DNA from: an uncultured virus (IMG/VR IMGVR_UViG_3300032030_000023)
Lineage: Duplodnaviria; Heunggongvirae; Uroviricota; Caudoviricetes
Length of the DNA: 62,640 nucleotides
IMG/VR virus record: IMGVR_UViG_3300032030_000023
Span: 62,001 to 124,640 of that record
Direction: 5' to 3' (one strand)
How positions within the stretch are numbered: position 1 is the first letter of the stretch; every line of letters starts with the position of its first letter. A program made the translations under genes and the position numbers. Positions 1-62,640 of this stretch are shown here, one piece after another. The notes below the pieces were generated by a model, which was not told the DNA's origin, did no database searches, and worked only from the letters and a program-made list of their open reading frames with translations.

Positions 1-40
1 TTCTTAATATTAACATCTAAATTAAACTGAAGGAGAGTGT

Positions 41-349
41 ATGATGTTTAGTAAAGATAAGGTAGAAGGTCCTATAAGTAAATCTCAAATGAGTAAACTT
101 ATTAATCTTATGCTAGAATCTAAAAGAGCTAAAGAAAAATATGATGCTTATAAAGAAGAAATTACTAAAGACCTTAAAGATGGTGAATATGTTATTCCAA
201 ATGTAGGTAAAGTTATTAAATGTACTTATGTTAAATATCTGTTTGATAAAACAGAATTTTATAATAGTCATCCGAATATTAATTTAGATGATTATCAGAA
301 AGAGGTAGTAACTACTAAATTAGATATTAAAAATCTATCTAATATTTGA
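41..349 (+). CDS. hypothetical phage protein
   Basis: 102-aa ORF with GAAGGAGAG RBS. Confidence 0.75.
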   Translation: MMFSKDKVEGPISKSQMSKLINLMLESKRAKEKYDAYKEEITKDLKDGEYVIPNVGKVIKCTYVKYLFDKTEFYNSHPNINLDDYQKEVVTTKLDIKNLSNI

Positions 350-388
350 ATTTTTGGTTTTACATTCTATTATTATTTATTCTAATAT
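349..388 (+). promoter_or_regulatory. repeated early-type promoter (AATTTTTGGTTTTACATT, -35 TTTACA)
   Basis: motif recurs upstream of many + strand operons; AT-rich -10 follows 16-18 nt later. Confidence 0.75.
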
Positions 389-421
389 GTCTAATGTAAT
401 TTAATGAAAGGAAAAACAATT

Positions 422-1630
422 ATGGCTAATAAAAATATTCAAGACTCTAATCTTATGCCGAAGTTTCAAATTGATACAATTAGATCTGAAGATGGAAGTC
501 AAGTAATTCCAGGTATCAAAAAGATGTATGAAATTGCTTATGCTTTAAAAGATTCTATTATGCTTTGGGGTGCTCCTGGTATTGGTAAGTCTCAATCAGT
601 TCAACAATGGAATCAAGAAATGATTGAGAAGATGAAAGAGGAAGGTAAGAAACCTTGGTATCCATATGTAGTAGATGTTCGGTTATCTATGAAAGAACCT
701 GTAGATATGGTTGGTGTACCTATTCCAGTTAAAGATGATAATGGTAAAGTAACAACACAATGGGCAACTCCTTCGATGTGGCCTACAGAAGAAGATGCTA
801 AGAACTATTCTGGTGGTATCATCCTGTTAGATGAAATCAATCAAGGTCAAGCTGCGATTCTTAATGCTGCATTCCAGTTGATTCAAGATAGAGCTTTAGG
901 TGAATATAAAGTACCAGAAAACTTTATGATTATGGCTGCAGCTAATCCTCCAGCTTATAACTCAACTGTTACAGAATTATCTGTTCCGTTAGCAAATAGA
1001 TTTAGTCACTTTAACATTGTACCTAACTTCCAATCTTGGTTGGATTACAGAATCAATCATGGTGGTAACGTAGATGTTATGGCTTACTTAAAATCTCAAG
1101 CAACTAATATGTTCTTTGATGAAAAGACTATGACAAGATTAGTTGGTGAACTTGGAAACGCTATGTTTACAGATATTACAATTACTCCTCGTTCTTGGGA
1201 AGTAATTGAGAAGTTATTAGCATTACCTGGTTTTACTTTAGAGGAAAAACAAAGATATGCAACGGGTCGTTTAGGTTTGCCTGAAGCTAATAAATACTTT
1301 ATGTGGTTAAAGAATAAACAAAAGTATCAAGATTGGCGTGAAATCTTAATTAAAGGTCAGCCGTTTAAATCAGAAGAAGCTTCAGAATATTGGGTAACTC
1401 AAATGAATTGTATCTCAAATATTGTAGCAGAAGCAGATGATACTAAATGTAGAAGCTACATTGAGAACTTCTTAAAAGCTACAAAGCAACTTAAATCTCA
1501 ACCGTATAAAATTACAAACGTTATTCAATTAGCAAGAACATCTCGTTGTAATAAGAACTTAAAGTTATTCAATCCGATTAAAGATACAGCAGATATTGTA
1601 GATTTTGCAATTGCATCTTTGAAGTATTAA
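422..1630 (+). CDS. MoxR/AAA_5-type AAA+ ATPase
   Basis: Walker A GAPGIGKS, Walker B ILLDEIN, AAANP, NRF, TPRSWE; VWA partner nearby. Confidence 0.9.
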   Translation: MANKNIQDSNLMPKFQIDTIRSEDGSQVIPGIKKMYEIAYALKDSIMLWGAPGIGKSQSVQQWNQEMIEKMKEEGKKPWYPYVVDVRLSMKEPVDMVGVPIPVKDDNGKVTTQWATPSMWPTEEDAKNYSGGIILLDEINQGQAAILNAAFQLIQDRALGEYKVPENFMIMAAANPPAYNSTVTELSVPLANRFSHFNIVPNFQSWLDYRINHGGNVDVMAYLKSQATNMFFDEKTMTRLVGELGNAMFTDITITPRSWEVIEKLLALPGFTLEEKQRYATGRLGLPEANKYFMWLKNKQKYQDWREILIKGQPFKSEEASEYWVTQMNCISNIVAEADDTKCRSYIENFLKATKQLKSQPYKITNVIQLARTSRCNKNLKLFNPIKDTADIVDFAIASLKY

Positions 1631-1646
1631 TTTTAAGTTATGATGT

Positions 1647-1684
1647 AGGGATTAAGTTAAAGTAGAAATACTTAATCCCTTGTT
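1647..1684 (+). terminator. stem-loop, probable intrinsic terminator
   Basis: AGGGATTAAGT...ACTTAATCCCT 11-bp inverted repeat after stop. Confidence 0.6.
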
Positions 1685-1711
1685 GATGGAGATTAATTGA
1701 AGGAGAAAATA

Positions 1712-2539
1712 ATGTTTGTAATTAAAGATAAAAATTTAGATATGTATGTTGAGCTTAAGACATTTACTCAAGATATAAATATCAGAATAGATATTATACC
1801 TGTAGCAAATATTGAGATTGCAACTCTTTTAGAAGATCAAAGCGAAGTAGATTATGTTATGAATATCATGAAGGATCAAGGAGATGATATTAATAACTAT
1901 GAAGTTTTAGATTATGATAACGAATTAGTTAAAGTTAAAGCTAAAGAAGATGAGCAAACTATTCGTGCAATGGGTAATGCTTGGAGTAATTCTTCAGAAG
2001 ACACTAAGAAAGAATTACTTCAGAAGATACTAGAACAAAAAGGACCTGATGCAGTAATTAAATTTATGAAAGATGTCGAAAATGGTATTGATTTAAATAC
2101 AGCTGCTGCAGGTAATGTTAGTAATTGTAATTGTCATATGGGTATACAGTTTAATCCTCAAGATCTTTTAGATGTGTATAATAAGTATCATGGTTATGCA
2201 ATTCAGTTATATACTGAAGAGCCTGAAGAAGTTGATAATTATGCAGTGACTAGAATTATACCTGATGAAGATGAAGACGATTCAGTACTTTATATGAGAC
2301 ATCCTCAAAGTCTAACAAATTTCGTTGACTTAGATTGTAAAGAAAATATTTTTGATGCAGGAGCTGTTGCATATCTTTGTAGTATACCATTTGACGATGA
2401 TATTATACAATATGCTTTAGATCCAAATAATATGCCTTTTGTCGATAAAGATATTATTGCTTCTAAAAATATGCCTCCACTTCAAGGTACTTTACTCAAT
2501 GAATTTAATTCATGCTTAGAAAAATATCTTGATGAATAA
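1712..2539 (+). CDS. hypothetical acidic protein
   Basis: long ORF, GAAGGAG RBS, lies between MoxR and VWA genes. Confidence 0.8.
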   Translation: MFVIKDKNLDMYVELKTFTQDINIRIDIIPVANIEIATLLEDQSEVDYVMNIMKDQGDDINNYEVLDYDNELVKVKAKEDEQTIRAMGNAWSNSSEDTKKELLQKILEQKGPDAVIKFMKDVENGIDLNTAAAGNVSNCNCHMGIQFNPQDLLDVYNKYHGYAIQLYTEEPEEVDNYAVTRIIPDEDEDDSVLYMRHPQSLTNFVDLDCKENIFDAGAVAYLCSIPFDDDIIQYALDPNNMPFVDKDIIASKNMPPLQGTLLNEFNSCLEKYLDE

Positions 2540-2568
2540 TAACTATACTTTAACTGAAGGAGAGTATA

Positions 2569-3954
2569 ATGAATAAATTTTATGATATGGAAACAAAGAT
2601 AAATAAAGTTATTGATATTCAACAATTATGGGATTCAGCTTGTACAGAATTAGCTTTAGAATTTCCTATCTTTGGACAGCTTATTCTTCAGATTGGTGTA
2701 AGATTTGTTTGGGATCAATCAAATAAACATATGGCTTGGACAGATGGTTCAAAGATTACTGTAAATGAAGCATTCATTCAGTATTTTTGTGCTAATCCTA
2801 AACAAGTAGATGATACTGGAACAGTACATAATATGAATATTTCTAAAAAAGAATTAGAGTTTGTATTATGTCATGAACTTATGCATCTTCTTGGATTATC
2901 TTTTGATAGAGGAACAAGATTAGGTATTGTTAAAGGTACTTATTCTAAAGAATTACAAGCTAAATGGAAATTATGGAATAAAGCTACTGATTATGAAATT
3001 AATTCACAGTTATCTAATAATCAGCAACAAAATTCAGATGGATATTATTCACATAAACCAGTTGGAAATATGCCTTCTTGGGTTCTTTATAGCTCTAAAT
3101 ATAAAGATATGACGGCTGAAGAAATTTATGAAGACTTATTAAAAGATTATGAAAAACATCCAGAAAATTATACCTTTGATAAAAATGAAGATGAGGATGA
3201 TGGTGGTAACAGTATAAGTGGTCTTCCTGGTTTAGATAAACATATGCCTATCTTAGATGATACAACCAGAAATGAACTTATCCAAAAGATTGCTAATGTA
3301 ACTTCTTCTACTGGTCAAGGTTATGGTTCTACAGCAGTTTCAAGACTTCTTGATATAGCTTTTAAGCCTATTCCTTTTAACTGGAAGAAAGCTTTACAAA
3401 GATATATTCGTAATTGGATTAAAGATAATTATACTTGGAATAAACCTTCAAGAGCTGGTATTGCTGCAGGTCTTATCTTACCTTCATCTTCTACAACACC
3501 TTGTATGCATATTGGTGTAGCAATCGATACTTCTGGTTCGGTTGGAGATAATGAATTACAAACTATGATGAATCACTTATTTACAATCTTAGGACAGTTC
3601 AAACAGTTTACTGTAGATGTATGGTGTAATTCAACTCAAGTACATGAAGATACTTGGAAACGATTTAACGCTTCAAACAAAAGAGAAATTAAAGAATATG
3701 CTTTCCAATCTGATGGTGGTACTGATTTGAAAAAATCATTTGAATTTATAGAGAAAAAATATAGAAATGAAAAATTAGATTTATTACTCTATATGACAGA
3801 TGGTTGTGATTGTGATGTAGATGGTAGTGATACACTTACTTGTAAATGTCCAGTTATTTGGTTAATCTTGGATAATAATGACTTTAAGAAACCAACTAGA
3901 ATTCCTGGTGCAGTCTATCCATTTGTTGTTGAAAAAGAAAAAGCTGGATACTAA
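2569..3954 (+). CDS. DUF2201-type metallopeptidase-like + VWA domain protein (MoxR partner)
   Basis: AWTDG, HELMH (HExxH), MIDAS DTSGS, DGGTD, MTDG. Confidence 0.88.
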   Translation: MNKFYDMETKINKVIDIQQLWDSACTELALEFPIFGQLILQIGVRFVWDQSNKHMAWTDGSKITVNEAFIQYFCANPKQVDDTGTVHNMNISKKELEFVLCHELMHLLGLSFDRGTRLGIVKGTYSKELQAKWKLWNKATDYEINSQLSNNQQQNSDGYYSHKPVGNMPSWVLYSSKYKDMTAEEIYEDLLKDYEKHPENYTFDKNEDEDDGGNSISGLPGLDKHMPILDDTTRNELIQKIANVTSSTGQGYGSTAVSRLLDIAFKPIPFNWKKALQRYIRNWIKDNYTWNKPSRAGIAAGLILPSSSTTPCMHIGVAIDTSGSVGDNELQTMMNHLFTILGQFKQFTVDVWCNSTQVHEDTWKRFNASNKREIKEYAFQSDGGTDLKKSFEFIEKKYRNEKLDLLLYMTDGCDCDVDGSDTLTCKCPVIWLILDNNDFKKPTRIPGAVYPFVVEKEKAGY

Positions 3955-3962
3955 AAATAGTT

Positions 3963-3998
3963 AGGGATAAGTAAACTCCTTTCTGCTTATCCCTTTCT
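3963..3998 (+). terminator. intrinsic terminator
   Basis: AGGGATAAG...CTTATCCCT followed by TTCT. Confidence 0.65.
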
Positions 3999-4029
3999 AT
4001 ACCAATTAACATTACGAAGGAGAGTGAAT

Positions 4030-4482
4030 ATGACTAATGGTGAAATATTAAATAGTTTAAAGAATTGTAATGACGAAGATAATTTTAAGAAATGTAAAGA
4101 ATTACTTCCACTTTGGAATAGTAGTGAATGTGCATTTCCTTCGGATTTATCGGTTAAGAATTTTATAAAATTAGATAAGTGGTCTTTTGAAGAACTTAAT
4201 CAAATATCTACAGAATTATTTATCAATAAGTATCTTGCTCCTCATATGAAAGATGTTTATTATATGATTAAAGAATTTAGATCTAATCCTAGAAATGAAT
4301 TGACATATGATCAAGAAGCTTATGCTAAAATTATGGGTTATAACTTAGATTGGAATGAGAATGAAACAGATGTAGATAGACAAAATAAAAAAGCTACAAT
4401 TCTGTATGAACATTCTATCTATAGATTCTTTAATAACTCTAAACTGAAAGGTAACAGCAATGACAACCAGAATAATTCTTGA
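4030..4482 (+). CDS. hypothetical protein
   Basis: ORF with GAAGGAGAG RBS. Confidence 0.75.
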   Translation: MTNGEILNSLKNCNDEDNFKKCKELLPLWNSSECAFPSDLSVKNFIKLDKWSFEELNQISTELFINKYLAPHMKDVYYMIKEFRSNPRNELTYDQEAYAKIMGYNLDWNENETDVDRQNKKATILYEHSIYRFFNNSKLKGNSNDNQNNS

Positions 4483-4657
4483 AGACCTTACAGATAAAAC
4501 AAAGAATGATTATTATGATAAAGAAAAAGCTTTAAGAGATTATGAAAAACTAATAGAAGCAAACAAAGATCATAATATTCAGCTTAAACAATATATTCCG
4601 TATTACAATTGTAGTTATGTCGAATGTACTACTTTGAAAAGGAATTTCGATAACTAA
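4460..4657 (+). CDS. hypothetical protein
   Basis: short coupled ORF, GAAAGG RBS. Confidence 0.6.
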   Translation: MTTRIILEDLTDKTKNDYYDKEKALRDYEKLIEANKDHNIQLKQYIPYYNCSYVECTTLKRNFDN

Positions 4658-4677
4658 AATAAATTAGGAGTCTAAAA

Positions 4678-4950
4678 ATGCCTAATACTAGCACAACATT
4701 AGAAGTTGTTAAAATACTTCTAAATAAACATAAAGATAAACTTCTTCCAATCGTAGATAATCTTATATCTAAAAACTGGAAGGAAGCTTCTGAACAACTT
4801 AATGATCTTGGTCCACTTCTTTATAATATCTGTGAAGAACAAAATCTTTCTTATGAAGAATTTTGTGCAGATTATTGTAATCCTACAATAAATAAAGAAA
4901 TTATGGAAATGATTGTTAAAGAAATATATAAAGATTTTAAGAAGGAGTAA
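4678..4950 (+). CDS. hypothetical protein
   Basis: AGGAG RBS. Confidence 0.7.
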   Translation: MPNTSTTLEVVKILLNKHKDKLLPIVDNLISKNWKEASEQLNDLGPLLYNICEEQNLSYEEFCADYCNPTINKEIMEMIVKEIYKDFKKE

Positions 4951-4955
4951 TTAAT

Positions 4956-5399
4956 ATGAAAAATATTGGTGAAATAGCTAGAGATTATGCTTTGAAAAGT
5001 TTTTATGCTTTTTATCATAAATATTATGATCCTAAAAAAGCATCACCTTTAGAAAAAAAGTATTATAAAAACGAATATTCAAGAATATATAGTAGTGAAC
5101 GTAATAAACTTAAAAAAGAAAGAGTAAAGTCTTTTATGACATTACTTAAACCGATTCTTGAAGAAGCTTGTATAAAGAATGGTTTTAGAATAACTAGTAG
5201 CGGTGAAATTTCTATTCATTGGGAATACAAAGATCGTATAGCTAAAAGATTAGCAGAGAAATTTGCTAAAACTCTTAAAGATGAATATGGTATCGATGGA
5301 GTAAAAGTAAAAAGTAAAGTTTCAATGAATGGTTATAATCTTTTTGATTTATCTAACATTTCAGTTAATAAAGATTTATTATCTGAAAATAAAGATTAA
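4956..5399 (+). CDS. hypothetical protein
   Basis: AAGGAG RBS. Confidence 0.75.
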   Translation: MKNIGEIARDYALKSFYAFYHKYYDPKKASPLEKKYYKNEYSRIYSSERNKLKKERVKSFMTLLKPILEEACIKNGFRITSSGEISIHWEYKDRIAKRLAEKFAKTLKDEYGIDGVKVKSKVSMNGYNLFDLSNISVNKDLLSENKD

Positions 5400-5453
5400 T
5401 TATTATGTATATTTAACTAATAACTTAATTTTTTTAACGAAAGGAAAATACAA

Positions 5454-5855
5454 ATGTTTATTGTTTCTCAAACTAGTAACCCTGAAAAATCTAAAATGTT
5501 TTCATCTTTAGAAGAAGCTAATGATTTTATTAAACGTCAACGTAAAGCTAAAGGCTTTTATACTGTAACTGAAGATAAACCAGTTCAAGAAGGAAAGTCT
5601 TGGAAAGAAGCTGTTGAGTTTAAAAATGAAATCGAAATTACAAGAGCTAATGTAAAACAATTCTATAAAAAAGAAGGTTTTATTAAAGTAGTTGATCGTA
5701 AAGGTAATGTAGTACATATTGGTCGTACTAAAAATATGGGTAAAGTATTCAGTAACTATGTAAATTGTGCTAACTATAAACAATCATATAATTTTGATTT
5801 AGATTCTGGTGAGCATAAATTATATTTCATGGAAGCTAATACTCATCAACTCTAA
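5454..5855 (+). CDS. protein with degenerate GIY-YIG-like C-terminal domain
   Basis: GFIKVVDRKGNVVHIGRTKNM resembles GIY...YIG-x-T-x-N-L. Confidence 0.5.
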   Translation: MFIVSQTSNPEKSKMFSSLEEANDFIKRQRKAKGFYTVTEDKPVQEGKSWKEAVEFKNEIEITRANVKQFYKKEGFIKVVDRKGNVVHIGRTKNMGKVFSNYVNCANYKQSYNFDLDSGEHKLYFMEANTHQL

Positions 5856-5878
5856 AGTCTTCTTCTGAAAAATAAATC

Positions 5879-5925
5879 TAGGGTGAGATAAATTTATTCT
5901 ATGATTTGTCTCATCCTATTTTTAT
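5879..5925 (+). terminator. intrinsic terminator
   Basis: TAGGGTGAGATAAAT...ATTTGTCTCATCCTA plus T tract. Confidence 0.75.
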
Positions 5926-5955
5926 TTATCCTTTATATAACAAAAGGAGAATGAA

Positions 5956-6261
5956 ATGAAGTATGAAATAAGAGAAAGTAAATATATTCATGATAGAGAT
6001 GAATATAGACTAGAAACATTTTATCTTAAAATTATGCCAAATAAGTATGGTGAAGCACGATATTGTATGTCAATACATCGTATAACGGGTGATACAGATT
6101 TTGAATTTTATTTACCTTATAATAACCCTTATCCTATTGAGTGTTTAAAAAAGTTTCTTAAAAAGATAAATGTTAAATATTATTTATATAACTTAAGTAT
6201 AAGGATAAACAAAGAAAATTTAGATAAACTAACATTTTTCTGTAAACTTTATGGAGTGTAA
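5956..6261 (+). CDS. small paralog-family protein (C-terminal KL..KI.G tail)
   Basis: ends ENLDKLTFFCKLYGV; tandem duplicate of next gene. Confidence 0.8.
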   Translation: MKYEIRESKYIHDRDEYRLETFYLKIMPNKYGEARYCMSIHRITGDTDFEFYLPYNNPYPIECLKKFLKKINVKYYLYNLSIRINKENLDKLTFFCKLYGV

Positions 6262-6560
6262 AATGAAGTATGAAATAGATACATGTAATTATATTCATGA
6301 TAAAGATGAATATAGATTAGAATCATTTTATCTCAAACTTATGCCAAATAATCATAGTGGAGGATTTTATCATATATTAGTTAATTATATAACAAATGAT
6401 GAATTTGAACTTTATATAACTTATAGTTATTCTTATGTTATAAAATGGCTTAAAAAGTTTCTTAAAAAGATAAATGTTAAGTATTATCTATATAAATTAA
6501 ACGTAAGAATAAATAAAGAAAATTTAGATAAGTTAACGTTTTTCTGTAAACTTTATGGAG
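5956..6560 (+). repeat. tandem gene duplication (about 300-bp unit)
   Basis: near-identical 5' (ATGAAGTATGAAATA) and 3' (TTTTCTGTAAACTTTATGGAGT) segments in both genes. Confidence 0.85.
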
Positions 6561-6565
6561 TATAA
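6263..6565 (+). CDS. small paralog-family protein
   Basis: ends ENLDKLTFFCKLYGV. Confidence 0.8.
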   Translation: MKYEIDTCNYIHDKDEYRLESFYLKLMPNNHSGGFYHILVNYITNDEFELYITYSYSYVIKWLKKFLKKINVKYYLYKLNVRINKENLDKLTFFCKLYGV

Positions 6566-6569
6566 AATT

Positions 6570-6902
6570 ATGAAAACTCTATTTAATATAATAAAAGAAA
6601 TGTCTTGTGCTGGAAAAAGTGGTTATATCATTTCTAAAAAGAATGATAGAGTTTGGTTTTATTTATTTTCTTATAGATTTGATTATGAAAATATGTTACG
6701 TGAAAATAAACCAAAAGATAATGATTTAGATTATTATTATGTTTCTATGACTGGTAAAAATATAGAAAAACATGTTAGACTTCTTTTTAATGAACTAAAC
6801 ATTAAATGGATATATAAACGGATTTTTGATACAGAAAGATTATGTATAAGTAAACAAGATTGTGATAGATTTATACAAACTTTAAAAATTTATGGTAAAT
6901 AA
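6570..6902 (+). CDS. small paralog-family protein
   Basis: ends QDCDRFIQTLKIYGK. Confidence 0.75.
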   Translation: MKTLFNIIKEMSCAGKSGYIISKKNDRVWFYLFSYRFDYENMLRENKPKDNDLDYYYVSMTGKNIEKHVRLLFNELNIKWIYKRIFDTERLCISKQDCDRFIQTLKIYGK

Positions 6903-6924
6903 AAAATAAATGGAGGATATAAAA

Positions 6925-7248
6925 ATGTTAGATAAAGTTGAGATATATACTCTGAAACAATCTAAAGACGAGTCTGCAGTTTGGCATCCTCAAGAATTTA
7001 TACATGGTTATGATAAGAATAAAAGAATATTTGAAATGTATAAATTTAATGATTATGATATTGGTATAATAAGAGATAATTATCTTAATAATACTTTTAT
7101 ATTAAATTTATTAAAACAATTAGAAATTAAATATACTTATAGAACAAAGCATGATCGTGAATGGTATGGTTTATATAGCAATCAAGATTATGAAAGAATA
7201 AAAATGTACTTCCAAATTTTAGGAATAACTGAAACTTATAAAGAGTAA
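6925..7248 (+). CDS. small paralog-family protein
   Basis: QDYERIKMYFQILGI near C-terminus. Confidence 0.75.
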   Translation: MLDKVEIYTLKQSKDESAVWHPQEFIHGYDKNKRIFEMYKFNDYDIGIIRDNYLNNTFILNLLKQLEIKYTYRTKHDREWYGLYSNQDYERIKMYFQILGITETYKE

Positions 7249-7267
7249 ATAAGAAAGGAGACGTATT

Positions 7268-7567
7268 ATGATTAAATATAATTTATACTTAGGATTAAAT
7301 GATAAAGATTCTAAAAGACAAAAGATTTCTGAATTAACTGCAATCAATATCATTTCAAAGTATATTCCTAACTGTTCAATAACACCTTTTAAAGGAATAT
7401 ATACTCATGAAAATGGTCAACAAGTTAAAGAAAATTCATTATTAATTACTGTAATCGATTTAGATAATACTTTTAAACCAATTCCTGTTACTAGACAGTT
7501 AAAACAATTATTTAATCAAGAATCCATTATCGTTGAAACTGAGGAATCTAATTCTATCGCAATGTAA
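7268..7567 (+). CDS. DUF3574-like / SAM-lyase-like protein
   Basis: GIYTHENGQQVKENS and LKQLFNQESI motifs. Confidence 0.55.
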   Translation: MIKYNLYLGLNDKDSKRQKISELTAINIISKYIPNCSITPFKGIYTHENGQQVKENSLLITVIDLDNTFKPIPVTRQLKQLFNQESIIVETEESNSIAM

Positions 7568-7581
7568 TAACGAAGGAGAGT

Positions 7582-7662
7582 ATGCTGATGTCATTTGGTT
7601 CACTGATGTATTTAACTACTTTTATCGTATATATTTATTGCTATTATCAATTTGTTAAATGA
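7582..7662 (+). CDS. 26-aa hydrophobic peptide (not in ORF track)
   Basis: MLMSFGSLMYLTTFIVYIYCYYQFVK after GAAGGAGAG RBS. Confidence 0.45.
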   Translation: MLMSFGSLMYLTTFIVYIYCYYQFVK

Positions 7663-7673
7663 AAGGAACTAAC

Positions 7674-8012
7674 ATGAATATTAGAGAGTTTTATATTAAA
7701 ATTGATAATGAACTTAAAGTAGCATATATTAGTTTTATAAATGATGAAGAAAGATTATGTGAAGTAAATTTTCATTATGATGACGGTTTTTTTACAGCAT
7801 ATTTCGATGTTTGTCATCATGCTTTAAGAACCTCTATTGAACAGTTATTGACAGAATTAAATATTGAATTTGAAAAACCTTTTAATGGAAGGTCTTTTAA
7901 TATTACAATAAATAAAAACAACTTTGATAAATTTGTATTTAGTTTGAAGTTATTATATCCGGATTTATATACGGAATTATATTTTAAAAGATTTAATACG
8001 AAAGGAGTATAA
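7674..8012 (+). CDS. small paralog-family protein
   Basis: LLTELNIEF...NNFDKFVFSLKLLY. Confidence 0.75.
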   Translation: MNIREFYIKIDNELKVAYISFINDEERLCEVNFHYDDGFFTAYFDVCHHALRTSIEQLLTELNIEFEKPFNGRSFNITINKNNFDKFVFSLKLLYPDLYTELYFKRFNTKGV

Positions 8013-8013
8013 A

Positions 8014-8955
8014 ATGAGTGATTTGGATTTGCCAACAAGTATAAGTATTGGTAATGAATATACTTTATATGCAGTATTTAAAAGAAACATATATTATGGT
8101 CAATTTGATGAAGATAAAATTGGTTCTTTTATATGTAATGATGTATTACATAGTAATATTAGTTATTCGAGAGATTATAATAATTCAAATATTTTTACGA
8201 AAAAAGGTGTTTATAACTTTTATGATAAAGAACATGATATCTTTAAATTTTTTGGAAGAAGATTAAGAATTTCAGAAGAATTTGCTAGAAAATGTTATTC
8301 TATGTATGACGATGATGAAGAATTTATAGCAAAATATTCAAGTTTAGAAAACTTTAAAAAATATGTAGCAAGCTTTATTAGAAAAGAATTAAATATTTCT
8401 GATGATTATGTCTTTTTAGATAAAAATGGTTATATTACAGATATACATTTAGGAGAAATATTATATACAACTGAAAACGCTGAAAAACATTATACGTTTT
8501 ATATTGTTAAATTAGATCCGAAAAATATAGAGTTTGATAAAGAAACAAACTGTAACAAAGAACCATTACTTAAAACTTTTAATAATATTACTGTTTATAA
8601 ACAATTATATTTAGAAAGTATAAAACATTTTTGTGAAAAATATAATGTTTATTTTTCAAGATGTAATGATACAGAAGATATACTTAAAGCAGTAAATAAT
8701 AATATATGCTTTGGAACGTTAAATTTTGATGCACGATATGATCACAGATTACATGAGACATATGATGATATGATGAAAAAACTTGTGAACAAATTTACAG
8801 AATCATTATTAACTCATCTGTATGATGGTAAATTCTTAAGTGATCTTGAAGAATTATGTTGTGATCGACAAAGCATTATTGAAGGATTGTCAAAAAGTAT
8901 TATTAAAGGTATTAGTAACGGTATTAATAATATTAAAATAAATGGTATAAACTAA
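8014..8955 (+). CDS. hypothetical protein
   Basis: 313-aa ORF, AAGGAG RBS. Confidence 0.8.
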   Translation: MSDLDLPTSISIGNEYTLYAVFKRNIYYGQFDEDKIGSFICNDVLHSNISYSRDYNNSNIFTKKGVYNFYDKEHDIFKFFGRRLRISEEFARKCYSMYDDDEEFIAKYSSLENFKKYVASFIRKELNISDDYVFLDKNGYITDIHLGEILYTTENAEKHYTFYIVKLDPKNIEFDKETNCNKEPLLKTFNNITVYKQLYLESIKHFCEKYNVYFSRCNDTEDILKAVNNNICFGTLNFDARYDHRLHETYDDMMKKLVNKFTESLLTHLYDGKFLSDLEELCCDRQSIIEGLSKSIIKGISNGINNIKINGIN

Positions 8956-8974
8956 TAAATGAAAGGAGGTTACT

Positions 8975-9331
8975 ATGCTATTATATAACTTACAATTACA
9001 ATCTTATACAAGAGATATTAAAAAAGGTTATATAAAAGCTGAAAGAATCTATGGCTATTTCAGTATACATGATTCAACTCATGATTATAAATCAGATTTT
9101 GTATTTACTGAAACAGGAAGATTATTTATAACCACCTTAGATATGGCTGGTAATCATTTAGATTTACCGTTTATAAAATATATAAAAGATAATTATGGTA
9201 TTCAATTTAAATTTTCTAATAGAGAAACTTCATCACCTTCAAATTATAAAACCTACATTACTAAACAAGAAAATTTTGATAAACTTAAAACTTGTTTCTT
9301 AATTCAGGGTATTATATCTGATAGGAGGTAA
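8975..9331 (+). CDS. small paralog-family protein
   Basis: ENFDKLKTCFLIQGI. Confidence 0.75.
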   Translation: MLLYNLQLQSYTRDIKKGYIKAERIYGYFSIHDSTHDYKSDFVFTETGRLFITTLDMAGNHLDLPFIKYIKDNYGIQFKFSNRETSSPSNYKTYITKQENFDKLKTCFLIQGIISDRR

Positions 9332-9333
9332 TT

Positions 9334-9651
9334 ATGAAATATAATATCGTATTAAATCCTAGATTGATAGAAATAAATCAAGTAAATAAACCTTGTTCAA
9401 CTATTGCATGGATAGAATATCATAATATTAAATCACAATTTGTTTGTTATATTAATTATTATAAAGATTTAGAAGTTGTAGAATATATACTAAAACATCT
9501 AAATATCAAATATGAAGTCAAATCTAATAATATACAAACAGCTTATTATATATTTATTACGTATGATGAATATCAAAAATTAATTCTTTTATTAAAGCTT
9601 GAAGGAGAGTATAAAAATGGAGTGTATATATTCAGTTTCGACATTGAATGA
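9334..9651 (+). CDS. small paralog-family protein
   Basis: ILKHLNIKY...DEYQKLILLLKLEGE. Confidence 0.75.
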   Translation: MKYNIVLNPRLIEINQVNKPCSTIAWIEYHNIKSQFVCYINYYKDLEVVEYILKHLNIKYEVKSNNIQTAYYIFITYDEYQKLILLLKLEGEYKNGVYIFSFDIE

Positions 9652-9901
9652 TGGAGTTAATTCACATATCATTTATATACAAGGTAATCATGCTTTATTG
9701 ATAAGTAAACCTTATAATGATTCTGTAAGTATAAGATGTAATGTTTATGCTTCTCATCAAGATTATATGCAATTTATTGATTATTTGGTAGAATCAAAAA
9801 TAAACTTTATTGATCATAATACTGTAATTGATCAACATCTTGAATTAAGTGTTAAAGAAAGAGATAAATTAATAATGTTACTTAAAATTTATGGAGGTTA
9901 A
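9617..9901 (+). CDS. small paralog-family protein
   Basis: ends KERDKLIMLLKIYGG. Confidence 0.75.
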   Translation: MECIYSVSTLNDGVNSHIIYIQGNHALLISKPYNDSVSIRCNVYASHQDYMQFIDYLVESKINFIDHNTVIDQHLELSVKERDKLIMLLKIYGG

Positions 9902-9902
9902 A

Positions 9903-10754
9903 ATGATAACTGTAGGTAAAGTAATAAATCTAAAACTTTGTTGTAATGTAGTTTATCCAATAAATAGTATTGATAATTGTGATAAATTTAAAATTAGATT
10001 TAACGAAGCATTAGCTAAGGTAAATAATATTTCAAATTATGCCTATTATAATATTTATAAAGAAAACTCACTTGGTTATTCTCAAGATAAATTATCTTTT
10101 GATGTTTATTCCTGTACATCATATAAAATATCTTTAGATGATTCAGATGTAAAAGAATTTAAAAAATATACATTAGGAGTGGATTATGGAACTATGAATG
10201 ATTATGCTTGTAATTTCTTTTCAAAGAAACTTGATAAAGAAGTTATTGGTTTTTATAATACTGGTTATAGAAGTGCTAGTGGTTTAATAAATCTTTATCA
10301 TCATGGTTCATTCATAGATGCAGATGATTTTAAAGACATCAGAATAATTACAAATGAAAATCTTAAACTTATTCAAGCTAATGCTTATTATAATCGTAGT
10401 TATTTATGTGTTGGACCAATTATTACAATGTTAAATACTTTATATGGTTGTGCATTAACAGATATTTCTGAAAAATTAAAGATAAAGTCTTCAACAAATT
10501 GTAACTTTAATCGTTTTTTTACTCAAAATGATGCAGAATTAACTTTAGATTTAGGTCAGTATTTAGATGAAATTAGAAGAGAAGCTACTAAAAAAGCTTT
10601 AGATAAATTTGCTAAATCTAGTGTAATAGAAACGTTAAATGAAATGAATGCAAAAATTAAAGTCGATACAAGAAGTGAAATATTATATATCGATTTTAAA
10701 GATTTAATAAATAGTTTAATTGATAAAAATTATAAAAATAATACATCAAAATAA
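9903..10754 (+). CDS. hypothetical protein
   Basis: long ORF, GGAGG RBS. Confidence 0.8.
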   Translation: MITVGKVINLKLCCNVVYPINSIDNCDKFKIRFNEALAKVNNISNYAYYNIYKENSLGYSQDKLSFDVYSCTSYKISLDDSDVKEFKKYTLGVDYGTMNDYACNFFSKKLDKEVIGFYNTGYRSASGLINLYHHGSFIDADDFKDIRIITNENLKLIQANAYYNRSYLCVGPIITMLNTLYGCALTDISEKLKIKSSTNCNFNRFFTQNDAELTLDLGQYLDEIRREATKKALDKFAKSSVIETLNEMNAKIKVDTRSEILYIDFKDLINSLIDKNYKNNTSK

Positions 10755-10882
10755 CTTTTAAAATCTTTATAAATAATTTAAAAACGTCTGAAAGTATTAG
10801 TATTACTATCATTTGTACATATAAAATTTTTACAATTTACAAAATACGTATATACTAACAGCTTAAATGAAAGGATATTAAA

Positions 10883-11707
10883 ATGATTAAACTAACACCT
10901 GTTAAAAAGAAATACTTTGTATCAATAGAGCCATCACATTATTCTAAAAGTTTTACTGATATTTATAACTGTAATAATACTAATAAATATTCTGGTAAAG
11001 TTACAGATTATGCAGATTATCATATTACTATTTCAAGAACAAATAGAAGAATAGATAATTATAAATATTTTTATACAAATACGATTAAACAGATTACTGA
11101 TACTGATAGTTTATTAGAAATTACAAATGATTTACTTAAATTTTTTAGTAGACGTAGCAAATATTATTGGTCAAACAGTAGATGTATTAGTTTTACTGAT
11201 TTAGTATTAAGTCTATGTCAAAAGCATTTAGGTAATCATTATATTGTAAATGATGGTGATATTTACTATTCAGAAAATAAAAGTCCTGAAGAAAATAAAA
11301 ATAATATAATGCAAGCTTTACAAGATCTTTATTTGATTGATACCAACGATTTAGTATCAGATACTTTTATATCTAAAGCACAGCAAAGACATATAGATTT
11401 AGAAAAAGAAATGAATGTTAAAAAGACATTATTAAATTCGTTTTTAATGGATAATATAAATAGTATTATAGAAGATTATGGATTAAAAGCAACAGAAAAC
11501 GGTATTATATTCGAGTATAAAAATTCTTATCGTGAAGGTTTTGATAAATTTGTTATGAAGGCTTTACATGAATTAATCGAAATACCATTAAAAGAACAAC
11601 TTAATCTTGATACTAAATTTACTAAATCAAGATCTACTGCTCTTACAGATGGTTATTCTGTATCTTGTTCTTTAAAAGATATTAGAATAAATACAAAGGA
11701 GTCATAA
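10883..11707 (+). CDS. hypothetical protein
   Basis: 274-aa ORF, GAAAGGA RBS. Confidence 0.8.
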   Translation: MIKLTPVKKKYFVSIEPSHYSKSFTDIYNCNNTNKYSGKVTDYADYHITISRTNRRIDNYKYFYTNTIKQITDTDSLLEITNDLLKFFSRRSKYYWSNSRCISFTDLVLSLCQKHLGNHYIVNDGDIYYSENKSPEENKNNIMQALQDLYLIDTNDLVSDTFISKAQQRHIDLEKEMNVKKTLLNSFLMDNINSIIEDYGLKATENGIIFEYKNSYREGFDKFVMKALHELIEIPLKEQLNLDTKFTKSRSTALTDGYSVSCSLKDIRINTKES

Positions 11708-11971
11708 ATGTTAGATTTAGATGTTATCAACAGATATGGAACTGATAATTCATGTACATATTTTTTCCATTATAATGATTCATCTTGTCAAATGGTTAGA
11801 GTAGATGTTGAAAATAATACTATTTCAGATATGGAGGTTATAGATAATAAAGATAAATGGTTTGAAACGTTACGTGAGTTAAATGTAATTAAGTCAAAAC
11901 AACATAAACTAACATTTAAGAATCTACAAAAGCTGTTATTATTATATAAGATTATGGGTTTTAATTTTTAA
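11708..11971 (+). CDS. small paralog-family protein
   Basis: ends KNLQKLLLLYKIMGFNF. Confidence 0.7.
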   Translation: MLDLDVINRYGTDNSCTYFFHYNDSSCQMVRVDVENNTISDMEVIDNKDKWFETLRELNVIKSKQHKLTFKNLQKLLLLYKIMGFNF

Positions 11972-12032
11972 GGGAGAATAGATATAATGATGACAGTAAT
12001 TTTATTAACAAATAATATAAGGAGTAATAATA

Positions 12033-12248
12033 ATGAGTAGTATTAAAGTAAAGTATTTAAAAGAAAAATTAGAGTGTGCTATGTATCAATTAGAGCAACT
12101 AGACGATGAAGACAATGTTCAGCTTACGTCTAACACATACTTTTTACATGGTGCTAATAATTTCTTAGGAATTTCTGGATATGATGGAGGTTATCTTGAT
12201 CTTGATCGTATTGAAGAAGCAGTTGAAAACGATGATGAAGAGGAGTAA
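12033..12248 (+). CDS. small acidic protein
   Basis: AAGGAG RBS; D/E-rich. Confidence 0.75.
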   Translation: MSSIKVKYLKEKLECAMYQLEQLDDEDNVQLTSNTYFLHGANNFLGISGYDGGYLDLDRIEEAVENDDEEE

Positions 12249-12253
12249 CAGAA

Positions 12254-12676
12254 ATGAAAGAGGTCAAAATTATATTGGTAGATGATGGAAGAAATTTTGA
12301 CTGTAGATCCGAAACAGAAATATCTTATAATGCTAATTTCACTAGGCTTACAGCAGCTATTAATGAAATCTTAGATGATTTAGATGATGATCAAGTATAT
12401 ATTAATTTTAAGAATCCAAGTGAAAAATGTTATCCATTTTTTATTTGTAAAAATAAAAAAGCAGAAGAAGCAAAGGCTTGCGAAATTTTTATAGATTATA
12501 TATATTTTTGGGTAGAATTATATGGTGATTTAGAAAAATTTTATATCACAGTTATCAAATATTTTCCAGAACTTATTGACCAAGTAGTAGAAGATATAAT
12601 AGAAGAAGGATATGATGATCCTGCTGATTATGATGTTAATATTGAAAAATTAAAACAACAATATTTAAAAGAATAA
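12254..12676 (+). CDS. acidic hypothetical protein
   Basis: GAGGAG RBS. Confidence 0.75.
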   Translation: MKEVKIILVDDGRNFDCRSETEISYNANFTRLTAAINEILDDLDDDQVYINFKNPSEKCYPFFICKNKKAEEAKACEIFIDYIYFWVELYGDLEKFYITVIKYFPELIDQVVEDIIEEGYDDPADYDVNIEKLKQQYLKE

Positions 12677-12689
12677 AGGAGTAAAAAAT

Positions 12690-13070
12690 ATGATAAAAGT
12701 ATTAAATAATATTGACATAATTATAACCGGTAAAAATATTTATTATAATTATAACGATATATTATATACAAAAGAACAATTCGAAGATAAATATATTTTA
12801 CATGTAGATACACCTTCAAAACCACAAGAAGAAATTAAAGACTTGTTTGATATTGAAGGTAATATCTGTGTTAAACTTCAAAAAAGTGATTATGTTAAAT
12901 TTAGTTTTGATAATGAATATGATCAACATATTTCTGGTGAAGGTATAATCACTAGAGTAGAGTATGATGATAATGATAGAATGGAAGATTGTTATGTAGT
13001 TAGAACTAGTAACGATCCATTAGAAACTATTATTATCTATGGTCGCGACATTGACGAAGCATGGAGGTAA
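12690..13070 (+). CDS. acidic hypothetical protein
   Basis: AAGGAG RBS. Confidence 0.75.
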   Translation: MIKVLNNIDIIITGKNIYYNYNDILYTKEQFEDKYILHVDTPSKPQEEIKDLFDIEGNICVKLQKSDYVKFSFDNEYDQHISGEGIITRVEYDDNDRMEDCYVVRTSNDPLETIIIYGRDIDEAWR

Positions 13071-13073
13071 GTA

Positions 13074-13235
13074 ATGGATGAATTATATATTGAACAATTT
13101 AATGATGATGACGTAAAGTGTTATGGAATGTGTCTTAGTGATTATGGAGTATTCGATAACACAGGTCATTGTTATTTTTATGGATCTAAAGGAGAGTGTG
13201 AAGCATATCTCATTAAAAGAAAAGGAAGTAATTAA
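13074..13235 (+). CDS. 53-aa hypothetical protein (not in ORF track)
   Basis: MDELYIEQFNDDDVKCYG... after GGAGG RBS. Confidence 0.65.
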   Translation: MDELYIEQFNDDDVKCYGMCLSDYGVFDNTGHCYFYGSKGECEAYLIKRKGSN

Positions 13236-13368
13236 TGACTGTTACTAATATAATATTGTTACTTCTCTGGATTACATGGATGTTTAGTATATATCTTAGA
13301 CATAAAGAAAACATGGTTAATCTTGAGATATTAAAAATGTTAAAAGATAACGAAATTAATGGAGGTAA

Positions 13369-13665
13369 ATGATGTTTGTTCTTGAAGTAAAACAAAATAC
13401 ATACGTTAATGCTTTTGATTCAACAACCAAACAAGACTTAGGTGATGAATCTGGTGAGTATGAATTGCAACCTGGATTATATCCAATTCATGAATTTGAT
13501 GTTGATATAAATCAAGTATATTGCATGACTATTCTTAAAGACAATAAACTTATTGAGATTCAATTTCTTGATGAGGGTGATGAAGCTGATGAGCCACTCA
13601 CTAATTATCTTGATATTAAATACTTGAAACAGTTTAATTTTTCAATGTTAAAAGGATATAAATAA
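13369..13665 (+). CDS. acidic hypothetical protein
   Basis: GGAGG RBS. Confidence 0.7.
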   Translation: MMFVLEVKQNTYVNAFDSTTKQDLGDESGEYELQPGLYPIHEFDVDINQVYCMTILKDNKLIEIQFLDEGDEADEPLTNYLDIKYLKQFNFSMLKGYK

Positions 13666-14075
13666 TGACTAATTTATATTTCGTACAAGGAATACCAACA
13701 AGTTATGCTATGCCAGATTTGTTTGTATTTAGTAATAAAAGAAAAGCTGAATCAGCTAAAAAAATAATTGAAGATTTTTATGATTCAATGTGCTTTGATC
13801 AAGTATATGAAATTAAAGAAGTTGATATTACAAATTTAAATATTAAAGACAACAAATTATATTGTGTAGTTGGAGCAGTAACACCTCTTGAAACACAAAC
13901 TTGGATATTCGATACTAAAACAGAAGCTGAGAAAAAAGAAAACGAATTGTGGGATGATCCTAATCGTTTTAATGATGCTCAATTTTATACTACAGAAATA
14001 GATTTGAATAATCTAAATACTATAAAATCCATAAGAGATTTTATTAAAGAACAAAAAGAATACTATGAAGATTGA
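13665..14075 (+). CDS. hypothetical protein with internal duplication
   Basis: LYFVQG...FSNKRKAE and LYCVVG...FDTKTEAE halves. Confidence 0.7.
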   Translation: MTNLYFVQGIPTSYAMPDLFVFSNKRKAESAKKIIEDFYDSMCFDQVYEIKEVDITNLNIKDNKLYCVVGAVTPLETQTWIFDTKTEAEKKENELWDDPNRFNDAQFYTTEIDLNNLNTIKSIRDFIKEQKEYYED

Positions 14076-14089
14076 AAGGAGGTAAAATC

Positions 14090-14362
14090 ATGTTTGTAGT
14101 AAAAATATATCAAGAAACAGATGATGATCGAATCCATGATACTGATAGTTATTATTTTAACACAGAAGCTGAAGCCAAAGCATTTGAAGAAGCAATGAAT
14201 AAAAAAGGTAAAGAACTTTTAAATAGATGGGTATATGTAAAATTTAATGTATGGAGTTATAAAATTGAACCTCAAACATTGTCTGATGCTTTAAAAGATG
14301 CTAATGAATGGTATGATGCTGTGTTAGATAGTGGTGATGAAGAGGAGCAAGATGATGACTAA
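14090..14362 (+). CDS. acidic hypothetical protein
   Basis: AGGAGG RBS. Confidence 0.75.
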   Translation: MFVVKIYQETDDDRIHDTDSYYFNTEAEAKAFEEAMNKKGKELLNRWVYVKFNVWSYKIEPQTLSDALKDANEWYDAVLDSGDEEEQDDD

Positions 14363-14774
14363 ACAATATGTTACTGCTGATGAGCTTAAGAAAGCTGCAG
14401 ACTATCTTGCTTCTACTAAAGAAGAAGGTGGTTGTTATCGTTGGAAAGTATATGCTAATACTGAGGACAATAAAGATATAAGTATTGTCTTAGGTTGGAC
14501 AGATGGTTTTGATAAGAATGATCCTGATAAAGATAAATATCAAGATGATACTTGGAGACTTGCTGTTAAAGTAGGTTATCAACCATCTAACAGTATAATG
14601 CAATGTGATTATGATATAGACTTTTATCTTCCATATAATCCAGACACTGGTGATGTATGTGATGATTGTGAGTATTGCATATATGAAACAACAGACTTTG
14701 AAGCATTAGCTAAAGATATTAATAAGAATACTTCTTGGGTAATTAAACATTGGAAGGAGTTAGGACATGAATAA
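14352..14774 (+). CDS. acidic hypothetical protein
   Basis: GAGGAG RBS. Confidence 0.75.
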   Translation: MMTKQYVTADELKKAADYLASTKEEGGCYRWKVYANTEDNKDISIVLGWTDGFDKNDPDKDKYQDDTWRLAVKVGYQPSNSIMQCDYDIDFYLPYNPDTGDVCDDCEYCIYETTDFEALAKDINKNTSWVIKHWKELGHE

Positions 14775-15018
14775 ATACAAAGTACCAGTAAAACTTATCT
14801 TTACAGGAACAGTTGATGTTTTAGCTGAAGATGAAGAAAAAGCAAAGAATATCGTTTCAACTAACTTTAGTGGAATGCTTGCCTATGCTGAAAATAATTG
14901 TTGTGATAGCATTGAAGAATGGGATATAGATATTCATGGTGATACTGAACTAAATGAAGATGAAGAAGTTGAATTAATCGGAGCAGTAATCGATGAAGAG
15001 GAGTTAAGCGATGAGTAA
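14767..15018 (+). CDS. very acidic small protein
   Basis: AAGGAG RBS; overlaps upstream stop. Confidence 0.75.
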   Translation: MNKYKVPVKLIFTGTVDVLAEDEEKAKNIVSTNFSGMLAYAENNCCDSIEEWDIDIHGDTELNEDEEVELIGAVIDEEELSDE

Positions 15019-15211
15019 ATATAATGTATGTTATTGGTACGATACTGAAGATAAAGCTTGGAATTCTATAGAAATAGATGATGAGTTTACTAGAGGAGAT
15101 AACATAGTAACAGTTGTTGATAAGACAGATACACATGTTACTATTGAATATCATTCTGGTAAACGTATCAAACTTACTAGAGAACAAGCACTTAATAGTT
15201 TATATTGTTAG
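15011..15211 (+). CDS. hypothetical protein
   Basis: GAGGAG RBS. Confidence 0.7.
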   Translation: MSKYNVCYWYDTEDKAWNSIEIDDEFTRGDNIVTVVDKTDTHVTIEYHSGKRIKLTREQALNSLYC

Positions 15212-15232
15212 ATCATTGAAAGGAGTTATAAT

Positions 15233-15439
15233 ATGTATAAAATATATACAATAACAATTGTTACTGCTGATAATAATAAAACTTGGTATTTTACAGATGA
15301 AGATATGAAAGATGAAGTATTAGATTACATTGATACATTAGGTATTGAAGATAAGATTGATATACAGACTGATGAATTCTTTGCTAACTCAAATGTTGAT
15401 ACCACTGAACGAGAAATATTTAATTTTCTTAATGGTTAA
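15233..15439 (+). CDS. small acidic protein
   Basis: AAGGAG RBS. Confidence 0.7.
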   Translation: MYKIYTITIVTADNNKTWYFTDEDMKDEVLDYIDTLGIEDKIDIQTDEFFANSNVDTTEREIFNFLNG

Positions 15440-15457
15440 TACGAAAGGAGTATTCTA

Positions 15458-15883
15458 ATGAGTAATCCAATTTCTAGTACTAAACACCAATGGGTATTTA
15501 AAGGTCATCCATTAATTAAAGCAGTAGCTGATAAAGCTAAAGCAGAAGGTTACAGGGTATTTTTAAATGTCGATGGTGGTTCTTGTTTTCCAGAAGGTAC
15601 ATATGGTTTTATTACACCACAAGATGGTAGTAAGATATTATATTTTCAAATGCAACCATTTAATATGTATGTAGAATTTAGTGTTCAGATTGTACCATCA
15701 AAAGTATTTGGTTCTAGCTATCACATTAATAATGATGATATTTGTTGTTTAGAAGATGTTGATAAGTACTTGAATTTGAAAAGTATTTTCGATAATATGA
15801 GAAATATGGAAGATCGAACATTATACACATTAGATATGCATATGAATGATCAATGGGGATTAAGCAATTATGCTGAATATTAA
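15458..15883 (+). CDS. hypothetical protein
   Basis: AAGGAG RBS. Confidence 0.75.
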   Translation: MSNPISSTKHQWVFKGHPLIKAVADKAKAEGYRVFLNVDGGSCFPEGTYGFITPQDGSKILYFQMQPFNMYVEFSVQIVPSKVFGSSYHINNDDICCLEDVDKYLNLKSIFDNMRNMEDRTLYTLDMHMNDQWGLSNYAEY

Positions 15884-15910
15884 TAACATATATATGAAAG
15901 GAGTAAGATT

Positions 15911-16231
15911 ATGAGTTATGAACAAAAATATGATAAAGATATTTTAGCTGAAGAAACTATCAATGTTGATGGTGATGACTACACTTGCTATATTTTAGAT
16001 GATAAAGATTATTATAATGTACATGTTGTTGATGATCATTATCATGATGATGAAGGTAATACATTAAGACTTCAAGAACCAAAGGAATGTGTAAGTTTAG
16101 ATAAGGTTACTTCTAAACCATTCATGTTATCACAAATCATGGAACATGTTTTATGGCACATGTGTTATGGTGAAAACAGAAAAATGTATGACTTCAGTAT
16201 TGATTATGAAGAAAATGATTTAAACTATTAA
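15911..16231 (+). CDS. acidic hypothetical protein
   Basis: AAGGAG RBS. Confidence 0.75.
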   Translation: MSYEQKYDKDILAEETINVDGDDYTCYILDDKDYYNVHVVDDHYHDDEGNTLRLQEPKECVSLDKVTSKPFMLSQIMEHVLWHMCYGENRKMYDFSIDYEENDLNY

Positions 16232-16259
16232 TTTCTAATATCACGAAGGAGAATATACG

Positions 16260-16613
16260 ATGTCTAATACTTTTAAAATGGGTGTATATGTATACAGAAC
16301 AAATGCTTGGGGTGATTGTTCGTTAGATGGTATTACATCTAAGAATGATAGACTTGAAGCATGTTGGAATACAAAAGATATTTATAAAAATCCAGATCCA
16401 GAAGTTGCTAAGAAATGTGATCTTATCATTCGAGCAGATGAAATCTGTGGTGGATTGAAATGTATTCGTGCTTGGGTTGTTGATAAAGAAACCGGTGAAC
16501 CTACAAAACGCTGGGGAATGTGTGGAGGAAATTTTGTTTATAGTTCTGATGGCAGATTTCCAAAACTATTAGACTTTCCTGAACCAATACAAGTTATGGA
16601 TAGATTCGAATAA
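16260..16613 (+). CDS. conserved-looking phage hypothetical protein
   Basis: DCSLDGITS and MCGGNFVYSSDGRF...DRFE motifs; GAAGGAG RBS. Confidence 0.75.
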   Translation: MSNTFKMGVYVYRTNAWGDCSLDGITSKNDRLEACWNTKDIYKNPDPEVAKKCDLIIRADEICGGLKCIRAWVVDKETGEPTKRWGMCGGNFVYSSDGRFPKLLDFPEPIQVMDRFE

Positions 16614-16623
16614 AAGAAATTGA

Positions 16624-16661
16624 AATTTTTGGTTTTACTTTTTAATTATTAATATTATAAT
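16624..16661 (+). promoter_or_regulatory. repeated early-type promoter
   Basis: AATTTTTGGTTTTACTT...TATAAT. Confidence 0.75.
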
Positions 16662-16699
16662 TATATTAAGGTTTAATTTTGATTTGGAGGATACAATTT

Positions 16700-16759
16700 A
16701 TGAAAAAATCTACTAGTCTTATTATATCACTTTTAGGTAAACGTAAAGGAGGTAAATAA
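16700..16759 (+). CDS. 19-aa leader-like peptide
   Basis: MKKSTSLIISLLGKRKGGK with GGAGG RBS directly after promoter. Confidence 0.4.
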   Translation: MKKSTSLIISLLGKRKGGK

Positions 16760-16763
16760 CTAG

Positions 16764-17066
16764 ATGACATTTGAAATTGATTATGTCAATAAAATGGTAT
16801 CTGAGTTTTTAGGATTTAATATTCCATTAAATACTTTTGTGTCCATGGAAAAAGATACTAATAAATATTTAATAAACTTAGATACAAATAAAATAAAAAA
16901 TATGGATTCATTTCTTAATATGTTATCCTATAAATTATCAAGTGTTAGTGAAAATATCGCAATTAACATTGGTAAAAGAACAACTATTATTATGGATGAA
17001 GATACTTTGATTAGATTTATAAATATTGTTAACATTAAAAAAGGAGATTTAAAATGTGGTATGTAG
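16764..17066 (+). CDS. hypothetical protein (possible divergent paralog-family member)
   Basis: DTLIRFINIVNIK near C-terminus. Confidence 0.7.
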   Translation: MTFEIDYVNKMVSEFLGFNIPLNTFVSMEKDTNKYLINLDTNKIKNMDSFLNMLSYKLSSVSENIAINIGKRTTIIMDEDTLIRFINIVNIKKGDLKCGM

Positions 17067-17188
17067 TATTAAATGGTAAAAGAATTCCTGTTCCTTACAG
17101 AACTTATGATGAATGTATGGCAGAATGTCGTAGACTTCAAGAAACTATGTGTGCAGTAGCAGTACATCCTGAATTAGTTAATGACTAA
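17054..17188 (+). CDS. 44-aa hypothetical protein (not in ORF track)
   Basis: MWYVVLNGKRIPVPYRTYDEC... after AAGGAG RBS. Confidence 0.6.
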   Translation: MWYVVLNGKRIPVPYRTYDECMAECRRLQETMCAVAVHPELVND

Positions 17189-17203
17189 TAAAAGGAATTT
17201 AGT

Positions 17204-17389
17204 ATGATAAAAGTTATAGTCGAATTTTATAATGACAAACATCCATTAGGTTCAAAAGATAATACTAGATTACATCTTGGAGCACGTGATGAAGAACATG
17301 CTAAAAAGATTATAGAAGACTCTAAAAAATTCTTTAGTGAATCAATGTTTGGATGGAAAGTCAATACAAAAATAATTAGAAATGACTGA
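17204..17389 (+). CDS. hypothetical protein
   Basis: AAGGA RBS. Confidence 0.65.
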   Translation: MIKVIVEFYNDKHPLGSKDNTRLHLGARDEEHAKKIIEDSKKFFSESMFGWKVNTKIIRND

Positions 17390-17442
17390 GATTAAATTCT
17401 CGATATTATTATGTTTATTTCTTTTGAAGGAGAATACATAGT

Positions 17443-17730
17443 ATGGAGATAGAATTAAGTATAGTGAAAAAGGATTCTACGGGAGTTTATTGGGTTGTAT
17501 TTCGTATTATTAACAACGACTGTATTGTTTATAACAAAGCTATGTATAGATTATTATTAAGGGAAATAAAAAACTCAGGCTTAAAAATAATAAAAAGCTA
17601 TGAGCATAAAGGCTATTATAAACTAACTCTTACAAAAGATGCTATTGAAAAATTATGCTTTTTTATTAAGCTTTATAAAAAACGAATGAATGCATTAGAT
17701 ACTGAAAATGTTATTTATTATGAATTTTAG
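17443..17730 (+). CDS. small paralog-family protein
   Basis: YKLTLTKDAIEKLCFFIKLY. Confidence 0.7.
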   Translation: MEIELSIVKKDSTGVYWVVFRIINNDCIVYNKAMYRLLLREIKNSGLKIIKSYEHKGYYKLTLTKDAIEKLCFFIKLYKKRMNALDTENVIYYEF

Positions 17731-17744
17731 AAAGGAAGTATAAA

Positions 17745-18059
17745 ATGAAAAAAGAAAAAGAGTTTAAATTAACCGAAGTAAAAGTTATTAATTATGGATT
17801 AGTCTTAAGTATAAAGATTAATAACTTTGCTTTTAGAATTATATATGACTTTTATTATAATACATTTATGTTAGAAGTTGATTGTCATATTTCTACTACA
17901 AAAGGAAAAGCTTTTGAATACTTTTGCAATATCTTTAATTTAAAAATTAAACCAGATGATAGAGGATGGTATAATGATATTGCTTTAGAATATGATGATT
18001 ATTTAAAAATAGTATCACAACTTAAATCAATGGGTATCAAATATAAATATGGAGATTAA
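17745..18059 (+). CDS. small paralog-family protein
   Basis: DDYLKIVSQLKSMGI; N-terminus identical to next gene. Confidence 0.75.
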   Translation: MKKEKEFKLTEVKVINYGLVLSIKINNFAFRIIYDFYYNTFMLEVDCHISTTKGKAFEYFCNIFNLKIKPDDRGWYNDIALEYDDYLKIVSQLKSMGIKYKYGD

Positions 18060-18061
18060 TC

Positions 18062-18361
18062 ATGAAAAAAGAAAAAGAGTTTAAATTAAATGGAGTTTCG
18101 GTCATTGAGTATGGAAGAACTTTAAGTATTAAAATTGGTAATGAGTCATTTCATATTATTTATGATTTTGAAGAAGATTGTTTTATATTAATTGGTGATA
18201 TGCCTGTTATTAAAGGTGAAAATTATAAAAAATTTTGTGATTACTTTAATCTACCACTCGAAACTTATTGTGGTGGTATGTATTATAAGAATGTAAAGCT
18301 TGACTATGATACATATAAAAAGCTAAGAATGCAATTTAAAATATTAGGTTATTTATTATAA
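18062..18361 (+). CDS. small paralog-family protein
   Basis: ends DTYKKLRMQFKILGYLL. Confidence 0.75.
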   Translation: MKKEKEFKLNGVSVIEYGRTLSIKIGNESFHIIYDFEEDCFILIGDMPVIKGENYKKFCDYFNLPLETYCGGMYYKNVKLDYDTYKKLRMQFKILGYLL

Positions 18362-18436
18362 AGAAGTTAAACTAAAACCTTTTGATAAAATAATGAAAGA
18401 AACTTGTAAACAATATAATTAATAAAGGAGGTTAAT

Positions 18437-18808
18437 ATGACTTCTATAACTAGATATTATAATAAAAAAGGTCAAATAATAGATGAAGAACCTAACAGAG
18501 GACCATATTACTATTTAGATTTATTAGATTGTGCAGGAATGCATATACGTATTTATAAAGAATATGCACATAGTATGATAGAGTTAGCTGAGGTAAGTTA
18601 TGATAGGTTATATGTAGAAGGTGAGAAGGATTATAGGTTTGCTAAGGTATATTTTAGAGTAGGTAATTATAGGGAATATTTTGAGAATAAAAATAATATA
18701 AATTTATTTATTATGATCGTTAAAATACAAGCTGCATTATCTGATTTACCAAAGAGTTTAGTTGATGATTATATTAAACTTATAATAGAAAATATAATTG
18801 AGGAGTAA
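18437..18808 (+). CDS. hypothetical protein
   Basis: AGGAGG RBS. Confidence 0.75.
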   Translation: MTSITRYYNKKGQIIDEEPNRGPYYYLDLLDCAGMHIRIYKEYAHSMIELAEVSYDRLYVEGEKDYRFAKVYFRVGNYREYFENKNNINLFIMIVKIQAALSDLPKSLVDDYIKLIIENIIEE

Positions 18809-18812
18809 ACAA

Positions 18813-19166
18813 ATGAAAACAGATATCTCTAAAGAAATTTTAAAAGATATTGGTAAAGCACTTACGGATATTTTTATTAAGAATAATTTAATACCAAATA
18901 AATATGTATCAATATCTGTGCAAAAAGCTAAAAAATTTAGAGTATTATATGAAGAAAAATCTGATACAACTTGGTATGCGTTAACAATTACTAGATGGGT
19001 TTTTGAAGGAATTGATCCAAAATGGAGTATTAAAAGAATAAAATTTATAGAAAAGTTATTGAATGAAAAAATAGCTGACGTGTGTAAAAATATATTTAAA
19101 GATGATTTATTTTTGACTGACGAACAAGTGAATAAATTATATATAATGTCAAAAATTTATAATTGA
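18813..19166 (+). CDS. small paralog-family protein
   Basis: ends EQVNKLYIMSKIYN. Confidence 0.75.
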   Translation: MKTDISKEILKDIGKALTDIFIKNNLIPNKYVSISVQKAKKFRVLYEEKSDTTWYALTITRWVFEGIDPKWSIKRIKFIEKLLNEKIADVCKNIFKDDLFLTDEQVNKLYIMSKIYN

Positions 19167-19223
19167 TTTGTCTTATTTGTTTTTATATTGTAATATGTAT
19201 TTATAAACTAAAAGGAAGTTAAT

Positions 19224-19592
19224 ATGAATAAAGAATGTGAAGAATTAATTAATGAAGTTACAGCAACTATTTGTACAAAAGATAATATATTTAATGCTTT
19301 AGATAATCTAGAATATATTATTGATACTGTAAAACACAATGTTATTAGTGAAAAATTTACTAAAGTTTATCTTATCAACGGTAATCCAAATGATGTACGT
19401 CGAGAAATTAGTGCTAAGTATGGTTTTAGATGTAGTTGGGAAGGTTCACCAGAAACATGTGGTATTATTACAGTATATGTACCAAAAGATAAATGTACCA
19501 AAGCATTACTAGATAGCTTTAAAAAATATGATAAACTACTTGGTGCTCTTGGTACTAGTGATCCATGTAGAACATATCCAACTATAGATTAG
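19224..19592 (+). CDS. hypothetical protein
   Basis: AAGGA RBS. Confidence 0.7.
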   Translation: MNKECEELINEVTATICTKDNIFNALDNLEYIIDTVKHNVISEKFTKVYLINGNPNDVRREISAKYGFRCSWEGSPETCGIITVYVPKDKCTKALLDSFKKYDKLLGALGTSDPCRTYPTID

Positions 19593-19612
19593 CTGAAAGG
19601 TTAGATATAAAT

Positions 19613-19930
19613 ATGAGAATTTATGAAATTGAAAGCTATTTAACTAATATATTTAAGAAAAATAAGCTTTTAAAAGATAATTATTCAGTATTTATAATAT
19701 ATATAGCAAATAATAGTATCTTTTATAATTATGAGAGTGAATCAGAAGCAAAATATTATATATTTGTAGGGTGTTTAAAAAATACCAAAACTGAAATTCC
19801 TTTTGGAATACGAAGAAGAAAGTTTTTAGAAACTTTACTTAATAAACAACTTAAATGTACTACTTATAATTTAAAGTGTTGTCAAGAAGATTTAGAAAAA
19901 TTATATGTATTATCAAAAATTATGCAGTGA
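19613..19930 (+). CDS. small paralog-family protein
   Basis: ends EDLEKLYVLSKIMQ. Confidence 0.75.
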   Translation: MRIYEIESYLTNIFKKNKLLKDNYSVFIIYIANNSIFYNYESESEAKYYIFVGCLKNTKTEIPFGIRRRKFLETLLNKQLKCTTYNLKCCQEDLEKLYVLSKIMQ

Positions 19931-19941
19931 GGAGGTATATA

Positions 19942-20508
19942 ATGTTAGAAGTTAATATTTCAGATGCTATAACAGTTAAGCTTTTAGATAATGCTCATAA
20001 TATTATTGATAATAAGTATGTATTAACAGCTAAACAATATAAGTTATTATCTGTTGAACAAATTGATGAATTAACATTATTATTTAAAGTTCGTGATTAT
20101 AATACTAATGAAATTATTATCTTTTCAACCGAAGATGATGACATATTACATCGTCATATAGGTTTAGAGCATATTACTAACACTAATTTACAAATGAGAG
20201 CTATTAAAAAGGATTGTAAAGCCGTTGCTTCTAAGTTATATAATATATTATGTAAAAATGGTTTAATTAAAAGTAATAATATAACTGTTGATATTACACA
20301 TTATGGTGGAAAAACTTATCTTATAGAAATTAAAAATTTAAACAATTATTCGCCTTATTCATGTTGTCCATTTGGAGTTAAAAGACTTAAATTTATAAAT
20401 GAAATTACACAATTTAATTTAGAATTATCTTCCAATAATAAAGTTTTATGTATGGATGCTCTTCAATTTAATACATTAAAAACAGTTTTAAATATCTTAG
20501 GAGCCTAA
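19942..20508 (+). CDS. paralog-family protein with two tail-like motifs
   Basis: EQIDELTLLFKV and LQFNTLKTVLNILGA; GAGGAGG RBS. Confidence 0.7.
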   Translation: MLEVNISDAITVKLLDNAHNIIDNKYVLTAKQYKLLSVEQIDELTLLFKVRDYNTNEIIIFSTEDDDILHRHIGLEHITNTNLQMRAIKKDCKAVASKLYNILCKNGLIKSNNITVDITHYGGKTYLIEIKNLNNYSPYSCCPFGVKRLKFINEITQFNLELSSNNKVLCMDALQFNTLKTVLNILGA

Positions 20509-20509
20509 T

Positions 20510-20755
20510 ATGACAGAAGTAAGATCTATTGTTACTATTCCCTACGATATTAATCCTAAAAAAGATATATATCCAAAAGGAATAGTAATAAAGAAAGGAC
20601 AATATATTGTTAATGAGTGGGAATACGGTAAAAAAGTAAGTTCTAGTGATGCATTAAATCTAACTAATAAAGATACTAACGAATGGACTTGTTTTCTACT
20701 ATATCATCCAGATAAATATACTAAAGATTGGATTGTACATACTGAATACTTTTAA
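20510..20755 (+). CDS. hypothetical protein
   Basis: AGGAG RBS. Confidence 0.7.
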   Translation: MTEVRSIVTIPYDINPKKDIYPKGIVIKKGQYIVNEWEYGKKVSSSDALNLTNKDTNEWTCFLLYHPDKYTKDWIVHTEYF

Positions 20756-20770
20756 ACGAAGGAGAATATA

Positions 20771-21073
20771 ATGATGGAATTAAGACAATTATCATATTAT
20801 CTTTCAGGTTTTTTAGGTAAAAAATTAAAGAAATCAAGTATACTTACAAGATATTCTTTAGATAAACAATATATTATTATTAGTACTAGTAATAAAATAG
20901 TATATAGCCATATTTTAAAAGCAATAGAACAGTTAATAGAAGTTGTTCCAACAAGTAGAAGAAGTCCATTAGAAGGTATAATACCAGGTAATCATTATGA
21001 ATGTCTTATTTCAACAAAAGATGCAGAAAAACTAATGACTATATTAATAATTGGAGGATACTATATTGGCTAA
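20771..21073 (+). CDS. small paralog-family protein
   Basis: YECLISTKDAEKLMTILIIGG. Confidence 0.75.
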   Translation: MMELRQLSYYLSGFLGKKLKKSSILTRYSLDKQYIIISTSNKIVYSHILKAIEQLIEVVPTSRRSPLEGIIPGNHYECLISTKDAEKLMTILIIGGYYIG

Positions 21074-21392
21074 ATTAAGATTATGTAGAAATATTATAAG
21101 GAAATTAAACAAGAAATTCCATGATCAAGGTCTATCTTTTAGAATAGGAAAATATAGAAAAAATAATAACATTAAATTACTTATAACTTTTTATTATTTA
21201 AGATTTAAAGATTTAGACTTTATTTCAATTAAAAACTATATTAAAGACTTTGATAATACAGACGATTTTAAGTATAATATATATGAAGATGATATAGCTC
21301 GAACTAAAACAATAGTAATATTTAGTAATGAAGTAATTTTAGAAAAACTTTTAGCTTGTATATTATTGTTTCATAATTGTGATAAAGAATGA
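21066..21392 (+). CDS. small paralog-family protein (TTG start)
   Basis: VILEKLLACILLF; GGAGG RBS. Confidence 0.6.
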   Translation: MAKLRLCRNIIRKLNKKFHDQGLSFRIGKYRKNNNIKLLITFYYLRFKDLDFISIKNYIKDFDNTDDFKYNIYEDDIARTKTIVIFSNEVILEKLLACILLFHNCDKE

Positions 21393-21771
21393 ATAGATCA
21401 CCGCATATTGTTTTAATCAGTCCGTAATTTATTAATTAAAAAATTAAAAATTTATTTATTTTTGGTTTTTTAATTTAATAAATGTATGTTAATATTTAAA
21501 AATAAATGTAATATAGTAAGTAAGTTATTAATTAGATCATATAATATATAGAATTATTAAAAAATTAAAGAAATAGGAATTATTTTTCCAAATAGTAATC
21601 ATTTTTTTCTAAAAGATTATAGATTGACATAAAGGTACTTTTTTTGACCGTACAACAACTTTACAAAAATAATATATGATTTATTATATTTTTTAATAAT
21701 GTTGATTCTGGATTATTTTAGGAAGTTTTATGAAAGCTAAATATATAATTTATTAATGAGAGTTAAATAAG

Positions 21772-22092
21772 ATGACATATTCACAAATAAAACAATTATG
21801 TTCAAACTTAAGTAATGTATTATGTGCATATTTAGATGTAGAATGGGGAACAATTACATTAAATACTTGTGTTCAATCTGATAATAAGATTGAATATAGT
21901 TTTGCAATATGTGGATATGGTAAGTATAAAATTAGTAATCTGTTTAAAACTTTAGAAAAATTCTTAGTACAATTAAATATAAAACACCATGCACCACATA
22001 TAATGTTAAAACAAAATTTATGTTTTGTTCCTATAGACGTAGATCAACTTGATAAACTTATCATGTATTTTTCAATAGAAGGTTTATTATGA
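21772..22092 (+). CDS. small paralog-family protein
   Basis: FLVQLNIKH...DQLDKLIMYFSIEGLL. Confidence 0.75.
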   Translation: MTYSQIKQLCSNLSNVLCAYLDVEWGTITLNTCVQSDNKIEYSFAICGYGKYKISNLFKTLEKFLVQLNIKHHAPHIMLKQNLCFVPIDVDQLDKLIMYFSIEGLL

Positions 22093-22373
22093 GTAAAGAT
22101 TATGATACTTATCTTGAAGAAATCACAAGATTGCAAGAACTTTTAAAAGAAACTTTAAAAGCTAGACATAGTATTTTCTTCCATAAAACAAGTATATTAG
22201 CTTTTGATGAAGATGTAGAACCTTTAAAGCAATTTCTAACAGACTTAGGAATAGAATATAAAGAAACACAGAATGTTAAGATATCAGATACAGAGAAAGC
22301 AATAACTCTTGCAATGAATGAAAAAGAATATGAAAAACTTGTAGCATACTTTAAAATAAATGGAACCTATTAA
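22089..22373 (+). CDS. small paralog-family protein
   Basis: FLTDLGIEY...KEYEKLVAYFKINGTY. Confidence 0.75.
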   Translation: MSKDYDTYLEEITRLQELLKETLKARHSIFFHKTSILAFDEDVEPLKQFLTDLGIEYKETQNVKISDTEKAITLAMNEKEYEKLVAYFKINGTY

Positions 22374-22374
22374 A

Positions 22375-22408
22375 AATTGCTTTACATTTGAATTTTGTTT
22401 GATATAAT
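22375..22408 (+). promoter_or_regulatory. sigma70-type promoter (variant of repeated motif)
   Basis: TTTACA 22381-22386; TG-n-TATAAT 22400-22408. Confidence 0.7.
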
Positions 22409-22450
22409 TATATTATATTTTTTGAATAACTTAATTCTAGTTAAAATAAA

Positions 22451-22605
22451 AGAGATACCTCCTTTCGAGGTCTTCTGGCATATAAGACCTAAGCGGTTAT
22501 GATGCGTTACTAGAGCGTTAAAACAAATCTCACTTCTAAAATATTTTTTATCCGCAGACCAATTATTTTAGAAGATACGTAGTCAATCATAGCAATATGC
22601 CAATA
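22451..22605 (+). ncRNA. candidate structured RNA / riboregulator with pseudoknot
   Basis: ORF-free, GC-enriched; stems AGGTCTT/AAGACCT and CTTCTAAAATA/TATTTTAGAAG; loop TGGCATAT complementary to ATATGCCA. Confidence 0.5.
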
Positions 22606-22629
22606 CTTTTTTAACGAAGGAGAGTATGT

Positions 22630-22977
22630 ATGAAATTTTATTTTGAGGGTAATTATCATAACAAAGTATATTATAACAATGAGTTGTATTCAAATAAAGA
22701 TAATGGCCTTAAAGAAAAATTAAATGATTTATTCAAATGCTCTTATTTCAAATTTTTACTTTCAAATACATGTAATTATTCTATAACAATAGATAATAAA
22801 CAATATTGTTTTATGTCTTATTTTATAGCATCAACGGCATATACAGCAACTTTAATAGAAGAAAAACTTAAAGAAATTGGAATTGAATATTTTAAAACAG
22901 TTAATAATGAAATTTATTTAGATGAAAAACAATCAGAAAAGCTTTATATGTTTTTAGTTATTAATAAAATTATATAG
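22630..22977 (+). CDS. small paralog-family protein
   Basis: LKEIGIEY...KQSEKLYMFLVINKII. Confidence 0.75.
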   Translation: MKFYFEGNYHNKVYYNNELYSNKDNGLKEKLNDLFKCSYFKFLLSNTCNYSITIDNKQYCFMSYFIASTAYTATLIEEKLKEIGIEYFKTVNNEIYLDEKQSEKLYMFLVINKII

Positions 22978-22986
22978 GAAAATATT

Positions 22987-23265
22987 ATGCTTAAATATAA
23001 TCTTATACCAAAAATTCATACTGCAACAAAATTAATAAGTAGATGTATGAAGATAAACCAAAATCATTTATTATTGTTTTCAGCAAGAGAATTAGGTTAT
23101 ATTACTATTAGATCTCTTTCTAAAATAGATATTATTTATATGAAGGATAAGTTTGAAGAAAAATATAACTTTAAAACAATTATAAAAGATGATTATAGTT
23201 TAATTATAAAAATTGAAGATATAAATAATCTATTTGCACTTTATAAAATAGAAGGATGGATTTAA
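22987..23265 (+). CDS. small paralog-family protein
   Basis: ends EDINNLFALYKIEGWI. Confidence 0.75.
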   Translation: MLKYNLIPKIHTATKLISRCMKINQNHLLLFSARELGYITIRSLSKIDIIYMKDKFEEKYNFKTIIKDDYSLIIKIEDINNLFALYKIEGWI

Positions 23266-23579
23266 TGTCAGAATCAGATAATATAACACAAAATGATATG
23301 GAATTTGTAGATTTTAACAGATTTGCATTTATGTCTTATTGTATACATTCATTAAAAATCAGACATTGTTATACTACTTGCAAAAAGACTATGTTTGGAA
23401 TAATCATTAAATTTTGTGATTTGAATATCTGTAAAATTTTTTTAGAATGGTTAGAAACTCATTATGGAATAGCCAAAGAGTATAAAAGTAAACCGAATAA
23501 TTATAATAATGAAAAATATTCAGTTGAATTATCAAAACAAGATATAGAAAGAATGAAATTTATTAAAGCTATTTATTAA
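23265..23579 (+). CDS. small paralog-family protein
   Basis: YSVELSKQDIERMKFIKAIY. Confidence 0.7.
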   Translation: MSESDNITQNDMEFVDFNRFAFMSYCIHSLKIRHCYTTCKKTMFGIIIKFCDLNICKIFLEWLETHYGIAKEYKSKPNNYNNEKYSVELSKQDIERMKFIKAIY

Positions 23580-24891
23580 CCTTCTTTCCAATATCTTTAT
23601 ATTTAGAAACTAATTCTCTCTGTCTATTAATTTGTTTTTGAGTCTGTGCAAATCCCATATACTTACATAAGTGATCATTTTTAAGTATAGTAATGGCCAT
23701 ACGTTTCCAAGATGGTAATTCGGCTGTATGCATAATATCATCTGTACAATCTGGAGTACCTAAGAATATAACTTGTTGTTTCGGAGATATCTTATTAATT
23801 CTACCTAGATTACGTATTTTATATCCATGTTCTTCAAGTTCTTTAATTGTTTCATCATCTAAGCATCCACCTTTCTTCCACCAAAATCTAATAGATACTT
23901 TAAACTTTTCAATATAGTTCTCTCTAATTGCATCAGGTAAAGTAGCAAGTAAAAACTTAACGTAAGATCTCCAAGTATGTCCTTTTGGTAATGTAATACT
24001 TTTTGCACCTAATGCTTTTGTATCGCCATAAATCGCACCAAAATTAGCACCTTGTACACGTGATACTACTTTAATCCATGTCTGTGGCTCAATAACTCTA
24101 TAAAGATTAAGACTTCCTTTTGCATACTCTTGATATGGACTAGCTACACGCATTTGATAAATACTTAATCCAGCTTTATAAAAAAGGTCATATAACTTAT
24201 TATAAGGATAACCTTCTCTTGCATTAGCTATCCAAATATCTTCAGCACTCCAATCATATATAGGATAACCGTGACAATAGTTTTCACCCTTCTTTGTAGT
24301 CCATTTATTATCACCAAAAGTTAATTTCTTTTGATTATTAACAGCTCTAAAACGATTTAATGATTCATCAGTACGAATACCTAATAAACAAATAGTCTTA
24401 CCAGGATGTGTTTTTGCATACCAATCTTCAAATCCTGCATAAAAATCTTCCTGAGACATTTTATATTCATAAAAATCAAATGGATGATTATATTGATTAA
24501 TAACCCAAGGATAATTTGGCATAGGTCTAACCCACTGATCTTTTTTCTGATCATCCCAAGGATACCAATACATTTGATAATTACTAACAGCACATCTTGA
24601 TCCCATAGGAACACAACACCAATATGGTTCTATATCGTCAAGATTTTCAACAAACATCTTTTCTACATACTTAGAAGTCTCTTCATATTGAGATTCGAAG
24701 TCTTGATGAAATACACCTATTTTCTTAGTAATACCATGTTTACGTTTATAGTCAAGAATAAGATTTAAAACCATTCCACTATCTTTACCACCAGAAAATG
24801 AAACGTATATATTATCAAAAGTATCAAATATATACTTAATACGTTCCTGTGTAGCATCCCAAACATTCTTACCAATATATCTCTTAGCCAT
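23569..24891 (-). CDS. ibrA: IbrA-like PAPS-reductase/PP-loop + DUF3440 protein
   Basis: SFSGGKDS PP-loop, GIRTDESLNR, PIYDW, PSWKRM...KND...F. Confidence 0.88.
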   Translation of the reverse strand: MAKRYIGKNVWDATQERIKYIFDTFDNIYVSFSGGKDSGMVLNLILDYKRKHGITKKIGVFHQDFESQYEETSKYVEKMFVENLDDIEPYWCCVPMGSRCAVSNYQMYWYPWDDQKKDQWVRPMPNYPWVINQYNHPFDFYEYKMSQEDFYAGFEDWYAKTHPGKTICLLGIRTDESLNRFRAVNNQKKLTFGDNKWTTKKGENYCHGYPIYDWSAEDIWIANAREGYPYNKLYDLFYKAGLSIYQMRVASPYQEYAKGSLNLYRVIEPQTWIKVVSRVQGANFGAIYGDTKALGAKSITLPKGHTWRSYVKFLLATLPDAIRENYIEKFKVSIRFWWKKGGCLDDETIKELEEHGYKIRNLGRINKISPKQQVIFLGTPDCTDDIMHTAELPSWKRMAITILKNDHLCKYMGFAQTQKQINRQRELVSKYKDIGKKVNK

Positions 24892-24910
24892 AAATCTTAT
24901 TCCTAAATCA

Positions 24911-25081
24911 TTATTGCAAAAAAGTACTAAAACTTATTCCCAAAGTAAAACCACATAATATAAAAATTATTACATATAAATTAAGATAATCACGTATATC
25001 TGCATTAATATGTTTTAAATATAAACTTATCATTAACGCAATCAAAGCTGACATAAATCCAATCGTATTTAATAAAGTCAT
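24911..25081 (-). CDS. small two-helix membrane protein
   Basis: two hydrophobic stretches; between ibrB and ibrA. Confidence 0.55.
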   Translation of the reverse strand: MTLLNTIGFMSALIALMISLYLKHINADIRDYLNLYVIIFILCGFTLGISFSTFLQ

Positions 25082-25083
25082 TT

Positions 25084-25611
25084 TTAATCTACTTCCCAAG
25101 CTTCACTAAAATCTTTTTCTTTAAATAATGATGCTAAACCTGTAATTTGCTTTAATCGCAATACTTCATCAGGACTCATACCAATATTTTTACAAATCCA
25201 TGCATCACTCTTACCCATTTCAACTAACTCAGCAATAATATTACTCATTAAATCAACATTATGACTACCGCGTGCTCTATTATGACGAATAGTTGAAGCC
25301 ATACGTTCTCCCAATTCTTTATCAATAGTAACTACCGGTAATAATCCATGCTCTCTCTCATAAATACGCTTACTAGTCTTCATTGTAGTATAACGGTGAA
25401 AACCATCTACAATAACATAACGGTCATTTTCTTTATCATAATAACATACAACTGGTTGTGTATATCCATCTTCCCATATACTTGTCTCTAATAACGCCAT
25501 CTCAGGAGGAGCAACTTTATTAGGATTATATTCATTAGCATAAACTTTATCTAAAGGGACTGCTCTTACATTATATACAGGACTAAGAAATTTTTCATTT
25601 TCTTCAGACAT
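25084..25611 (-). CDS. ibrB: IbrB-like ParB/Srx-domain protein
   Basis: ANEYNPNKVAPPEM, DGYTQP, IVDGFHR, STIRHNRARG. Confidence 0.9.
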   Translation of the reverse strand: MSEENEKFLSPVYNVRAVPLDKVYANEYNPNKVAPPEMALLETSIWEDGYTQPVVCYYDKENDRYVIVDGFHRYTTMKTSKRIYEREHGLLPVVTIDKELGERMASTIRHNRARGSHNVDLMSNIIAELVEMGKSDAWICKNIGMSPDEVLRLKQITGLASLFKEKDFSEAWEVD

Positions 25612-25696
25612 AACAACTCCTTTTATCAATTAAACTTTAAATATATTATATATAAAGAACTGCTAAAGTAAAACAAAAAACATAAAGATTTTAAAG

Positions 25697-25735
25697 AATT
25701 TTTGACTTTACAAAATACATCATACAAAATATTAT
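25697..25735 (+). promoter_or_regulatory. repeated early-type promoter
   Basis: AATTTTTGACTTTACA, 17 nt, TATTAT. Confidence 0.65.
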
Positions 25736-25748
25736 ATATAAAAAGGAG

Positions 25749-26045
25749 ATGTTAATGTACAATATTAAAAAATTCTATAGTATAGTCAATGAAGAATATG
25801 ATATTGTTAAAATACAAATCTTTGTTGACAATATTAATGATGAAGGATATTGTAAAATACATGTTCTTAATAAACTAAATCCTGTAACTAGAATAACTAG
25901 TATTATGTCATTTATGGATTTGTTGAATAAACTTGAAATTAAAGATTATTCATGCAGTGTAGAGTCTAGTTTATCTCTACAAATAGATATAGATTCAGAA
26001 GAAGCAGAAAAATTATTTTTATATTTGAGGGTTTATTATGACTAA
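25749..26045 (+). CDS. small paralog-family protein
   Basis: LLNKLEIK...EEAEKLFLYLRVYYD. Confidence 0.75.
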   Translation: MLMYNIKKFYSIVNEEYDIVKIQIFVDNINDEGYCKIHVLNKLNPVTRITSIMSFMDLLNKLEIKDYSCSVESSLSLQIDIDSEEAEKLFLYLRVYYD

Positions 26046-26343
26046 TTTAACAGACATACTGACAGAGGTAGATAAAAAGTCATTTAATGAAGAATGGTTA
26101 TCTATAAACAATATAACTAATATTTTTATTGTAGCTTCATATAATGTAGAAAATGTTAATGCAATTTTAGCAGAATTAGAAATAAAACCTATTTTTATAG
26201 ATGAAAATATAAAAGATCATTTAATTTATAATGAAGTAACTATACATATGATTACATTTATATTCAATAGGATTTTATATAGCTTTTCAGAAGAAGACGC
26301 AGAAAAAATTAGAATGCTAATGAGGATATATGATAATGAATAA
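26038..26343 (+). CDS. small paralog-family protein
   Basis: ends EDAEKIRMLMRIYDNE; duplicate of next gene. Confidence 0.75.
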   Translation: MTNLTDILTEVDKKSFNEEWLSINNITNIFIVASYNVENVNAILAELEIKPIFIDENIKDHLIYNEVTIHMITFIFNRILYSFSEEDAEKIRMLMRIYDNE

Positions 26344-26668
26344 CAATGCTGTAATACATATGGACGGTAATTTAGCGGGTATGCTTCTAGAATTAAAAAC
26401 GGAAATATTTAATCAAGAATGGTTATTTACTAATAATATAACTAACACTTTTGCTATAGCACCGTATAATGTAGAAACTGTCAATATGATTTTAACAGAA
26501 TTAGAAATAAAACCCATTCTTATAGAAAAAAAGCCAGTAGATCATTTAATTTCTACAACATTCTCTATACTTTTAACTACATTTCTATTTGGAAAGATTT
26601 TATATAGTTTTTCAGAAGAAGATGTAGAAAAACTTAGAATAATAATGAGGATATACAGCAATGAATAA
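26330..26668 (+). CDS. small paralog-family protein
   Basis: ends EDVEKLRIIMRIYSNE. Confidence 0.75.
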   Translation: MIMNNNAVIHMDGNLAGMLLELKTEIFNQEWLFTNNITNTFAIAPYNVETVNMILTELEIKPILIEKKPVDHLISTTFSILLTTFLFGKILYSFSEEDVEKLRIIMRIYSNE

Positions 26669-26996
26669 TAATTGTGTAATACATATTAGCAGTAATCAAA
26701 TAATACAAGGACAAAAACATTTTACAATACCTAGAAAAGTTGAAGTATATGAGATATATTCTTATAGAATAACTATGAAAAAACCAGTATTTAAAACAAA
26801 TGATTCTACAGATACTTTTGCAGATTGCTTTATACAAATAGCAGGTGATGAAACTTTTCAAAAAATATGTCAAGATCTAAATATTCAATGGACAAAAAAA
26901 GCAATAAAATCTTACGCTACATTCTATAACTTTGATAAAGAAGATTACGAAAAACTATACTTCTATATTAAAATCATCGGAGAACATATAGTATGA
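26661..26996 (+). CDS. small paralog-family protein
   Basis: EDYEKLYFYIKIIGE. Confidence 0.75.
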   Translation: MNNNCVIHISSNQIIQGQKHFTIPRKVEVYEIYSYRITMKKPVFKTNDSTDTFADCFIQIAGDETFQKICQDLNIQWTKKAIKSYATFYNFDKEDYEKLYFYIKIIGEHIV

Positions 26997-27316
26997 ATCA
27001 ACTAAATTCAAAAGAAATAGATCCAATACGAATACTAAGAAATACACCAAGATTTACTAGATTTATACAGGATATACTAGGATTAAAATGTGAAGACAAA
27101 AATATATCAGACGATGCATTTATTATGAATGAAGGTTATAGACCAAAAGTATTACATGCGCTTTTACAACTCGATATAACTCCAATCTTTATTGACAGAC
27201 TTGATAATATATTCACAAATAAGTATTTAGAAGAAAGAGTATCGGCTTTTACTATTATAGATATAACTGAAGAAGATCATAAAAAACTAAAACTACTTCT
27301 CAAAATTTATAAATAA
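26993..27316 (+). CDS. small paralog-family protein
   Basis: ends EDHKKLKLLLKIYK. Confidence 0.75.
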   Translation: MNQLNSKEIDPIRILRNTPRFTRFIQDILGLKCEDKNISDDAFIMNEGYRPKVLHALLQLDITPIFIDRLDNIFTNKYLEERVSAFTIIDITEEDHKKLKLLLKIYK

Positions 27317-27319
27317 AAA

Positions 27320-27355
27320 TATTCCCTCTATAACTTTTACATTACAAAGGGAATA
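27320..27355. terminator. stem-loop between convergent genes
   Basis: TATTCCCT...AGGGAATA. Confidence 0.5.
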
Positions 27356-27410
27356 GTTACTAAATGAAAGAAATAACTTATAACATAATAATATGACGGG
27401 CAAATAAAAC

Positions 27411-29372
27411 CTACAATGTAATATCATACAACTGATTTACAAACTTTTTACCATTCTTTTCACTAATCAAAATATAACAACCCAATTTACTCTCATCTAA
27501 CTCCTTCAACTGAGCTGTATCTAATACCTTAACAAATTTTGAACAACTATTATAAACATACACAATCTCATGCTCTTTATCAGCTTTCTTATAACCAACC
27601 TTCTCTAAAGCTTCTAAATTAACTCTCTGCTTATCTACTAAATATACTAACTTTTTACCAGCATAAATACTGCCTAAATACTTTTGAATATAACTAAACC
27701 ACTCATAAGTACCAAATACATAATACAAATTAGCTTGATTAACTAACTTAACATTACCATCAGCTAATACAAAATAACTAAACACACCTACCAATTCATC
27801 TTTACGATAACATCCAATGAACTGTAACTGTGGATTAATCTCACTTGTAACAATATCAGCCTCAGAACTTAACTGCCTTAAAAACTCTAACGCTACAGCC
27901 TCTTTAATACTATCAAAACGTAACTTGTCATAAGACACCTTCACTGGAGCACTACACTTCCAATTCAGCTTAAACGCCAAACTATCCCAAGGCATTTCCA
28001 AAAGTTTAAACATACATCTATCTCCTTTTTTATCAAAACTATATAATACGTTATCACAAACTTTTCCATTTGTAAAGCGAAAAACATTATTTGTTGAAAA
28101 TTTTCTTATTTTACTTCTATCTAAATTTCTAGCTCTGAACATACTACATAGAGTTGGTATAGTAGTATTATATTTGTGTGCTAATTCAGCCCATGATAAT
28201 ACTTTTGAGTCTTCTAATATATTATCAAATTGAATACTTAAATAATAAGTACTTTTTCTACCTATTACCCAACCTTCTCCAGGATATTCATATACTAGTT
28301 GATCTGTTTTGCCATCAGTATACCAAGTTCTACCTTTCTTTGCTTTTGCTAAAGCTTGTTTATGTTCTTCTGTAAATTTTAAATGAGGTGAATGCTGTGT
28401 CATACCTTTACTAAAACCTTCAGGAGGAACTACATCTGGTTTAATAAAGATATTAACTTCATCATTAGTATACCAAATTTTTCCAGAAATTATACTTGCT
28501 ATCTTTTCTTTAAACTCTTTAGTCTGTGTAAAAGCATAAGTTTCTGGATTATAATTTTCTTTTTTAGCTTTTGAAATCTTCTCTCCAACAGTTAATCTAG
28601 ATTGTTTATACTTTTCAGAATTTTTTATTAATTCACCGTGTAATTTACACTTTTCTTCTGTCCAATACTTATGTCTATCATATTTATAATCAAGACCACG
28701 CGTTCTTAATGTATTCTGATAAGGATTAATAGATAAATTATATCCACCATGATCTATTCCAGCATTTTCAGACTTTATTAATTCATATTCTTTATTAAAT
28801 AACTTTTCTTCACTATAACACCAACAAAGTATTTCTCTTTTAAACTTTTCTTTACCATATAACTCTAAATCTTTCCAATAATCATCATTTTGAGAAGAAG
28901 ACCAATAATCTTCATTAAAATACGGTAATTGACATTGACCAACATAACTTCTATTATTCTCAAGGCATGTTATCTTATAAATATAACCAAACGGTAAATA
29001 ATCTCTCACTAATACATCACTATCTTCAAAGAAATCACAATACTCTATATATTCTTTTTTATATGTCAAAAACGGACAAACTATCTTAATATTATTAGCT
29101 TTTAAAATCTCATTACATACACGCTTTATACCAACTCTTCCTTTACTGTCAATAAACGCCTTCTGATAAATCCACTTCCAATACGGTTCTTCACCTTCAA
29201 CTAATATTACAGCATCTAACCTAACAATCTCATTTTCTATATCTTTTCCAGCTTTATATGACATAATAATAAGAGGATTACTATAACTTTTCAATAAACA
29301 AATGTCATCACCACTTATATACTTAACTATTTCTTCTAACTCAACTACTTTAGCATATGTACTATATTTCAT
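27411..29372 (-). CDS. composite Seg-like GIY-YIG homing endonuclease with NUMOD3-like repeats and Hef-like C-terminal region
   Basis: GYIYKITCLENNRSYVGQ, YGKEKFKREIL, GYNL; WYTND/WYTDG...GWVIGR repeats. Confidence 0.75.
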   Translation of the reverse strand: MKYSTYAKVVELEEIVKYISGDDICLLKSYSNPLIIMSYKAGKDIENEIVRLDAVILVEGEEPYWKWIYQKAFIDSKGRVGIKRVCNEILKANNIKIVCPFLTYKKEYIEYCDFFEDSDVLVRDYLPFGYIYKITCLENNRSYVGQCQLPYFNEDYWSSSQNDDYWKDLELYGKEKFKREILCWCYSEEKLFNKEYELIKSENAGIDHGGYNLSINPYQNTLRTRGLDYKYDRHKYWTEEKCKLHGELIKNSEKYKQSRLTVGEKISKAKKENYNPETYAFTQTKEFKEKIASIISGKIWYTNDEVNIFIKPDVVPPEGFSKGMTQHSPHLKFTEEHKQALAKAKKGRTWYTDGKTDQLVYEYPGEGWVIGRKSTYYLSIQFDNILEDSKVLSWAELAHKYNTTIPTLCSMFRARNLDRSKIRKFSTNNVFRFTNGKVCDNVLYSFDKKGDRCMFKLLEMPWDSLAFKLNWKCSAPVKVSYDKLRFDSIKEAVALEFLRQLSSEADIVTSEINPQLQFIGCYRKDELVGVFSYFVLADGNVKLVNQANLYYVFGTYEWFSYIQKYLGSIYAGKKLVYLVDKQRVNLEALEKVGYKKADKEHEIVYVYNSCSKFVKVLDTAQLKELDESKLGCYILISEKNGKKFVNQLYDITL

Positions 29373-29642
29373 TTTCTAACTCCTTTTTATACAAACTAAT
29401 ATACTATATAGAATTATATTTGTACATAACTTTTCAAAATTATTTTTCCAAAGCTAACTTGCCCTTATATTGATTGAATAGATACCTCTCATAACTTTTC
29501 AAATTAGGTGACTCACTTACTTATTATAATGAGTTTCAGGTTTTAGTGGAGTGAATGAAGATGTCACTTCACTCTGACCTTTGTATTTAACTGACTAAAA
29601 GATTTGATTATTAACAAATTAAAGGATACTTTGCAATAATAT

Positions 29643-29672
29643 AAAAAAGAACTCCTAGATATTTCTAGGAGT
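29643..29672 (-). terminator. intrinsic terminator of capsid gene
   Basis: ACTCCTAG...CTAGGAGT followed on minus strand by TCTTTTTT. Confidence 0.8.
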
Positions 29673-29709
29673 CCTCGAATATAATAATAGTACGTTACTA
29701 AGCTCAAAA

Positions 29710-31269
29710 TTAAGCATTGTTGAAGTTAGCAATGTATCCTTTGCATAAGTATTCGGATTTGTTAATAAACAAATCGTAGAATGACAAGCAACCACGATGG
29801 TTTTTCAAATTAGGTGCCTGGAATGTCGGCGTGAAGTACAACGGAATCCACTCCGCTAAAATTATAGATGAGTCACCTAATTGGAAGCCTTTGAAGCCAA
29901 ATACAACTTCGTCAGCAGCCAGTGTGTTGGTGTAAGGAACAGCGATAACACTGATTGTGCCTTCACGCAAAGTACCAGCCAAGTACGGACCAATTGGTTT
30001 CTTAGCTTCAGGAGCAGCTTTGAAGCCTTCGATGTTTTCGATGACTGTTAAGCCTTCTTTAGCTGAGCAGATGATGAAGTCTACAGTACCACGACCAGCA
30101 ACTTCTTGGATCAAGCCGCGAGCTGTTGAGATAGTCGTTGTATAAGAGCTATATCTCTGTTGCAGTGTCAAGTTAGCACCATTAGCAGCACAGTCGAATG
30201 TCAAGTCTGCATAAGGAGTAGCAGCAGCAGAAACAGCACGAACTAATGTTAAGTCACGTTCCCAACGAATTGTACCAGCCATTTGGTTAGAGATCAATTC
30301 GTCAGTATCGATAGCTAAGTGAGCGTTCATAACCAAACCAGCAGCAACACTGTAAGAAGACATCAACGGATGTTCTTTAGCGAGAATCGGTTGGTTAGGA
30401 ATATCGAACTGAATTTTACGAATCAAGTCAACGTCAGTTTCAGTATCAACAGCACCTTCAAAGCTCATAACAGCTTTAGCGGCGATAGCTTCAGCATACA
30501 GAGCAGCATCCAATTTGATTGTAGCTTCACCTGTTTGAGCATTAACTGTACCAGCAACACCACGACCGATGATGTTGTATTCACCTTCGTTAACACCGTC
30601 TAATTTAGCAGAACCGTTACCGTAGTCACGGGCAATTTCTTTACCAGCCAAACGAACGATGAAAGAACCTGCACGCAATTTAACTGTAGCGTCATCCGGG
30701 AAAGCAGAAGACGGAGTAGCAGTAACTTCAGCAGCAGCTTCAGCGTTATCGTAACCAATGAATTCAGAAGAATATGTACCATCAGTAGCTTGTTCGAATA
30801 CGATATCACCAGCTTCAACACCAGCAGCACTCTGAGAATAACGTGTTTTGATGATGAAGATTTGACCAGACTGACGATCTAAAGCCTGGATATCGGCAAT
30901 GTAATTCGCAACCATCTGCGGATAAAAGATGTTGACGATATCTACGACTTTAGGAGTCAATGATGTAACGCCAGGAGACAAGAGAGAAACAGCGTTAGTG
31001 TTTCCACCGTCCAGACCAGCTTCCATCAAGTTGATGCCTTGTTCGTGTTGAACGTATTCAGCTGTGTTTTCGAGTAATTGAACCATTGTAGCAGCTTGGT
31101 ATTGAGCGTCTTTGTTTTCAGACTCGATACCTTTAATCAAGTTCGGGCAGCGTGCACCCAGTGTAGATTCAGCCAAAACTTTAGCAGCGTGTTTAATGCC
31201 GTTGTTAACTTTAGCTGTACGAGCTTTAGCAACAGTTTCGTTAGCATTTACTTGAGCGAATAAACTCAT
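29710..31269 (-). CDS. major capsid protein (T4 gp23-like, jumbo phage)
   Basis: 519 aa; IQFDIPNQPILAKEHPLMSSYS...AHLAIDTDELIS and AEWIPL match gp23 pattern; strongly biased, higher-GC codon usage. Confidence 0.85.
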   Translation of the reverse strand: MSLFAQVNANETVAKARTAKVNNGIKHAAKVLAESTLGARCPNLIKGIESENKDAQYQAATMVQLLENTAEYVQHEQGINLMEAGLDGGNTNAVSLLSPGVTSLTPKVVDIVNIFYPQMVANYIADIQALDRQSGQIFIIKTRYSQSAAGVEAGDIVFEQATDGTYSSEFIGYDNAEAAAEVTATPSSAFPDDATVKLRAGSFIVRLAGKEIARDYGNGSAKLDGVNEGEYNIIGRGVAGTVNAQTGEATIKLDAALYAEAIAAKAVMSFEGAVDTETDVDLIRKIQFDIPNQPILAKEHPLMSSYSVAAGLVMNAHLAIDTDELISNQMAGTIRWERDLTLVRAVSAAATPYADLTFDCAANGANLTLQQRYSSYTTTISTARGLIQEVAGRGTVDFIICSAKEGLTVIENIEGFKAAPEAKKPIGPYLAGTLREGTISVIAVPYTNTLAADEVVFGFKGFQLGDSSIILAEWIPLYFTPTFQAPNLKNHRGCLSFYDLFINKSEYLCKGYIANFNNA

Positions 31270-31629
31270 AATTTAATTTCCTTATAATAGATGAGATAGA
31301 TTGTTTTAAGTTTTTTCCTATAAAATGTTGAGTTAATATCTATCTCTATAATTTGTTTTGTAACATCTGTTGAAAGGATAGCAGATGTAAATGTATAAAG
31401 AATGTTCGTTATTGTATAATTTCTTAGGTATTTTATTTATTTCGATACATATAAAGATAGGTAGACTGACGTGTATTTTACCGTTCTGTACTTAAGATTT
31501 TGTATGTATTTTTGTGGAAATTTAATAAAATATAAAGAGTAGTGACAATAATATACTCTATAATCCAGAATAGTAGGAGGTGGAATCTCTTTGAAGTAAG
31601 ATAATATGTTAGGAGATTCCATAATTATT

Positions 31630-31639
31630 GTATAGAACT
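31630..31639 (-). promoter_or_regulatory. putative late-promoter motif AGTTCTAT upstream of capsid gene
   Basis: same motif upstream of other minus-strand/virion-type genes. Confidence 0.4.
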
Positions 31640-31740
31640 GTATGCTGTATAAAGAGTATAGTATTTGTGAATTAATTATTTGAATTATTTTTCCGATTGT
31701 CTTGTTTTATCTTTATTTTTCAATTAGTTAAGATATGTTA

Positions 31741-31778
31741 AATTTTGCTTTACTTTTAATAAATTTTATGTTAATAAT
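31741..31778 (+). promoter_or_regulatory. repeated early-type promoter
   Basis: AATTTTGCTTTACTT...TG-n-TAATAAT. Confidence 0.65.
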
Positions 31779-31809
31779 AGTACATTAAGTCAATTTTAAG
31801 GAGATTAAG

Positions 31810-32025
31810 ATGACAATTAAACATACTTCAGCCGATATAACAAAGTCATGGTTACAAGAGTGGATTTGTAATAAGTCAGTAAATAATACAAAGAAATGGT
31901 TAAAAGAATGGATAGATGCACGTTCTTCTAATACTACTAAAATATGGTTAAGAAATTGGGTAACTAATAAGTCAAAGAATAGAACTAAAAGCTGGATTAA
32001 TTGTTGGATTAGACATAAATCTTAG
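31810..32025 (+). CDS. Trp-rich 16-aa tandem-repeat protein
   Basis: four TKxW[LI]xxW[IV]xx[KR]S units; AAGGAG RBS. Confidence 0.7.
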   Translation: MTIKHTSADITKSWLQEWICNKSVNNTKKWLKEWIDARSSNTTKIWLRNWVTNKSKNRTKSWINCWIRHKS

Positions 32026-32050
32026 TTATCTTTATATTAAGAAGATTATT

Positions 32051-32608
32051 TTAGCCTTTATATCCATTGGCAAACATAGCTTTTCTTTGATTATCCGCTT
32101 CTTTTTTAGTTTTGAATTTACCGTGAGTACCTTCTTTACCTTTGTTTGTCCATGAATTACCTTGTTTAACAGTATCTTCATCTAGATCTATATCATTTTT
32201 TAGAGTTTCATATTTAGAATATAGTATATCTTTGATTGCTTTTAGATTACCATTATTATTTGTATTTATGTTATATTTATTATCGTCTTTTTGTATATAA
32301 AATTCGTGATATATTTTAACTGGAAAAGTTTGTGCATTATTTTTTATTATAATAGTATGAACTTGTGGATGAATTGCTTTACCACCATCCCAAATAAATA
32401 TATCATTATTTATAATTAAGCCTCTTATTTCTTTATATTGTGTATTATTTAAAAAGTTTATTAATTCTTCTTGATTTGGATTTTTAATTATAATTAATGG
32501 TTTTATTTCATCTACATTATTTAAATAATCTTTAATTATAGTTGCTTCATAAAGAGAAAGTCCTACTCTATTTAATTCTGCTTCTACTATTTTTCTAAAT
32601 CGTAACAT
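32051..32608 (-). CDS. putative internal head protein (modular)
   Basis: leader MLRFRKIVEAELNRVGLSLYEA; module shared with 32618 gene. Confidence 0.6.
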   Translation of the reverse strand: MLRFRKIVEAELNRVGLSLYEATIIKDYLNNVDEIKPLIIIKNPNQEELINFLNNTQYKEIRGLIINNDIFIWDGGKAIHPQVHTIIIKNNAQTFPVKIYHEFYIQKDDNKYNINTNNNGNLKAIKDILYSKYETLKNDIDLDEDTVKQGNSWTNKGKEGTHGKFKTKKEADNQRKAMFANGYKG

Positions 32609-32617
32609 GTATTATCC

Positions 32618-33700
32618 TTAAATATTTTTTAATTCTATCGGAACAGTAGATATTTCATATATTTTATTCAATTCTTTTTCTATTTGTTTTTTAGAATAAT
32701 ATTTTTTATCTTCATTTATATCTTTTTCTATTTTTTCTTTATTTAAGATAATTTTAATTAAATAGTTATGTAAATTTTTTAATTCACCGCCATTACTATA
32801 ATTACCTTCATTATCTTCGTTATTATACAATTCATTTATCCAATTTAAATAATTATTTATACTTAAAGGATATTCTGGATAATGTTTTTTATAATAATAT
32901 CTTTTATTTGTTTGAATTATACTTTCATGATTATTTGGTTCATATGGATATTGAAAAGGTAAGATTTTAAAATTTTCTGAAAGTTTATCTCCGTCTAAAA
33001 CTAATATAGCTGGTCTAGAATATATACCTGTTGTATAATCATTTTTTAATTGTCGACTAGTACTTATACCGATATCTCTATTATGCCAAAGTGAATCCGT
33101 TTCTAATATTTTAATTAAATCTGACAATGAAGCTACTCCGTGATAAAGTAAACCTACTTGTTTAGCTTCTTTTAAAGTATTTTCATCTAAATCTTCTAAT
33201 TCCCAGTCTTGATGCGGAGATATATTATATATTTCATTTTCACCGAAAGTATGCAAAAAATGTTTGTTATTTAATAAAATTTTTTTAAGTAAGTCTATAT
33301 CTCTTATATTATTATCATTTCCTTTTTGAATATATCCTGCTTCTAATTTACCATTATATACAAAATCACCAATATAAGAATTACTATCTATATGTATTCT
33401 TTCTTTTAATAAATTTAACATTTCTGTATGTATACAAAAATAAGCATCCCATACATAAAAATCATTATCAATAGCTAATCCTCTTAATTCTTTTTCTTCA
33501 CAATTTTGTAAAATATTATCAATTTCAATACTTGATGGATTTTTATATACATATAGATATCTTAAACCAGTATCAACAGCATCAAAATAAAGCAAGGTAT
33601 TAGCTAATTCATCAATAGAAAATTTAATAGTAGAAGATTCATAAAGTGAAAATCCTATTTTATTTAATTCTGATTCTACTATTTCACGCCATTTAGACAT
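32618..33700 (-). CDS. putative internal head protein with ART-like C-terminal module
   Basis: leader MSKWREIVESELNKIGFSLYES; LYHG...ISTSR...LDGDKLS. Confidence 0.6.
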   Translation of the reverse strand: MSKWREIVESELNKIGFSLYESSTIKFSIDELANTLLYFDAVDTGLRYLYVYKNPSSIEIDNILQNCEEKELRGLAIDNDFYVWDAYFCIHTEMLNLLKERIHIDSNSYIGDFVYNGKLEAGYIQKGNDNNIRDIDLLKKILLNNKHFLHTFGENEIYNISPHQDWELEDLDENTLKEAKQVGLLYHGVASLSDLIKILETDSLWHNRDIGISTSRQLKNDYTTGIYSRPAILVLDGDKLSENFKILPFQYPYEPNNHESIIQTNKRYYYKKHYPEYPLSINNYLNWINELYNNEDNEGNYSNGGELKNLHNYLIKIILNKEKIEKDINEDKKYYSKKQIEKELNKIYEISTVPIELKNI

Positions 33701-33729
33701 TAATATATACTCTAATGAAATAAAAATAA

Positions 33730-34116
33730 TTATTTATTTTGAGGATTATCTTTATTAGCTATATCCCATGTCATAAGATCATCTTTATTGAAACCGTCTA
33801 CAAACCCTTTACCAACATATTTATTATTATTTGGCCTTTTGTCACAAAATTCATTAAATAAATAATATCTCAAATCTTCTAGTTTATCAAGGGCTTTTTG
33901 TAATTTTTTATTACCTTTATATTTATTCCAAGCAAGGTGTTGTAAATCATTTTCTGCTTTTTCCAATATATTATCTATTTTTACTAAACCATCATCATAA
34001 AAATCTACTTCATAATTATCCATATCATAATCTATAGCTTGAGTTACTGAAGGATTACCGATATCTTCTTCTAATTTTTGACAAGCTTCTTTAAAAATTC
34101 TAATATATTTATTCAT
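33730..34116 (-). CDS. putative internal head protein
   Basis: leader MNKYIRIFKEACQKLEED. Confidence 0.55.
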   Translation of the reverse strand: MNKYIRIFKEACQKLEEDIGNPSVTQAIDYDMDNYEVDFYDDGLVKIDNILEKAENDLQHLAWNKYKGNKKLQKALDKLEDLRYYLFNEFCDKRPNNNKYVGKGFVDGFNKDDLMTWDIANKDNPQNK

Positions 34117-34150
34117 TTTGGATTTCCTTAAGATTTAGAAGAATTAAACA

Positions 34151-34164
34151 TAACTAATAGAACT
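34151..34164 (-). promoter_or_regulatory. putative late promoter AGTTCTATTAGTTA
   Basis: identical 14-mer at 35081-35094. Confidence 0.6.
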
Positions 34165-34172
34165 ATTTATTT

Positions 34173-35057
34173 TTATTTAATTCTTCTACTTTTGTATTCA
34201 ACTGTTTTAATTTCAGGTAATTGATCTATCTGATTATTTTTTAAAACAGCTTTGTGACCTTTTTCATCTCTTAGATATACTGGTAAATTTGGATACATAC
34301 CTTTAAACATCTTTATATTTTTATTTATTTCTTGAATAACACTATTTAGTTTTTTATTATCAAGATAACTTTTTATATCATTTTCTGACGGATAACGAAC
34401 TATTAAGCCAATTAAATATTTATTTAAATTATTAATAAACAATGGTTCAATTAAATCATCAGAATATTCATCAGGAAATATAAACATATCCTTAATTAAA
34501 TTATTAAATTTATTAAATTCAATCAAATGATCTAAATTTGATGAATCAAAATGTTTTTTAAAAAATTGTTTACGAGCTTTATTTATTGCATTATCTATAT
34601 TTTTAAAAGGAATTTTTAGTTCACCTGTTTTATCATCTACATAACCGCCTAGTTCTTGTGAATCTACATATTTAAATAGTTCTTCTTTGGATATTTTGAA
34701 TTTTTCTAATATTTTTTTTAATTCTTTTGAAAAAGTGTGTTTTTCTTGATGAGGCGGTATAACTTTAAACTCATCTGCGCTATTCATAAATCTATATATT
34801 TTATAGTTATCTGATAATTTATCACCATCTAATATTAATGTATAATAACTAAAATGATGCCAACCTTTATCGTTAAACCACCCTTCATGCTTATCAAAAG
34901 ATATACCACTACTAGTTTTAGCTTTTAAACAATTACTTTTAAGTATTTCTTGTATATTCGATGTATTATGATATAAAGGGCCTACTTGTTTAGCTTCTTC
35001 TAGCGTATATCCAAATTCTTTTAAAACTGATTCTACTATTTTTTTGAATTCCGACAT
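34173..35057 (-). CDS. putative internal head protein with ART-like module
   Basis: leader MSEFKKIVESVLKEFGYTLEEA; LYHNT...ISF...LDGDKLS. Confidence 0.6.
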   Translation of the reverse strand: MSEFKKIVESVLKEFGYTLEEAKQVGPLYHNTSNIQEILKSNCLKAKTSSGISFDKHEGWFNDKGWHHFSYYTLILDGDKLSDNYKIYRFMNSADEFKVIPPHQEKHTFSKELKKILEKFKISKEELFKYVDSQELGGYVDDKTGELKIPFKNIDNAINKARKQFFKKHFDSSNLDHLIEFNKFNNLIKDMFIFPDEYSDDLIEPLFINNLNKYLIGLIVRYPSENDIKSYLDNKKLNSVIQEINKNIKMFKGMYPNLPVYLRDEKGHKAVLKNNQIDQLPEIKTVEYKSRRIK

Positions 35058-35080
35058 TAAAATTTCCCTAATTGCTTAAT

Positions 35081-35094
35081 TAACTAATAGAACT
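35081..35094 (-). promoter_or_regulatory. putative late promoter AGTTCTATTAGTTA
   Basis: identical 14-mer at 34151-34164. Confidence 0.6.
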
Positions 35095-35119
35095 ACTATA
35101 GTTTTGTAATTATTTATAA

Positions 35120-35130
35120 AGTTCTAAATA
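35120..35130 (+). promoter_or_regulatory. putative late promoter AGTTCTAAATA
   Basis: divergent copy upstream of the 35161 gene. Confidence 0.5.
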
Positions 35131-35160
35131 AAAGTGTCTTATTTTTTTAGGAATAGTCTT

Positions 35161-35550
35161 ATGAATAAGTATATTCAGTATTTTAGAGAAGCAGTTGAAG
35201 AGTTAGAAGAAGGTGATATTATCTCTTTTAATAGAAAGTTAGATAATCATCATTTTAAAATGGACTTAGATAAGTTACGTCAGTTAGGTGTAAGTTATCA
35301 TTTATCTAGATTCTTAAATAGAGTTAATACTACTAAATATATGTCATTACTAGAAAAAGAAGCTTATGATGATCGTAATTTAAGATTATTTTTAAATGAA
35401 GTTATGGAAAATATAAGAAAAGATGAAGCTTTGTCTTATGATTTTGATTTAGTTAAAGAAAGATATGCTGGAAGTGATATTAAAGATTATTTGTTTTTAG
35501 GGAAGTTATTATCACTTATTAAAGGTTTTGAAGTATCTTTGGCTGCGTAA
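35161..35550 (+). CDS. putative internal head protein
   Basis: leader MNKYIQYFREAVEELEEG, similar to that of the 33730 gene. Confidence 0.55.
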   Translation: MNKYIQYFREAVEELEEGDIISFNRKLDNHHFKMDLDKLRQLGVSYHLSRFLNRVNTTKYMSLLEKEAYDDRNLRLFLNEVMENIRKDEALSYDFDLVKERYAGSDIKDYLFLGKLLSLIKGFEVSLAA

Positions 35551-35578
35551 TATTTAATTGTTCTTATCTATATTTTTT

Positions 35579-35617
35579 AATTTTTGGTTTTACATTTAAC
35601 ATTTTTAAATTTATATT
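35579..35617 (+). promoter_or_regulatory. repeated early-type promoter
   Basis: 28 nt identical to the copy at 47938. Confidence 0.8.
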
Positions 35618-35640
35618 ATTTTTATTGAAAGGATAATGTA

Positions 35641-35964
35641 ATGTTAGATGATACTCTTAAACTAAAAATTAAAAATAAAATAGTACAGTTATTTTCTTTA
35701 GATGATACTGTTGAAGTAGATATTTTTTCTCATTTAAATAAACGTTATTTTAACACATATTGGATTACTTTTGTTAAAGATGGTAAGCTAGTAAATTCTT
35801 CTATTATTTTTGACAAAGCTAAAGATATTATTGATAAGGTAAATGGTTTATGTCTTATTCATTATGAAGATAAAAGTCAATTTGATATTTTTGGTATTTA
35901 TGCAGATAAAATTGAAGATTTTTTAAATCAAGATATTACAGAATTAACTATAAAATTGTTTTAG
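35641..35964 (+). CDS. hypothetical protein
   Basis: GAAAGGA RBS. Confidence 0.7.
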   Translation: MLDDTLKLKIKNKIVQLFSLDDTVEVDIFSHLNKRYFNTYWITFVKDGKLVNSSIIFDKAKDIIDKVNGLCLIHYEDKSQFDIFGIYADKIEDFLNQDITELTIKLF

Positions 35965-35973
35965 GATTATAAA

Positions 35974-36558
35974 ATGCAAACTAGAAAATCAAAAGGATTA
36001 CAAGTAGATCATACTAATGAAATGGTAGGTAAATATTATATTGATGCTTTTGTAGGATTTGATAGTCATAGAGTAGCTGTCTATAAAGCTCATTGTGTAG
36101 ATTGTGGTAAAGTGATAATTGGGCGTTATCAAAGAATTAAAAATAATAGATTTTGTAATTGTGACCTTATAAAAATTAATAGTGAAAATCGATTTAATAG
36201 AGTACGCAATAGGATAGTTAAAGGTTATAAAGTACTTGATTATTATATGTCTCATAATGCATTACATTATATATTAGAATGTGTTAATTGTCATAAGAAA
36301 AATTATATTATAGCTTCTCAATTAAAGACTGTTAAAAGATGTACATGTCAGCATTGTGATACAGGAAGATTAAAAGGTAAACATGATGGTGAAATCATAG
36401 GTGATTTTATTTTAGAAGATACAGGTGAGACATTAAAAAACAATAGAAATAGAAAGTATAAAGCTGTTTGTATGTATTGTGGAGATATTAAGTTTGGACA
36501 ATATGGTGATTTAATAAAAAGATGTAGTTGTAAACATAAAAAGTATGGAAATAATTAA
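35974..36558 (+). CDS. Cys-rich zinc-ribbon repeat protein
   Basis: three C-x2-C ... C-x-C units. Confidence 0.7.
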   Translation: MQTRKSKGLQVDHTNEMVGKYYIDAFVGFDSHRVAVYKAHCVDCGKVIIGRYQRIKNNRFCNCDLIKINSENRFNRVRNRIVKGYKVLDYYMSHNALHYILECVNCHKKNYIIASQLKTVKRCTCQHCDTGRLKGKHDGEIIGDFILEDTGETLKNNRNRKYKAVCMYCGDIKFGQYGDLIKRCSCKHKKYGNN

Positions 36559-36559
36559 T

Positions 36560-37231
36560 ATGGAAATGGTAAGTATTACACTTGTAGATAATAAAGAGCG
36601 TGAGTTATGTACTTATAAAACAGCTCGTTTTCTTGCATTAGAGTTAGTAGAATATTTAAGTAATAGTTATTTTAAAACACATATGGCTAAAACTCAGCCT
36701 TGTAAAGAAGATTTAGTTAATTTTTTGTATCCATGCTTAACTAGTAATAGTGACGAAATAATTATTTATCTTAATGCACTTGATAAATTAGATAATGACT
36801 TTGTTAGATTAAATCCAAAAAGACATGCTAAAGTATTAATTAGAGCTTTGTTAGCTGGTGTTAGAAGCGCTCATAAAAATCACAAATTACTAAATAATAA
36901 TGATTTATATAATAACGGTATTCCAATATTTGCGATAGATGATAAACTTAATCATACATGGATAGCAAGATTTTCTAATTTTAAAATTAAAGTATTTATT
37001 GCATATTTAATGAGAGTTTATAAATTAGATAAAAATATAGCATATGATCTTTATAAAAATGCTATTAAACATAAAGAATTAGGTATAAATTTTGATAAAG
37101 TACTTGGTGAAGAAACGAAAAATTTTTTAATTAAACTTTATAGTCTTTCAAAATATGATGATTACAAGTTACATTATCTGTTAATAGAAGATTTTGAAAA
37201 TGAATATCGTAAAAAATATTCACAATTATAA
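36560..37231 (+). CDS. hypothetical protein
   Basis: long coupled ORF. Confidence 0.75.
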   Translation: MEMVSITLVDNKERELCTYKTARFLALELVEYLSNSYFKTHMAKTQPCKEDLVNFLYPCLTSNSDEIIIYLNALDKLDNDFVRLNPKRHAKVLIRALLAGVRSAHKNHKLLNNNDLYNNGIPIFAIDDKLNHTWIARFSNFKIKVFIAYLMRVYKLDKNIAYDLYKNAIKHKELGINFDKVLGEETKNFLIKLYSLSKYDDYKLHYLLIEDFENEYRKKYSQL

Positions 37232-37268
37232 TTTTTAGTTTTACAATTAACTTTTTCGATTGTATATA
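37230..37268 (+). promoter_or_regulatory. repeated early-type promoter
   Basis: AATTTTTAGTTTTACAATT. Confidence 0.7.
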
Positions 37269-37300
37269 AACAATTAATAAAATAATGAAAGGTGTAAATA

Positions 37301-37708
37301 ATGACAAAAAATAAAAAGAATTCTAAAGAACAAGAACAATTTGATTGTTGTGGTAAGTGTGAAGAATGTAAATATAGAGATCATTGTAAGCCACAAGTTT
37401 TAAGAAAGAAAGCTTTAGAAAATCCAGATATATTACCATTTCAGGGTGAAGATATTAGAAATGTTGCTGATTACTTTCCTCATATTGATGAATTACAAGA
37501 AAAAGTTTGTGCAGATGAAGCAGCAGATATTATGGAAGATTTTAAAGAAAAATTTCCTGATTTTTATGAATTATTAGAAGAATATAGTTGTATGGATTTA
37601 CATTTGAGATTAGCCTATAAAAATAGTATGAATATATTAGGTTTAATTGATGATACAGAAGAATCTGATACTGAAGAAGAAGATGACGAATTCACAGAAG
37701 ATTTATAA
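37301..37708 (+). CDS. acidic protein with N-terminal Cys cluster
   Basis: CCGKCEECKYRDHC; acidic tail. Confidence 0.7.
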   Translation: MTKNKKNSKEQEQFDCCGKCEECKYRDHCKPQVLRKKALENPDILPFQGEDIRNVADYFPHIDELQEKVCADEAADIMEDFKEKFPDFYELLEEYSCMDLHLRLAYKNSMNILGLIDDTEESDTEEEDDEFTEDL

Positions 37709-37720
37709 GAGGTAATTAAA

Positions 37721-38110
37721 ATGAACGTTCCACAAATCTTTGATGCTTTTGGTAAATATATTGTATATTGTTTAGGTGAAGAATATAAAAATATTGAAAA
37801 TATGTATTTTAATTATAATACAGGTGTAGCATTATTAAGATTTGATAAATCTGATATTTTTGATATGCTTGACGAAGCAGATGATGAAAGTATTTCTTTT
37901 GATCAACTTACATCGAGTGAATTTAGTCGTTTTGAAAAATTCATTAATTCTTTACAAATTCCGTACTTAGAGCCTAAAAAATTATATTTAGGTGGAGATT
38001 TATATTTTACTGTTACTGTATTTGTTGAAATTGCGCATGATGTACAGAATTTAAAAGAACTCACTAATCTTTTAATAGTTAAAGGCTTTTTATCAAGCGA
38101 AGATTTGTAA
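37721..38110 (+). CDS. hypothetical protein (possible paralog-family member)
   Basis: FINSLQIPY...QNLKELTNLLIVKGF. Confidence 0.7.
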   Translation: MNVPQIFDAFGKYIVYCLGEEYKNIENMYFNYNTGVALLRFDKSDIFDMLDEADDESISFDQLTSSEFSRFEKFINSLQIPYLEPKKLYLGGDLYFTVTVFVEIAHDVQNLKELTNLLIVKGFLSSEDL

Positions 38111-38151
38111 TTTTTGGTTTTACATTTTACTTTTTATATGTTATTTATAAT
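38109..38151 (+). promoter_or_regulatory. repeated early-type promoter
   Basis: AATTTTTGGTTTTACATTT. Confidence 0.8.
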
Positions 38152-38179
38152 TTATCAATGAATAATATAGGAGAAAGAG

Positions 38180-39127
38180 ATGAAATTATATAAAAGTTAT
38201 ATTGATAAAAATGGTAAGACAAGATGGATTAAGAAAAACTTTAAAGAATTAATCGAATCTTTACATCCATGTCCAATATGTGGTCAGCATCATCTTCGTA
38301 TTGATAATACATATGGTTGGACAAATGCTGCTATTTGGTGTCAAAATTGTAAACATCATATAGAAGGTAAAAATTTATCAGAAACAATGGATAGATGGAA
38401 TGCTGAATTTGAAAAAGTAGAACCAAAATTTGAACAAGCTAAAGATGAAAGGAAAGAGATGTTAGCTACAATTAAAGAATTAAACAAAATAGAACCAAAA
38501 GAAGAATATAATCCAAGAAAAGGCATGGGTGTTCGTATTAAAATTGACGATGAAGTTTTTAATACATTAAAAGAAGCTGCAGCATTCTTAGAAATTGATT
38601 GCTCTTACTTAAATAAAACATTAAAAACTAAGAATCCGGCTATTGTTAGAGGTTTTACAGTAGAGCGACTTTCTGAATTTCATAAAAGAAATCGTAAAAG
38701 TAACAATTTTCGCATTATTAATGAAAATACTAATGAAGTATTTAAAAGTTATAAAGAATGTGCTAGTAAATATCATATTAAAGCTAAAGATTTAAAACGT
38801 AATATTGAATTATTTAATAAATATATTATGCGTACAGGTGAAATATTACGTGTAACTACTGAAGAAAATACTTCAAATACTGATACAAATAAAAAGCAAG
38901 TTATTAATTCTTTGACAGCAGTAGAAAATTCTGTAGTAATTGATACACCTTCTGTTAATGATAAAGTTCAGAATATTACAAAAGAAGAAATTAAAGAAAA
39001 TATAGAAACTCAAAAGTATGAGATCACAAATGCCGTTAAAGCTGGTATTTATGATGCTTTAAAAGTTTGTGCAGAAAATGAAGATATTATTACACTGAAT
39101 AAATTACTTAAAATTATTGCAGAATAG
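38180..39127 (+). CDS. Lar-like zinc finger fused to NUMOD1-like DNA-binding repeats
   Basis: PCPICG...CQNC...RWN; FNTLKEAAAFL and FKSYKECASKY. Confidence 0.6.
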   Translation: MKLYKSYIDKNGKTRWIKKNFKELIESLHPCPICGQHHLRIDNTYGWTNAAIWCQNCKHHIEGKNLSETMDRWNAEFEKVEPKFEQAKDERKEMLATIKELNKIEPKEEYNPRKGMGVRIKIDDEVFNTLKEAAAFLEIDCSYLNKTLKTKNPAIVRGFTVERLSEFHKRNRKSNNFRIINENTNEVFKSYKECASKYHIKAKDLKRNIELFNKYIMRTGEILRVTTEENTSNTDTNKKQVINSLTAVENSVVIDTPSVNDKVQNITKEEIKENIETQKYEITNAVKAGIYDALKVCAENEDIITLNKLLKIIAE

Positions 39128-39135
39128 GAGTTATC

Positions 39136-39609
39136 ATGAACAGTGTATTTTATGTTAGTGCTGTAATACTTTGTGTTATATTAATGATATTGTTTGAAAG
39201 AATTATTTCACGATTAAAATATGTGCATAAAGTATCAGATTGGGCAGATAATAAAGAAAGCTATGACGGTATTTGTCGTTATGGTGATGAACATGCAAGA
39301 ATTTTTCATGATATACATAGTAAACAGTTAAAAGAATTTTTTGAAAAATACAATTTAGATGATAGAATTAGTTTTTCTGAATTTTCAATGCTTGTAGAAG
39401 CGGAAACAGATAATACTATTTATAAAAAAGTAAATAAAAACGCTTATAAAGTTAAATATTGTATTTATAAAGATAAATTTGAAGCATTTGAATGCTTTAC
39501 TGATCCAGAAATTTTTACAAAAGTATATGGTAGTAATGCAATAGGATATTCACTATATATTAATGAAAAAGGCGTTTGTTATTGCGTTATTTTGTGTAGA
39601 AGGGATTAA
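39136..39609 (+). CDS. membrane-anchored hypothetical protein
   Basis: N-terminal hydrophobic helix. Confidence 0.7.
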   Translation: MNSVFYVSAVILCVILMILFERIISRLKYVHKVSDWADNKESYDGICRYGDEHARIFHDIHSKQLKEFFEKYNLDDRISFSEFSMLVEAETDNTIYKKVNKNAYKVKYCIYKDKFEAFECFTDPEIFTKVYGSNAIGYSLYINEKGVCYCVILCRRD

Positions 39610-39613
39610 CATC

Positions 39614-39961
39614 ATGGTTAAAAAAGTAATTTATGATAATGAAGAATATAAGAGTTTACAGGAACTCGCTAATAGATTATGTATCACAAAACAGCGAGTG
39701 TGTCAATTAGTTAAAATGCACGGTGATGTATTAACGAAAGAAGATATTCAACAACATTTTAATAAAAATTCTGTTAAAGCTAATAGATTTGAAACTAGAA
39801 TTAATAAAACATTAAAAAAAGTAAATTGTAATACTATTGATGATTTGATTAATGTTTCTAAAAGTGAATTACTCAGAACTCCAGGAGTTGGAATTAAAGT
39901 TGTTACTGAATTAGAAAATAGATTAAGTAAAAAAGGCTTAAAATTTAATGACGTGGATTAA
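39614..39961 (+). CDS. HTH domain fused to RNA polymerase alpha-CTD-like domain
   Basis: SLQELANRLCITKQRVCQL; TRINKTLKKVNCNTIDDLINVSKSELLRTPGVGIKVVTELENRL. Confidence 0.75.
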   Translation: MVKKVIYDNEEYKSLQELANRLCITKQRVCQLVKMHGDVLTKEDIQQHFNKNSVKANRFETRINKTLKKVNCNTIDDLINVSKSELLRTPGVGIKVVTELENRLSKKGLKFNDVD

Positions 39962-40418
39962 GCGAATAACAACAAATGAATTAATATCACAAGCTCATTA
40001 TAAGGGTATTTCTTTAAATGAATATAAATTTGCTGCTATAATATATGGTCCATATAGAAATAAAATATTAAAAAGATTAACTAAAATTTGTAATTGGTCT
40101 ATTTATTCTAAATTTATAGAATGGGTTGCATGTGGAGAATATCGCTATAATAAGTTTTATAGATCATATACACAAAAAAGATTATCTCAAGAATGGCCAG
40201 TATTCTTTATAGGTACATTTTCAGATAGAATGAAATTTTTATTAAAGTTATCATATAATATAGATATATTTCATTGGAATGATGATACTGATGATAAAAT
40301 TATTGAAGCAATTAAAAATGAATTAAAAACTAATTGTATAAAAGAAATGCATACTTCTCGATATTTTAGAGAAGTATCAGATCAATTTATTATAACAGAT
40401 AATAGACAAAAAGGATAA
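39948..40418 (+). CDS. hypothetical protein
   Basis: coupled ORF. Confidence 0.7.
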   Translation: MTWIKRITTNELISQAHYKGISLNEYKFAAIIYGPYRNKILKRLTKICNWSIYSKFIEWVACGEYRYNKFYRSYTQKRLSQEWPVFFIGTFSDRMKFLLKLSYNIDIFHWNDDTDDKIIEAIKNELKTNCIKEMHTSRYFREVSDQFIITDNRQKG

Positions 40419-40422
40419 TAAG

Positions 40423-40743
40423 ATGATTAATATTGGAAAAGGAACTTATATTTTTGTGAGAGCTGGATTTGGAAAAATTAATGATAAATTGTATAAAAAA
40501 GAATTTCCTTTATACGATCCAGATTGTAATTGTTGCGGTAAATGTGCTATTATGCCAGAAAATGATCTTGTAGTACATATCACGATGGATAGAAGTGTTG
40601 ATTTAGATACTAATGCTTATTTCACAATTGAACCTCGTGCTTATACAGTTGAAGGTGAAGAAATAGTAGATATTAAGTATTTCATGTTTGTTACAGAAAA
40701 TACTTCTAAAATTTTTACACCAATTCCTATGAAAAAATTTTAA
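40423..40743 (+). CDS. hypothetical protein
   Basis: AAGGA RBS; CNCCGKC. Confidence 0.7.
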   Translation: MINIGKGTYIFVRAGFGKINDKLYKKEFPLYDPDCNCCGKCAIMPENDLVVHITMDRSVDLDTNAYFTIEPRAYTVEGEEIVDIKYFMFVTENTSKIFTPIPMKKF

Positions 40744-40778
40744 TTTTGGTTTTACATTTAACATTTAATTGATAATAT
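40742..40778 (+). promoter_or_regulatory. repeated early-type promoter
   Basis: AATTTTGGTTTTACATTTAACATTT...TG-n-TAATAT. Confidence 0.8.
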
Positions 40779-40810
40779 GTTTATATAAAAACATAATGAA
40801 AGGATAAAAA

Positions 40811-42421
40811 ATGTCAGAAGCAACACGTTTAAAATTACAAGAACAAGAACATACAAGAGAAAGAGTACGTTATAATAGACGTCAAGAAGAAAAATCAGAA
40901 ATTGAAGAAAATACATTTTTTAATATTATGGTTGATCAATCTATTTCACCTGAAGATAAAGTAAAGCAAGTAGCAAAAGCTTTAACTTTTACTAATGATA
41001 AAGAAAAAGATAGAGCCAATATTAAAGAATTTGAGCAATTCAAAGAGTATTTACAACAACAATCTGAAGAAATGTCTCGTCAACGTATTCAGATGACTGA
41101 TACTGGTACTTTTTCAGAACTTCAAAAGGTATATGGTGATTTTAATAATGATTTGAATGATTTCATTGAAAAGATTAAACCATTAACTGATACTACAGAT
41201 GCTTTGTATACATTGCGTAAAAATGGTGAAACACGTTCTGTATTAGCAAAAATTCAGCAAGATAAAGCAAATCGTAGAGATTTAGAAGAAGAGCTTCAAA
41301 ATCTGATGAATGAACTTTATAATACAGATAATCAACTTAATGATTTACAATTTGAAAATACAAAATTAGCAGAAGATAAATCTTTCTTCGGATTTGGTAA
41401 TATTAAACCTGAATCTAAAGCTAAAATTGTACAAAATGAAAGTTTAATTACTCAATTAACTACAGTAAAAGAAGAACTTAATACTAAAATAACAGATGTA
41501 CAAGCAAAATTAACTAATATGGATTCGGGTGAAGGTTATTCTTTTGAAGCACAAAAGTTAAGAGAGTTATTAAATCTTAATTCAGAAGAGCATATTCAAA
41601 GACAAGCTGATTTAGTACAATCTGCTCTTACATTCATTACTACAGGTAAAGAACGTTTTGGATCAATTCGTGAACATCTTGGATTAATGGATAAGCAAAT
41701 TGAAGGTTTAACTGATAATAACAGTAAAATGTTACAAACCTATGCTATTCTTAATGATGCTACAAAGCAAGCAGAAGAAGCTAATAAAAAACAAAGAGAA
41801 GAATTATTAGCTAAGCCAGAACCAGAGAGTGCTGTTGCTAAAATGCAATTAGATTCACAAAAGAGAGATCTTGATGAACATATTGATACAGTTTCTCAAT
41901 CAACAGTAGATACAATGCAAACTTATGGTGAATTATCTATTGAAGAAATTAAATTGCGTAATATGTCAGCTGCAACAAAGAATCAATCTCAAGCTGCTGC
42001 TACAATGCATTCTAGAGGTATTGCATCGGTTGCATCTCAGTTATCTGTTGTATTAACAGCTGTTAATAGTGCTGCGATTAATGAATCTCAAGTTATGGCT
42101 TCTGATACATTAACACAGATGGCAAATGTAACTAATGATGTTGCTAAGAAAGAATCAATTAGAATTGCAACTGGTCGTGATGATGTTAATATCGAACTTG
42201 AAAAGACATTACAAGATCTTGTTGCATTTGGTGATACACAACGTCAAGCCACGGATATTACTCGTGATGCTATTGCAACAATGCGTAATAATTTAGACGA
42301 ATTAGAGAAGTTATCTAAAGATGTACAAGGTGATACTGCTGAATTTGTAGCTGTTACTGCAGATACTATTTCAGATAAAAAAGAAAAGAAAGCTAGTAAA
42401 TCATCTAAATCACTTTTTTAG
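40811..42421 (+). CDS. long coiled-coil protein
   Basis: 536 aa, heptad-rich, no Cys or Trp. Confidence 0.8.
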   Translation: MSEATRLKLQEQEHTRERVRYNRRQEEKSEIEENTFFNIMVDQSISPEDKVKQVAKALTFTNDKEKDRANIKEFEQFKEYLQQQSEEMSRQRIQMTDTGTFSELQKVYGDFNNDLNDFIEKIKPLTDTTDALYTLRKNGETRSVLAKIQQDKANRRDLEEELQNLMNELYNTDNQLNDLQFENTKLAEDKSFFGFGNIKPESKAKIVQNESLITQLTTVKEELNTKITDVQAKLTNMDSGEGYSFEAQKLRELLNLNSEEHIQRQADLVQSALTFITTGKERFGSIREHLGLMDKQIEGLTDNNSKMLQTYAILNDATKQAEEANKKQREELLAKPEPESAVAKMQLDSQKRDLDEHIDTVSQSTVDTMQTYGELSIEEIKLRNMSAATKNQSQAAATMHSRGIASVASQLSVVLTAVNSAAINESQVMASDTLTQMANVTNDVAKKESIRIATGRDDVNIELEKTLQDLVAFGDTQRQATDITRDAIATMRNNLDELEKLSKDVQGDTAEFVAVTADTISDKKEKKASKSSKSLF

Positions 42422-42423
42422 AA

Positions 42424-42490
42424 TATTCGTTATAAAAAGTGCTGAAAAGTGGCAATTATTCGCTATAAAAAGTGTAAAAGTTGCCACTTC
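42424..42490. repeat. imperfect 33-bp tandem repeat containing a hairpin
   Basis: TATTCGYTATAAAAAGTG twice; AAGTGGCAA/TTGCCACTT inverted repeat. Confidence 0.7.
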
Positions 42491-42512
42491 TTCACTAGAA
42501 AAAGGTGAATGA

Positions 42513-42704
42513 ATGTATATAATTGAAGTAGTTAAATATGCTAAAACAAATGATGGAGTAATAGAATTACGTAAACCTGTTGGTATATTTAAAAATAAAT
42601 TTAATGCTGAAGATCACATTGCACTTTATAGTGAAAAATATCTTGATAATGATTATAATAGTGAATGTAATCTTGAAATAAGAGAATTGGATTCAGATTT
42701 ATAA
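42513..42704 (+). CDS. hypothetical protein
   Basis: AAGGTG RBS. Confidence 0.6.
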   Translation: MYIIEVVKYAKTNDGVIELRKPVGIFKNKFNAEDHIALYSEKYLDNDYNSECNLEIRELDSDL

Positions 42705-42719
42705 AAGAAAGTATTAAAA

Positions 42720-44837
42720 ATGAAAGTAATAAGTGGTCAAGACTATATTAAAAATTTTCCTGATTTTAAGTTGATTAATAGGCAAGAAGATATAGAACGT
42801 ATCTCTTCTATTCTATGTCGTAAGCATAATAATTCATTATTAATTACTGGTCCAGAAGGTGTAGGTGTAAGCTCTATTTTATTAGGATTACAACTGTTAA
42901 AATCTTCTTCTGAAGCTTCTTTTGCAATGCAATCTAAACAATTCTTTTGGTTAGATATTGATGGTTTATTTGCAAGTGGTGATAGTCAAGAAATTAATAA
43001 TGAATTTCAGTCTATTGTTTATAATATGACAAAAACACCTAATTCTGTTCTTATTATTCCGAATGCATATACTTTCTTAGAAGGTGCTAGAAATTCAGGA
43101 AACTCTCACTTTATGAATATTTTAAATAACGCTGATAAATTAAATACATTTCAGGTTATTATGGAAGTTAATGATAATCAATTAAGTGAAGTGTATAAAG
43201 AAAATTCAGCAATTAATGAATTTTATACTATATATGAAGTTAAAGAATTAAAAGATAAATTACTAGAAGAAAGTATCTTAGAAGCGAGTAAAAATCTTGT
43301 TAAGTATCATAATATTAAGATTGATGAGGAAGCTGTTAAAGAGGCAATCAAGTTAACAACAAAATACAGAGAAGATTTTGGTTTAGGTACAGCTCAACCA
43401 AGCAGATCATTAAATTTATTAGATAGAGCATTATCATCATATAAACAGGAAGTTATAAAAGAACATCCTACATTAAAGAAACTTAAAAAAGAGATAGACG
43501 AATGTACAGATGAAGTAGAAAAAGCTAGTTTAACTGAAGTTTATCAAGATTCTTTTGCAGATTGGATGGAAGCTAAAGAAGAAATAACTAAATATACTAA
43601 AATTATTTCAGAATGTGAAACTTTAAGACTACAATATGAATCTGAAATAGAAAGTATTAAAAAAGAAGAAAAAGAACGTCAAGAAGAACAAGAAAAATTA
43701 GGTGCTAAAACGTTTACATCTCTTGTTGGTGATGGAATAGAGTCCAAAAAAGTCATTGAGTTAAGAAATAAAATTAAGCTTATTAATGAAGAGATTGTAG
43801 ATACTCAGAATAAATATAAAGAACTTTCTGATAAGTTTAATAGTAAATTAGTATTAACAAAAAATGAGATACTTGATGAATTTAGCTTAATTTCAGGTAT
43901 TTCTGCTAATAAATTAAATGAAAATGAATTAGAAAACTTAAAAGCATTAGAAACTAATTTATTAAATGATGTTTATGGTCAGGATAATATCGTAAAAGCT
44001 GTGGCTAATGCAATTAAAGTAGCTAAGATTGATACAATGAAAGATTCTGGCCCAGCCGCAAGCTTTCTATTTCTTGGGCCGAGCGGTTGTGGCAAAACTT
44101 TTCTTTCAAAATCAATGGCTTACAATCTTTTTGGTGATGAAAGAGCACTTATTCGCTTTGACATGTCCGAATATATGGAAAAGCATGCAGTCGCTAAATT
44201 GATTGGTGCTCCTCCGGGATATGAAGGATTTGAATGTGGTGGTATTTTAACCAATACAGTGCGCAAAAATCCTATGGGAGTATATTTGTTTGATGAAATT
44301 GAAAAAGCTCATCCTGATGTATTTAACATCTTTTTACAAATACTTTCAGATGGTCGTTTAACTGATAATATTGGTCGTACAGTTGATTTTTCAGAAACAA
44401 TAATTGTTATGACTTCTAATATTGGTCAAAAGTATTATCTTGATATGTCTTTAACCGATGAAGAAGCTAAAGAAAAAGCAAATGAAGAATTAACAAGTAT
44501 ATATAGATCAGAATTACTTAATAGATTTAATGGTCGTGAAAATATATTTCATTTTCATAGATTATCAATGGAAACAATTCAAAGGATTGTTGCTAGAGAA
44601 ATTAATAATCTTAAAAATGCTTATAAAGATAAATTTGATTTAAATATGTCTTTAGAAGAAATAGAAAAATTCTGTAATGATCAATATGATCCAATTAAAG
44701 GTGCAAGAGGTTTGCCTGGATATATTAAAGCACATTTAAGACCTAAACTTGTTGATTTATTACTTAATAATTTTGGTTTTACTTCTGTTAATATTAAATA
44801 TAATAATGATATTAAAGATTTTGAACTAATTTATTAA
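42720..44837 (+). CDS. clpB: ClpB/ClpA-like Hsp100 AAA+ ATPase lacking N-domain, degenerate NBD1
   Basis: NBD2 GPSGCGKT, RFDMSEY, IGAPPGYEG, LFDEIEKAHPDV, GAR; NBD1 Walker A reads GPEGVGVS. Confidence 0.85.
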   Translation: MKVISGQDYIKNFPDFKLINRQEDIERISSILCRKHNNSLLITGPEGVGVSSILLGLQLLKSSSEASFAMQSKQFFWLDIDGLFASGDSQEINNEFQSIVYNMTKTPNSVLIIPNAYTFLEGARNSGNSHFMNILNNADKLNTFQVIMEVNDNQLSEVYKENSAINEFYTIYEVKELKDKLLEESILEASKNLVKYHNIKIDEEAVKEAIKLTTKYREDFGLGTAQPSRSLNLLDRALSSYKQEVIKEHPTLKKLKKEIDECTDEVEKASLTEVYQDSFADWMEAKEEITKYTKIISECETLRLQYESEIESIKKEEKERQEEQEKLGAKTFTSLVGDGIESKKVIELRNKIKLINEEIVDTQNKYKELSDKFNSKLVLTKNEILDEFSLISGISANKLNENELENLKALETNLLNDVYGQDNIVKAVANAIKVAKIDTMKDSGPAASFLFLGPSGCGKTFLSKSMAYNLFGDERALIRFDMSEYMEKHAVAKLIGAPPGYEGFECGGILTNTVRKNPMGVYLFDEIEKAHPDVFNIFLQILSDGRLTDNIGRTVDFSETIIVMTSNIGQKYYLDMSLTDEEAKEKANEELTSIYRSELLNRFNGRENIFHFHRLSMETIQRIVAREINNLKNAYKDKFDLNMSLEEIEKFCNDQYDPIKGARGLPGYIKAHLRPKLVDLLLNNFGFTSVNIKYNNDIKDFELIY

Positions 44838-44847
44838 GGAAAATTAC

Positions 44848-45150
44848 ATGAAATTATATGCTGAAAATCCAGAAGGTAATGCAAAGGGTGATACTTTTCA
44901 TTTTGTATATTTACACAGAAAGTTAGAAACTCTTAATGGTTTTGATATCGTAAATATAGAAGGTGAAGAACCTGAAGTAGGTATTCATGATGTATCTATA
45001 AATATTAAAGGTAAAGACCATGATGCTTTATTATTCTATTGGCAACCGAAAGATTGTCCTAATAAAAAAGGATTGATTGTTGCAAAAGATGATAATAAAG
45101 GCATTTTAGAAGCAAGATTGGCATATAATAATAAAAAAAGATTTATTTGA
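44848..45150 (+). CDS. hypothetical protein
   Basis: AAGGA RBS. Confidence 0.7.
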   Translation: MKLYAENPEGNAKGDTFHFVYLHRKLETLNGFDIVNIEGEEPEVGIHDVSINIKGKDHDALLFYWQPKDCPNKKGLIVAKDDNKGILEARLAYNNKKRFI

Positions 45151-45161
45151 GAGGTTTTTTA

Positions 45162-45497
45162 ATGAGTGATTGGACAAATATTTGTGGTGTAATAAGATAT
45201 GATGCATTTAAAGACTTAAATGTTGAAAAAGCATTTAGTAAAGATTTACCACGTGGTTCAGAAGGTCCATTAAAGATTATTAAAAATTATACAAATACTG
45301 GTGACTGTCTTACTATAATTGGTGATTTAAGAGATTATACAGATTTAGTAAGACTTGCAAATTGGTGGAAAAATATTCCTGGTAAATTAAAATCTTGTTT
45401 TATAACATATGCTATTTTATATGTTGAATGTGGTAATAAAAAATTAATATTAACTGAAGAAGATATGAATAAGGAGCAAGATTTAGATAATGATTAA
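45162..45497 (+). CDS. hypothetical phage protein
   Basis: LPRGSEGPL...GDLRD motif; GAGG RBS. Confidence 0.7.
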   Translation: MSDWTNICGVIRYDAFKDLNVEKAFSKDLPRGSEGPLKIIKNYTNTGDCLTIIGDLRDYTDLVRLANWWKNIPGKLKSCFITYAILYVECGNKKLILTEEDMNKEQDLDND

Positions 45498-46083
45498 TAT
45501 TATAGAAAAATTTAAGTATTTAATAACAATATTTTATAGTATTTTTAAGCTTATTGAAAAATGCGTTGTTATACCTGTAAAAAGAGTACTTATATTTTGT
45601 AAACCCTTTACAAACTGGTATAAGAGTATTTGGAAAAAATATTGTTATGATAAATATAGAGATTTTCTATACAAAAAAGCAGTTATTATGATATTTTCCA
45701 CTATTTGTAGTATTTATATAATATTTTCAATTTTAAGTTTTACTTTTGATTGTATATATTATCTATCTACTAAAAAGGTAGAAACTATTTATTTATCAGA
45801 TTCTGTAGAATTAGAAGAAGATTTATGGAGTGCCAAAGGTTGTCTAACTAAAGATTGTAATTCTGATAATGCTCTTTATTTTAGAATAAAATCTACATGG
45901 TTTAATAATATTTGGAATTTATGGCATCATAAACAAATATTTTTACCTGATATAATTGCATCAGCTGTTCCAACAGGTCAAACACGATGTGAAGTAATTA
46001 GTTATGGATTAAGATATAGAATATTTATGATATTTAATTACTATCCTCAAATTTTACAAGTACAGTGTATCGCTGTAGATTGA
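45490..46083 (+). CDS. membrane protein, DUF1523-like
   Basis: one TM helix; C-terminal CEVISYGLRYRIF...YPQILQV. Confidence 0.55.
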   Translation: MINIIEKFKYLITIFYSIFKLIEKCVVIPVKRVLIFCKPFTNWYKSIWKKYCYDKYRDFLYKKAVIMIFSTICSIYIIFSILSFTFDCIYYLSTKKVETIYLSDSVELEEDLWSAKGCLTKDCNSDNALYFRIKSTWFNNIWNLWHHKQIFLPDIIASAVPTGQTRCEVISYGLRYRIFMIFNYYPQILQVQCIAVD

Positions 46084-46102
46084 GACAAATTATACAAAAT
46101 TT

Positions 46103-46143
46103 AAAATTTGGTTTTACATTATAATTAGTATAGTTTATATAAT
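46103..46143 (+). promoter_or_regulatory. repeated early-type promoter
   Basis: AAAATTTGGTTTTACATT...TATAAT. Confidence 0.7.
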
Positions 46144-46192
46144 GCTCATGAAATGATAAGTGAGTATTAATTAAACATGAAAAGAGGTTAAA

Positions 46193-46843
46193 ATGAAAGA
46201 TTTTCCAAGTGAATATACTTATATAGATGAACATGGACAAGTTTGGTATAAAACTTATCAAATGAAAAAAGTAGAAGTTGACGATTTAAATCCATATATT
46301 TTAAGTGGATTACCAGTTGTTATAAATCCAGAAACTACCGTTGAAACTTTATTTGATACTATTAATAAATATGATCTATTAAAAGTAAATTGTATTGCTT
46401 TTGATTCTTTTTATAAAGAGTTAAAGTCTAAAACTAAGGAACCTGATGAAGGATATTTAGTTTTTTCATGGGATGGTATTAGTTTAGACAATAGCTTTCA
46501 AAATACATTATATCCAATGAATTCTGTTTGTATGGAAAAAGATAATAAGACGTATGCTATTGATTTAGTAAATACATCAGAATTAAGAAATTTAAAAATT
46601 AAGATTAATTTAGATTTTAATATCTATGATGATCATGGTAATATACATAAAACAGCAAGCGTTAGACCTACACTTTATCAAGTAATTTATGGTCTTTTTT
46701 GGGAATTAAGCTTTCATGGCACTCCAGAAAATAGAGATAATATTAAAGAAGATCTTAAAAAGACTATTGAAGAACTAAAACAAGAAGATTTAGCAACATA
46801 TACTTCAGCAGATGATTTATTTAATGATTTAAATAAAAAATAA
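46193..46843 (+). CDS. hypothetical phage protein
   Basis: TLYQVIYGLFWELSFHGTPENRD motif. Confidence 0.75.
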   Translation: MKDFPSEYTYIDEHGQVWYKTYQMKKVEVDDLNPYILSGLPVVINPETTVETLFDTINKYDLLKVNCIAFDSFYKELKSKTKEPDEGYLVFSWDGISLDNSFQNTLYPMNSVCMEKDNKTYAIDLVNTSELRNLKIKINLDFNIYDDHGNIHKTASVRPTLYQVIYGLFWELSFHGTPENRDNIKEDLKKTIEELKQEDLATYTSADDLFNDLNKK

Positions 46844-46905
46844 ATTATTCGCTTTACTTCTTAGGTAGTATGGTTCTATTATAATATTATCTAAGGAGGT
46901 TAATA

Positions 46906-47346
46906 ATGAAAATTTATGTATCGCGTTCGAAACACTTTATGGGTTATACTTTAATAGGTGATCATAATAAAGAATATAATACAAAAGTTGTTAAGTTAAC
47001 GGATAATAATTATGAAGAATGCATACAAATGGCTTTGTTTTATAAATTAATTAACAAACCTATTTTCACAAAAATCTCTCCTTCTATATACATGCATTCT
47101 GGTATTAATAAATTTTCAAATGAATTAACTTCCTTAGATTATTATAATATAAAAGATTTAGCTACTAAAAATAAATTCTTCCAAAAATATTCGAAAATAA
47201 CAGGGCAAGTATTGCAATTTATCCCTTTAAAAGAATATACAGATAAAGATAATGAAATTTTAGCTAATCTTTATTCTCAACTTAATATTTGTGAAAGAAA
47301 TTTCGCAATTCTAAATAATAAACTATATCAATCACAAAGCTTATAA
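46906..47346 (+). CDS. hypothetical protein
   Basis: AAGGAGG RBS. Confidence 0.7.
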   Translation: MKIYVSRSKHFMGYTLIGDHNKEYNTKVVKLTDNNYEECIQMALFYKLINKPIFTKISPSIYMHSGINKFSNELTSLDYYNIKDLATKNKFFQKYSKITGQVLQFIPLKEYTDKDNEILANLYSQLNICERNFAILNNKLYQSQSL

Positions 47347-47356
47347 AGGGATAAAA

Positions 47357-47722
47357 ATGGCTAATATACTCATTTTAGAAGATACGGAAAGTTATGCTAA
47401 ATTACTATCTTTCATTGCTAAAAAATTAGGACATAATGTAGCAAATTTTACAAAACCTAGTGATGCAATTAAGCAAAATATGGTTAAGCATGCTGATTTA
47501 ATTATATCTGATTTTGAAATGGATGATGGCGAAACTGCCTTAGATTTATTAGAATATTTAAAAAATAATAATATTTTAAAACCAGTTATTATTAATTCTG
47601 GAACAGCAAATGTAAATAAAATTATAGAAGATGCTGGTTATGATAATTTTGTTAATTTTTATGCTGATAAATTAGGTAATGTAGAGTATTTTAAAGAATT
47701 AATCACTAATGTATTAGCATAA
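47357..47722 (+). CDS. stand-alone CheY-like response-regulator receiver
   Basis: ILILED, DLIISDFEM (phospho-acceptor Asp), PVIINSG, ADK. Confidence 0.85.
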   Translation: MANILILEDTESYAKLLSFIAKKLGHNVANFTKPSDAIKQNMVKHADLIISDFEMDDGETALDLLEYLKNNNILKPVIINSGTANVNKIIEDAGYDNFVNFYADKLGNVEYFKELITNVLA

Positions 47723-47800
47723 AATTTTGTTTTACTTTTTAAAAAATCTATGATATACAATCTTATAAAAGGTTGTATATTTTTTATTGGAGTGACTAAA

Positions 47801-47938
47801 ATGTCTGAATCTGAAAAATTAGAGAGTTATAGAAAAACACTTGAACAAATTAAAAATATGATAGAAAGCGAAAGATCAGATAAGGATGCGTTATTATCTG
47901 AAATAGTACTCATTATAGAACAAGAATTAAAAATTTAA
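47801..47938 (+). CDS. small hypothetical protein
   Basis: GGAG RBS after promoter copy at about 47722-47759. Confidence 0.55.
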   Translation: MSESEKLESYRKTLEQIKNMIESERSDKDALLSEIVLIIEQELKI

Positions 47939-47978
47939 ATTTTTGGTTTTACATTTAACATTTTTTATATTATATAAT
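47938..47978 (+). promoter_or_regulatory. repeated early-type promoter
   Basis: 28 nt identical to the copy at 35579. Confidence 0.8.
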
Positions 47979-48008
47979 AATTATCAATTATAAATGAAAG
48001 GATAAAAA

Positions 48009-48671
48009 ATGTCAATAAGTACAACACGTATTAGAGTCGATGATTTAACATTTAATTCTATTAAAGAGGCTACAGAATACTTAAATTTTAAGCCTTATGA
48101 AATTACAAACGCTTTACATAAAGGTGATAAAGTCGTTTACAAAAATCATTTTATACAAAGATTAGATCCAATTCTTAGAAAGAATAAGAAAGCTCCATGT
48201 AAATCTTTAAAAGAAGGTACATTACATCTTACTACCAATAATACAAATATTAGTAAAGCAGAACATAAGCGTGTACCTGTATTATGTGTAACAACAAATA
48301 AGGTTTATAATAGTATTTCAGAATTAGCTAAAGAGTTAAAAATGCATCAATGGACATTAAGTGTTAAGTTAGAATCCGCTGGAAAATTCATTGATAAAGA
48401 TGGTAATGTTTATGTTCGTCAAATTCCAATGAAGAGACGCTCTTCTAATCCATTACAGCAGTCTCCTGCAACTCTAGATTTAGAAAGATCAAAAGCCTTA
48501 AGTGGAATTCAACATACTGTTTCAGAAGAAATAAATACGAATGAAGCTATTAAGACTGTTTCTGGTTTAAAAATGCTAGAACAAGCTGGAATTACTTTAG
48601 CTTATGACAAGCAATTTGCTAATTCTGCCAAAGTCTTTGGTTTATTGGCTGAAATTTATAGAAGCGAATAA
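48009..48671 (+). CDS. NUMOD1-like DNA-binding repeat protein
   Basis: FNSIKEATEYL and VLCVTTNKVYNSISELAKEL. Confidence 0.65.
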   Translation: MSISTTRIRVDDLTFNSIKEATEYLNFKPYEITNALHKGDKVVYKNHFIQRLDPILRKNKKAPCKSLKEGTLHLTTNNTNISKAEHKRVPVLCVTTNKVYNSISELAKELKMHQWTLSVKLESAGKFIDKDGNVYVRQIPMKRRSSNPLQQSPATLDLERSKALSGIQHTVSEEINTNEAIKTVSGLKMLEQAGITLAYDKQFANSAKVFGLLAEIYRSE

Positions 48672-48692
48672 GTTTTTTATTTTGTTTGGAAT

Positions 48693-48726
48693 AAAGACCT
48701 ATTTCTTAAAGATTTAGGTCTTTTTT
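48693..48726 (+). terminator. intrinsic terminator
   Basis: AAAGACCTA...TAGGTCTTT plus T tract. Confidence 0.75.
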
Positions 48727-48790
48727 GTTGTACAAGTTCTTAAAAACATGATATAATATATTATATTTCGAAAAATATAGGAGAAGTGTC

Positions 48791-48958
48791 ATGTTTACAA
48801 ATAAATACATAGTTCATCCTCAAAACGATTTAAAATCACAATTTGCTGAAGAATTTGATTCGAAACAAGAAGCAGAAAAGCGTTGTGATGAATTGAATAC
48901 TAAACTCACAAAAATTGTTTGGGTTATTTCCACGATCTTAGTAAATACAGGGTGGTAA
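48791..48958 (+). CDS. 55-aa hypothetical protein (not in ORF track)
   Basis: AGGAG RBS; FDSKQEAE motif. Confidence 0.6.
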   Translation: MFTNKYIVHPQNDLKSQFAEEFDSKQEAEKRCDELNTKLTKIVWVISTILVNTGW

Positions 48959-48960
48959 TA

Positions 48961-49003
48961 AATTTTTCGCTTTACAAATTCCTTTGTTAGGTATATATAT
49001 AAT
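48961..49003 (+). promoter_or_regulatory. repeated early-type promoter
   Basis: AATTTTTCGCTTTACA. Confidence 0.6.
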
Positions 49004-49028
49004 ATATATCTTAATGAAGGAATTTTTT

Positions 49029-49700
49029 ATGTCAAATAGATTCGAATTAACTAAAGATTTATATATAATTACAGGTCTTTCTGGTACTAGACTTGAGCCG
49101 TGTATTGGTCATACATATGAATACCGTATGTTTTCTTGTGTTAGATCTATCAAAACACGTAAAAATATAAAAGCTCATTTAGTATTAGATAGTACTTGGA
49201 CTAATGATAGTGGTGCTAGATTAAATCTTAAACATGACGCCGATCTCAATCGTATTTTCTTTATGAATAAACTTTATAAGCAAGATGAGGATTTTAACAT
49301 TGATAATTACTTAGCATATAATGATTATATATATTTTTATTATATACCATGTCAAGGAGGCAATGGTTTTTATCAAGATATTGAAGTACTAAATAATGAA
49401 AAAGCTGTTGATAAGTTTATTAAAGCATTGGATGATAAATATACTTGTCCAAAAGGAAATTTTTATAAGTACAGAATCGTAGAATGCGATTATGAAAATA
49501 CAGATAGATTACAATATCTAGAAAAGCAACAACAAGAATTAAATAATTTAAAGAATATATGTATGAGTAATTCATTTATAAAAGATGTTACGAGTAATGC
49601 AATTACTTTAGATGAAAGTAAAATTAGAAAAATTATTGATAAATATTTAGCTCGTAATAATGTTAAATTTAAGCGTAAATACTATATTTATCTTCTATAG
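49029..49700 (+). CDS. hypothetical protein
   Basis: GAAGGA RBS. Confidence 0.75.
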   Translation: MSNRFELTKDLYIITGLSGTRLEPCIGHTYEYRMFSCVRSIKTRKNIKAHLVLDSTWTNDSGARLNLKHDADLNRIFFMNKLYKQDEDFNIDNYLAYNDYIYFYYIPCQGGNGFYQDIEVLNNEKAVDKFIKALDDKYTCPKGNFYKYRIVECDYENTDRLQYLEKQQQELNNLKNICMSNSFIKDVTSNAITLDESKIRKIIDKYLARNNVKFKRKYYIYLL

Positions 49701-49713
49701 GATATAAAATAAT

Positions 49714-49992
49714 ATGATGACAAAACAATATGTAAAGAAACAGTTAAAAGTTGAGTTGAATGATGAAGGTGCAGCTCCTTGTAAGCATTGTCTTAAATCT
49801 AAAAAGAAATTCGTTTATCCGAAAATAGTAAATGTTGATGAATTATATTATGCTCAGTGTCCAGAATGTAAATATTATGACATTTATGAGTTTTTAGGAT
49901 TGTCACGTAAAAAAGCTATAAAGATTTGGAATAATACTATGTTATTTACAGGATCTGGAAATAATAAAGAGGATTATGATGACTACTGCTGA
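49714..49992 (+). CDS. Lar-like zinc-finger protein
   Basis: PCKHC...QCPEC...AIKIWN. Confidence 0.55.
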   Translation: MMTKQYVKKQLKVELNDEGAAPCKHCLKSKKKFVYPKIVNVDELYYAQCPECKYYDIYEFLGLSRKKAIKIWNNTMLFTGSGNNKEDYDDYC

Positions 49993-50434
49993 TAGAGAAA
50001 TACAATGGCTTAAATATTTTATGAATTTGGCAAAAAATGTATCTGAAATGTCAAAAGATCCAAGTCATAAAATAGGAGCAGTTATCGTTGATCAAAATAA
50101 AAGAATTGTAAGTACAGGGTTTAATGGATTTGCTAGAAATATAGTAGATTCAGAAGAACGTCTTAATAATAAAGAAATTAAGAGAAAACTTACTTTACAT
50201 GCAGAAGAAAATGCTGTTTCTTTTGCTAAAAGAGATTTAACTGGTTGTGATATTTTTGTATATGGATATCCACCGTGTACACATTGTACTAGTTTATTAA
50301 TTCAATCTGGTATTCAATGTATTTATTATTATAATCCAACAAATAAAGTATCTGATCATTGGAAAGATGATTTTGAATTAGCAGAAACTATTGCCAATGA
50401 AGCAGATATTCCGTATTTAGAATTAGACATTTAG
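49976..50434 (+). CDS. dCMP deaminase
   Basis: SKDP, IGAVIV, GFNG, HAEENA, PCTHC. Confidence 0.92.
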   Translation: MMTTADREIQWLKYFMNLAKNVSEMSKDPSHKIGAVIVDQNKRIVSTGFNGFARNIVDSEERLNNKEIKRKLTLHAEENAVSFAKRDLTGCDIFVYGYPPCTHCTSLLIQSGIQCIYYYNPTNKVSDHWKDDFELAETIANEADIPYLELDI

Positions 50435-50443
50435 GAGGAATTT

Positions 50444-51196
50444 ATGCATTTAAGTAAAAGTTTACCGAATTATATACGTGATAAGTATATAAAATACGGT
50501 AAAATGAGTATTAATGACATTATAAACAATGTTCATAATATGACGTTTAATGAAAAAGTAAATTACATTAGACATAATTATACATATTATAATACTAATG
50601 AAGATCTTTTTTATGAAGCTGATAATAAAACACTAAATAATAGAGGTATTTGGTTAAATAAGTTAATTGCAGCAGTTATATATAAGAAATATACACCAGA
50701 TGTATTAAAAGATTTTAACGAATTAATTTTAAAATGGAGAAAAGCTAAAGATACTGATCATGTTTATTTAACAACTTTAGAAATTGCGAATAAAGAAATA
50801 TCTAATAATAAATATGATCTTTGGTTTGAAAATAATTTTAATACATTTAGTATTCCAAATGATCTTACGTGTAAAACGTTTATTGATAAAATAGATCAAT
50901 TAGCTTTAATAAAATCATATGTACAAGATTCATTAGATATGATTGAGCTTCAAGAGTTTTTAAATTCGAGCTATGTAGAACTTTTAAAAAAGGCTAAGGA
51001 GTGGTTAAATTCACGTAAACCTGATCTATCAAATTTAGAAAAAAATAAAGAAAAAGTTAAAAAATTAGCTATAGCTTGTTTAGTAAAGAAAACTCAACGA
51101 AAAGAAGAATTAAAACAGCAAAAACTTGAAGAAGCATATATATTAGATAAAATGAAAAGTTATGATAGCTATAAAAGAAAACAACAAGCAGTTTAA
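50444..51196 (+). CDS. hypothetical protein
   Basis: AGGAGG RBS; VNYIRHNYTYY. Confidence 0.75.
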   Translation: MHLSKSLPNYIRDKYIKYGKMSINDIINNVHNMTFNEKVNYIRHNYTYYNTNEDLFYEADNKTLNNRGIWLNKLIAAVIYKKYTPDVLKDFNELILKWRKAKDTDHVYLTTLEIANKEISNNKYDLWFENNFNTFSIPNDLTCKTFIDKIDQLALIKSYVQDSLDMIELQEFLNSSYVELLKKAKEWLNSRKPDLSNLEKNKEKVKKLAIACLVKKTQRKEELKQQKLEEAYILDKMKSYDSYKRKQQAV

Positions 51197-51211
51197 TATA
51201 AGGTAAATACT

Positions 51212-53170
51212 ATGATGAATGAACAAATTAAAAATATTTTAGAAAAATGTAATGAAGCATATTCTAAAGGTGAAGTATATTTTCTTAAAGATGATGAGTA
51301 TCCAGTTGTAGAACAAGAATTTAATATAGTTATTCCACATTTAGATGTAGATGATCACTTATATGATATTATTTATTTTTGTGCTAAAGAAAAATGGCCA
51401 GATGATGAATTTTTCAATAAATTAACTTCTGAGAATACTGGTTATGGTATAGATATAACACATGAAATTCCAATGGGTAGTATGGAAGAACTTAAAGAAG
51501 GTGATTTGGAAAAATGGATTGGAAATCACAAAGATTTTGTAATTTCTGATAAATTAGATGGTTGTTCTATTATTTTAACTTATATAAATGGACAATTGAT
51601 TAAGGCTGCGACTCGTGGACATGGTATAACAGGAAAAGATGTTATGCGTCATATTAAACAAGTTCCAAGTATACCTAAATATATAGACTATAAAGATAAA
51701 TTAATTGTTCGAGGTGAACTTCTTTTCAAAAAGAATATGATTCAATCTATACTTGATGATATCGAATTAAAAACAGGTAAAAAACAAAAGAATGGTCGTA
51801 ATACTATTGCAGGTGCATTAAATAGAAAAGATACAGATATTAATATTTTTAATAATTGTAAATTTGTAGCTTACTGGACGTCTGAAAATTTAGGAACATT
51901 AAGAGCCTTTAAGCAATTAGAAGATTTTGGTTTTTTAGTGCCTTACTATCAAGAATGTTCTAATGAAATATTAACAGATGAAAATTGTTTAGAAATAGTA
52001 AAAACTCGTTTAAAATTTTCTAATTATGAATTAGATGGTATAATAATTACTCAAAATGATTATACTGATACTGGATTTGTTGGTAATACAATCAATCCAA
52101 AATGTTCACGTAAATTTAAAATGGGTATTTATGATAATATTGCTGAATCTAAAGTTGTAAATATTGATTGGAAAATTAGTAGATGGAATGTATTTACACC
52201 AGTATTAGAGATTGAACCAACTGAAATATGTGGTTGTACAGTTACTAATATTACAGCTCATAATTATGAAAATGTTTTGAATGTAAAATGTGGTATTGGT
52301 TCTAAAATTAAATTTAGTAGAGCTGGATTAGTTATTCCTAAACTAGAAGAAGTATTAGAACCTTCTGAAGAATATAACTTACCTAATTGTAAAACCAAAA
52401 AGGTGGGTGTAGATTTAGTATTTGATGAAGAAGATCCGTATTCAGATGAGAATTTATTTACATATGCTAGAGAACGAGACATTCAAGCACTTGATAATTT
52501 TGGTAAAAAACTAAAAATAGATCAATGGGGTTACGGTAATTGTGCTAAATTATATGATCACTTCTTCTTTACTGATAGTATTATTTTAGCTCCTGTAGAT
52601 GTATTTAATATTCCTGATTCATTATTTACATACTTAATAGGTAAGAATGGTGAAAAGATAGTTAGTAGTCTTAATACTATTAAACAAAATATTTCTGAAA
52701 TAGTATTTGCATCTGCTTGTGGTTTATTTGGACAAGGTATAGGTGAATCAATTTTAAAATTAGTATATGATAAATATAACACTTTGGAAGTATCAAAAGA
52801 ACATCTAGAAGCTTTAGAGGGTTTTGGAGATACTCGTATAGAACAATACTTAGAATGCTTACCAGAATATGTTAGAGCAAAAGAATATGTAAATGGATTA
52901 GGTATAACTTTTGATAATAATATTGTACAAAAAACATCTAATAATTTAGAAGGTATTGTAGTATGTTTTACTGGTATTAGAGATAAAGACTTTTCTAAAT
53001 TTATAAATGATAATGGAGGAGTAGCTAGTGATAATTGGAAATCTTCAACAACTCACTTGATTGTAAAAGATAAGAATATAACAACTTCTAAAATGCAAAA
53101 AGCTCTTGATAAAGGTTGTAAAATATTAACATTAGAAGAAGCATATAAGGAATTTAATTATGAACGATGA
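51212..53170 (+). CDS. ligA: NAD-dependent DNA ligase
   Basis: KLDG, TRGHG, RGE, RN, DGIII, RAG-x-VIP, C-terminal BRCT (VCFTG). Confidence 0.93.
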   Translation: MMNEQIKNILEKCNEAYSKGEVYFLKDDEYPVVEQEFNIVIPHLDVDDHLYDIIYFCAKEKWPDDEFFNKLTSENTGYGIDITHEIPMGSMEELKEGDLEKWIGNHKDFVISDKLDGCSIILTYINGQLIKAATRGHGITGKDVMRHIKQVPSIPKYIDYKDKLIVRGELLFKKNMIQSILDDIELKTGKKQKNGRNTIAGALNRKDTDINIFNNCKFVAYWTSENLGTLRAFKQLEDFGFLVPYYQECSNEILTDENCLEIVKTRLKFSNYELDGIIITQNDYTDTGFVGNTINPKCSRKFKMGIYDNIAESKVVNIDWKISRWNVFTPVLEIEPTEICGCTVTNITAHNYENVLNVKCGIGSKIKFSRAGLVIPKLEEVLEPSEEYNLPNCKTKKVGVDLVFDEEDPYSDENLFTYARERDIQALDNFGKKLKIDQWGYGNCAKLYDHFFFTDSIILAPVDVFNIPDSLFTYLIGKNGEKIVSSLNTIKQNISEIVFASACGLFGQGIGESILKLVYDKYNTLEVSKEHLEALEGFGDTRIEQYLECLPEYVRAKEYVNGLGITFDNNIVQKTSNNLEGIVVCFTGIRDKDFSKFINDNGGVASDNWKSSTTHLIVKDKNITTSKMQKALDKGCKILTLEEAYKEFNYER

Positions 53171-53504
53171 TTTGAAAACATATGTTGTACGTAATGATGG
53201 AACAAGTGATCCAGAAATTATAAATGATAATTATAAAAAATATACAGTTAGGGACTTTATACCAGACTATTCAGAAATTGCAACAGTAGATTGGGTAAAA
53301 GGAATTGTTGAACAAAATGAAACTATTGAAGATTTATATAAGAAAATATATGATAAATTAGTAGAAATAAATCCTGAAGAAGCAGAAAAATATGAGACTT
53401 ATTTAAAAATTTATAACGGTGATTATAGAACTACCGTCTTGTTAATTGAAACTAATACATTAGAGGTTAAATCTTCAGATGTATTAAAACTTTTAAAAAA
53501 ATAA
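53160..53504 (+). CDS. hypothetical protein
   Basis: AAGGA RBS. Confidence 0.65.
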   Translation: MNDDLKTYVVRNDGTSDPEIINDNYKKYTVRDFIPDYSEIATVDWVKGIVEQNETIEDLYKKIYDKLVEINPEEAEKYETYLKIYNGDYRTTVLLIETNTLEVKSSDVLKLLKK

Positions 53505-53574
53505 ATTTTCGATTTTATTTTAATTAATATCTATCATAATATAGTTCTATAAAATAATAAAAGGAGATTTTTTC

Positions 53575-53976
53575 ATGAAATTATTTAATTTATTCAAAAA
53601 GAAAAGCAAAGATATAATATCTTATGACTTAAATACTATATTATCTAATAAAAAAGTATTTGGTTGGGGTGATGTATATGAAGCTATTGGTATGATGAAT
53701 GAAGTAAATGCTATTAATGAAAAAGAAACAGGAAAATACCATTATAAAAATATTCGCGCTAATGAAAATACTATTAGAAAGATTGAAGATCTTACTTTAG
53801 ATAATTTAATCAATACAAAAAATAAATTTTCTAAAATGTATAAACCAGAATATTTAAAGCGTAAGCACGCTATGGATTCTCTTTGTTGGGCTCCGTTTAG
53901 TGATAAAACAATTAAAGATGATGTTATTATCATGCTTTTACCTAAACATAAAGATTTTACAAAAGGATTTGAATAA
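53575..53976 (+). CDS. hypothetical protein
   Basis: AAGGAG RBS. Confidence 0.7.
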   Translation: MKLFNLFKKKSKDIISYDLNTILSNKKVFGWGDVYEAIGMMNEVNAINEKETGKYHYKNIRANENTIRKIEDLTLDNLINTKNKFSKMYKPEYLKRKHAMDSLCWAPFSDKTIKDDVIIMLLPKHKDFTKGFE

Positions 53977-54158
53977 TGACAGAAACTGAAGAAAATAAAG
54001 AAAAGAGTTTATCTGATATTTTAGGAATGAGTTTTAAAGAAGATGGTTCTTGGGAAGCTAAAGATATTGGTGAAACTCCAGTTTATCGTAAATTAAATAG
54101 AAAAGAACGTAGAATACAAAAAGCAACATTGAGAAAGATATCTAAAAGGAAAAAATAA
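53976..54158 (+). CDS. small protein with basic C-terminus
   Basis: NRKERR motif; coupled start. Confidence 0.6.
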   Translation: MTETEENKEKSLSDILGMSFKEDGSWEAKDIGETPVYRKLNRKERRIQKATLRKISKRKK

Positions 54159-54607
54159 TGTACGTTAATGTAGATGTTTATGATTATGTAGACGCTGATG
54201 TAGAAATAAACGAATCCTTTATTGATAAATTACAAGAAAGATTAGAATACTTTGTTGTAAAGAATTTTGAAAAAGAAGAAGATCGTGATAAGTATCAAGA
54301 ACATATAGACGCTATTGTAGAGTTATTACAAAAAGAACAATATAATAATTATTCATTACCTGATGTAAGTATTTATATTGATCAAGTAGATGTAGATGAT
54401 GATAATATTCCTGAAAAAGATAATTATGGTAATGGATATGATGATGCTAAAAATGAATTTGAACAATATAAAGATAGACTAAAATCTATAAAATCACCAT
54501 TGTTGTTAAAAATTGAAAGAAAAGCATATAATTATGGTAAGCAAGAAGAAATCACAAGAGAAGATTGTAAAGAATTAAGTAAATTATTCGAAAGCGGATA
54601 TTTTTAA
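54158..54607 (+). CDS. acidic hypothetical protein
   Basis: coupled ORF. Confidence 0.7.
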   Translation: MYVNVDVYDYVDADVEINESFIDKLQERLEYFVVKNFEKEEDRDKYQEHIDAIVELLQKEQYNNYSLPDVSIYIDQVDVDDDNIPEKDNYGNGYDDAKNEFEQYKDRLKSIKSPLLLKIERKAYNYGKQEEITREDCKELSKLFESGYF

Positions 54608-55585
54608 ATGGTAAAAATAAGAATAATATCAGATTTGCATTATACAAGAGGCATTAATGGTCCGGATTATGATAAAACGTATAAACAATCTGGTTTATGG
54701 CATTATTTTGGTAAAAAATTACAAGAAGATGTTGATTATACTTTAATTGCAGGTGATATATGTGAAGGTATAGAAAAGCATAAAGAGTTTTTTGAAGCTT
54801 TCTTTCCTATGAAAAGAGTAGTTTTTGTAGACGGTAATCATGTTTGTTATAAAGAAGGATTACCGTCACTTTCTGAAATTAAACAACAACTAAAAGATGA
54901 ATTTCCTATAGATCATATATTTTGGCATTATTTAGAAAATGATTGGTATCAATTAGACACTAATATATATGTTATTGGTAGTACTTTTTATACTGATTAT
55001 AATTACTGTGATTTAACTTTAGAAGAAATGAATAAACATAAAAAAGCATGGGAAGATTGTGTTGCTTTATGGTTAAGAAAACCTGAAGAATTTGTACCTT
55101 ATGAAAAACTTACTAAAAGTATTATAAGATATGAGACAATGTTTGTTGCTTCTGATAGATTAAATGATTTTAGATGGGGTTATGAAACAAAAGGATTACA
55201 TTTAACACCAGAATATTATCTTAAATTACATAAATTAGCTAAAAAAGAAGTAAAAAGATGCCATGATGAAATAGTAGCTTTAAATCCTGTTGCTAAAATA
55301 ATACTTATGACTCATCATTGTTTATCACCAAAAACTATTAGTGAAAAATATAGAAAAGGTCTTATGAATGCCAGTTATACTTCAGATCTCGAAAAATGGG
55401 TTGATAAAGAATTACCTAATGTTAGATTAGTTGTTTCTGGTCATGTACATAATAGGTGTGATTTTACATTTGGTAAAAGAAAAGTTAGATATATAGTAAA
55501 TCCTTGTGGCTATATTAATTATCATGAACCGTTCGATGAACCTAAGTTTAATCCAAATTTAATAATTGATACTAAAAACTTATAA
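54608..55585 (+). CDS. calcineurin-like metallophosphoesterase
   Basis: SDLH, AGD, GNH, THH, GHVH. Confidence 0.9.
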   Translation: MVKIRIISDLHYTRGINGPDYDKTYKQSGLWHYFGKKLQEDVDYTLIAGDICEGIEKHKEFFEAFFPMKRVVFVDGNHVCYKEGLPSLSEIKQQLKDEFPIDHIFWHYLENDWYQLDTNIYVIGSTFYTDYNYCDLTLEEMNKHKKAWEDCVALWLRKPEEFVPYEKLTKSIIRYETMFVASDRLNDFRWGYETKGLHLTPEYYLKLHKLAKKEVKRCHDEIVALNPVAKIILMTHHCLSPKTISEKYRKGLMNASYTSDLEKWVDKELPNVRLVVSGHVHNRCDFTFGKRKVRYIVNPCGYINYHEPFDEPKFNPNLIIDTKNL

Positions 55586-55599
55586 TAAGGAGAATACAT

Positions 55600-56208
55600 A
55601 TGGAAGTAGTATATTCAGAACAAGATCAAAATTTGATTTTAGTGCATTTAGACGAAGAAACAAAAGCGAATTTAGATGAAGTGGTTACAGATTTAAAAGC
55701 TTTAACTACTTTTGAAAATGTAACAGATATTATTGATGAAAATATTGTAGAAAAGTATTTAGAAGATCATAATATCAGTTTAGCTAAAGGTTTTAAAGGT
55801 CAAGTTGGTACACCTTATGCTGTAATGCGATATATTACTTTATATAATCAAAGTATAGAAATGATTAATAAAGTACAAGAAGATTTAAATACTTTGATTA
55901 CTATGCCCAATATAAAGTATATTCTTTATAAAGACTTATCAAATAAAGTTACGTTTTATAAAGTACTCAAGGAAAACAGTGATGAAAAACCACAGAATTT
56001 AGATGTACGTTATAGATATGATGATGAAGATGATACAATTATTTATTCATTACCTGCTACTTCATTTAGCTGGGATATATCAAAATCACAATTAAAAGCA
56101 TTACTCGAAAATAAAGAACTTCCAGTTGCTGTATCTGCAAGTAAAAATAATAAAGAAGATGTTTCATTAACATATAATGGTATTAAAATTACTGTTACAA
56201 AAGCTTGA
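55600..56208 (+). CDS. hypothetical protein
   Basis: AAGGAG RBS. Confidence 0.75.
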   Translation: MEVVYSEQDQNLILVHLDEETKANLDEVVTDLKALTTFENVTDIIDENIVEKYLEDHNISLAKGFKGQVGTPYAVMRYITLYNQSIEMINKVQEDLNTLITMPNIKYILYKDLSNKVTFYKVLKENSDEKPQNLDVRYRYDDEDDTIIYSLPATSFSWDISKSQLKALLENKELPVAVSASKNNKEDVSLTYNGIKITVTKA

Positions 56209-56353
56209 TATTAAAAAAAATAAACTATTTGGAAATTTAATGTGAATAATTTTTAATTAATGACTTTACTGTTTTATTATTTGTATTATTATTAAAAATG
56301 TAATAAGGTTATCTTATTTTAACTTAATGTTTTTACAAACAAAGGAGTAAGAA

Positions 56354-56752
56354 GTGGGGACAGTAAAAATCAGAATGAATACTTGGTCACGCTGTGGAAA
56401 TCGAGAAACGAAATTTAAGCGTAACATAGCTGCTAGAGATGGCTTTATAGATTATGATAAGCAATCTAAAAAAGTTATTTTTAAGCCAACAGAATGGAAA
56501 TGGAAAGCATATGATACATCAATTCCACGCCGTTCAGATAGAGATTATATCGCAAATAAAAGAGAAAGTTATTCTGGATTATGTTTTTCGTCTAAAAGTG
56601 ATGCTGAATACTTTATGAAAAAACATAAGACTGAATTAGATGCAATAGCAGCAGAAAATCCTTTATTTGATAGATGGACAGTTATGAATTGCATATCACG
56701 CTTTAAACCAAATCATATAGAATTATACGGTAAAGATATTATTGAAGATTAA
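56354..56752 (+). CDS. hypothetical protein
   Basis: AAGGAG RBS, GTG start. Confidence 0.7.
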   Translation: MGTVKIRMNTWSRCGNRETKFKRNIAARDGFIDYDKQSKKVIFKPTEWKWKAYDTSIPRRSDRDYIANKRESYSGLCFSSKSDAEYFMKKHKTELDAIAAENPLFDRWTVMNCISRFKPNHIELYGKDIIED

Positions 56753-56820
56753 AAATCCATAAATATTATCTACCTATCGAAAACAAAGCATTTACAATTT
56801 CAAAGGGAGAAATAGAAAAG

Positions 56821-57213
56821 ATGCGAGGCACAATAGGTTACAAACAAACAAAGGAATATTTTAATAGTGTTCCACAAATAAATTCAAAAATAGATGATTT
56901 GTCTGAAGTTTCGACAAGTTATTATGATCCAAAAGCACCAAAAACTAATGATATTAAAGCTTTTCTAAAAAGACCAGTGAGATATCATTTTGCTATGACT
57001 GAAAAAAAACCTGGTTCAGTTACATTATTTCATCATTCATGTTATTTTGATAATAAAGATGAAGCTTTAAAAGCACATCAGCAATTCAAACTACAAGTAT
57101 ATGATCAGCGAGTATCTAAGTATTTAAATAAGATTAATGAAGGCAAACAACTTTCTGTAGTCGATCAAATAGAATTATTGAATATCATCGACAGTCCACT
57201 CTTTTCCAAGTAG
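56821..57213 (+). CDS. hypothetical protein
   Basis: GGGAG RBS. Confidence 0.7.
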   Translation: MRGTIGYKQTKEYFNSVPQINSKIDDLSEVSTSYYDPKAPKTNDIKAFLKRPVRYHFAMTEKKPGSVTLFHHSCYFDNKDEALKAHQQFKLQVYDQRVSKYLNKINEGKQLSVVDQIELLNIIDSPLFSK

Positions 57214-57666
57214 ACTAGATTCTCTTTCAGAGGCTAATTTACGTAATTTTGTTTTACGTATTTTAGCCTTTTTTAATTTACTGTCAGCTTCTGTTGTATC
57301 TATTTCTATTTTTTGTGGAATATAATTAGGATCTTTTTCTTTAGCTCTTTTTTCTCGCATATATTGTCTTTGGTATTCATTATAAGTACCTTTTTTCTTT
57401 CTCCATTTATAAATATGTTTTTTAGCTTCTTTATAAGTAGGAGTATGAGCTTTTGATTTTCTATTTTTATTTTTTTCTTTTCTAATAGCTCTTTTTAATT
57501 TACCTATTAATACAGGATTTAATCTTTCAACACCACTAGTTAAATCTTTATAATCAATACTATGACGTGCCTCTGTATCATCTTTAATACTTAACTTATG
57601 TAAAGTATCGTATTTTGGATCTTCTAATATATCGATAACAACATCTAAAACATCTTGTAATCTCAT
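57175..57666 (-). CDS. very basic hypothetical protein
   Basis: K/R-rich; coupled to the 57663 gene. Confidence 0.7.
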   Translation of the reverse strand: MRLQDVLDVVIDILEDPKYDTLHKLSIKDDTEARHSIDYKDLTSGVERLNPVLIGKLKRAIRKEKNKNRKSKAHTPTYKEAKKHIYKWRKKKGTYNEYQRQYMREKRAKEKDPNYIPQKIEIDTTEADSKLKKAKIRKTKLRKLASERESSLLGKEWTVDDIQ

Positions 57667-58127
57667 ACTAATTCTTTCCCTGGTATAAATGTTCTACATG
57701 CAAATTTATTCTTTTTAAAATCAATTTCCCAACAATATCTAACTTGAAATCCTAAATTATGAAATAACATAAAACGAGCTTTAGTATCTTCATATAATTG
57801 TCCATATGTTTTTTTACACGTAGGATTTAATTCATTCCATCTTTTTGCATATAATCTTGGATCAGCATGATAATATGTACCTAAAAATTCCCAGATTATT
57901 CTATTTCTACTATCAAAACCATCAACAATATAAACTTTATTTCCGAAACCATGAATTACTTTACTTCTTTCAGGTACTCCTAAATTTGTAAGCCAAATGT
58001 CTTCTTCATGACTTTGCCCATGACGTAATCGTGTTTGTCCTACTTGAACAAATCCTACTTTTGGTTTTTTAGGCATGAAAAATGTCTTTTTTCTAGTTTT
58101 ATATTTACCTAATGCTGGCTTTCTCAT
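57663..58127 (-). CDS. Vsr/DUF559-like endonuclease
   Basis: YIVDGF...WEFLGTYYHADP...LGFQVRYCWE. Confidence 0.7.
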   Translation of the reverse strand: MRKPALGKYKTRKKTFFMPKKPKVGFVQVGQTRLRHGQSHEEDIWLTNLGVPERSKVIHGFGNKVYIVDGFDSRNRIIWEFLGTYYHADPRLYAKRWNELNPTCKKTYGQLYEDTKARFMLFHNLGFQVRYCWEIDFKKNKFACRTFIPGKELV

Positions 58128-58153
58128 AATATTTCCTTATTTTTATTATTTAT

Positions 58154-58208
58154 TTAATAGAACTTGCAAAAATTATTCTATTTTTCAGAAAAAATGTAGT
58201 TCTATATA
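58154..58208. promoter_or_regulatory. divergent pair of AGTTCTAT putative late-promoter motifs
   Basis: minus copy 58154-58164; plus copy 58198-58208. Confidence 0.5.
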
Positions 58209-58276
58209 AATGTATGGTGTCATGAACATGAGCTATACAAAGAACTTAAATTGCTAACAACTTAGGATTTAATAAA

Positions 58277-58780
58277 ATGAAAAATACTTTAATGATGCCT
58301 ATGCGAGGCTATTTAGATCGCATGATTGATTCTCCGTTTAATTCTTTTATTGATGATTTCTTTAATGATACATTACCAGTAAATCTATTTAAAGATCAAG
58401 ATAATTTTCCAAAATATAATATTAAAAAAGTAATTGCTAAAGACCAACAAAGTACTGATAAAGATGTATACTTTGAACCGAATAGCTTTATTATCGAACT
58501 AGCTTTGGCTGGATTGAAAAAAGAAGACTTTCAAGTATATACAGAAAAAGGTATTCTTGTTGTTAAATCAATTTGTAAAGCTGGTAAAATCTCAGATCAA
58601 TTACGTGACGAAGATTTATACATTCGTCGAGGAATTAAGGAAAGAGATTTTATTTGGAAAATGAATTTGCCAAAATATGCAGAAGTAACTGATACTTCAT
58701 TTGTAAATGGATTACTTTCTATTAAGGTAGAAGTAAAAGTTCCAGAAGAACAGCAACGCAAATTAATTGAAATTAAATAA
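58277..58780 (+). CDS. small heat-shock protein (Hsp20/alpha-crystallin)
   Basis: FPKYNI, IELALAG, YIRRGI..R.F, FVNGLLSI. Confidence 0.9.
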   Translation: MKNTLMMPMRGYLDRMIDSPFNSFIDDFFNDTLPVNLFKDQDNFPKYNIKKVIAKDQQSTDKDVYFEPNSFIIELALAGLKKEDFQVYTEKGILVVKSICKAGKISDQLRDEDLYIRRGIKERDFIWKMNLPKYAEVTDTSFVNGLLSIKVEVKVPEEQQRKLIEIK

Positions 58781-58798
58781 TAAGTTATAAAAGGGTGT

Positions 58799-58843
58799 AA
58801 TAAGGTCTTGCTGATAACTATTTATTGACAAGGCCTTATTTTT
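58799..58843 (+). terminator. intrinsic terminator
   Basis: AATAAGGTCTTG...CAAGGCCTTATT plus T tract. Confidence 0.7.
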
Positions 58844-58877
58844 GACTTTACATTTAATGTAACTTATTATATATAAT
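58838..58877 (+). promoter_or_regulatory. repeated early-type promoter
   Basis: ATTTTTGACTTTACATTTAA...TATAAT. Confidence 0.7.
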
Positions 58878-58900
58878 TATATCAAATGAAAGGTGTTGTC

Positions 58901-59305
58901 ATGTTAAAATATTTTAAATATCGTAAACTAAATAAATTTTTTAAAAATACTATTAATGAATTACCAGTGAAATATTCATCTGATGAAGATATTGATAAAT
59001 TACGCAATATATTAGTACAATTAGCAGAAATAGCAACTGATAATAATATTTTAATAGAGAATTGTGGTAAAGGTCTATCAGAAGAAGAAAAAGATACACT
59101 GTTTTTAAAATGGGCTAACTCATTAAATATATTTTGTAGTTATTGTAGTAAATATGCGTCTAAAGCGTTTACAAAAGTATTAGATAAAAATACAGAATTA
59201 GAGCCACAAGAGTTACTGGAATATTGTGTAATTGTACCATCAGAATTAGATTCATATAGTAAAATTATTTCAAATTGCATTATAATATTAAAGGCTTTAC
59301 GCTAA
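58901..59305 (+). CDS. hypothetical protein
   Basis: GAAAGGTG RBS. Confidence 0.7.
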   Translation: MLKYFKYRKLNKFFKNTINELPVKYSSDEDIDKLRNILVQLAEIATDNNILIENCGKGLSEEEKDTLFLKWANSLNIFCSYCSKYASKAFTKVLDKNTELEPQELLEYCVIVPSELDSYSKIISNCIIILKALR

Positions 59306-59314
59306 GGGGTAAAA

Positions 59315-60337
59315 ATGGTAAGTAAAAAAGAAAAAGATCAGATTATTGATAACTTTGAAAAATGGTTAAATACGTTTAATGAATCACAATCAGGAAAAGA
59401 ACTCTGCAAATTAATAAGTGAATTTATATCTGCTAAATTTACTCAAATTATGCCAGATAATATGAAAAAAGATGCGGAAAATGATTCAGATGATAATGCA
59501 AATAAACCACATATTGTCATGATGGGAAATCCAAGTATGTTAGATATGCTTCCTCCAGAAATGAGAGATGCTATTCTAAAAGGAACAGTACCTAATAATG
59601 ATGCAATCGATGAAGCTAAACCAGAAGTACCGTCTAAAGTATTATATGACTTTAATATGGTTAATTGTAATGTTGATTTAAAAGAACTTACCAAAAAACT
59701 TAAAAAGAGTAAAATCACTAAATACGGTATCTTGCTATATGGTGTTTCAGGATCTGGTAAATCTCAGTTTGCTAAGTATTTGGCTCAAGAATTAGGAATG
59801 GGATTTATTAAAGAAAGAGCTTCAGATATTTTTGGTAAATTTGTTGGTGAATCAGAAGGTAATATTAAAAAAGCATTTAAAAAAGCTAAAGATACAAAAT
59901 CAGTATTAGTATTTGATGAAGCAGATTCATTCTTATTTGATAGAAATATGGCAAGGCAAGCTCATGAAGTTTCACATACTAACGAACTGTTTGTAAACAT
60001 GGAAGATCATCCCTATCCATTCGTAATGACTACTAACTTAAAAGATAAATTAGATAAAGCTAGTATACGTCGTTTCTTATTCAAAGTTAAATTTGATTGG
60101 ATGACTAAAGATAATATAAAAGCTGGTCTAAAAACATACTTTGGTAAAGAATATAAGTTTACTAAAGAACAATATGATCAACTTAAATATATTTCAGCTG
60201 GTGATTTTGATATTGCCAAACAAAAATTAGATATCTTAGAAAATGGTGAATATACATCAGATAAGATCTTTGAATATCTATTAGCAGAACAAAATGAAAA
60301 AGAAATAGAAGAAGGAACAGCAAGCATTGTATTTTGA
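59315..60337 (+). CDS. classical AAA+ ATPase
   Basis: GVSGSGKS, KFVGESE, VFDEADS, TTN...LDKASIRRF. Confidence 0.9.
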   Translation: MVSKKEKDQIIDNFEKWLNTFNESQSGKELCKLISEFISAKFTQIMPDNMKKDAENDSDDNANKPHIVMMGNPSMLDMLPPEMRDAILKGTVPNNDAIDEAKPEVPSKVLYDFNMVNCNVDLKELTKKLKKSKITKYGILLYGVSGSGKSQFAKYLAQELGMGFIKERASDIFGKFVGESEGNIKKAFKKAKDTKSVLVFDEADSFLFDRNMARQAHEVSHTNELFVNMEDHPYPFVMTTNLKDKLDKASIRRFLFKVKFDWMTKDNIKAGLKTYFGKEYKFTKEQYDQLKYISAGDFDIAKQKLDILENGEYTSDKIFEYLLAEQNEKEIEEGTASIVF

Positions 60338-60650
60338 TGCAGAAGCTATATATGTAAAACCTAAAGATGATAAGTTTTATTGGGAATTGAAGGATTTACT
60401 AAATAAACATAGTATATCTATTTTTACAGTAGTACATAAAGATTTAAGGTATTGCTATGAATTACAGGATCTTTCACAAAATGAACATGAGCTTTTTATT
60501 GATACTGTTAAAAGTTTACAAAAAGAAGCTTCTGATATCGAATATAAATGTGTATATAACTGTAAAATATTAAGATATTCATTATTAAAACCTTCTGAAA
60601 ATGCAGATATAAACAATAAACTTCTTTTTATGCTCAAAACATATTTGTAA
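60327..60650 (+). CDS. small paralog-family protein
   Basis: ends DINNKLLFMLKTYL. Confidence 0.6.
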   Translation: MYFDAEAIYVKPKDDKFYWELKDLLNKHSISIFTVVHKDLRYCYELQDLSQNEHELFIDTVKSLQKEASDIEYKCVYNCKILRYSLLKPSENADINNKLLFMLKTYL

Positions 60651-60671
60651 AAGCTCGTAGGATGACCCGTA

Positions 60672-61025
60672 ATGATTAAAAAACTAAAATATATAATTGA
60701 TACCATAAAAACATATAACGAGCGTGTACGGCTTTCTAAGGAGCTTAAAAGTTATATTTCAAAAATAGAAGGAATATATTTAGTTATTCCACATAAAATC
60801 AGTCACTTTAATAACAATTTTAAATATACTATTAATAATCCATATCCTCTTATAGTTGAAGGAATGAATGCTAGAGCAAAAATACAAGAAATGTCTGACT
60901 ATTTACATGTTAGAGTTATATCGAATCATACAATTTCTTTAAAAAATATAATTATAACATATGAACCGTATTCAGCAGATATAGATCATTTTCTTATGTT
61001 AAAGAAAATACAAGGGGAATATTAA
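60672..61025 (+). CDS. small paralog-family protein
   Basis: ends DIDHFLMLKKIQGEY. Confidence 0.7.
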   Translation: MIKKLKYIIDTIKTYNERVRLSKELKSYISKIEGIYLVIPHKISHFNNNFKYTINNPYPLIVEGMNARAKIQEMSDYLHVRVISNHTISLKNIIITYEPYSADIDHFLMLKKIQGEY

Positions 61026-61474
61026 TGAAATTACTTGATAAACTTAAAGATATAACTATATATTCTTTAAAAGTTCATAATTACAGAGAAAGAAAAGAAT
61101 TCTCTAAAATATTACACGGTTTTCTAGTAAAATATAATATACCTAATAAAATAATAGTACCTAGATTTAAAAACCAAATAATAATAGAATCTTTCAAAGT
61201 TAAATATGGTGTATCATCAAAAGTATCATTTGAATATGAATTAAATTTAAGTACATTCGAAGACGCTATAAAAATATATGGTATACCTTTCTATTACAAT
61301 GAACAAAACTCAATAAAACAACCTTACTATAACACTATCACTCTAACAATAGAATACTCACAATATATTCAAGACTTTGTAAAACTAACAACCATACAAG
61401 GCAAATATCCAAAAATAAACTACAGAATGCTTGAAGACTTTGGCATCGATAACTACACTAAACCAGAGAATTAA
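61025..61474 (+). CDS. paralog-family protein
   Basis: QYIQDFVKLTTIQGKY; N-terminus resembles the 60672 gene. Confidence 0.65.
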   Translation: MKLLDKLKDITIYSLKVHNYRERKEFSKILHGFLVKYNIPNKIIVPRFKNQIIIESFKVKYGVSSKVSFEYELNLSTFEDAIKIYGIPFYYNEQNSIKQPYYNTITLTIEYSQYIQDFVKLTTIQGKYPKINYRMLEDFGIDNYTKPEN

Positions 61475-62427
61475 AGATCAACACCTGTCTTTTGATTAAA
61501 ACCAATACTAGAATCATATGATTTATAAAAATTGATCCAATATAACTTTCGTTCTTTTGCATTTTCTTTTGTACAGTATTCTATAACTTCTTTTTTAAAC
61601 ACACTTTTATCAAATCTACTTAGTGCATTTTTAAAATATGGATCAGAACTTAATTTACAATCTATTCCATTAGTATAATCAACATGATAATCTATAAATA
61701 TCTTATTAGTCTTTGTATTAGTAATTTTCATAATATAATACTTAGGAGTTATAGGATTTGGATTCATTTTACATCTAGCTACATGTTTATCATAATTACA
61801 TTCTATTACTTCTTTACCACAATAAGGACATTTTAATCTAGGTATATTATTCATTGCAATTTGTGTTTTATTAGAAATCTCTTTTTTCTTTTCATCAGAC
61901 CATACAGTATTTTTATTTGTAGGAGGTAAACCTTCTCTAGAATTACATTTCTGTGCCCATTCTCTTGGCAAACCTCTAATCCAACCTTTAGGAGGTTCTT
62001 TTCCTTTTAATACTCTTGTAGCTTCGTTTGTTTCTGGATTATAATATACGCAATGCCCTTTAAGTATTTCAGACTTCTTTAAAAATATTTCATTTTTATT
62101 TTGATTATTTGTATATGTATCACCACCATCACCACCACAAGCAATATTATATCCAATCGCAGTGTCTTTAGTGTTTAAAGTATCAATCCAATACTTTTCT
62201 CTTTCATTATGTATATATTCATCATCTTCAGATTCTTCTAATAATTCTATCTTAAAATTTTCCTTACCATATTTGCGAATAGCTTTTATTATAGGCATAT
62301 TAACTTCAGTATGACTACTTGCTCTATAACAATGTACTTTAAATCGTTCTTCTAAAGAATTTTTTGTATAACCTACGTAAATTTTTCCATTTATTAAATT
62401 AGTTATTTTATATATCTTACTGCTCAT
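61471..62427 (-). CDS. free-standing GIY-YIG homing endonuclease with second degenerate GIY-YIG domain
   Basis: KIYKITNLINGKIYVGYT, YGKENF, GYN; C-terminal YIMKITN...FKKEVIE...GFN. Confidence 0.88.
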   Translation of the reverse strand: MSSKIYKITNLINGKIYVGYTKNSLEERFKVHCYRASSHTEVNMPIIKAIRKYGKENFKIELLEESEDDEYIHNEREKYWIDTLNTKDTAIGYNIACGGDGGDTYTNNQNKNEIFLKKSEILKGHCVYYNPETNEATRVLKGKEPPKGWIRGLPREWAQKCNSREGLPPTNKNTVWSDEKKKEISNKTQIAMNNIPRLKCPYCGKEVIECNYDKHVARCKMNPNPITPKYYIMKITNTKTNKIFIDYHVDYTNGIDCKLSSDPYFKNALSRFDKSVFKKEVIEYCTKENAKERKLYWINFYKSYDSSIGFNQKTGVDL

Positions 62428-62430
62428 AAT

Positions 62431-62473
62431 AAAAAACTCCAGCATTCTATTTATAACATTTAGAACACTGGAG
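62431..62473 (-). promoter_or_regulatory. hairpin (terminator-like) sequestering the endonuclease RBS, with internal late-promoter motifs
   Basis: minus strand CTCCAGTGTTCTA-aatgttataaa-TAGAATGCTGGAG-TTTTTT. Confidence 0.7.
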
Positions 62474-62503
62474 GATCTATAATCTCAGAAAAAAGTTTAA
62501 GCT

Positions 62504-62640
62504 TTATTCGGATAATTGTTTATTTAAATCTTCTTGAGACGTAAACTTACGATTTGGAAAATCATATTCACGGCGAGGCTTAGACCATCCAGAAACCTTG
62601 GAGAAATAACCAATTATCCTTGTGTAAATATCTAACTTCT
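62504..62640 (-). CDS. nrdD: anaerobic (class III) ribonucleotide reductase, C-terminal fragment
   Basis: translates KLDIYTRIIGYFSKVSGWSKPRREYDFPNRK..., the glycyl-radical RxxGY motif. Confidence 0.85.
   Translation of the reverse strand, partial: KLDIYTRIIGYFSKVSGWSKPRREYDFPNRKFTSQEDLNKQLSE

What the first reader, a model, noticed from the sequence alone, without database searches (positions are those of the whole stretch)
22451..22605. Candidate novel pseudoknotted RNA behind its own promoter
Seen: a GC-enriched non-coding stretch after a good promoter. Hairpin AGGTCTT(22468-74)/AAGACCT(22484-90) has loop TGGCATAT(22476-83), which is perfectly complementary to ATATGCCA(22595-602). There is a perfect 11-bp stem (22533-43/22564-74), plus GTTATGAT(22496-503)/ATCATAGC(22586-93) and GAGAT/ATCTC (22452/22527). 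An alternative hairpin ACCTC/GAGGT excludes the first one. The element ends about 15 nt before the next RBS. Inference: a riboswitch-like leader, ribozyme or small RNA; I cannot match it to a known family.
Basis: partly seen in the sequence, partly recalled or inferred. Interest (0 to 1): 0.7.

Follow-up and report, generated by a model that had tools for sequence, protein, structure and literature searches.

The report
Conserved pseudoknotted phage small RNA
The flagged stretch is a real, previously undescribed small RNA gene of uncultured rumen jumbo phages: it keeps a pseudoknotted fold and, just before it, a sequence that copies the ribosome's own mRNA-docking tail.

Summary
Taken on this window alone the evidence is weak. 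Folding gives z = -2.55, which 4.7% of 129 coding windows also reach. There is no Rfam hit.

Three diverged copies in related phage contigs (L021/G010, L020, L012/G009) settle the question. All sit behind the same TTGCTTTACA plus TG-extended -10 promoter, on the strand opposite the capsid gene.

All four copies keep the same order of parts:
- ACCUCCUU
- hairpin Pc
- an 8-bp helix Pd that closes a 95-111-nt arm
- exactly one A
- a strand complementary to the Pc loop (the pseudoknot)

The helix sequences differ. All 95 of 95 hand-aligned cells pair, and 15 of 22 shared columns carry compensatory double changes. None of about 258 unrelated ACCTCCT(T) sites shows this architecture.

In the three relatives the RNA ends at its own terminator and no gene follows. 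It is therefore a stand-alone ncRNA, not a riboswitch leader. Only in this window does it run into an RBS and three small genes.

The function is inferred, not shown. My best guess is that the 16S-tail-like motif pairs with Shine-Dalgarno sites.

The parts
22381..22408 (+). Promoter: TTTACA (22381-86), 16-nt spacer, TG (22400-01), TATAAT (22403-08). TSS inferred near 22415.
   Evidence: 11 of 12 plus TG, the best of 25 sites. The same (A)nTTGCTTTACA -35 box, followed by a TG just upstream of a -10-like hexamer (my reading), precedes all three homologs. Only this part of the query matched related genomes by BLAST.
22415..22454 (+). AU-rich 5' segment of the RNA. Its length varies between copies: 70, 106, 113 and 154 nt from the -35 box to the motif.
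22455..22467 (+). 16S-3'-tail-like anti-Shine-Dalgarno motif, AUACCUCCUUUCG. The core ACCUCCUU (22457-64) is invariant in all 4 copies.
   Evidence: It is the only one of the 17 ACCTCCT sites in the genome on the + strand; 13 of the 16 on the other strand show CAT 5-10 nt upstream, as the complement of an RBS plus ATG would (my reading of its printed context). The 16S tail sequences come from PMC5427494. The motif is complementary to 22615-27: -13.6 kcal/mol.
22468..22490 (+). Hairpin Pc: 22468-74 pairs with 22484-90; 9-nt loop at 22475-83.
   Evidence: 6 of 6 shared columns carry compensatory changes across 4 copies.
22476..22483 (+). Pseudoknot 5' strand, UGGCAUAU, inside the Pc loop.
   Evidence: Pairs with 22595-602. 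6 of 8 shared columns are compensatory. Pair probability 0.52-0.83 when treated as a nested helix.
22496..22503 (+). Pd 5' strand, GUUAUGAU.
   Evidence: Pairs with 22586-93. It is 8 bp in 4 of 4 copies, with 3 compensatory columns. It closes the arm in the unconstrained MFE of 4 of 4 copies.
22533..22574 (+). Pe: a perfect 11-bp hairpin (22533-43 with 22564-74). The 20-nt loop contains AUCCGCAG (22550-57).
   Evidence: Pair probability 0.93-1.0. Every copy has one long 9-11-bp hairpin in the arm, but whether these are positionally homologous is unresolved.
22586..22602 (+). Pd 3' strand (22586-93), an invariant single A (22594), and the pseudoknot 3' strand AUAUGCCA (22595-602).
   Evidence: The spacer is exactly 1 nt (A) in 4 of 4 copies.
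22603..22629 (+). Junction specific to this window: AUAC, U6 (22607-12), then the RBS GGAGAG (22619-24) of the next gene. 22603-12 can pair with 22618-27.
   Evidence: SD bases are 55-66% paired with the U-run and 20-27% with the anti-SD motif. There is no terminator here, unlike the three homologs.
22630..23579 (+). Three small genes (115, 92 and 107 aa) that follow the RNA in this phage only.
   Evidence: No Pfam or PHROG family matches. The first protein has one 87%-identical relative and a weak LAGLIDADG/MotA-CTD-like predicted fold.

Best explanation
Positions 22415-22612 encode a stand-alone structured non-coding RNA. It belongs to a lineage of uncultured, AT-rich jumbo phages; the sequencing runs sharing words with this stretch are mostly labelled ruminant-gut metagenomes. 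A strong host-type promoter (TTTACA, TG-extended -10) drives it.

The RNA presents the invariant sequence ACCUCCUU(UC), identical to the mRNA-docking 3' tail of Firmicute-type 16S rRNA. Directly after it comes a compact scaffold: hairpin Pc, whose loop pairs with a strand placed one A after the 3' strand of helix Pd (an H-type pseudoknot or a switch), and a 95-111-nt arm closed by Pd.

Proposed mechanism (inferred). The tail-like motif acts as a seed that base-pairs with Shine-Dalgarno regions of mRNAs and blocks 30S docking. The pseudoknotted body gives stability or protein contacts.

In this particular phage the RNA has lost its terminator and doubles as the 5' leader of a three-gene cassette. 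The cassette's RBS (22615-27) can pair with the same seed, or with the adjacent U-run, which would damp its translation.

Confidence is split. That this is a conserved pseudoknotted ncRNA gene: about 0.9. That the seed works by pairing with SD sites: about 0.4.
For: SHOWN.
(1) Four copies share the same order of parts behind the same promoter and on the strand opposite the capsid gene: window, L021/G010, L020 and L012/G009.
(2) Covariation. In my hand alignment 95 of 95 helix cells are Watson-Crick or G.U. Compensatory columns: 6 of 6 in Pc, 6 of 8 in the pseudoknot, 3 of 8 in Pd. On an unedited MAFFT alignment of 3 copies, 39 of 39 cells pair with 3 double changes; slid controls give 13-55% paired and 0-1 double changes.
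(3) Five G.U pairs would be A.C mismatches on the other strand, so the fold belongs to the promoter's strand.
(4) Specificity. Among 60 unrelated loci carrying promoter-like plus ACCTCCTT sequences, none reaches score 22 or more. Among about 198 unrelated ACCTCCT sites, none does either. Only the known contigs do.
(5) Stand-alone gene. Hairpin plus U6-7 terminators follow in the 3 relatives (dG -22, -17.1 and -21.3 kcal/mol). Then come convergent genes, with no plausible same-strand ORF.
(6) No ORF is conserved. No Rfam family matches.
(7) The motif equals 10-11 nt of the B. subtilis-type 16S tail GAUCACCUCCUUUCU (PMC5427494, passages read).
(8) The phage's own genes use strong GAAAGGAGGU-type RBSs, which the seed pairs with at -16 to -18.5 kcal/mol.
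(9) Cis pairing in this window: -13.6 kcal/mol, rank 4 of 206 genes. SD accessibility is 0.20, rank 21 of 206.

INFERRED: transcription itself, early timing, trans-pairing with SD sites, and any effect on translation.
Against: - There are no transcript data.
- Only four copies exist and two of them (L021, L020) are close. No R-scape-type statistic is possible.
- The hand alignment and the descriptor were built from the proposed structure, which biases pair counts. The independent checks are.
- The seed is not uniformly predicted to be open: mean unpaired probability is 0.39, 0.88, 0.62 and 0.41.
- Predicted targets are simply the strongest RBSs. No orthologous target emerges (E 0.23-0.27). The capsid gene ranks about 98th of 206.
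- The cis anti-RBS pairing is matched by 6.7% of 1000 shuffled leaders.
- A fully paired 11-nt loop, as in L012, is sterically hard to reconcile with a closed Pc (my reasoning). Pc and the long-range helix may therefore alternate rather than coexist.
- The RNA was not found in G001-G008, either near the capsid gene or by covariance model.
Confidence: 0.45

Rival explanations
1. It is a decoy of the 16S rRNA 3' tail. The exposed CACCUCCUUUC on a nuclease-resistant pseudoknot would titrate a protein that recognises the anti-SD tail, such as an rRNA-cleaving toxin or defence nuclease, an rRNA-processing enzyme or an initiation factor. It would not pair with mRNAs.
For: The motif matches the tail beyond the CCUCC core: 10-11 contiguous nt. 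The folded body next to it is conserved. No specific mRNA target is evident. From my own knowledge, not from a call: phage RNA mimics that neutralise endoribonuclease toxins exist (pseudo-ToxI of phage phiTE), and MazF-type toxins that cut the anti-SD have been reported.
Against: No partner protein is encoded next to the RNA in any copy. The helix-45 context of the real tail is not copied. The flanks of the motif vary (UUUCG, UUGG, UUCAAG). Nothing was tested.
Confidence: 0.15
2. It is a cis-regulatory leader (riboswitch, thermosensor or attenuator) of the operon at 22630-23579.
For: In this window the RNA runs straight into an RBS. The SD is mostly paired in the predicted ensemble. Anti-RBS complementarity is -13.6 kcal/mol, rank 4 of 206. 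The 222-nt distance from promoter to start is unusual here; most intergenic promoters listed lie 14-57 nt from a start codon. T4 offers precedents for RBS-sequestering structures (PMC2988022, passages read).
Against: 3 of 4 copies have a terminator and no downstream gene. The anti-RBS partner and the ACCTC/GAGGT alternative hairpin exist only here (my reading). The downstream gene is absent from the relatives. No ligand-type conserved core and no Rfam match.
Confidence: 0.1
3. It is an antisense or relic element. ACCTCCTT would be the complement of an RBS for a small opposite-strand gene (type I toxin-antitoxin-like), and the RNA would be its antisense regulator or a leftover.
For: In L020 the opposite strand reads AAGGAGGTG, then 10 nt, then ATG, opening a 40-aa ORF that looks hydrophobic by eye.
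Against: By my reading of the opposite strands, that ORF is 7 codons long in L021 and has no start codon in L012 or in the window. The structure is conserved on the other strand, with G.U pairs. The capsid gene has its own terminator before the RNA gene in L020.
Confidence: 0.15
4. It is a chance set of complementarities in a non-functional spacer.
For: Window-only statistics are unremarkable.
Against: Four copies keep three helices through 15 compensatory columns, at a fixed 1-nt spacing and with a conserved promoter. None of about 258 control sites does the same.
Confidence: 0.05

Closest known systems
Trans-acting bacterial and phage small RNAs whose C/U-rich seeds pair with Shine-Dalgarno regions (for example RsaE/RoxS and RNAIII of Firmicutes, and prophage DicF). 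Recalled, not from a call.
   Same: Own promoter; own intrinsic terminator in 3 of 4 copies; no ORF; a short conserved pyrimidine-rich motif complementary to GGAGG.
   Different: No sequence or Rfam relation. The motif copies 10-11 nt of the 16S tail rather than a short C-run. It sits next to a conserved pseudoknot and a roughly 100-nt arm. No target is known.
RBS-sequestering RNA structures of phage T4 homing-endonuclease and late genes (PMC2988022, passages read).
   Same: In this window the SD of the next gene is predicted to be paired, either with an upstream U-run or with the distant anti-SD motif.
   Different: The T4 structures are local hairpins tied to one gene and bypassed by an internal late promoter. 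Here the RNA is an independent, conserved gene in 3 of 4 phages, and no internal promoter is evident.
Phage T4 RegB endoribonuclease (recalled).
   Same: A phage early function aimed at GGAG Shine-Dalgarno sites. This is a functional analogy for the proposed mechanism.
   Different: RegB is a protein nuclease. Here the agent would be an RNA acting by pairing. Untested.
ToxI / phage pseudo-ToxI pseudoknotted antitoxin RNAs of type III toxin-antitoxin systems (recalled).
   Same: A phage-borne pseudoknotted RNA that could neutralise a host ribonuclease by mimicry.
   Different: No second copy of the element lies in the genome; no tandem-repeat finder was run. No adjacent toxin gene and no sequence similarity.
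Phage T4 gene 32 mRNA leader pseudoknot (recalled).
   Same: An H-type pseudoknot near the 5' end of a phage transcript, upstream of an RBS.
   Different: The T4 pseudoknot is a cis operator for its own protein product. Here no gene follows in 3 of 4 copies.

Membership tests
Any Rfam 15 family | Match to a covariance model at its gathering score | tested here: not met
   No matches in the window or in the rest of the genome. At E<=10 over 22300-22700 there were only two noise hits, 17-18 bits against cut-offs of 50-100. The homolog loci gave only two sub-threshold hits, on an unrelated minus-strand hairpin.
Riboswitch / cis-regulatory leader | Lies in the 5' UTR of a regulated gene in the family's members | tested here: not met
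   3 of 4 copies end at a terminator and no same-strand gene follows.
Riboswitch / cis-regulatory leader | Conserved expression platform (alternative terminator/antiterminator or SD-sequestering helix) | tested here: not met
   The ACCTC/GAGGT alternative hairpin and the anti-RBS/RBS pairing exist only in the window copy (my reading of the sequences).
Stand-alone trans-acting small RNA | Own promoter | tested here: met
   GCTTTACA -35 box in 4 of 4 copies. The TG-extended -10-like hexamers are read. The consensus scanner itself scored only the window (11 of 12) and L301 (9 of 12) promoters.
Stand-alone trans-acting small RNA | Own intrinsic terminator | tested here: inconclusive
   Stable hairpin followed by U6-7 in 3 of 4 copies, but their loops exceed the scanner's limits and it did not call them. 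The window copy has only AUAC-U6 and no adjacent hairpin.
Stand-alone trans-acting small RNA | Conserved, accessible seed with identifiable targets | tested here: inconclusive
   The seed ACCUCCUU is invariant in 4 of 4 copies. Its predicted accessibility is 0.39-0.88. The targets found are generic strong RBSs, with no orthologous target.
H-type RNA pseudoknot | A hairpin loop pairs with a downstream strand, with both helices supported | tested here: met
   Pc: 6 of 6 compensatory columns. Loop-tail helix: 6 of 8. Whether the two helices form at the same time cannot be tested with these tools.
Type I toxin-antitoxin antisense RNA | Overlaps, in antisense, a conserved small hydrophobic toxin ORF | tested here: not met
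   A 40-aa ORF exists in L020 only. By my reading it is 7 codons long in L021 and absent in L012 and the window.
Type III (ToxI-like) antitoxin RNA | Tandem RNA repeats next to a toxin gene | tested here: not met
   No second copy lies in the genome. Neighbouring genes are a capsid gene, a homing-endonuclease-like gene or small ORFs. No tandem-repeat finder was run.
Self-cleaving ribozymes | Match to a known ribozyme core | tested here: not met
   No ribozyme model matched even at E<=10. Cleavage itself cannot be tested here.

The most novel reading that the evidence does not exclude
These jumbo phages make an RNA copy of the ribosome's own anti-Shine-Dalgarno tail, mounted on a pseudoknotted scaffold. 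The phage would use it to take over translation initiation or to defuse a defence. It could soak up SD sites of competing mRNAs, or act as a decoy for a factor or toxin that recognises or cleaves the 16S 3' tail. Either way it would be an RNA-level counterpart of phage-encoded ribosomal protein S21 or of T4 RegB.
Probability: 0.2. Interest if true: 0.85.

Novelty: new variant of a known kind. Interest (0 to 1): 0.6.

Why it matters
Few structured non-coding RNAs of phages are known, and to my knowledge none has been described for this uncultured jumbo-phage lineage. Its closest cultured capsid relative is only 35% identical.

This family is defined by a promoter, an invariant 16S-tail-like motif and a covariation-supported pseudoknot. 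That makes it a concrete, testable candidate for RNA-based manipulation of translation initiation, or of a tail-recognising host factor.

The window copy also shows how such an RNA gene can be captured as the leader of a newly inserted gene cassette.

Two full-text searches found no paper describing a phage-encoded anti-SD-mimic RNA. Those searches cover only the open-access library.

Tried and rejected
- Rfam at gathering and permissive thresholds found nothing. ARAGORN found no tRNA or tmRNA.
- BLAST of the element against GenBank phages gave only AT-rich or promoter fragments, at most 28% coverage. The L021 copy gave no match.
- An exact 23-mer in viral contigs gave 0 hits.
- The flanking proteins have no relatives in viral contigs. 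The metagenome scan returned only an identical copy, L047, 401 of 401 bases identical. L047's record could not be searched.
- The protein search gave one 87%-identical relative, P0002, whose DNA I could not fetch.
So there is no expression or variant data.
- Covariance model R1 (window only) found nothing credible in G001-G010. Its best hit, 16 bits, lies antisense inside an ORF.
- Model R2 (3 copies) found only G010. With filters off it placed the G009 copy 4th, at 13.3 bits. Its alignment A7 was too polluted to use.
- Four further pattern scans of viral contigs returned only the known contigs plus unrelated loci.
- MITE or repeat reading rejected: no second copy in the genome.
- Leader-peptide attenuator rejected: only 4-5-codon ORFs without an SD, by my reading.
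- Group I intron or LAGLIDADG-maturase idea rejected: no intron model hit, and a promoter and stop codon separate the flanking genes.
- A 'paralogous small-ORF family' was not supported: phmmer gave no hit at E<=10.
- Capsid mRNA as a specific target rejected: it ranks about 98th of 206.
- The second long promoter-to-start gap, at 48757, holds a 55-aa ORF and is not a leader.
- Earlier scan notes: nothing near this place or similar to this sequence.

Full report
CONTEXT. The window is bases 62001-124640 of a 124.6-kb IMG/VR virus record, estimated 52% complete, with 27% GC. Its major head protein (window 29710-31269, minus strand) has 15 relatives at 57-82% identity in IMG/VR, several on contigs of 227-237 kb. 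This is an uncultured jumbo-phage lineage. The best GenBank phage capsid match is only 35% identical. Runs sharing words with the stretch are mostly labelled ruminant-gut metagenomes. An identical copy lies on a 263-kb metagenome contig.

THE OBSERVATION. The promoter is excellent: TTTACA, 16 nt, TG-n-TATAAT, scoring 11 of 12. GC rises to 0.36. No credible ORF covers the stretch.

On the window alone the case is weak:
- MFE z = -2.55 on the plus strand (2 of 200 shuffles as good) against -0.82 on the minus strand.
- 4.7% of 129 coding windows fold as well relative to their own shuffles.
- 20 of 140 intergenic windows reach z <= -3.
- The individual features (a hairpin with a distal loop complement; an 11-bp perfect inverted repeat) occur at about the chance rate in this AT-rich DNA.

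Rfam has nothing. Sequence searches found no homolog. A covariance model built from the single sequence also found none.

THE TURNING POINT. The 5' edge of the element reads GAUACCUCCUUUCG. ACCTCCT occurs 17 times in the genome. By my reading of the printed context, 13 of these are the reverse complement of an RBS followed by ATG, 3 lie elsewhere on the minus strand, and only the element's copy is on the plus strand.

I then looked for such 'orphan' anti-SD motifs in the capsid-flanking loci of the relatives and read the hits. This exposed diverged homologs.

Next I ran a structural descriptor: CCTCC; a hairpin; a loop complement of at least 7 nt; and a helix whose 3' strand ends 0-2 nt before that complement. 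Across 361 kb it returned four strong instances: the window, L021 (G010), L020 and L012 (G009). All four lie on the strand opposite the capsid gene, and all have an 8-bp Pd and a spacer of exactly one A.

All four sit behind (A)nTTGCTTTACA, then 16-17 nt, then a TG-extended -10.

COVARIATION.

| Helix | Window | L021 | L020 | L012 |
|---|---|---|---|---|
| Pc | AGGUCUU/AAGACCU | GAUGUA/UGCAUC | GAUGUGU/ACGCAUC | UACGGUC/GACCGUA |
| Loop-tail (PK) | UGGCAUAU/AUAUGCCA | UUAUAUAU/AUAUAUAA | CUUACAUAU/AUAUGUAGG | UUAUACUUUUG/CAAAAGUAUAA |
| Pd | GUUAUGAU/AUCAUAGC | GUUAUAAU/AUUAUAAC | GCUAUAAU/AUUAUAGC | GAUAUUCU/AGAAUAUU |

All 95 cells are canonical pairs. Of the 22 shared columns, 15 carry compensatory double changes, 2 change on one side only, and 5 are invariant.

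On an unedited MAFFT alignment of three copies, 39 of 39 cells pair, with 3 double changes. Slid controls give 13-55% paired.

Five G.U pairs assign the fold to the promoter's strand.

Pd closes the arm in the unconstrained MFE of all four copies, and each arm holds one long 9-11-bp hairpin.

Controls: among 60 unrelated loci carrying both the promoter decamer and ACCTCCTT, and among about 198 unrelated ACCTCCT sites, none reached the homologs' score.

Caveats: there are only four sequences; two are close to each other; and the descriptor and hand alignment derive from the hypothesis.

WHAT KIND OF ELEMENT. In L021, L020 and L012 the pseudoknot is followed, after 60-95 nt, by a stable hairpin plus U6-7 (dG -22, -17.1 and -21.3 kcal/mol). 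After that come convergent genes (capsid or a homing-endonuclease-like gene), with no plausible same-strand ORF. Predicted RNAs are about 300, 313 and 362 nt long. The consensus scanner did not call these terminators because their loops exceed its limits.

The family is therefore a stand-alone ncRNA gene.

The window copy is the exception. After AUAUGCCA come AUAC-U6, an RBS, and three small genes. Those genes, an IbrA/IbrB-like pair and five more small ORFs have no counterpart in the relatives' capsid-flanking loci. Here the RNA has become a 5' leader.

In the predicted ensemble the SD is 55-66% paired with the adjacent U-run and 20-27% with the distant anti-SD motif. The anti-RBS duplex is -13.6 kcal/mol, rank 4 of 206 genes, but 6.7% of shuffled leaders do as well. 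SD accessibility ranks 21 of 206. I take this cis effect to be plausible but secondary.

MECHANISM. The one invariant single-stranded candidate is ACCUCCUU(UC). It is identical to 10-11 nt of the B. subtilis-type 16S 3' tail GAUCACCUCCUUUCU (PMC5427494, abstract and passages). The phage's own genes use GAAAGGAGGU-type RBSs, which it would pair with at -16 to -18.5 kcal/mol.

The most economical reading is an antisense seed for SD regions mounted on a stable scaffold, by analogy with SD-targeting sRNAs and, functionally, with T4 RegB (both recalled).

Against this reading: predicted seed accessibility is mixed, at 0.39-0.88. No specific or orthologous target emerges.

A decoy of the 16S tail for a protein is a live alternative.

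A type I TA-like antisense reading rests on one 40-aa opposite-strand ORF in L020 that is not conserved.

Whether Pc and the loop-tail helix coexist or alternate cannot be decided. An 11-nt fully paired loop, as in L012, argues for partial pairing or for a switch (my reasoning).

COMPARISON AND NOVELTY. No Rfam family matches this RNA or its homologs. It fails the tests for a riboswitch leader, type I and type III antitoxin RNAs, and known ribozymes. It meets most tests for a stand-alone sRNA and for an H-type pseudoknot. Two open-access full-text searches found no described phage anti-SD-mimic RNA.

I class it as a new variant of a known kind (phage-encoded small RNA), with a bolder possibility: a ribosome-tail mimic.

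SIDE RESULT. The first downstream protein (115 aa) has only one relative, at 87% identity. Its predicted fold is low-confidence (pLDDT 62). Its weak structural neighbours are LAGLIDADG endonucleases and the T4 MotA C-terminal domain: TM 0.3-0.55 and Foldseek E 0.1-0.6. This is a hint only.

Noticed in passing
window 19224-23579 and 25749-27316: Long arrays of roughly 80-120-aa ORFs with no Pfam or PHROG family. The region between them and the capsid gene is hypervariable among relatives. The 115-aa protein at 22630-22977 has weak LAGLIDADG/MotA-CTD-like structural neighbours.
   Followed up: partly
window 23569-25629 (minus strand): A PAPS-reductase-like plus ParB-like gene pair (IbrA/IbrB type, PHROG E 2e-108 and 2e-80). 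It has no counterpart in the relatives' capsid-flanking loci.
   Followed up: no
G000:C1 50438-50613, 50810-50985, 51796-51971, 3679-3854 and 54433-54629 (outside the window): Several intergenic stretches fold far better than shuffles (z down to -7.2, GC up to 0.40). They have no tRNA or Rfam match. They may be terminators or further unknown RNAs.
   Followed up: partly
L020 2694-2816 (strand opposite the RNA): A 40-aa ORF that looks hydrophobic by eye. Its strong RBS is the exact complement of the RNA's anti-SD motif. It is not conserved in the other three copies.
   Followed up: partly
window 22610-22627; G000:C1 59916-59933, 69569, 56972: A near-identical RBS cassette, (TTT)AACGAAGGAGAGTAT, recurs in front of several unrelated small genes.
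   Followed up: no
window 27411-29372, 61471-62445, 2569-3954: Homing-endonuclease-like genes (GIY-YIG and HNH PHROG hits). One lies directly beside the capsid gene and is shared with L021.
   Followed up: no
window 48727-48960: A second strong TG-extended promoter (48727-48757) is followed by an unlisted 55-aa ORF with a good RBS, starting at 48792.
   Followed up: partly
L023 (G003) about 1500-1600: The same promoter type next to the capsid gene in G003 is followed only by a short hairpin-terminator. This may be a reduced or lost version of the RNA gene.
   Followed up: no
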